This document shows, in pieces, positions 1 to 28,966 of a DNA stretch of 28,966 bases (positions within the stretch are counted from its first letter, which is position 1; the number at the start of each line of letters is the position of its first letter). The notes beneath the pieces are model-generated. The model made no database searches. It was given only the letters and a program-made list of their open reading frames with translations, and had not been told where the DNA came from. This DNA comes from a virus (Duplodnaviria > Caudoviricetes): positions 1 to 28,966 of the IMG/VR virus record IMGVR_UViG_3300037722_000810; one strand, 5' to 3'. The translations under genes and the position numbers were made by a program.

Positions 1-60
1 GTAATTCCCACCCCGTTCGCTCGCTAGCTGCGTGGGGTCTATAGGGTTAACTGGTCTGCG
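1..60. other. Possible part of the cos/packaging region upstream of terS
   Basis: Position only: lambda-type terminases have cos just upstream of terS. Short CCCAC...GTGGG inverted repeat (7-36). The cut site cannot be identified. Confidence 0.25.
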
Positions 61-69
61 GGGTGAGCT

Positions 70-651
70 ATGGCCAAGGTGGTGAATCAGACCGAGCTCG
101 CGGAGATCCACGGCGTCACCGACGTCACGCTGTGGCAATGGCAAAAGGAAGGCATGCCGGTCGCGAAGATCAGCACCCGCGGGCTGCCGAACGAGTACGA
201 GGTGCCGGCCACGATCGTGTGGCGGGTGGCGCGCGAGGTGAAGAAGGTGCGCGAGGAGTCGCCGCGCGACATGCTGTATCGAGAGCAGACCAAGCTCGTG
301 CAGCTGCAGATCGCCGAGAAGCAGGGGCTGCTGGTGCCGGCGGCCGACATCGAGCAGAAGTACGAGCGCCTGGTGGTGAACGCGCGGCAGCGCCTGATGC
401 AGCTGCCGCCGCTGATGCACGGGCGCCTGCCGCCGGAGGTGCTCACGCAACTCGAGGAGGCGATCCACGGCGCACTGACGGAGCTGGCTTCCTATGGACC
501 GAGCGACCAAACTGATCACGCGGGTGGCGAAGAGGTGGGCGCCGCCGATCAGCCGCTCGGTGGCGGCGTGGGCGGAGGAGAAGAGGTACCTGAGCGACAA
601 GTCCCCGTTCCCGGGGAAGTACGTCCTCTCAAGGACCCCGTATCTTCGTGA
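70..651 (+). CDS. terS: Terminase small subunit (lambda Nu1-like)
   Basis: N-terminal winged-HTH pattern VNQTELAEIHGVTDVTLWQWQKEGMPV, followed by a coiled coil and GLLVP. Directly precedes and overlaps terL. Confidence 0.9.
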   Translation: MAKVVNQTELAEIHGVTDVTLWQWQKEGMPVAKISTRGLPNEYEVPATIVWRVAREVKKVREESPRDMLYREQTKLVQLQIAEKQGLLVPAADIEQKYERLVVNARQRLMQLPPLMHGRLPPEVLTQLEEAIHGALTELASYGPSDQTDHAGGEEVGAADQPLGGGVGGGEEVPERQVPVPGEVRPLKDPVSS

Positions 652-2647
652 GATTCTCGACGCGGTAAGCGATCCGCGCGTGCGGGAGGTGGTCGCGCAG
701 AAGCCGGCGCAGATCGCTTGGACCGACGGGGTGCTGATCAACTGGCTCGGCCAGATCGTCGACGAGCGGCCGGCGCCGACGATCGTGCTCTTTCCCGCGG
801 ACAAGAAGATCCGCGAGTTCAACGCCGAGAAGTGGGAGCCCGCGGTCGAGGCGACGCCGGCGCTCGCCGCGAAGCTGGTGACGAAGTCCAGGGCGAAAGA
901 GAACCGACAGGACTTCAAGGAATTCGCCGGCGGCTACATCAAGTTCGTCGGCTCGAACTCGCCGGCCAACCTGAAGCAGAGCACGGCGGGCAACCTGGCG
1001 GTGGAAGAGCCGGACGACTGCAACCTGAACATCAAGGGGCAGGGCGATTCCATCACGCTGCTCGAGGAGCGGGGCAAGCGCTACGGGCTCTCGTTCAAGC
1101 TGCTCGTGGGGGGCACGCCGTCGATCGCGACCGTGTCGGCGGTGGCGGCGCGGATGGAGCAGACCGACAAGCGGATCTGGCTCGTCGCGTGCCACCACTG
1201 CAGCCAGGAGGCGCCGCTCAAGTGGGAGAACGTGCGCTGGTCGCGTGACCCGGCGCGGCAGCATCCGGTGTTCCGCGACGCGCTTCCGGAGACGGCGCGC
1301 TACGTCTGCCCGCACTGCGGCGGCGAATGGACGGACGCCGAGCGCAGGGCGAACATCGAGCGCAGCGGCCGCTGGCAGCCGACGGCGGAGTTCTGCGGCA
1401 AGGCGGGCTTCTACCTGACCGAGCTGATGAGCACGCTGCCGGGCGGCGAGCTGCCGGTGCTCGTCGGGAAATACCTGGTGGCGAAGCACGCGCTCGACTC
1501 CGAGGGCGACGTGTCGAAGATGATCGTCTTCTGGAACCAGACGCTCGGGCTGCCGTGGGAGTACAAGGGCACGGTCGCGGACGTGAAGACGCTCGAGGCG
1601 CGGCTCGAGGACTATCCCGAGTGGTTCGTGCCCTGGGGCGGCTTGGTGCTCACGGTCGGCATCGACGTGCAGCACGGCCGCCTGGTGGTCGTGGTGCTGG
1701 CCTGGGGCGAGGGCGAGGAGTGCTGGCTCGTGTGGTTCGGCGAGTTGCACGGCAACGTGCTCGAGGAGGCGGTGTGGGACGAGCTTGAGCGCACGGTGAT
1801 CTTCCGGCGCTACAAGCACGTGAACGGCGCCGAGATGGCGATCTCCGCGGTGTCGGTGGACGCCGGCGACGGCCAGACGGCGGACGCGGTCTACAAATGG
1901 GCGCGGCGCGCGAACCGCAAGTTCGGCGCCGATCGCGTGATGCCGATCCGCGGCTCGACCGTGGAGAGCTCGGAGATCTTCCGCGCGCCGGCGAAGCCGC
2001 TCGACGTGACGGCGACGCACAAGGCGGCGAAGTACGGCTTGCGGCCCTACATGGTGGGCGTGTCGCGGGGGAAGGACCTGATCCTCGGCGCGGACGAGAA
2101 CGCCGGCCGCATCAACCTGCGCGACGCGAGCGGGGCGACGGGCCACGGGCCCGGGCGCATGCACTGGTATCGCGGGCTGCGGGACGACTACCTGGACCAG
2201 CTCACCGCCGAGGTGAAGGCGCCGGTGCGTGATGGCCGGCGCGGCGGTCGCCTGGTGAAGAAGTGGGTGGTGAAGGCCGGCAAGGAAAACCACGGCCTCG
2301 ACGCGACGATCTACGGCCTGCACGCGGCGCGCGCGCTGCGCATCGACACGTATTCGGCGGCGCGCTGGGCGGCGCTGCGCGAGCAGATCTTCCAAGGCCA
2401 TCTCTTCGCGCGCGCCGAGCAGGACGCGGCGCGCGCGCAGGGAACGCCGGCGCCGTCTCCTGGGCTTAGCACCGCGCCTTCGCCCGAGGCCGCGGCCGGG
2501 GGACCGGAGCAGGAGACGGCGCCGGCGGGCGGCGTCCAGATGTCTGCACAGACCGACGTGCCGGCGGGGATGCGCACCGATCCGGGGCCGAGGGCCGCGG
2601 TGCGGCGGCCGGCGCGCCGCGTGCGCAGCGCCGGCGTTCGACTCTGA
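494..2647 (+). CDS. terL: Terminase large subunit (lambda GpA family)
   Basis: RTPYLREI motif, Walker A-like QKPAQIAWT, Walker B-like LAVEEPD, GGTP coupling motif, two CxxC (CHHC, CPHC), WNQTLGLPW, nuclease GIDVQ and NHGLD. Confidence 0.95.
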   Translation: MDRATKLITRVAKRWAPPISRSVAAWAEEKRYLSDKSPFPGKYVLSRTPYLREILDAVSDPRVREVVAQKPAQIAWTDGVLINWLGQIVDERPAPTIVLFPADKKIREFNAEKWEPAVEATPALAAKLVTKSRAKENRQDFKEFAGGYIKFVGSNSPANLKQSTAGNLAVEEPDDCNLNIKGQGDSITLLEERGKRYGLSFKLLVGGTPSIATVSAVAARMEQTDKRIWLVACHHCSQEAPLKWENVRWSRDPARQHPVFRDALPETARYVCPHCGGEWTDAERRANIERSGRWQPTAEFCGKAGFYLTELMSTLPGGELPVLVGKYLVAKHALDSEGDVSKMIVFWNQTLGLPWEYKGTVADVKTLEARLEDYPEWFVPWGGLVLTVGIDVQHGRLVVVVLAWGEGEECWLVWFGELHGNVLEEAVWDELERTVIFRRYKHVNGAEMAISAVSVDAGDGQTADAVYKWARRANRKFGADRVMPIRGSTVESSEIFRAPAKPLDVTATHKAAKYGLRPYMVGVSRGKDLILGADENAGRINLRDASGATGHGPGRMHWYRGLRDDYLDQLTAEVKAPVRDGRRGGRLVKKWVVKAGKENHGLDATIYGLHAARALRIDTYSAARWAALREQIFQGHLFARAEQDAARAQGTPAPSPGLSTAPSPEAAAGGPEQETAPAGGVQMSAQTDVPAGMRTDPGPRAAVRRPARRVRSAGVRL

Positions 2648-2657
2648 GGGAGGCTCC

Positions 2658-2879
2658 ATGGCGGGAATCACGCTGACGCAGGCCGAGGCGAAGCTCACCC
2701 TCTGGATGGCGGCGAACGACGCCGTCGCCGGCGGGCAGGAGTACACGATCGGCTCGCGCAGCCTGAAGCGCACGGACGCGGCGGAGATCCGCGAGCAGAT
2801 CCAGTTCTGGGACGCGAAGGTGAAGGAGCTCACGCGTGGCACCACGGGCATGCGCATCCGTGGGGGCACGCCGACGTGA
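2658..2879 (+). CDS. Head completion / head-tail joining protein (lambda gpW-like)
   Basis: 73 aa between terL and portal with GQEYTIGSRSLKRTD motif. RBS GGAGG. Confidence 0.85.
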   Translation: MAGITLTQAEAKLTLWMAANDAVAGGQEYTIGSRSLKRTDAAEIREQIQFWDAKVKELTRGTTGMRIRGGTPT

Positions 2880-4891
2880 GCCGCCGGGAGATCCGCGAGG
2901 CGCTGGCGAACGCCAAGCCGAACCTGGTCGACCGCGTCGTCAGCTACTTCAACCCGGTCGCGGGGGCGTCACGCCTGCGCTCGCGCATGTTCATGGCGGT
3001 GGCCGGCGGCTACACGGGCGGCTCGAGGTCGCGCCGGCAGACTTCCGAGTGGAAGTTCACGAAGAACGCGAGCGCGGACGCCGACACGCTGCCCGACCTG
3101 CAGGACCTGCGCGACCGCTCGCGCGATCTCGCGCGCAACGCGCCGCTCGCGGCGGGCGCGATCGCCGGCGTGGTCACGAACGTGGTGGGCACCGGCCTCG
3201 CGCTGCAGTCGCGCGTCGATCGCGAGGTCCTCGGCATGAGCGAGGAGCAGGCGGCCGAGTGGCAGAAGCTCGCCGAGCGCGAGTACAACCTCTGGTTCGA
3301 GAGCACGTACTGCGACGCGACGCGCACGCTCGACGGCTACGGACTGCAGGGGCTGGTGTTCCGCGCGTCGCTGGAGAGCGGCGACACGTTCGTCACCACG
3401 CCGATGCGCAAGCTCGCCGGCATGCCCTACGAGCTCACGCTGCAGGTGTTCGAGGCCGACCAGGTGTCGAACCCGAAACTCGCGATGGACACCGAGCGGC
3501 TCGCCGGCGGCGTCGAGCTGGACGAGTTCCGGGCGCCGGTGGCGTACCACTTCCGGCGCTCGCATCCGGGCGCGCTGCAGGGCGTGTCGATGGACTGGGA
3601 CCGGGTGGCCGCCTTCGGCACGCGCACCGGGCGGCGCCAGGTGATCCACCCGTACACGAAGCTGCGGCCCGGGCAGACGCGCGGCGTGCCGTACCTCGCG
3701 CCGGTGATCGAGACGCTGAAGATGCTCGACCGCTACACCGAGGCCGAGCTGATGGCGGCGGTGGTGGCCGGCATGTTCACCGTGTTCGTGGAGAGCGAGC
3801 GCGGCGGGCTCGATCCAGCCGATCCGAGTGGCATCGGCGGCGAGACCGGGGCGCAGGCCTCCGACAAGGACGTGAAGCTCGGCGCCGGCGCCATCGTCGA
3901 CCTGAACACGGGCGAGAAGATCAGCACCGCGAATCCCGGGCGGCCGAACCAGGCCTTCGACGGCTTCGTCGATTCGCTCTGCGGATTTGTCGGCCTCGCG
4001 CTCGAGCTGCCGAAAGAAGTTTTGCTCAAGCACTTCATCGCGAGCTACAGCGCTTCCCGCGCAGCGCTCCTCGAGGCGTGGAAGTTCTTCCGCGGCCGGC
4101 GGGCGTGGCTCGCCACGACGTTCTGCAACCCGGTCTACGAGGCCTGGATGGACGAGGCCGTGGCCAAGGGGCGCATCGCGGCGCCGGGCTATTTCACCGA
4201 TCCGCTCATGCGGCGCGCATACCTGGGCGCCGAGTGGGTCGGCGACGGGCCGATCAGCGTGGATCCGGTGAAGGACGTGGAAGCCGCGAAGGCGCGCGTC
4301 GAGCTCGGCATCAGCACGCGGCAGAAGGAAAGCGCGCTGCACGACGGCGGCGACTGGGAGAAGAACCACGAGCAGCTGGCGAAGGAGGAAAAACGGCGCA
4401 AGGCGGACGGCCTGAAGGCGGAGGCGCCGGCGAAGCTGCCCGCGCCGAAAGGCCCCGGTGCGCCGCCGACTGGAGGACAGCCCGGCGGTAAAGACGAAGA
4501 GGGTGCCGATCGCGGCGAAGGTGGCGAAGGCACCGAGCGGCGCGAGGACGAACCCGACGCGCGCGGCTTCAACGTCAACGTATCGCCGCAGATTCATTTG
4601 CCGGAGAAGCTGCTGCTGGAGGTGACGCACCAGTTGCCGGACATGAGGGTGCTGGGCGATTCGATCGAGCGTGCGCAGACCGCAGGATCGCAGCAAGTGG
4701 CGAAGGCGATGGAGCGATCCGCCGCGGCGGCGCAGACGGCGGTGCGCCAGGCGCTCGAGGCGACGGCTCGCTCGAACGAGGCGACTGCGGGCGCGTTGGC
4801 CGGTGTCGCCGCGGCGATCGCCAAGCCGCGCAAGGCGGTGCTCGACAAGGACGGGAACGTGATCGGCAGCTTGCCGGTCGAGAAGCTCTGA
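2876..4891 (+). CDS. Portal protein, lambda gpB family, with long C-terminal extension
   Basis: LRDRSRDLARN, GVELDEFRAPVAYH, RPGQTRGVPYLAPV, SYSASRAALLE and VDPVKD motifs. GTG start overlaps the gpW stop (GTGA). Confidence 0.95.
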   Translation: MSRREIREALANAKPNLVDRVVSYFNPVAGASRLRSRMFMAVAGGYTGGSRSRRQTSEWKFTKNASADADTLPDLQDLRDRSRDLARNAPLAAGAIAGVVTNVVGTGLALQSRVDREVLGMSEEQAAEWQKLAEREYNLWFESTYCDATRTLDGYGLQGLVFRASLESGDTFVTTPMRKLAGMPYELTLQVFEADQVSNPKLAMDTERLAGGVELDEFRAPVAYHFRRSHPGALQGVSMDWDRVAAFGTRTGRRQVIHPYTKLRPGQTRGVPYLAPVIETLKMLDRYTEAELMAAVVAGMFTVFVESERGGLDPADPSGIGGETGAQASDKDVKLGAGAIVDLNTGEKISTANPGRPNQAFDGFVDSLCGFVGLALELPKEVLLKHFIASYSASRAALLEAWKFFRGRRAWLATTFCNPVYEAWMDEAVAKGRIAAPGYFTDPLMRRAYLGAEWVGDGPISVDPVKDVEAAKARVELGISTRQKESALHDGGDWEKNHEQLAKEEKRRKADGLKAEAPAKLPAPKGPGAPPTGGQPGGKDEEGADRGEGGEGTERREDEPDARGFNVNVSPQIHLPEKLLLEVTHQLPDMRVLGDSIERAQTAGSQQVAKAMERSAAAAQTAVRQALEATARSNEATAGALAGVAAAIAKPRKAVLDKDGNVIGSLPVEKL

Positions 4892-4907
4892 TACGGAGGC
4901 TGAAAAA

Positions 4908-5561
4908 GTGAACGACTTGAAGGCGGTATCCGGAGAACTGACGGCGGTGGTGCACGTGACCCGCAAGGGAACGGGCAAGACCGATACGTTTCACCTGGTC
5001 GGGCACAGCGACCCCGGGAAACTCGCCGCGCTGGTCGCGCAGGCGCGCAGGAACCGCGTGCACGGCGCGTCTGGCGGCCTGGTCGGCCTGCGCGCGCGCC
5101 TCGCGAACTTCGTGCTCGAGCTGTTCGAGCCCTGGTATGCGGCGCTCACGCGCTACATGGCCTACGTCGGGATGCTGCTGCGCGCGGTGACGCACAGCAC
5201 GGCCTCGCGCGACGCCGCGACGAATGCGGTGGTCGATCAACTCGATGGCGCCGGGAGCAAGCTGTGCTTTCGCATCTCCGCGGCTGGGGCGATTGCCGCG
5301 ACGCTGACGTGCGCGACGCCCGCATTCGGCGCATCATCGGCAGGCACGGCAACGGCGGGCGCGATTGCGAGCGACACGAACGCGGCCGGCAATGCCAGCC
5401 CGGTATCGCACGCGACATTGCAGACCAGCGGCGACGTGGTGGCGATCACCTGCCAGGTGGCGGCGAGCGGTAGCGACATCGACATGAGCAACGGGCTGAC
5501 GGTCGCCTCCGGCGATACGGTCTCCTGCTCAAGCCTGACCTATACCGCGCTGTCGGCCTGA
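4908..5561 (+). CDS. Putative virion structural/accessory protein (Ala/Ser/Thr-rich beta domain after an N-terminal leader)
   Basis: GGAGG RBS with GTG start. The C-terminal ~125 aa (THSTASRDAATNAVVD...GDTVSCSSLTYT) resemble small phage fibre/decoration-type proteins. Confidence 0.7.
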   Translation: MNDLKAVSGELTAVVHVTRKGTGKTDTFHLVGHSDPGKLAALVAQARRNRVHGASGGLVGLRARLANFVLELFEPWYAALTRYMAYVGMLLRAVTHSTASRDAATNAVVDQLDGAGSKLCFRISAAGAIAATLTCATPAFGASSAGTATAGAIASDTNAAGNASPVSHATLQTSGDVVAITCQVAASGSDIDMSNGLTVASGDTVSCSSLTYTALSA

Positions 5562-5911
5562 TGCTCTGGCGCATCTACTACGCCGACGGATCGACATTTG
5601 ACGCTGGCAATCCCGGCGACGCTCCGAAAACTGGCGTTATCTGCATCAAGCAGGCGAACAAGATGCACGGCTGGACGATCACGGCGATGAAAGACTTCTA
5701 CCTTCGGCGCCACGAGGCATGGTGGGGCGCCGATGCGCCGGGCTTCTGGCAGTTCATGTTCGCGCCCGGCGCGAAGGTCGTCCTCTTCGGCGTGAGCGCG
5801 CCTGACGAGGTGTTTCACAGGGTCATGAGCAGGGCGATCAACGATCCCGACTTCGGAGGCAAGTCGGCGAAGAGCCCGCTCGATTTCGGCGAGGAGCGGC
5901 AGTGGGCTTGA
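5561..5911 (+). CDS. Hypothetical protein (116 aa, aromatic-rich)
   Basis: TGATG coupling to the previous gene. Protein-like composition (WRIYYADGSTF). Confidence 0.7.
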   Translation: MLWRIYYADGSTFDAGNPGDAPKTGVICIKQANKMHGWTITAMKDFYLRRHEAWWGADAPGFWQFMFAPGAKVVLFGVSAPDEVFHRVMSRAINDPDFGGKSAKSPLDFGEERQWA

Positions 5912-7176
5912 AGCGGCGCTTTCTCGACTCGGGGTTTCATCAGTGGCTGCTCGCGTGGAAGCCGATCCCGCTGTGCTGGTTTTTCCGGCGCATGGGCTGG
6001 CCGATCCCGCGCTACCTGATCGGTCATGACATCTTTACCCCGGCGCAGGACAATTTCCGATTCTATGAGGAGGGTAGCGAGGATGGCTCCTCGCCAATCG
6101 ACGCCGAGAACACGAGCATCAGCCGCGCGGTCAATGCGGACTCCGACCTGCATTTGCGGCTGCTCATCCAGGCGACGAACACCGCGCCCGGAGCGTCGAC
6201 CGACGATTACCAGCTCCAGTATTCGAAGAACAGCGGCACGTTCACCAATATCACGGCGTCGTCAGCGGACGTTCAAGGGTACGCTTCGGCGGGCCTGACC
6301 GATGGCTCGGCGACCACGAACCGCGCGACGAACGGCATCAGTGACGGCACCGGGTCGTTCGTGGCCGGCGAGCAGGCGGAGAGCGGGCTTGTCACCGACC
6401 ATCTGCTCACTGGCTCGAACTTCACCGAGCACGTGTTTGCGCTGCGGCTGCTCTTCGCTGATCTCGCGAACGCGGACACCATTGACTTCCGCCTGCTCGT
6501 CAATGGCGGGACGATGGTTTACAACGTCACGCCGCAGATCACGGTCAGCCAGACCAATCCGTCGCTCGACGACGCCTCGATGGCGGACGCGGATCGCAAC
6601 TGGGATACTCCGTCGCAGGACATCGCGCTCACTTTCAGCGAGGCGGTGGACATCACGCCGACGCCAGGTGTGGGCGACACCATCGCCGGGCTGACGGCGA
6701 AGGTGAACGGCGGCGCGGCGCAGGCTCTGACCTACGTTTCCGGCAATGCCTCGGCGAGCTGGAAGGTGCGCCGCGCCGAGTTGATCCAGCAGGACGACAG
6801 CGTGACCGTGACATATGCGATGGCGACCGGCGACATCCTCGCCGTCGACGACAACGCTGAGGTGAAGAACGCCACCGACCTCGCGGTGACGAACAACCTC
6901 ACCAAGCGCGTGCGCGAGACGATCAAGGATAAGAATAATGCCATCGTCGCAAGCGAGTCGATGAGCTACGGCATCCATGAGTTCGATTCCGGCAATCCTG
7001 CGAACGCCAACTGGATGAGTCGCTCCACCAAGGGGAGCTCGAGCACCGATGCGAGCGGCGTATTTGATGTGCAGTACACGGGCGCGTCGGCTGTCGGCGC
7101 GACGGTCTATCTGGTGGTCGAACGCACGGCGCCAACTCCGGATGAGACGGCGCTGGCGAGAGTGGCGGTGCAGTAG
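5902..7176 (+). CDS. Putative virion surface protein with Ig-like/SwmB-like domain
   Basis: GAGGAG RBS before GTG. S/T/D/N-rich beta composition. Segment ~6620-6900 (LTFSEAVD...KVNGG...DSVTVTY...VTNN) matches the SwmB-type repeat pattern by eye. Confidence 0.7.
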   Translation: MGLKRRFLDSGFHQWLLAWKPIPLCWFFRRMGWPIPRYLIGHDIFTPAQDNFRFYEEGSEDGSSPIDAENTSISRAVNADSDLHLRLLIQATNTAPGASTDDYQLQYSKNSGTFTNITASSADVQGYASAGLTDGSATTNRATNGISDGTGSFVAGEQAESGLVTDHLLTGSNFTEHVFALRLLFADLANADTIDFRLLVNGGTMVYNVTPQITVSQTNPSLDDASMADADRNWDTPSQDIALTFSEAVDITPTPGVGDTIAGLTAKVNGGAAQALTYVSGNASASWKVRRAELIQQDDSVTVTYAMATGDILAVDDNAEVKNATDLAVTNNLTKRVRETIKDKNNAIVASESMSYGIHEFDSGNPANANWMSRSTKGSSSTDASGVFDVQYTGASAVGATVYLVVERTAPTPDETALARVAVQ

Positions 7177-8135
7177 TGGCGGTCTACACCAACGATCCGG
7201 CGAGAAATGCCGGCGCTGTCAGCAGCCACGATCCGACAGCAGATCAGGGAGGCGGAGGTCCGGTAACGCACGCGACTAGCGGGGCGCTCGCCGGGGCCGC
7301 TTCCGTCATTGCTGGTAGCGCATCGAGCGCGACCACGCGACCGTCGTCCGGGGCGCTGACAGGGCCCGGCTCCACGATTGCAGGAACCGCGGCGCGCACC
7401 AGAGCGCACGCGACAACCGGAGCCCTCGCCGGGCAAACGGCCACCGTAGCAGGCACCGCCGCCCGCACGCGCGCGCACGCCACGGACGGGGCGCTCGCCG
7501 GGGCCGGGGCAGAGGTAGCCGGAACCGCCGCGCGGGAAGGCGCGCCTGTTACCCACGCGACGACCGGAGTTCTGGATGGTCCGGGAAGTGTACTCATTGG
7601 CACTGCAGCACGGGAGCGTTTGCATCCGGCAATCGGCACGCTGGCCGGGCAGGGTTCGGCAATAGCTGGCACGGCAGCGCGGACGCGACAGCATTTGACT
7701 GCTGGCGAACTGATCGCACAGGGCTCGATCATCGTCGGCTCTGCCGCCCGCGTCGGCCCTCCGGTATCGCATGCCACCTCTGGCGCGCTGGTGGCTGCGG
7801 GGGCGACCCTCGAAGGGGCTGGAAATATCGGCAGCCAGTCGGTGCCGGCGTATCCGGGCGCCGGCACCAACTTGCTTCTGGCGTTGATGCTGTCGATGCC
7901 CAAGCACGAGCCGAAGAAGCTGAAAAAAGGCAAGAAACGCCGCCGCCGCGAGGACGAAGAAGAGGAAATCTCGCCAACCTTGCGCCTGCGCTACGCCGAG
8001 GCGGCTCTCGAGGCCGAGGTGCTCGCCTGCGATGCGGCGCTGGCCCGGGACGAGATCGCGAAGGCCGAACACGCCGCGCACGAGCTGCGGGTACGCCGCA
8101 AGCGCAACGCCGCCGCGATGATGGTGTGCGGTTGA
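7176..8135 (+). CDS. Repeat-containing putative fibre protein with a charged helical C-terminus
   Basis: TAGTG coupling. Eight 23-26 aa repeats, then a KKLKKGKKRRRREDEEEE charge block and a helical tail. Confidence 0.7.
   Translation: MAVYTNDPARNAGAVSSHDPTADQGGGGPVTHATSGALAGAASVIAGSASSATTRPSSGALTGPGSTIAGTAARTRAHATTGALAGQTATVAGTAARTRAHATDGALAGAGAEVAGTAAREGAPVTHATTGVLDGPGSVLIGTAARERLHPAIGTLAGQGSAIAGTAARTRQHLTAGELIAQGSIIVGSAARVGPPVSHATSGALVAAGATLEGAGNIGSQSVPAYPGAGTNLLLALMLSMPKHEPKKLKKGKKRRRREDEEEEISPTLRLRYAEAALEAEVLACDAALARDEIAKAEHAAHELRVRRKRNAAAMMVCG
7266..7826 (+). repeat. Eight tandem 23-26 aa repeats (consensus xHATxGALxGxGxxIAGTAARxR)
   Basis: Examples: AHATTGALAGQTATVAGTAARTR, AHATDGALAGAGAEVAGTAAREG, THATTGVLDGPGSVLIGTAARER. 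Confidence 0.9.
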
Positions 8136-8157
8136 TCAACAACGGAGAAACCGAGCG

Positions 8158-9615
8158 ATGCGAATCCTCGACATCCTGAACGCGCCCTGGGCGATGGAAG
8201 CCGGCAAGTACAACGAGATGGTGGAGATCTACCTCTCGCACCTGCGCGGGCCGAAGATCGACATCGTCGCCCTGGAAGCGCGCATGGGCGCGCCGCTGCC
8301 CGGGCCGACGCAGGGCTACGGCGTGCGCGACGGCGTGGCTGTCGTGCCCGTCGACGGCATCCTCTCCAAGCGCATAACGCTGCTGCAGAAGATGTCGGGG
8401 GGCACGTCGCTCGAGCTCCTCTCGCGCGACTTCCGCGCGGCGATGGCCGATCCGGCCGCGCACTCGGTGGTGCTGCTGATCGACTCGCCCGGCGGCGCGA
8501 CGATGGGGCTGCAGGAGCTCGCGGAGGAGGTCTACCGCGCTCGCAGCGGCGTGAAGCCGGTGATCGCTCTCAGCGACGGCATGATGGCTTCGGCCGCCTA
8601 CTGGCTCGGCAGCGCGGCGCGGGAAGCCTATATCTCCAGCGACATGACGATGGTCGGCTCGATCGGCGTGCTCTACCGCCACATCGACGTGTCGAAGGCG
8701 AACGAGAAGGACGGCATCAAGGTCACCGAGATCTATGCCGGCAAGTACAAGACGATGGTGTCCAGCGATTCGCCGCTCAGCGACGACGCGCGGGCCGACA
8801 TCCAGGCGAAGGTGGACAAGCTCTACGGCCTGTTCGTGGACACGGTGGCGCGCAATCGCGGTGTCGATGCCGCCACGGTGCTCGAGCGCATGGCCGAAGC
8901 GCGCGTCTTCCTCGGCAAGGAGGCGATCGACGCCGGGCTCGTGGACGGTGCTGCCACGCTCGACGAAGTGATCGCCGGTCTCAACGCCGGGCGCAAGCCC
9001 GTCGCCAGCACCCGATTCGCGGCCGGTGGCGCCGCGGCGGCCGCAGTGCCAACAGGCGCCGGTGATGCGCCACAACCCCAACCCGAAATCAAAGGAGATC
9101 CCGTGAACAAGGATTTCATTCTCACCAACCACCCGGACATCGCGGAAGCATTCCGGGCGGAAGGCTACGCGCGCGGCAAGGACGAAGGCTTTGCCGCCGG
9201 CGCGCTGGCCGAGCGCCAGCGCATCCAGTCCATCGAGGCCCAGGCGATGCCCGGGCACGGCGAGCTGATCGCGAAGCTCAAGTACGACGGCAAGACCACC
9301 GGAGCGGAAGCCGCGGTGCAGGTGCTCGCGGCCGAGCGCACGAAGCTCGGCAAGACGGCGACCGACCTGGCCGCCGATGCGGGCGCCCTGGCCGGCGTGC
9401 GGCCGACCCCGGCAGCGGATCCTGGCGCCGACGCGGCAGCGGCCGCGGCGCAAGCCGAAGCCAGCAAGCCGCTCGAGGAGCGCTGCAAGGCCAAGTGGGA
9501 CCGCGACGCGAAACTGCGTGCCGAGTACGGCGAACAGTACGACGCCTACCTCGCCTTCGAGAAGGCGCACGCCGAAGGCCGCGTCAAGATCCTCGGCGCC
9601 CGGCAGGCGGCCTGA
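8158..9615 (+). CDS. Prohead maturation protease, S49/SppA family (lambda gpC-like), with C-terminal scaffold region
   Basis: IDSPGG, MASAAYWLGS (catalytic Ser), GSIGV, AGKYK (Lys) and GLVDG motifs. Confidence 0.93.
   Translation: MRILDILNAPWAMEAGKYNEMVEIYLSHLRGPKIDIVALEARMGAPLPGPTQGYGVRDGVAVVPVDGILSKRITLLQKMSGGTSLELLSRDFRAAMADPAAHSVVLLIDSPGGATMGLQELAEEVYRARSGVKPVIALSDGMMASAAYWLGSAAREAYISSDMTMVGSIGVLYRHIDVSKANEKDGIKVTEIYAGKYKTMVSSDSPLSDDARADIQAKVDKLYGLFVDTVARNRGVDAATVLERMAEARVFLGKEAIDAGLVDGAATLDEVIAGLNAGRKPVASTRFAAGGAAAAAVPTGAGDAPQPQPEIKGDPVNKDFILTNHPDIAEAFRAEGYARGKDEGFAAGALAERQRIQSIEAQAMPGHGELIAKLKYDGKTTGAEAAVQVLAAERTKLGKTATDLAADAGALAGVRPTPAADPGADAAAAAAQAEASKPLEERCKAKWDRDAKLRAEYGEQYDAYLAFEKAHAEGRVKILGARQAA
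9103..9615 (+). CDS. Nested in-frame scaffolding protein (Nu3-like), 170 aa
   Basis: Strong SD AAAGGAG (9091-9097) before an in-frame GTG at 9103 (codon 316), right after a P/Q linker. Contains AERQRIQSI. Confidence 0.75.
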   Translation: MNKDFILTNHPDIAEAFRAEGYARGKDEGFAAGALAERQRIQSIEAQAMPGHGELIAKLKYDGKTTGAEAAVQVLAAERTKLGKTATDLAADAGALAGVRPTPAADPGADAAAAAAQAEASKPLEERCKAKWDRDAKLRAEYGEQYDAYLAFEKAHAEGRVKILGARQAA

Positions 9616-9653
9616 TCCCCGGTCCCTGAACCCCTACTGAAAAGGAAACAGCA

Positions 9654-10424
9654 ATGACGACCCTTGCAGCCAACAAGCCCCGGCCGTTCGAGCTGGGCAG
9701 CCGCAATCACCTGCCGGTGATCGCGTCGGACATCATCTTCGAAGGCGCCGCCATCGGCGTCGTGGATGCGACCGGGCACGCCCGGCCGCTGAACGCGGCC
9801 GATCGCTTCGGCGGGTTCGCCGAAGCGAAGGCGGACAACTCCGCCGGCGCCGCGGCAGCGATCAACGTGCAGGCGGTGAAGAGCGGGCAGATCGAGCTCG
9901 CGGTCAGCGGTGCGGTGATCACCGATGTCGGGCAGCCGGTGTACGCCACCGACGACGACACCTTCGTCTTCCTGCCCACCGGCGCGGTCTTCATCGGCTT
10001 CGTCAAGCGCTTCGTCTCCTCGGGCGTGGCGGTGGTCGAGTTCGACGCCGGCGTGCTCCAGGATCCCTACGGCGAGTATACGGTGCGCGAGACGCTCTCG
10101 GGCGTGAAGACCTTCGACATCGAGGACAACGGCAAGGTGTTCTTCGCCGACGCCGCCGCCGATGACGACGCGCTCACGTTGCCGGTCGTGGCGACGCCGG
10201 TGAACATCAAGATCGTGGCGATCGGCGCGTTCGGTACCACGAAGGTCGAAATCGCCCCGGCGGCGGCCGACAAGATCCAGGGTCCGAACCTTCCCGGCAC
10301 CGACAACACGCCGCTCAGCCTTACCAAGGCGACCCAGCGGCGCGGGGACTTTGTGGAGCTTGCCACCGGCGATGCCAACGGCGCGCTCGTCACGAAGCTG
10401 CGCGGCATCTGGACCACCGCGTAA
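9654..10424 (+). CDS. Capsid cement/decoration protein with extra C-terminal domain
   Basis: Lies between protease and MCP. N-terminal ~130 aa has the DVGQPVYATDDDT cement-like motif. RBS AAGGA. Confidence 0.75.
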   Translation: MTTLAANKPRPFELGSRNHLPVIASDIIFEGAAIGVVDATGHARPLNAADRFGGFAEAKADNSAGAAAAINVQAVKSGQIELAVSGAVITDVGQPVYATDDDTFVFLPTGAVFIGFVKRFVSSGVAVVEFDAGVLQDPYGEYTVRETLSGVKTFDIEDNGKVFFADAAADDDALTLPVVATPVNIKIVAIGAFGTTKVEIAPAAADKIQGPNLPGTDNTPLSLTKATQRRGDFVELATGDANGALVTKLRGIWTTA

Positions 10425-10460
10425 CCGGCTCGACAACCTCTACTTCAAAAAGGAATCAAC

Positions 10461-11411
10461 ATGGACCAAGCACTTCTGTCCAGCCGGGCGATCATGGGCA
10501 TGTACTTCGCCAGGCTGGAGGCGGACCCGGGCATGGCCTGGGTCAACGGCGTCGCCAACCTGTTCAACTCCGACCAGGCGAGCGAGACGTACAACTTCCT
10601 CGGGCAGTCGCCCGCCATGCGCCTGTGGGTCGGCGGCCGCCAGGCCAAGGGCTTCAGCGGGCAGGGCATCACGATCATCAACGACTCCTACGAGGCGACG
10701 ATCGAGGTGCAGGTGAAGGACGCCCGCCGCGACAAGACCGCGCAGATCCAGGCGCGCATCTCGGAGTTCGCCGACCGCGCGCAGACCCACTGGGCGAGCC
10801 TGCTGTCGACGCTGCTGCTGAACGGGCCCTCCACGGTGTGCTACGACGGGCAGTTCTACTTCGACACCGACCACTCGGAAGGCGACTCCGGCTCGCAGGA
10901 CAACGACATCACGGTGGACATCTCGGGCTTGCCTGCCGCGGTGCACGGCGTGGTGACGGCGCCCAGCGTCGAGGAGATGCAGCAGACGATCCTCAAGGCG
11001 ATCGCGCAGATCCTGTCGTTCAAGGACGACCGGGGCGAGCCGATGAACGAGAACGCGCGGCGCTTCGTGGTCATCGTGCCGGTCGGCCTGTACCTGGTGG
11101 CGGTGGCGGCCGTCAGCGCCCTCACCACGGCGGCGCTGCAGCAGAACCTCAACCCGAACCTGATCGCCGGCCTCACGGTGGACGTGCAGATGAACGCGCG
11201 GCTCACCTGGACCGACTCCTTCGCGGTGTTCCGCACGGACAGCCCGATCAAGGGCCTCATCCGGCAGACCGAGCAGGACGTCGAGCTCAGGGCGAAGGCG
11301 GAAAGCTCGGAGTTCGAGTTCGACAACAAGGCCTGGCAGTTCGGCATCGACGCCTGGCGCGGCGTGGGCTACGGCTACTGGCAGCGGGCCTGCTACGTGA
11401 CGATGACGTAA
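10461..11411 (+). CDS. Major capsid protein, Mu gpT-like family
   Basis: ETYNFLGQSPAMRLWVGGRQ, YEATIEV, CYDGQFYFDTDH and C-terminal GYGYWQRA motifs typical of Mu gpT-type capsids. Confidence 0.92.
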   Translation: MDQALLSSRAIMGMYFARLEADPGMAWVNGVANLFNSDQASETYNFLGQSPAMRLWVGGRQAKGFSGQGITIINDSYEATIEVQVKDARRDKTAQIQARISEFADRAQTHWASLLSTLLLNGPSTVCYDGQFYFDTDHSEGDSGSQDNDITVDISGLPAAVHGVVTAPSVEEMQQTILKAIAQILSFKDDRGEPMNENARRFVVIVPVGLYLVAVAAVSALTTAALQQNLNPNLIAGLTVDVQMNARLTWTDSFAVFRTDSPIKGLIRQTEQDVELRAKAESSEFEFDNKAWQFGIDAWRGVGYGYWQRACYVTMT

Positions 11412-11444
11412 GGCGTCAAAGGCGGTTCACCGCCTTCTTCTTTC

Positions 11445-11469
11445 ACGGGGCCTGCGGGCCCCGTTTTTT
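11445..11469 (+). terminator. Rho-independent terminator after the MCP gene
   Basis: ACGGGGCC-TGCG-GGCCCCGT hairpin followed by a T run. Confidence 0.85.
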
Positions 11470-11521
11470 CTCGGGGCCTTCACGCGAGGGGCCCGAGCAA
11501 AGACAACTCTCAGGAGGCTCC

Positions 11522-11932
11522 ATGCTCAAGAAAGTGACGGTCGAGGGCGCGTTCTACAGCGTTGGTTCCGGCATCGTGGCGCTCACGGCGCAGCAGGCCA
11601 AGGTGCGCGCCCACAACCTGAAGCCGGTGAAGGTGGAGAAGGACGGCGCCGGCGAGTACGAGGTCGTCAACCAGATCCAGTTCAAGAAGGGCGAGAGCTT
11701 CGGCTTCAGCGGCCAGGTGGGCAAGAACGGCCAGCTCTCCGACAAGGACGCCGAGGACCTGCGCCGCATGGAGCAGGCCGAGACCGTCGAGAAGGCGGTG
11801 AAAGCGGCACGCTCGGCGGCGATGCGCCAGGTGGGCGATGAAATGGCCACGCTCACGGGCGAGAACGCGCGCCTGAAGGCGGAGAACGAGCAGCTGCGCG
11901 AGCAGCTCGCAGCGGCAGCGAAGAAGAAGTAG
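11522..11932 (+). CDS. Hypothetical protein after MCP (136 aa, C-terminal coiled coil; position of lambda gpFI-type genes)
   Basis: AGGAGG RBS and ATG at 11522. This is the real 3' part of listed ORF 10625..11932 (MLKKVTVEG...AAAAKKK). Confidence 0.8.
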   Translation: MLKKVTVEGAFYSVGSGIVALTAQQAKVRAHNLKPVKVEKDGAGEYEVVNQIQFKKGESFGFSGQVGKNGQLSDKDAEDLRRMEQAETVEKAVKAARSAAMRQVGDEMATLTGENARLKAENEQLREQLAAAAKKK

Positions 11933-11941
11933 ACGGCGGCC

Positions 11942-12226
11942 GTGTTCAGCGAAGACCTCGACGCCTTCCTCGACGAGGACGAGCACGCGATCGCCGCGAC
12001 GCTGCAGGGCGGGGCGGCGGGCGGGGTGATGGTGCTCTTCGACTCGGCGTACCAGGAGCAGCTCGACATCGCCGGGACGAATCCGACGGCGACGTGCAAG
12101 GCCTCGGCGGTAGTCGCCGGCGACATCGACAAGACGCTGACGATCGACGGCGTGGCCTACACCATCCGCGGCCGCGAACTGATCGACGACGGCGCGTTCG
12201 TGCGGCTGCAGCTTGAGGCGCCCTGA
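11942..12226 (+). CDS. Head-tail joining protein (gpFII-like)
   Basis: 94 aa with MFSEDLDAFLD...LTIDGVAYTI...DGAFVRLQL pattern. Synteny. Confidence 0.8.
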   Translation: MFSEDLDAFLDEDEHAIAATLQGGAAGGVMVLFDSAYQEQLDIAGTNPTATCKASAVVAGDIDKTLTIDGVAYTIRGRELIDDGAFVRLQLEAP

Positions 12227-12672
12227 TGGCCGACCACGTCCGCAAGCAGATCCGCACGGCCGCTGCGGCGGCGCTCACGTCCCTCACGACGACCGGGGCG
12301 AACGTGTTCCCCTCGCGCGTCTACCCGATGCAGGACGCGGACCTGCCGGGCCTGCGCATCTACACGAACGACGAGCAGATCGAGAACGAGGAGATCGGCG
12401 CGGGGCGCACGCGCGAGCGCTCGCTCGACCTGGTGGTGGAGGCCTGCGTGAAGGCGGCCAGCGGCTACGACGACACCGCCGACCAGATCCAGAAGGAAGT
12501 CGAGATCGCGCTCGACGGCGACAACACGCTCGGCGGGCTCGCGAAGTACATCGAGCCGCGCCAGGTGCAGAACGCGCTCGCGGGCGAGGGCGAGAAGCCC
12601 CTCGCCGTGCGGCGCATCGTGTTCGAGGTTTTCTACCAGACGGCGATGGGCGCCCCCGACGTGGCGCTGTAG
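12226..12672 (+). CDS. Tail terminator protein (gpU-like)
   Basis: HVRKQIR...VFPSRVYP...LPGLRIYT pattern. Directly before the tail tube gene. Confidence 0.75.
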   Translation: MADHVRKQIRTAAAAALTSLTTTGANVFPSRVYPMQDADLPGLRIYTNDEQIENEEIGAGRTRERSLDLVVEACVKAASGYDDTADQIQKEVEIALDGDNTLGGLAKYIEPRQVQNALAGEGEKPLAVRRIVFEVFYQTAMGAPDVAL

Positions 12673-12699
12673 CCCTTTTCCCGAAGAGGAGAATCACCC

Positions 12700-13917
12700 A
12701 TGGCATCGGCTTCCGGCGCACTGAAACAGGTCCGCTTCAAGGCGGAGGGCACGTTCAACACGGCGCCCGGCGCCACCGGCGCGCAGCTCCTGCGGCGCGT
12801 CTCCAGCACGCTCGCGTTGCGCAAGGCGGTGTTCGAGTCCGCCGAGATCCGGCGCGACCTGCAGCGCGCCGACATGCGCCACGGCGTGCACTCGGTGGGC
12901 GGGGCGATCAACGGCGAGCTCTCCGCGGGCACCTGGCAGTCGTTCTTCGCCGCCGCCGTGCGCCAGGCGTTCCAGAGCGCTCCCACGACCGGCGCCATCA
13001 TCACCGTGACCGCGCAGGCCACCGCGCCGCAGTTCGCGCGTTCCTCCGGGTCCTTCCTCACCGACGGCTTCAAGCTCTACGATGTGGTGCGCTGGACGGG
13101 ATTCGCAGGCGGCAGCGCCACGGACAACAACTCGCGCAACTTCCTCATCACCGCGCTTACCGCCACGGACATGACGGGCGTGTTTCTCGACGGCACGGCG
13201 GTCGCGGCGGATGCCGCCGGCGATTCCGTCACCTGCACCCTGGTCGGGAAGAAGACCTGGGTGCCGCTCACCGGCCACACGGACGTGTCCTACGGCATCG
13301 AGCACTGGCACCCGGACATCAACCAGGGCGAGCTCTTCCTTGGCTGCAAGATAAACCAGATGGACATCGCGATCCCGCCGCAGGGCCTGGCGACGATCGG
13401 CATGGACATCATGGGCGCGAGCATGACGGAAGCGACCGCCGAGTACTTCACCACGCCCACGGCGGAAACGCAGACCGGGGGCCTCGCCGGCATCAACGGC
13501 GCGCTCTACCTGCAGGGCTCGGCGGTGGCGCGCGTGACGGGGCTTTCGTTCGGGCTCCGCGAGAACATGAGCGCCGAGCCCGAGCTCGGCGCCACGGTGT
13601 ATTCCGACATCGACCCCGGGCGGATCCTGGTCGATGGGCAGCTCACCGCGAAGTTCGTCGACGCCACGGTGCGCGACTACTTCGTGGACGAGACCGAGGT
13701 CGCGCTCGCCGCGATCCTCACCGCGAGCGGCGCGGCGACGGCGGACCTGCTCGCCTTCGTCATGTCGCGCATCAAGATGGGCGGCGCGGACAAGGACGAC
13801 GGCGAGAAGTCGCTCATCCAGACCCTGCCCTTCACGGCGCTGCTCGACGTGAACGGCGGCGCCGCGGAGGACACCGAGGAGACGACGTTCAGCATCCAGG
13901 ACTCGCAGGCGAGCTGA
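12700..13917 (+). CDS. Major tail tube protein
   Basis: AGGAG RBS. LLRRVSSTL, SAEIRRD and VGGAINGELS motifs. Precedes the chaperone and tape measure genes. Confidence 0.88.
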   Translation: MASASGALKQVRFKAEGTFNTAPGATGAQLLRRVSSTLALRKAVFESAEIRRDLQRADMRHGVHSVGGAINGELSAGTWQSFFAAAVRQAFQSAPTTGAIITVTAQATAPQFARSSGSFLTDGFKLYDVVRWTGFAGGSATDNNSRNFLITALTATDMTGVFLDGTAVAADAAGDSVTCTLVGKKTWVPLTGHTDVSYGIEHWHPDINQGELFLGCKINQMDIAIPPQGLATIGMDIMGASMTEATAEYFTTPTAETQTGGLAGINGALYLQGSAVARVTGLSFGLRENMSAEPELGATVYSDIDPGRILVDGQLTAKFVDATVRDYFVDETEVALAAILTASGAATADLLAFVMSRIKMGGADKDDGEKSLIQTLPFTALLDVNGGAAEDTEETTFSIQDSQAS

Positions 13918-13919
13918 TC

Positions 13920-14336
13920 ATGGACGGCATCGAACTATCCGCGCTGGACACCCGCGCCGGCGCGAACGCGGGCTTCTGGCTCAAGCTGCGCGACCCGGTC
14001 AAGGGCAAGCCGCTGCCGGCGCGGCTGAAGCTCCTCGGCATGGATTCGGACCGCTATCGCGCGAAGAGCCATGAGCTGCAGCGCCGGCGGCAGGAAGAGC
14101 TGGCGCAGGACCCGAAAGCGCGGCTCACCCCGGACGAGATCGAGGCGCGCTCCATGGAGATCGTCGCCGCTTGCACGGTCGGCTGGGAGGGCCTGAAGCA
14201 CAAGGGCGAAGCGCTCGCCTTCAAGGACGAGGCGAGCGCGCTCGAGCTCTACCGCGGCTGGCCGTGGATCTTCGACCAGGCGCAGCTCGCGGTACTCGAC
14301 CGCGCAAATTTTTTGCCGGGCTCCGAGAGCGCCTGA
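13920..14336 (+). CDS. Tail assembly chaperone (gpG analogue), 138 aa
   Basis: ATG at 13920. LLGMDSDRYR...VGWEG...PWIFDQ...DRANF pattern. 3' part of listed ORF 12213..14336. Confidence 0.88.
   Translation: MDGIELSALDTRAGANAGFWLKLRDPVKGKPLPARLKLLGMDSDRYRAKSHELQRRRQEELAQDPKARLTPDEIEARSMEIVAACTVGWEGLKHKGEALAFKDEASALELYRGWPWIFDQAQLAVLDRANFLPGSESA
14306..14312 (+). promoter_or_regulatory. -1 programmed ribosomal frameshift heptamer A AAT TTT
   Basis: X XXY YYZ heptamer in frame near the chaperone 3' end (GCA AAT TTT TTG). The -1 frame is open to 14686. Confidence 0.85.
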
Positions 14337-14686
14337 TCGAGCACGCGCGCGCGCAGTTCCTGCTCGACCAGGACGCGGGCGACGGCTACACCAGGCGCTC
14401 CCACCTGCTGCGGGAGGCGGAGCAGACCGGCGTCGTGCCCGCGGAGCTGACGGCGGCGCCCCTGCCCGAGGGCGCCGAGTACCTGTGGACGTGGTTTCGC
14501 GAGCTCGACGCGGCGCGCTCGAGCAGCGGCTATGCCCTCGAGCCGATCTCGCACGCGGAGATCCTCGCCTGGGCCGGGCTGAGCGGGCACCGGCCGACGC
14601 CTTTCGAGACCGGGTGCCTGCGGGCGATGGACGGCGCGTTTCTCGCGCACCAGGCTGAGCAGGCCAGAAAGCGGAGGAAAAAGTAG
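14306..14686 (+). CDS. Frameshift-extended chaperone C-terminal part (gpT analogue of G-T)
   Basis: -1 frame reads ...YLWTWFRELDAARSSSGYALEPISHAEILAW... and ends immediately before the tape measure ATG. Confidence 0.8.
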   Translation, partial: KFFAGLRERLIEHARAQFLLDQDAGDGYTRRSHLLREAEQTGVVPAELTAAPLPEGAEYLWTWFRELDAARSSSGYALEPISHAEILAWAGLSGHRPTPFETGCLRAMDGAFLAHQAEQARKRRKK

Positions 14687-16480
14687 ATGGCCACTCGGCG
14701 CGAACGCGTGTTCTACGAGCTCACCGCGACGGACAACGCCTCGCGCGTGTTCCGGCAGGCGGAAGGCTCGGCGGCGAGCCTCGCCGGCGGCTACCGGATG
14801 CTCCAGTCCGCGGTGGCGGTGCTCGCCTCGGGTGCGTTCGTGCGCAGCCTGGTGAACGCCGCGAAGCAGGGCGAAGAGTCGCAGAATCGGCTCACGGCGG
14901 CCCTGCGTGCCACCGGCAACCAGGTCGGCGTCACGCGTGCCGAGCTCGACGAGATGGCCGACGCCATGGCCGAGTCGACCCAGTTCGACGACGACGGCCT
15001 GAGAAACGCCCAGGCGCAGCTCGCCAAGTTCGGCAACATCCAGGGCCAGATCTTCCGGGACGGGCTGAAGGCCGCCACCGACTGGGCGGCGTTCATGGGC
15101 ACGGACGTGGCGAGCGCCGCGCAGCAGGTGGGACGCGCGCTGCAATCGCCGACCGAGAGCCTGCGGATCCTCGAGCGGTCGCTCGGGAAGCTCACCGAAG
15201 AGGAAGAAAAGCACATCCTGAGCCTCGCCGCGCAGGGCCGCGCGGTCGAGGCGCAGCGCGCGGTGCTGGACCTGCTCGAGCGGAAAATCGGCGGCACCGC
15301 CGAGACGATGAACACCGGGTTGCTCAAGTCCACGACCGGCGTCACCAAGGCCTGGGACGACATGCTCGAGGCGTGGGGCCGCACCGAGGCGGTGGGCGGA
15401 CGCATCAACCGCATGCTGGGCGGGATGCGCGACCTGCTGAAGGACATCGAAGGGCTCGCGAAGCCGGCGAACCAGACCGCGCAGGACCGGCTGAACGAGC
15501 TCGACGTGCTGATTGCCGGGGCCGAACAAAAGGCCGGACCGGGAATCGGCGCTGGCGTCGAGGGCGGGCGCGGCTTCCTGGGCGACATGCCGCGGCAACG
15601 CGAGTTCGCGATCGCGCGCAAGAACCTGGAGAACCTCAAGCAGCAGCGGCGCGAGCTCATCGCGCAGATGCAGTCGTTCGCGGGGATCGAGGCCTTCGAG
15701 AGCGGCTTGGCGAACACGCCGTTGGCTGCGATCAAGCTGGGCGGCGAAACGAGCGACAAGGGCGCCGCGGCGGCCGCGAAACTCGCCGCCGATCGCCAGC
15801 TGCAGCAGGACGTCCAGGCGGCCGGCCGCTCGCAGCTCGCGGCGGACCGCGAGGCCGAGTTTCTCAAGAATATGGACGAGGCGCTCAAGCGCCAGGCCGA
15901 ACGCATCAGCCTGACGCACGACGAGCAGCAGCAGGTCGATCAGCTCGCGCAGAAATACCAGATGCTCGCCGACCGCGAGGCCGAGTTCAGCGACCCCGGG
16001 AAGCTCGAGACGATGCTCGAGGGCCTGAAGAAGGTGGACGCCGCGGCGGTGGATCTGGGCTGGGCGTTCAGCTCCGCGTTCGAGGACGCCATCATCGGGG
16101 GCGAGAAGCTGCGCGACGTGGTGCAGGGGCTGGCGAAGGACATCGCGCGCATCATCCTGCGCCAGGCCGTGACCCAGCCCATGGCGACCGCGATCTCGGG
16201 TGCGCTCGCCGGGGTATTCGGCGGCGCCTCCGCCACGGGCAGCGTGCCGGCCTTCGCCATGGGCACCGACTACGTGCCGCGCACCGGCCTCGCGCTCGTG
16301 CATCAGGGCGAGCGCATCACGCCGGCCGGGCAGAACGGCGGCGGGGACGTGAACCTGCACCTGAACTTCTCGGCGAACACGCCGGCGGCGGTGCGCGATG
16401 CGGTGATGGCCGCGGCGCCGCACCTCGTCGAGGCCGCGAAGCGCGGGGTGATGGAAGCCCGGGCGCGCGGGGCGGGCTGA
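14687..16480 (+). CDS. Tail tape measure protein (597 aa)
   Basis: Ala/Gln/Leu-rich helical protein after G/GT. N-terminal LTATDNAS and C-terminal FAMGTDYVP...VHQGERI motifs. Confidence 0.92.
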   Translation: MATRRERVFYELTATDNASRVFRQAEGSAASLAGGYRMLQSAVAVLASGAFVRSLVNAAKQGEESQNRLTAALRATGNQVGVTRAELDEMADAMAESTQFDDDGLRNAQAQLAKFGNIQGQIFRDGLKAATDWAAFMGTDVASAAQQVGRALQSPTESLRILERSLGKLTEEEEKHILSLAAQGRAVEAQRAVLDLLERKIGGTAETMNTGLLKSTTGVTKAWDDMLEAWGRTEAVGGRINRMLGGMRDLLKDIEGLAKPANQTAQDRLNELDVLIAGAEQKAGPGIGAGVEGGRGFLGDMPRQREFAIARKNLENLKQQRRELIAQMQSFAGIEAFESGLANTPLAAIKLGGETSDKGAAAAAKLAADRQLQQDVQAAGRSQLAADREAEFLKNMDEALKRQAERISLTHDEQQQVDQLAQKYQMLADREAEFSDPGKLETMLEGLKKVDAAAVDLGWAFSSAFEDAIIGGEKLRDVVQGLAKDIARIILRQAVTQPMATAISGALAGVFGGASATGSVPAFAMGTDYVPRTGLALVHQGERITPAGQNGGGDVNLHLNFSANTPAAVRDAVMAAAPHLVEAAKRGVMEARARGAG

Positions 16481-17103
16481 TGGCGATCGCCTACCCCTTG
16501 AGCTTTCCGTCGACGCGCAACCCGGCCGAGATCTCGATCCGCATCCTCGACGTGGCCGGGATGCAGAGCTCGCCGATCAGCCTGGAGCAGACCCTCTACG
16601 ACTGGGGCGGCGACCGGCTCGAGGCCGACGTCGGCTTCGGGCCGATGGTGCGCGAGGACGCCGAGCCGTTCGTCGCCTTCCTGTGGGCGCTGCGCGGCAT
16701 GGTGGGCACGTTCCTGATGGGCGATCCGGCCGGAGCCACGCCGCGCGGCACCTGGGCCGGCACGCCATTGCTGGCCGGGGCGCACGCGGCCGGGGTGCGC
16801 ACGCTGTCCGTGGACGGGTTTTCCGCCGCGGCGACCGGCAAGGCCGGGGACTGGCTGCAGTTCGGGACGGGCTCGTCCACACGTCTGCACAAGGTGCTCG
16901 TGGACTTCACCGCCGACGGCGCAGGCCTCGCGACCATCGAGATCGCGCCGCGGCTGCGGGCGGCGCTGGCGGACAACGAGCCGCTCGACAGCGCCGGCTG
17001 CCTCGGGCGCTGGCGCCTCGCGTCGAACGTGCGCGAGTTCTCGATCGGCGAGGCGGTGAAGTACGGCCTGCGCTTCTCCTGCGTCGAGGCCCTGGATGGC
17101 TGA
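16480..17103 (+). CDS. Distal tail protein (Dit-like), 207 aa
   Basis: TGATG coupling with the tape measure gene. MAIAYPLSFP...FLWALRG...GDWLQFG...IAPRLR. 3' part of listed ORF 15373..17103. Confidence 0.8.
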   Translation: MAIAYPLSFPSTRNPAEISIRILDVAGMQSSPISLEQTLYDWGGDRLEADVGFGPMVREDAEPFVAFLWALRGMVGTFLMGDPAGATPRGTWAGTPLLAGAHAAGVRTLSVDGFSAAATGKAGDWLQFGTGSSTRLHKVLVDFTADGAGLATIEIAPRLRAALADNEPLDSAGCLGRWRLASNVREFSIGEAVKYGLRFSCVEALDG

Positions 17104-18547
17104 GCGCGCGCTGTCGGCGGCGGTGCTCGCGGCGATCGCCGCGGGGACGGTGCGGCCTTTTCTCCTGTACGAGGGCGAGTACCTGTCGGGCGGGGCGACG
17201 GCGTACCTGCGGCTGTTCACGGGCGTGGGGACCTTGAGCTGGGACGGGAAGGACTGGGTCGGCGGGCGGGACCTGCTGGCGATCTCGCCGATCCGGGAGT
17301 CGACGTCGCTCGAGGCGATCGGGTTTTCGGTGCGCTTGAGCGGGCTGCCGGCGGACAAGCTGTCGCTGTTTTTGCAGTCGATGAGGAAGAACAAGGCGGG
17401 GAGGTTGTGGCTGGGGTTCGTGGGGCGCGAGGTGGTGGAGAGCGGGACGGCGCAGGCGGGGGCTGCGGATACGCTGACGCTGGCGGCGGGGGCGTCGGCG
17501 GAGGTGAACGCGCACGCGCGCAAGATTCTGAGCCTGACGACCGGGCCGGGGTCGGTGCAGGAACGCGAGGTTGCGAGCTATGACGGTTCGACGAAGGTGG
17601 CGACGGTGAGCCCGGCGTGGGAGAACTATTTGAATGTCCCGATTACACCAGGCGCTGGCGCAACGACGCCGGATAGCGTGGCGAACAGCATCACCGGCGA
17701 CATCGACATCCGCGTGAAGGCTCAGCTCGCTGATTGGACAGTGAGTGTCGCTACGCGCACGCGGTTCGTCTGGAAGCGAGGCGCGACCCCCGCTTACGAC
17801 TTCTATCTCGACGCAAACACCCTCGGCTTCTACATGGGCAACGCCGCTACCGCTACTGTGGTTTTGCCGTTCGAAGACAACTCGACTCATTGGGTAAGAG
17901 CCACGCGCACCGCTGCTGACGGCGTGGTGAAGTTCTACACGTCTGACGATGGCGTTGATTGGACGCAGTTGGGCGCCGACCGAGCGACTCCGGCCGTAGC
18001 CCTGAACGACACGACAGACCAGTTGCGTATTGCCGGCGATGGAACGCTAAATTCGATCAACGGGAAGTTGTTCTACTTGGAGATCCGCGACGGCATCGAC
18101 GGGTCGGTAGCTGCCAAGTTTGATCCAGCGGAAGCGGACGCGGACGCGTCATTTGTGGCTAGCACCGGCGAAACGTGGACCATAGTCGGCGGCGCTAGTT
18201 TGCTTCGCCTCCCCGACGCCACCACCGGGTACGAGGTCATCGACGAAAACGGCGTCATCGCCGACCCCTACCCCCTTCGCCGCGGCCGCTTCGACGTCGC
18301 GCCGATCACGCGCGATCCCGGCTCCGGCACGGTGACGATCGAGGCGCGCTACGAGGGACCGCTCGCCCGGCTCCTCGTGCCGAACGTGCGCCACTACACG
18401 CACGAGGACCAGCAGCTGCGCCTCGCCGGCGACAAGGGATTCGACCAGGTGGAGGCGCTGCAGGACACGCAGGATCTGTGGGGGCCCGAGGTGCCGGTGT
18501 ATCCGGCGACGACGCGCTCGCCGCGGCAGCCGCCCGAGCTCTCCTGA
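17096..18547 (+). CDS. Tail tip hub protein (gpL-position family) with large internal insertion
   Basis: N-part (LRLFTGVGTLSWDGKDWVG...LSG...LWLGF) and C-part (VIADP...GRFD...YTHEDQQ...GDKGF..V..LQD...WG) of a normally much shorter hub family are separated by ~270 aa. Confidence 0.8.
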   Translation: MAERALSAAVLAAIAAGTVRPFLLYEGEYLSGGATAYLRLFTGVGTLSWDGKDWVGGRDLLAISPIRESTSLEAIGFSVRLSGLPADKLSLFLQSMRKNKAGRLWLGFVGREVVESGTAQAGAADTLTLAAGASAEVNAHARKILSLTTGPGSVQEREVASYDGSTKVATVSPAWENYLNVPITPGAGATTPDSVANSITGDIDIRVKAQLADWTVSVATRTRFVWKRGATPAYDFYLDANTLGFYMGNAATATVVLPFEDNSTHWVRATRTAADGVVKFYTSDDGVDWTQLGADRATPAVALNDTTDQLRIAGDGTLNSINGKLFYLEIRDGIDGSVAAKFDPAEADADASFVASTGETWTIVGGASLLRLPDATTGYEVIDENGVIADPYPLRRGRFDVAPITRDPGSGTVTIEARYEGPLARLLVPNVRHYTHEDQQLRLAGDKGFDQVEALQDTQDLWGPEVPVYPATTRSPRQPPELS

Positions 18548-18957
18548 TGCGCGCGCAGGGCTGGGAGGCGCGCCTCGCGCAGGCGCTCGAGGCGGCGCGC
18601 GCGCGGCCGTACCGGCTCGGGGAGAGCGACTGTTTCTGGCTCGCGTGCTCGGCCGTGCAGGCGCTCACCGGCGCGGATCGCTGGCCGGAGTTCGCCGGGA
18701 AGTACCGCACGAAGGGGCAGGCGCGGCGGCTGATCGCGCGCTTCGGCTCGAGCTTCGACGAGGCGTTTTCCTGGTTCTTCGGCGGGGAGCCGCTGCCGGT
18801 GGCGCAGGCGCGCCGCGGCGACGTGCTCAAGTTCGTCGACGACGCCGGCGAGGCGCACCTGGGCATCTGCGTCGGGCCGCACGCGGCGGTGTACGGGCCG
18901 AAGGGGCTGATGTTCGTGCCGCGCAGCGCCTGCGCCTGCGCATGGAGGGTGGGTTAG
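18547..18957 (+). CDS. NlpC/P60-like tail-tip protein (DUF6950-like), 136 aa
   Basis: TGATG start at 18547. GESDC, ARRGDV and HLGIC motifs (Cys/His). Confidence 0.85.
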   Translation: MRAQGWEARLAQALEAARARPYRLGESDCFWLACSAVQALTGADRWPEFAGKYRTKGQARRLIARFGSSFDEAFSWFFGGEPLPVAQARRGDVLKFVDDAGEAHLGICVGPHAAVYGPKGLMFVPRSACACAWRVG

Positions 18958-21825
18958 ATGCCGACTTCCGTGATCTACGCGCTGGGCGCCGGGGTAGTCG
19001 GTGGGTTCTCCGCCGGTGCGTGGGTCGGGTTCGCCTGGGGCGCGTTCGCCGCCGCCCTGGTGGTGGGCATCGCCTCGAAGGCGCTCTTCAAGCCGAAGGG
19101 CGGCCAGGTGCGCTCCGAGGGCCGCATGATCACGGTGCGCCAGCCCGTCGCGCCCTGGGAGGTGGTGGTGGGCCGGCCGCGGAAGGCCGGGGTGCTGACG
19201 TTTCGCACGATCAGCGCGGACCGGCGCTACTGGCACATGGTGATCACGATCGCCTGCCACCCCTGCGAGGCGGTGGACGAGATCTTCGCCGACGGCGTGC
19301 GCGTGACGCTGAACAGCGCCGGGTTCGCGCAGGGCAAGTACGCGAAGACCGGCGCCTCGGATCTCAACGAGCACAACGCCACGGTGCCGGGCTCGCCGTA
19401 CCAGGTGACGGCGCCGACCACGGTCACCGGGGTGCACTCGGTGTACATCGAGGCCTACGGGAACGGCTTTCAGTACACGATGAAGCAGGTGGCGGGCACG
19501 CCGGCGTCGTTCTGGGAGTACTCGCGCTCGGGGAGCGTGTTTACCTTCCACTCGAGCGCCGCGGGCAAGGTGGTGAGCATCGGCACCTTCGACACCACCG
19601 ACGACTCCTGGGTGCGGGTGAAGCTCTCGCTCGGCGACGAGGCGTCCAGCGTGCAGCCGTTCCCCGACCTGGTGTCCGAGTCGAACGGCGCCTGGACGCA
19701 GGATCACAAGCAGTACCGGCACTGCAAGGCGTACATCCGGCTGGAAGCGAAGCCGGAAGTGTTCCCGAACGGGGTGCCGAACTTCACCTTCACGCTGCGT
19801 GGCGCGAACGACGTGTACGACCCGCGCACGGCCACCTCGGGCTACAGCGAGAACGCGGCGCTCGTCGTCAACTGGTATCTCTCCAACGCGGAATTCGGGC
19901 CCGGGTACGACTACGCCGAGGAGATCCATGAGACGGACCTCATCGCCGCGGCGAACGACTGCGACGACGCGATCACGCTGCTCACCGGCGGCACCGAGCC
20001 GCGCTACGCGGCGAACGGGACGTTTCTCACGAGCGAGACGCCCAAATCGGTGCTCGAGCAGATGCTCGCGGCCTGCGCCGGCACGCTCGTTGACCTGGGG
20101 GACGCCTGGCGCATCAACGTCGGCGTGTACCAGGCGCCCACGGTGACGCTCGACGAGGACGACGTCGCCGGGCCCTCGGTGATCAACCCGCATGCGCCGG
20201 CGCGCGATGTGGCGAACGGCGTGAAGGGCATCTTCACCAGCCCGCAGAAGCACTGGCAGCCGACGGACTTTCCCGCGCAGTCTGGGGCGGCCTACCTCGC
20301 CGAGGACGGCAACGTGCGGCACTGGAAGACGCTCGATCTCACCGGGTTCGTGACGAGCGTGAACCAGGCGCAGCGCCTGGCGAAGATCGACCTCCTGCGC
20401 ATGCGCCAGGCGCTCACCGAGGAGGCGAGCTTCAAGCTGCCGGCCTGGGGCGCGGTGCCGGGCAAGAGCGTCATGCGCACCGACACGCAGCTCGGCTGGG
20501 CGGCGAAGGCCTTCGAGGTGCTGGACTCCGAGCTCGCCATCGTGGAGGGCGAGGGCGGCCCGGTGCTCGCGGTGAAGCAGCAGCTGCGCGAGACGGCCGC
20601 CGCGATCTACGACTGGGACACGAGCGACGAGACGGCCGAGGACCTGGCGCCGAACACGAACCTGCCCGAGGCCGGCGTGGTGCCCGTGCCTGGCGCACCG
20701 ATGATCGTCGAGGAACTCGTCGAGACCCGCGAAGGGCGCGGCGTGGCGGTGCTGGTGACGATGAGCTGGACGGCGTCCACCTATCCCTTCGGCACGAACT
20801 ATCGTCCGGAGTACAAGCTGGCGGCTGATTCGGCATGGACCGTCCTGCCGCTGACGCGCGCGACGAGCGTGGAGTTGCTCGATTTTACCGCCGGGAGATA
20901 CGACTTCCGGGTCCAGGCGCTGGCGGTGAACCTGGGGGCGGCATCGGCATATTCGACGAGCAGCGACGTGGAGATCAACGGCCTCGCCGCCGCGCCGTCG
21001 GATGTGGCCGGTTTCTTCGTCACCGTGCACGAGGGGCGGGCGCGGTGCCACCTCGATCTGACGCAGGATCTCGACGTGAAGATAGGCGGGCGGGTGTGGA
21101 TCCGGTGGTCGCCAGTAACAGTCGGGGCGACCTGGAATGACGGCTCTCTGATCAAGGAAGACGGCTATCCCGGCAATTCGATCGTGTGCGAGGGCCCGTT
21201 GTACGGGGGCACCTACATGGCGAAGTTCCAGGATTCGACCGGCAACTTTTCGACCAGCGAAGTCAGCTTTGTCGTCACCGAGGCGCTGCTGACCGGCTTC
21301 ACCACGCTCGACACTGTCACGTTCGATCCGGACTTCGACGGCACGAAGGTGAGCGTCGCGGCGGTGGATGGTTTTCTGCAGCTCGCCGGGACGACGCTGT
21401 GGGACAGCATGGTCGGCAACCTCGACGACCAGGACAAGATCGACTCGCTCGGCGGGATCGCCACGAGCGGCAGTTGCACATTCGATGAAGTGCTGGATCT
21501 CGGGACCGTGCAGACGGTCCGGCTCTTTCCGAGCTTTCGCACGCTGGGCTTCGACACCGCTGACCTGTGGGATTCGCGCACGGATCTGATGGACAGCTGG
21601 GGCCTGATCGACGGCAGCGTGATCGAGGACGCCGAGATCACCCCGCAGGTGCGAACGACGGACGACGATCCGGCTGGCGCGCCGAGCTGGGGTCCCTGGC
21701 ACGACCTCGAGGTGGCGGACTACACGGCGCGCGCGTTCGAGTTCCGCACGCTGCACACGAGCGGCAACGTCACGCATAACCGGCGGCTCGAGCAGTTCGC
21801 GGTCGCCGCCAAACAGTTCACGTAA
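18958..21825 (+). CDS. Central tail tip / host-specificity protein (gpJ-like)
   Basis: Hydrophobic Gly/Ala N-terminus. FPNGVPNF, YDPRT, AANDCD, AQRLAKI..L and LRETAAAIYDW motifs. FN3-like segment (YDFRVQA). Confidence 0.9.
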   Translation: MPTSVIYALGAGVVGGFSAGAWVGFAWGAFAAALVVGIASKALFKPKGGQVRSEGRMITVRQPVAPWEVVVGRPRKAGVLTFRTISADRRYWHMVITIACHPCEAVDEIFADGVRVTLNSAGFAQGKYAKTGASDLNEHNATVPGSPYQVTAPTTVTGVHSVYIEAYGNGFQYTMKQVAGTPASFWEYSRSGSVFTFHSSAAGKVVSIGTFDTTDDSWVRVKLSLGDEASSVQPFPDLVSESNGAWTQDHKQYRHCKAYIRLEAKPEVFPNGVPNFTFTLRGANDVYDPRTATSGYSENAALVVNWYLSNAEFGPGYDYAEEIHETDLIAAANDCDDAITLLTGGTEPRYAANGTFLTSETPKSVLEQMLAACAGTLVDLGDAWRINVGVYQAPTVTLDEDDVAGPSVINPHAPARDVANGVKGIFTSPQKHWQPTDFPAQSGAAYLAEDGNVRHWKTLDLTGFVTSVNQAQRLAKIDLLRMRQALTEEASFKLPAWGAVPGKSVMRTDTQLGWAAKAFEVLDSELAIVEGEGGPVLAVKQQLRETAAAIYDWDTSDETAEDLAPNTNLPEAGVVPVPGAPMIVEELVETREGRGVAVLVTMSWTASTYPFGTNYRPEYKLAADSAWTVLPLTRATSVELLDFTAGRYDFRVQALAVNLGAASAYSTSSDVEINGLAAAPSDVAGFFVTVHEGRARCHLDLTQDLDVKIGGRVWIRWSPVTVGATWNDGSLIKEDGYPGNSIVCEGPLYGGTYMAKFQDSTGNFSTSEVSFVVTEALLTGFTTLDTVTFDPDFDGTKVSVAAVDGFLQLAGTTLWDSMVGNLDDQDKIDSLGGIATSGSCTFDEVLDLGTVQTVRLFPSFRTLGFDTADLWDSRTDLMDSWGLIDGSVIEDAEITPQVRTTDDDPAGAPSWGPWHDLEVADYTARAFEFRTLHTSGNVTHNRRLEQFAVAAKQFT

Positions 21826-21836
21826 GGAGATCTTCC

Positions 21837-22250
21837 ATGGGAAGCCCTGACGGGGCGGCCGAGCCGGCCGCGCCCGAACCTCTTATCGCCCTGGTCGCGG
21901 TGCTGGATCACGACGGCGTGTACTGGCCGCCGCTCGAGCCACGCGAGCCAGACGCCGTCAATGCCGGCGAGCTGGTCTTCGGTCGGCCTGAATTGAAGGC
22001 TGCGATTCCGGAAGGCGCGGTCTACGTCGATTCAGGCTGTGATCTGCCGGGCGGCCAGTACAAATGGAACGCGCAGATGCGCTCGTTCGATCCGTTGCCG
22101 CGCGAGCAGCGCAAGGCAGCGCCCAAGGCGCCGACCCTGGAGCAGGCGTTCTACGACTTCGTGACGGACGGTGGACAGGAGAGGCCGTTGCAGCCGCGCG
22201 TGGCCGCCTGGGTGGACTGGTTTGTGAAGACGCTCGATGAAAAAAGGTAA
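21837..22250 (+). CDS. Hypothetical tail-associated protein (137 aa)
   Basis: TAAGGAG RBS. Fills the gap between gpJ-like and fibre genes. Confidence 0.7.
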   Translation: MGSPDGAAEPAAPEPLIALVAVLDHDGVYWPPLEPREPDAVNAGELVFGRPELKAAIPEGAVYVDSGCDLPGGQYKWNAQMRSFDPLPREQRKAAPKAPTLEQAFYDFVTDGGQERPLQPRVAAWVDWFVKTLDEKR

Positions 22251-22256
22251 GCGGAC

Positions 22257-23324
22257 ATGAGCCAGCACGATCAGAACATCGCGAACGATACGGGCGGCGC
22301 CGTTCGGGGCGATCTCAACAATGCGCTTGCCGCATTGTTCGGCGTGTCGTCCGGGGCCACGGCGCCGGCGACGACGATCGCCTATCAATTCTGGGCCGAC
22401 ACGACGAGCGGGCTGCTGAAGCAGCGCAATGCCGCAAATACGAGCTGGCTGGTGCGAGGCACGCTCGCGGAGACGATCGCCATTTCGAGGTCCTCGGACA
22501 CGATCCTCGCCGCCGGTGATTACAAGAAGTTCTTTCAGGCTACGGCGAGTTTCACGCAGACGTTGACGGCGGCGGCAACGCTAGGCGATGGATGGTATGT
22601 GTTCTACCGCGTTCAAAGCGGCGCGACAGTCACGATCGATCCGAACAGCACCGAGCAGATCGACGGCGCGACCACCAAAGTGTTGGTCGGGCCCACTGCG
22701 GGGGTCATTTTCTGCGACGGTGCCGCATTCAGGAGTTATGGGTACGACACGGCGCTTGCGACGACGACGACGACCGGCGTTGTGGAGCTCGCGACGCAGG
22801 CCGAGATGGACGCCGGCACGGCGAGCAAGGTGCCGACCACGGACCTGAACAAGATCGCGCTCGGCACGCCGATTGCGACGACTTCCGGAACCGCGCACGA
22901 CTTCACCGGAATTCCCGCTGGGACGAGGCGAATTACGATCATGCTCAAAGGTGTTTCTCTTAGCGGGGCTGAAAATTATTTGATCCAGGTGGGAGATGCG
23001 GGAGGAATAGAGACAAGTGGCTATCTGGGAGCGTCTGCGCGCTTGAACAATGGTGGCAATGCAGTGAGCAACTACACCGCTGGTTTCGGTATCAATGTAG
23101 CGGCAGGGTCTAATGTAATCCACGGTTCAATCATCTTGTCTCTTGAAGATGCAGCAAGCTTCACTTGGACAGCTTCGGGAATTGTGGGTTACTCTGATGG
23201 GGCCGAAACCGTCATCACGGCGGGTTCAAAGTCTCTGAGCGCAGAACTTACGCAACTTCGCTTAACACAGACTGGCGTTAATACTTTCGACGCTGGCTCG
23301 GTGAACATCAGCTATGAGAGATGA
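22257..23324 (+). CDS. Tail fibre / receptor-binding protein
   Basis: N-terminal anchor MSQHDQNIAN...VRGDLNNAL...WADTT, GVVELATQAE fibre motif, and a low-GC C-terminal domain. Confidence 0.85.
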   Translation: MSQHDQNIANDTGGAVRGDLNNALAALFGVSSGATAPATTIAYQFWADTTSGLLKQRNAANTSWLVRGTLAETIAISRSSDTILAAGDYKKFFQATASFTQTLTAAATLGDGWYVFYRVQSGATVTIDPNSTEQIDGATTKVLVGPTAGVIFCDGAAFRSYGYDTALATTTTTGVVELATQAEMDAGTASKVPTTDLNKIALGTPIATTSGTAHDFTGIPAGTRRITIMLKGVSLSGAENYLIQVGDAGGIETSGYLGASARLNNGGNAVSNYTAGFGINVAAGSNVIHGSIILSLEDAASFTWTASGIVGYSDGAETVITAGSKSLSAELTQLRLTQTGVNTFDAGSVNISYER

Positions 23325-23351
23325 GCTGCGCTTGCGGGGTGGATATTGAAT

Positions 23352-23933
23352 TCAGAGTTTACGCACGGTCCACACGTATTCCCCCGCATCGGTCACCGGC
23401 CAACCGAGGCGGTCGAACACCTTGTGGACGGCCTTCGTCAGGCCGGGGAAGTTGACATGCTTGTAGTCGTGCCCCGTGATCAATCCGCCCGAGCGGACGT
23501 GCGGCATCCAAGCGTTGATGTCCTGCAGCACGCCTTCATAGGTGTGCTCGGCGTCGATGAACACGAAGTCGACCGGCTGCGTCCAGGCGGCCGCGACGTT
23601 GGCCGAGGTATCGCGGATTAAGCAGGCTCGGCCCTGGTATCGATCGAGCTTGTCGAGGACGTAGCGGTACATGCGATCGAAGACTGGCTGCGGCACGTTC
23701 ATCGGATCATCGTAGCCGCGGCGGTACTGGTAGGGGTCCACCAGGTAGAGCTTGTCAAGCTGTGGCAGCTTCGACAACAGGTTCTCCGCGTTACCGGCGA
23801 AGGCCACGCCGACCTCGACGCCGATGCGTGGGTTATGGTCGCCAAGCAGGCGCGCGAGCGTGTCGTGCGACTTGCCCCACCCGCGCTTGGCGTCTTCGTC
23901 TCGCACCTGCATATCGAGATCGATTGCGAACAT
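23352..23933 (-). CDS. Class I SAM-dependent methyltransferase (Methyltransf_24-like), antisense moron
   Basis: GVEVGV motif I, LYLVDPY, DFVFIDAEHTYE and GGLITGHDY. Strong SD AAGGAGGAG before ATG. Confidence 0.9.
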   Translation of the reverse strand: MFAIDLDMQVRDEDAKRGWGKSHDTLARLLGDHNPRIGVEVGVAFAGNAENLLSKLPQLDKLYLVDPYQYRRGYDDPMNVPQPVFDRMYRYVLDKLDRYQGRACLIRDTSANVAAAWTQPVDFVFIDAEHTYEGVLQDINAWMPHVRSGGLITGHDYKHVNFPGLTKAVHKVFDRLGWPVTDAGEYVWTVRKL

Positions 23934-23963
23934 GATCTCCTCCTTGGAATCTCTACGCGCAGG

Positions 23964-23992
23964 AGCGTAGCAGATAAGGAAAACTCAATGAA
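23964..23992 (-). promoter_or_regulatory. Candidate sigma70 promoter for the methyltransferase moron
   Basis: On -: TTCATT, 17-nt spacer, TACGCT with an extended TGn motif. About 30 nt upstream of the ATG. Confidence 0.45.
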
Positions 23993-24506
23993 ACCCTCCC
24001 ACCGCATGCTCACCGGCGAGATCGGCTGGGCGTTCGTCGCGCTGTCCTTCGCCTGGTCCGGGATGGGCGGCTGGCCGCTCGAGCCGAGTTACCTGAACCG
24101 CGCGCTCGAGCGCACCGGGGCGACGATGCTGTGGGCGGTCGCGATCGGGATCCCGGCGCTCGTGCTGCTCGTGGTCAGCATGCGCGAGCACTGGGCGATC
24201 GCGCATCCGCCGGCGGATCCGGCGAAGCGCTGGTCGATCGTCGAGATCGAGCGCTCGGTGCGGATCCGGGCGTGGGTGTGTCTCGCGATGTCGGTGTCCT
24301 GGGCCTACATGTTCAAGGTGATGCTGCAGCTCTCGGCGCTGCGGGAGACGATGAACGGGGTGTTCGAGGGGGTACGCGCGAACGCGATCATGCCGATCGC
24401 GTTCTTCGGGTGCCTGTGCATGTTCTGGTCGTGGCTCGAAAACCGGAGGGTCCAGCGCGATGTCCGCAACAAGACGGGTGTGTTCCCCGCGTATCCGGCT
24501 CGTTAG
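23988..24506 (+). CDS. Multi-pass membrane protein (172 aa, ~4 TM), holin/antiholin candidate
   Basis: TAAGGA RBS and ATG 23988 (MKPSHRM...). Four hydrophobic segments and a basic C-terminus. First gene of the lysis cassette. Confidence 0.65.
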   Translation: MKPSHRMLTGEIGWAFVALSFAWSGMGGWPLEPSYLNRALERTGATMLWAVAIGIPALVLLVVSMREHWAIAHPPADPAKRWSIVEIERSVRIRAWVCLAMSVSWAYMFKVMLQLSALRETMNGVFEGVRANAIMPIAFFGCLCMFWSWLENRRVQRDVRNKTGVFPAYPAR

Positions 24507-24939
24507 GACCGTGCTGCTCGCGGTCACGCCGCCGCTCGCGATCGCCGCGGAGCAGACGATGGCGGCCGCGCGCGCGGCCTCGCCGCTCGAGGCGATCTCG
24601 CTCCTCACCTGGTCCTTCATCGTGGTCTTCACGCTGATCGGCTGGGCGGTGGCCGACGTGGACCGGATCGCGGAGCTGTGGAACGTGGGCGACGGCACCA
24701 AGTACCAGCAGGTCCTCGCGCGCCTGAAACTCCTGAAGACGATCCTCGGGTCGCTCGCCGCCGGCGTCTTCACGTATTTTCTCGGCAAGATCGCGCCCGC
24801 GTTCCTCATCGGCGCGATGGGCCTGAAGTTCGAGAGCGGCCAGCCGCCCGAGCTGCACGAGTTCCTGCTGCTGATGCTGTGCGCCGGCGCCGGCTGGCTC
24901 GGGTCGCGCTGGTTCGAGCGCGTGTTCGGCGCGAGGTAG
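24460..24939 (+). CDS. Membrane protein, holin candidate (signal-like N-terminus plus ~3 TM)
   Basis: GGAGG RBS, hydrophobic segments, AGAGWLGSRWFER C-terminus. Upstream of the endolysin. Confidence 0.65.
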   Translation: MSATRRVCSPRIRLVRTVLLAVTPPLAIAAEQTMAAARAASPLEAISLLTWSFIVVFTLIGWAVADVDRIAELWNVGDGTKYQQVLARLKLLKTILGSLAAGVFTYFLGKIAPAFLIGAMGLKFESGQPPELHEFLLLMLCAGAGWLGSRWFERVFGAR

Positions 24940-24942
24940 GCC

Positions 24943-25332
24943 ATGTGGAGGCCGGATCTCGACGACCTGGTGCCGCCGGCCAGGTGGCCGGAGCTCACCC
25001 TGCGCCAGTACATCGTGATCGGGATCCTGATGATCGCGCTCTCGGTGGTCGCGGCCGGCGCGTGGGCGCAGGGGCTGGGGTTCAGCGACGCGGAGTGCAA
25101 GGCGCTCGGGCACTTCGCCCGCACCTCGGCCGAGATCCGCGACCTCGAGGCGAAGCTCGAAAAGCACGTCGCCCTGGTGCGCCGGCGCGTGGCCGAGGAC
25201 GGGATGCGGCTCTCGCCGCTCCTCGAGCGCGAGCTGCGCCGCGTCTACGCCGAAGGGCTCGAGCCGGACAGGGCCGAGATCTCGGCGCACACGCGCTGCA
25301 TGACGGGCGAGATTTTGCGGAGGGAGGGGTGA
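24943..25332 (+). CDS. Hypothetical exported/membrane-anchored protein (129 aa)
   Basis: GAGGT RBS. One hydrophobic helix ending in AWA|Q, then a helical domain with two Cys. Confidence 0.65.
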   Translation: MWRPDLDDLVPPARWPELTLRQYIVIGILMIALSVVAAGAWAQGLGFSDAECKALGHFARTSAEIRDLEAKLEKHVALVRRRVAEDGMRLSPLLERELRRVYAEGLEPDRAEISAHTRCMTGEILRREG

Positions 25333-26405
25333 TGATCACGCTGTCCGACTATTTCATGGGGCGCGACCGCTCGCACCCCGAGGACTGCACCGACGAGATC
25401 CGCGGCAACGCGGCGCTGACGGTGGCGCGGGTGAACCTGCTGCTCGCCGATGCCGAGGAGGAGCTCGTCGCGCCCGGCATCGACGAGGTGACGGGCACGC
25501 ACGTGGCGAGCGGCTGGCGGCCGCGCGGGATCAACGCCCGCACGCAGAACGCAGCGACGGGCTCGAAGCACCTCACCGCGCGGGCCTGCGACCTGCAGGA
25601 CACGCCGGACCGCAAGTTCGCGCGCTGGTGCCTGCGCAATCTGGGCGCGCTCGAGCGCATCGGGTTGTGGATGGAGGATCCGCAGTGGACGCCGAGTTGG
25701 GTCCACCTGCAGACGGTGCCGCCCGGATCCGGCCGGCGCGTGTACCGGCCGAGCGCCGCGGAGGCGCTGGTGGCCAAGCTGCCGGAGCAGCTCGAGCCGC
25801 CGGCGGCCACGCAGGGCGGCTTCGGCATGGTGCACGCGATCGCCGCGGTGGCGATCGTGGGCGCGCTCACCGCGCTCGCCCTCATGGCGAAGAACTACAT
25901 CGAGGGGGTGCGCGAGGCCGGCGTCGACGCCGGCCGGCGCGCGGCGCTCCTCGAGGTGGCGCAGCGGGACAACACGCAGCTCGCGGCCGTGCAAAAGCGC
26001 GTGCTCGAGCTGCAGGCCGAACTCGCCGAGCGCGAGCAGCGGCACCGGGATGAAGTGGCCAGGATCGACCAGGAGGGCACCGATGAACTCAGGAAGGTGG
26101 AGCAGGAACGCGACGCTGCTCGGCGGCGCGCTACTCAGTACGCTGGCCGGCTGCGCGACCCCGGAGCCCGCCCGGCCGACGGCTGCGGCGCCGGCGATCG
26201 TGGAGACGGCGCGGCCGCGGCTGTCGCCGGTGCCGGCGTGGATCCTGGAGAAGCCCGGGCGCCGGGAGGCGAACTTTCGGCAGAGGCTGGAGGATTTCTT
26301 CGCGCCGAAGCCGACCGCGCCGACGAAGTAGCGCACGAGCACAACGCGCTGGCGGTGCGGCTCGAGGCGTGCCAGCAGATCGCGATCGACGATCGCAAGA
26401 ACTGA
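25332..26405 (+). CDS. Fused peptidase M15-family endolysin + inner-membrane spanin (Rz-like), 357 aa
   Basis: GGGAGG RBS and TGATG start. Zn-peptidase motifs SGWR, SKH..A.D and WVH. With no stop, a TM helix follows, then a coiled coil, RLRDP and ADRADE...LEACQ typical of i-spanins. Confidence 0.85.
   Translation: MITLSDYFMGRDRSHPEDCTDEIRGNAALTVARVNLLLADAEEELVAPGIDEVTGTHVASGWRPRGINARTQNAATGSKHLTARACDLQDTPDRKFARWCLRNLGALERIGLWMEDPQWTPSWVHLQTVPPGSGRRVYRPSAAEALVAKLPEQLEPPAATQGGFGMVHAIAAVAIVGALTALALMAKNYIEGVREAGVDAGRRAALLEVAQRDNTQLAAVQKRVLELQAELAEREQRHRDEVARIDQEGTDELRKVEQERDAARRRATQYAGRLRDPGARPADGCGAGDRGDGAAAAVAGAGVDPGEARAPGGELSAEAGGFLRAEADRADEVAHEHNALAVRLEACQQIAIDDRKN
26083..26331 (+). CDS. Outer-membrane spanin lipoprotein (Rz1-like), embedded in the +1 frame of Rz
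   Basis: AGGAGG RBS, ATG 26083, lipobox LAGC, Pro-rich mature part. Fully nested in the i-spanin region. Confidence 0.9.
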   Translation: MNSGRWSRNATLLGGALLSTLAGCATPEPARPTAAAPAIVETARPRLSPVPAWILEKPGRREANFRQRLEDFFAPKPTAPTK

Positions 26406-26587
26406 ATCGGGTGGGCCCGGCGCGCGGTCGCGCATGCTTTCCCCTCCTCCCCGCGCGCCCGGTGGACCGCGCCGGTGCCCGCCCGTCCAGACATCCGCAC
26501 CCTGGAGTTGAACGTCAATTCGCAATGGAGGCGCCGATGAAGTAGACCCACCACGAGGAAACAGCTTTCGGACATCGGTAAGAAGAG

Positions 26588-26629
26588 AGACGCCCGGATC
26601 CCGCGAGGGGTCCGGGCGTTTTGCCGTTT
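26588..26629 (+). terminator. Late operon terminator
   Basis: AGACGCCCGGATCCC-GCGA-GGGGTCCGGGCGTTT 15-bp stem with GNRA loop, running into TTTTGCCGTTT. Confidence 0.8.
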
Positions 26630-26749
26630 CCGGCGCAGGCGACACGGGCGGCCTGCGTGCGTGGCGCCTGCTGGGCGCTGCGGGCGTCGGACGTGCCTTG
26701 TACGTCCCGCCGGAGCGCCGCGCCTGCGCGATCCTGGCGCGTTTGCGTG

Positions 26750-26771
26750 CGGGGACTTTTGCGGGGACTCG
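26750..26771. repeat. Integrase arm-type site pair, left arm
   Basis: CGGGGACTT-ttg-CGGGGACTCG. The same pair recurs at 26961-26982. Confidence 0.8.
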
Positions 26772-26862
26772 AGCGTGCTGCGGCATCCACGACCGAGCAG
26801 AAGCGCGGAACGGCCGCTCGGCCAAGTGCTACAATTTCAACACGTTGCGCTCGACCCGATAC

Positions 26863-26907
26863 CTACGAACCAAGGGGTCGTGGGTTCAAATCCTGCCGGG
26901 CGCGCCA
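26863..26907 (+). other. attP: attP core: 3' half of tRNA-Arg(ACG), from anticodon loop to CCA
   Basis: CTACGAA-CCAAG-GGGTC-GTGGGTTCAAATCCTGC-CGGGCGC-GCCA. No D-arm or 5' acceptor strand upstream. Adjacent to the integrase 3' end. Confidence 0.92.
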
Positions 26908-26913
26908 CCTTCA

Positions 26914-26926
26914 AATCAACGACTTA
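26914..26926 (+). promoter_or_regulatory. IHF-binding site in attP
   Basis: AATCAACGACTTA is an exact WATCAANNNNTTR match. A 1-mismatch copy TTTCAACACGTTG lies at 26835-26847. Confidence 0.75.
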
Positions 26927-26940
26927 GGCCACTTTCCGGC

Positions 26941-28086
26941 CTAGGCCGTTTTCTTCTCCCCGGGGACTTCTCCGGGGACTCGCGACTGCCGGATGATCGC
27001 CGACAGAGGCACGTTCTGCGCGTGCCGCTCGTCGGTGATGAGCTCCAGCGCCTGCCGCAGTTCCACCACCTGGGCGACCGAGTAGTGCGCGGTCATGCCC
27101 TTCCGAACGTGCCACAACACGTCGGCGATCGTCTCCTCCCGCACGCCCGCCTCCCGCAGCCGCATGCCCACGGTGTGCCGGATGTCGTGCACCCGGAACC
27201 CCTGCAGACCGCACCGCGCCCGCCACTTCTGCCAGGCGGTGTTGTTCATCGTCTCGACCGGCCTGTATTTCGGCTTGCGGCCGGCCTTGCGGATCTGCGA
27301 GTAGACGAAGACGAACTCCTCGTGCTGCCCGCGGACCGATTCGATGATCGACTGCGCCACCGTGTTGCACACCAGCACGCGATCGCGCTTCCTGCCCTTC
27401 ACCCACCGCCTGGGCACGACGAAGACCGAGAAGCCCAGATCCGGCAGCCGCACTTCCCAGGACCACCGCAGGTTGCATAGCGCCTCGTCGCGCGCGCCGG
27501 TGTTCAGGTCGAACAGCACCATGCGCCCGAGGTGCGCGGGGAGCTTCGCCAGGTGCTCGCGCTGATCGCGCCAGCTGATCTGCACCGGCTCCCTCGCATC
27601 GTCCTGCGGCAGGAACTGGATGAGCGGGGGCACACCCGGCAGCCACGGCTTCCCGTCCTCGCCGCGCCAGCTGCGTGCCGCGAGGTTGAGGATCCTGCGC
27701 ACGATGCCGAGCGCGAGGTTCACGGTCTTCGCCTTCGATCCGCCGGCGAGCCTCGCCTTCACGTAGGGCTTCAGCGTGCCGTCGTGCACCTGGTCGAGCT
27801 GCAGCTGCCCGATGAAGGGCATGGCCGTCTTGAGCAGGTGGATCTCGAGCTCGATCGAGAGCTTCGCGGAGTACTTCTCGACGTAGTGCGCCGCGGCCTG
27901 GTCGAACGTGGGGACGACGCCCGCGGCTCGGGCCCGGAGCGCGCCTATGCGCTCGAGGATCCAGCCCTCCGCCGCTTCAGGATCGCAGAAGCTGCGGCGT
28001 GGAAGTCGGTGACCACGGTAGACCTTGTCGACGTGCCAGCGGCCATCCTTGCCCGGGTAGATTCCCGGGATTCTTTTTCGGCCCAT
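26941..28086 (-). CDS. int: Tyrosine integrase
   Basis: TGAR, HDIRH, LWH and AHY catalytic pattern. SD AAAGGAG. Adjacent to attP. Confidence 0.95.
   Translation of the reverse strand: MGRKRIPGIYPGKDGRWHVDKVYRGHRLPRRSFCDPEAAEGWILERIGALRARAAGVVPTFDQAAAHYVEKYSAKLSIELEIHLLKTAMPFIGQLQLDQVHDGTLKPYVKARLAGGSKAKTVNLALGIVRRILNLAARSWRGEDGKPWLPGVPPLIQFLPQDDAREPVQISWRDQREHLAKLPAHLGRMVLFDLNTGARDEALCNLRWSWEVRLPDLGFSVFVVPRRWVKGRKRDRVLVCNTVAQSIIESVRGQHEEFVFVYSQIRKAGRKPKYRPVETMNNTAWQKWRARCGLQGFRVHDIRHTVGMRLREAGVREETIADVLWHVRKGMTAHYSVAQVVELRQALELITDERHAQNVPLSAIIRQSRVPGEVPGEKKTA
26961..26982. repeat. Integrase arm-type site pair, right arm (within the int 3' end)
   Basis: CGGGGACTT-ctc-CGGGGACTCG. Confidence 0.8.
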
Positions 28087-28331
28087 GTGCTATCTCCTTT
28101 CTCGCCGGGCCGACCGTTCCGCTGCGCGCGATACTCATCGAACGCCCGGTCCAGGTCAACCCGATCCCAGACCTTGCGCGTGCCGGCCGGCGTAGGAACC
28201 GGCAGCAAGGGCTTGATGTGCTTGTTGAAAGCCCGGCGGCGGAAGCCCAGGTAGGTGAGCGCCTCGGCGTAGCTGTAGGCCCGCTTCAGCGCCGGTGCAG
28301 ATGTGTGGACTGGGGTGAGGCGGGCGGGCAT
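27945..28331 (-). CDS. xis: Excisionase-like HTH protein
   Basis: YSYAEALTYLGFRRRAFNKHIKP...WDRVDLD winged-HTH pattern. Upstream of and overlapping int. Confidence 0.7.
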   Translation of the reverse strand: MPARLTPVHTSAPALKRAYSYAEALTYLGFRRRAFNKHIKPLLPVPTPAGTRKVWDRVDLDRAFDEYRAQRNGRPGEKGDSTWAEKESRESTRARMAAGTSTRSTVVTDFHAAASAILKRRRAGSSSA

Positions 28332-28334
28332 CGG

Positions 28335-28571
28335 CTAGATCAGCCCCCGCTTGCGCATCTCCTGGACCACCAGGTTTGCGTGCGCAAGGCCTGCGGCCAT
28401 CGCGCCGGCCATCATGGCGTACCGTACAAAGCCGGGTAGATTGTGCGTGGCCATCTCGACGGCGACGAACTGGGGACGCAAGCGATCCCACATCACGTCG
28501 GCCGCGGCCTGGCGGCCGATGAAGAGCTGGTGCTCGGGTTCGCGCGACTCTAGTTGGTCGATGGTTGTCAT
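28335..28571 (-). CDS. Hypothetical early protein (78 aa, MTTIDQLESR...)
   Basis: ATGA overlap with the upstream gene. Ends 3 nt before xis. Confidence 0.6.
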   Translation of the reverse strand: MTTIDQLESREPEHQLFIGRQAAADVMWDRLRPQFVAVEMATHNLPGFVRYAMMAGAMAAGLAHANLVVQEMRKRGLI

Positions 28572-28741
28572 TTCTTCACATGCCGATAGTCGGGCGTGCC
28601 GCAGAACAGGCAGCGCCACTCCATCCAGTGCACTGTGCCCTTGACGTTGCCGGTCTGCCGCTGGCGGAAGAGATGCCACTGCTCGAGCTTCCAGTTGCCG
28701 AGGCGGCCGAGGTCCACGCACACGACGAAGTAGTAGCGCAC
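28568..28741 (-). CDS. Small hypothetical protein (57 aa, MRYYFVVC...WRCLFCG)
   Basis: Hand-translated (below the ORF track cut-off). GTG start after GAGG, one CxxC, stop overlaps the next ATG. Confidence 0.5.
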   Translation of the reverse strand: MRYYFVVCVDLGRLGNWKLEQWHLFRQRQTGNVKGTVHWMEWRCLFCGTPDYRHVKK

Positions 28742-28765
28742 CTCACGGCGCCTCGATGCGGGACT

Positions 28766-28966
28766 TCACTTGTTCGCCACCTCGAGCAGCACGTCGACAT
28801 GGCAGGGCTGGTCGAGCGAGCACCAGCAGGCGAGGTTCTTGCCGCGTAGGAAGCCGAGAATGTCAGGTTCGGCACGTACTACGCCGGCGAAGTATTCGCG
28901 GTAGAACTCCTTGGCGATCGCCGGAGTGACCTTGGCGTCGTACATCGAGCCGTGAACTTCGATACG
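28766..28966 (-). CDS. DUF4326-family protein, 5' truncated by the window edge
   Basis: Hand translation ends ...LRGKNLACWCSLDQPCHVDVLLEVANK*, the characteristic DUF4326 C-terminal motif. Confidence 0.85.
   Translation of the reverse strand, partial: RIEVHGSMYDAKVTPAIAKEFYREYFAGVVRAEPDILGFLRGKNLACWCSLDQPCHVDVLLEVANK

Follow-up and report, generated by a model that had tools for sequence, protein, structure and literature searches.

A phage gene joining an endolysin in frame to an Rz-type i-spanin at a prepilin-like junction

To our knowledge, all described Gram-negative lysis cassettes encode the endolysin and the spanin as separate proteins. In a virus record of the Caudoviricetes (IMG/VR IMGVR_UViG_3300037722_000810; the whole stretch of 28,966 nucleotides analysed here is called the window), both appear to be joined in a single gene, which raises the question of whether the gene is genuine and how an enzyme attached to a membrane-anchored spanin could be set free. 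The original prediction, based on the letters of the window, had proposed a type IV prepilin-like (class III) cleavage site at the junction, at which the host peptidase PilD would release the endolysin.

The record is estimated to be 64% complete and has a G+C content of 68%. Lambda-like terminase, portal, head and tail genes are followed by the lysis region, an att core and a tyrosine integrase gene on the opposite strand. The portal protein is long (671 aa), and open reading frames of 217, 424 and 319 residues at 4908-8135, between portal and head protease, are without Pfam or PHROG match. The features of the lysis region and its surroundings are as follows.

23988-24506, + strand: membrane protein encoded by the first gene of the presumed lysis cassette; kept in loci L001 and L012, no family match.
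24460-24939, + strand: multi-helix membrane protein, a holin candidate from position and hydropathy; also upstream of the fusion in L001 and L012, no family match.
24943-25332, + strand: protein with a single helix, membrane-bound or exported, whose gene immediately precedes the fusion gene; a related gene has the same place in L001, L012 and L018, no family match.
25332-26405, + strand: endolysin/i-spanin fusion gene, 357 aa (P0001); its ATG overlaps the stop of the preceding gene and has a strong ribosome-binding site.
25332-25790, + strand: endolysin domain of Peptidase M15 type (Zn, hedgehog/DD-peptidase fold), residues 1-153, from alignment, motifs and model.
25760-25772, + strand: GGAGG with an in-frame GTG at 25770 (Val147), a possible second start that would give a 17-residue leader; present in the window and L001.
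25791-25820, + strand: flexible linker ending in Q161-G162-G163, with the predicted cut after Gly163; low pLDDT at 159-163.
25821-25889, + strand: Phe164-Ala186, a pilin-like hydrophobic helix that anchors the i-spanin in the membrane, from hydropathy and model.
25890-26402, + strand: periplasmic coiled-coil domain of an Rz-type i-spanin.
26083-26331, + strand, +1 frame: embedded o-spanin, an Rz1-like lipoprotein of 82 aa with an L-A-G-C lipobox (Cys24) and AGGAGG before its ATG at 26083.
About 26863-26910: 3' half of a tRNA-like sequence (att core), between the lysis genes and integrase/excisionase.

The three membrane-protein genes at 23988-25332 precede M15 and amidase fusions alike (L001, L012) and are candidates for holin or regulator.

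Translation of 25332-26405 yields one frame of 357 aa with a single stop at 26403. The same protein is present in two sources, and its cluster comprises seven members, all full length. A contig from a different study (run X2) spans 25650-25856 with zero differences; in run X1 all 401 bases are covered without difference, but this run may be the source sample. Because the two sources and the run X2 contig agree, the in-frame junction is not an assembly error, and together with the fused relatives described below they also rule out a one-off decay. In this gene, then, the reading frame of an endolysin runs on into that of an Rz-type i-spanin, within which an o-spanin gene is embedded intact.

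Residues 1-153 are 54-65% identical to eight stand-alone proteins from viral contigs, all of which end 3-7 residues past residue 153. His80, Asp87 and His125 do not vary among the 10 sequences aligned, and the H-x6-D and W-x-H metal-ligand motifs are intact. The model of the domain (pLDDT 91) has its top Foldseek matches in 1lbu, ChiX (5opz) and hedgehog domains (best E 0.12, probability 0.92; none at E<=0.001), and an Atlas structure search matched M15 clusters, with a TM of 0.95 by target to one of them. The Pfam M15_3 match reached only E 0.06, and a PDB sequence search with the domain gave no match. From fold, motif and gene position we call the enzyme M15-type. It resembles the M15 endolysins ChiX and RB49 (L-Ala-D-Glu endopeptidases) in its intact metal-ligand motifs and, weakly, in its predicted fold; unlike these, it carries a C-terminal membrane anchor and a spanin, and relatives of the fusion have an unrelated Amidase_2 domain in its place. 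Hydropathy reveals no hydrophobic segment before residue 157, so the enzyme is without an N-terminal SAR-type signal-anchor.

In the second half of the protein, residues 168-341 match the Rz-like spanin family phrog_2466 (E 1.6e-6), homologues match PF03245, and the model consists of two long helices and a loop. A single membrane helix with a periplasmic coiled coil, and a nested lipoprotein gene with lipobox and ribosome-binding site, are what is expected of a two-component spanin. The nested o-spanin frame is also found in L001, L009, L012, L015 and L018, although the o-spanin had no match in the family databases searched. According to the accessible part of the SpaninDB article (PMC6139136), embedded spanins of the lambda Rz/Rz1 type share with our locus the membrane helix, the periplasmic coiled coil with PF03245/phrog_2466 similarity, the o-spanin lipoprotein nested in the +1 frame and the position at the end of the lysis cassette. 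Here, in contrast, a whole endolysin precedes the i-spanin in frame, and the anchor begins with a class III-like motif. The helix of embedded two-component spanins is N-terminal; in the translated fusion it starts at residue 164, and it would become N-terminal only after the predicted cut. In L001 (3400-5340) a different variant takes the place of the spanin's last 50 residues; next come genes which we take to be nuclease-like and then transposase-like.

At the junction itself, Gly163 is encoded at 25818-25820 and Phe164 at 25821-25823. The translation bears out the residues given in the original prediction: Q-3, G-1, F+1, His+5, VAIVG at +10 to +14, L16, A18, A20 and L21. The hydrophobic tract runs from +1 to +23, ends before Lys187 at +24 and is the sole hydrophobic segment of the 357-aa protein. 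Class III sites have a Gly at -1 followed at once by some 21-25 hydrophobic residues, as here, and in the six frames of the window this is the sole [QE]xG[FILV] site followed by a helix. In the spanin model, coil gives way to helix exactly at Phe164, right after Gly163, which is prepilin geometry. The likeness to the class III signal peptides of type IVa pilins and T2SS pseudopilins thus lies in the Gly before a hydrophobic tract of about 23 residues, in Q-3 and in F+1. Unlike these, the fusion has a folded 163-residue enzyme in place of a short basic leader, no basic residues at the site (net charge 0 at -8 to -2, as the original prediction had cautioned), His168 instead of Glu at +5, and a spanin coiled coil rather than a pilin head as its mature part. 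Scoring with prepilin models, which the original prediction had put forward as a check, went against it: neither Pfam N_methyl PF07963 nor TIGR02532 matched the junction, so that taken alone the window's junction is a weak match.

Protein searches recovered the fusion in 10 full-length clusters at 90% identity and in one partial protein. Two of the clusters carry the window's M15 type, three a Peptidase_M15_3 and five an Amidase_2 domain, with catalytic motifs intact in each type. The latter two types are 19-27% identical to the window's domain, and the fused spanins are 53-93% identical. A search for longer fusions, covering 395-2000 residues, found none. In three Peptidase_M15_3 proteins (P0005, P0172, P0174) the domain has an insertion of about 21 residues before the first metal ligand. 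In a tree of periplasmic parts (FastTree, 164 rows), 14 fused rows fall within a clade of 17 (support 99) together with three stand-alone spanins. The fused/unfused label needs three changes on this tree, and the endolysin types are interleaved (e.g. P0003 with M15 beside P0012 with amidase), from which it follows that the enzyme was exchanged repeatedly while the fusion persisted. Unfused arrangements also occur: in L009 an endolysin 55% identical to that of the window is followed by a separate spanin with HQRG↓F (the arrow marks the predicted cut), and in L018 one gene lies between an amidase and a spanin with PQRG↓F.

For the junction, 17 fused proteins gave 16 distinct sequences; P0014, which is related to the endolysin but has an unrelated tail, was not counted. 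G-1 and F+1 are present in all 16 and Q-3 in 14, in keeping with the expectation that the motif is kept in fused homologues, whereas positions -15 to -4 vary. Position -2 is Ala in 12, Gly in two, His in one and Arg in one; position +5 is His in 12 and Gln in four. V+4 (15/16), A+6 (15/16) and A+9 (16/16) are conserved like G-1 and F+1, so the count partly reflects relatedness, which alone can explain much of it. The most distant fused member, P0176, reads QAG↓FSLVQ, which is near a textbook prepilin.

A wider comparison came from spanins that stand alone. A profile from seven spanin parts recovered 743 representatives at 50% identity, and the best 150 of these 743, ranked with the motif-containing profile, were examined; most of them match the Rz family PF03245. 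P0007 was left out because it is fused, leaving 149 homologues without endolysin. Among these 149 of the best 150 of 743, 108 carry, ahead of the helix, a basic stretch whose last residue is Gly, with Q-3 in 80, R-2 in 90, F+1 in 50, I+1 in 22 and E+5 in 18 of the 108, and a leader of 5-6 residues in 70. The typical stand-alone leader is M-[KR]-Q-R-G↓F. A strict prepilin-like leader motif is present in 94 of the 149, against a mean of 6.1 and a maximum of 15 in 1000 shuffles. A Glu or Asp at +5 within a PilFind-type pattern occurs in 21 of the same 149; in P0072 the site reads QRG↓FSLIEL. N_methyl PF07963 is listed for seven of the best 150 homologues, once above the cut-off. The short basic leader and the occasional Glu5 of the stand-alone forms are further likenesses to class III signal peptides. 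Many site-bearing members, however, have Trp, Pro, Asp or Asn within +1 to +5, unlike pilins. No site is seen in 41 of the best-ranked 149, some of which are perhaps miscalled starts, and cutting is therefore not needed for spanin function in general.

With a profile lacking leader and helix, all 149 still pass (median 77.75 bits for motif-bearing and 78.4 bits for motif-less members), so the motif did not create the family; a pure profile artefact is not supported, though the list had been cut by a motif-bearing profile. Nor is Q-R-G a by-product of a ribosome-binding site: the codons in six loci are CAG-CGC/GCC/GGC/TTC-GGC-TTC, without GGAG. Nine leader strings (QRGF, QRGI, QRGV, RQRG, KQRG, RERG, ERGF, QAGF, RRGF) gave no hit by exact string search in the SpaninDB sequence table, which covers spanins of cultured phages. 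Four homologues (P0083, P0030, P0121, P0135) have N-terminal extensions of 60-70 residues ending at the Gly site; that of P0083 is a LuxR-type helix-turn-helix above its Pfam cut-off. These extensions may be further polyproteins or miscalled starts.

Because stand-alone spanins begin with a short, basic leader ending in Gly, the junction can be regarded as an inherited class III-like signal peptide. The net charge of the seven residues before the Gly is +1 or more in 98 of 104 stand-alone proteins versus -1 to +1 in 11 fused ones, and Arg-2 is kept in one of the 11 fused proteins and lost in ten, which are related and not independent sequences. A folded cytoplasmic domain makes a positive-inside signal unnecessary, and Q-x-G↓F stays. 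We read the loss of the basic residues with retention of Q-x-G↓F as probable selection on the cut site, the alternative being decay of an unused site; on the preferred reading, the part of the leader needed for topology would have been lost on fusion and the part needed for cutting kept.

A free endolysin could in principle arise without proteolysis. A programmed frameshift is ruled out: the window, L001 and L019 have no slippery heptamer or homopolymer run, and after the junction the next stops in the other frames lie as far away as 26051 and 26329. Since no frame has a stop close to the junction and a slippery site is absent, the endolysin can only be released by proteolysis.

We consider it rather probable that a host prepilin peptidase (PilD/GspO) cuts the fusion after Gly163 and that ordinary holin-endolysin-spanin lysis follows. 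The fusion would be made as one protein and inserted with the endolysin on the cytoplasmic side, where a PilD/GspO-type peptidase would treat the enzyme as an oversized leader. Cutting after Gly163 would yield a soluble cytoplasmic endolysin, which would exit through the holin lesions, and a spanin anchored by the helix from Phe164, which would pair with the embedded o-spanin as lambda Rz does with Rz1. The site would have been inherited from stand-alone spanins, and its cleavability likely lets upstream genes fuse repeatedly. Published work agrees with several of these steps: the Gly is critical for prepilin processing and Glu5 dispensable for it, and many prepilin peptidases are promiscuous, working without any further component of the pilus (PMC4471445). 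In the accessible parts of the sources, leader length is variable and the cut lies on the cytoplasmic side (PMC4471445, PMC10191384), while published leaders have 6-26 residues and are hydrophilic (PMC4471445). No paper describing a folded domain as prepilin leader was found in the searched literature.

Four other explanations have to be weighed. It is unlikely that the protein is never cut, with the helix as a plain anchor and the tethered endolysin reaching the wall via large holin lesions or membrane collapse. The fused forms are indeed without basic leader, no prepilin model matches the window's junction, and the 41 site-less members among the best-ranked 149 (best 150 of 743) are anchored all the same. 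However, the linker on the cytoplasmic side has only about 10 residues, which would give poor reach for the wall, and the Gly and Q-3 are kept across stand-alone spanins less than 50% identical while the helix varies; a mere anchor needs neither.

Somewhat less likely again is release by another host protease, either intramembrane or a cytoplasmic one cutting the linker, with the pilin-like motif as an inherited relic. Against it, positions -15 to -4 have no common motif across the three endolysin types; only Q-x-G↓F is common to them, and the near-textbook site of P0176, the most distant fused member, also counts against it. What this explanation accounts for is that release seems needed, that the linker is modelled as disordered and that the loss of Arg-2 in 10 of 11 fused proteins could be the decay of a disused site.

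We give a rather small chance to pilin mimicry, in which the processed helix, beyond its part in freeing the endolysin, would engage or jam the machinery of type IV pili or the T2SS (by removing the receptor, serving as a decoy for the peptidase or feeding the pilus state into lysis timing). Glu5 is needed for filament assembly and not for processing (PMC4471445), and Glu or Asp at +5 is kept in 21 family members (best 150 of 743). Stand-alone spanins gain nothing obvious from shedding five residues, and prophages do encode pilin mimics according to the accessible part of PMC12952977. Most family members are nevertheless without Glu5, the window's clade has His or Gln at this position, and a late lysis gene would be badly placed for superinfection exclusion. 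The more specific idea of the original prediction, that lysis is tied to the pilus or T2SS state of the host, is possible but finds no support; inheritance of a cleavable leader that simply renders the fusion workable accounts for the data without regulation.

The least probable, and in our view very doubtful, explanation is that translation of the working spanin begins internally, the fusion being mere read-through that followed stop-codon loss: in the window and L001, GTG 25770 has a GGAGG (-9.5 kcal/mol, the main start having -11.9), a GTG lies at +4 in all three fused loci with DNA, and P0168, clustered with fused P0004, ends at the junction, but the amidase fusion L019 has no comparable GGAGG/GTG site, the +3/+4 starts in L001 and L019 have weak or no ribosome-binding sites (-2.6 to -3.6), Met166 (ATG 25827) is Leu, Val or Thr in homologues (TTG in L001, ACC in L019), and in any case the endolysin stays fused and a Val147 start still gives a leader ending at Gly163. 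The GGAGG and GTG arose through a Pro-to-Glu change relative to unfused endolysins, and the start could make extra spanin with a 17-residue leader. P0168 is a stand-alone endolysin in the 90% cluster of P0004 and ends four residues past the point from which P0004 runs on into Q-A-G↓F; the split and the fused form may exist side by side here, or an assembly artefact may be present. Motif conservation and a start at ATG 25827 had both been named in the original prediction as points on which cleavage might fail, and both favoured it.

Which host would supply the peptidase is suggested only by the integration region. Sequence from Cupriavidus and Ralstonia is 93-94% similar to the att core, and the nearest match of the integrase is that of an Achromobacter phage (39.5%); this only suggests a betaproteobacterium. 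The layout of 26863-28331 (att core plus integrase/excisionase) is that of an excised phage attP, and 44 bases of the att core also adjoin integrases in two unrelated viral contigs (L033, L034). The spanin had no match in cultured phages or in the species genomes searched. In the four phage records G000-G003 (G000 64% complete, one 99% complete) no A24 prepilin peptidase is encoded; the control for this search was positive in 12 of 14 control genomes.

The arrangement can be set against other phage proteins. SAR endolysins such as R21 of phage 21 are likewise membrane-tethered and need host export machinery before release, but their anchor is N-terminal and the enzyme periplasmic and released without cleavage (accessible part of PMC6139136); in the fusion the anchor follows the enzyme, which is predicted to lie on the cytoplasmic side and to be released by proteolysis. 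The prophage pilin mimics P-FimU and truncated P-PilA are alike in that a phage protein bears a pilin-type N-terminus and depends on the pilus biogenesis of the host; these, however, are defence proteins entering the pilus, and spanin, prepilin and PilD are absent from the main text (PMC12952977). By string search, the text of PMC6139136 does not contain 'pilin' and uses 'fused' for membranes only. PMC7504290 contains both 'spanin' and 'prepilin peptidase', and in the available portion of bioRxiv 10.1101/2025.11.12.688109 'endolysin-spanin' refers to pathways, not fusions. In the literature searched (subscription journals and preprint supplements being outside its reach), no report of endolysin-spanin fusions or of spanins with prepilin leaders was found.

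Our analysis therefore describes a real, conserved lysis-gene architecture built of known parts and apparently undescribed, for which the proposed mechanism of processing is well supported. Beyond the fusion, we hold as a tentative proposal, somewhat short of an even chance, that there is an unrecognised and widespread class of i-spanins with class III signal peptides matured by host prepilin peptidase, of which one clade has become a polyprotein with interchangeable endolysins (and a sister lineage one with a LuxR-type DNA-binding domain), and that lysis requires, and may be gated by, the peptidase.

Pilins and pseudopilins are the known substrates of prepilin peptidases in bacteria. Should the cut prove real, the fusion would be a phage lysis polyprotein matured by a host protease and would add a non-pilin class to the substrates of PilD, which would be shown able to remove a folded enzyme as leader; loss of pilD would then be predicted to block lysis as well as piliation. 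The fusion would also show directly which part of a prepilin leader is read by the peptidase. Should the fused forms be special, the presence of the leader in about two thirds of the top 149 homologues (best 150 of 743) still raises the question of why a spanin anchor should be processed.
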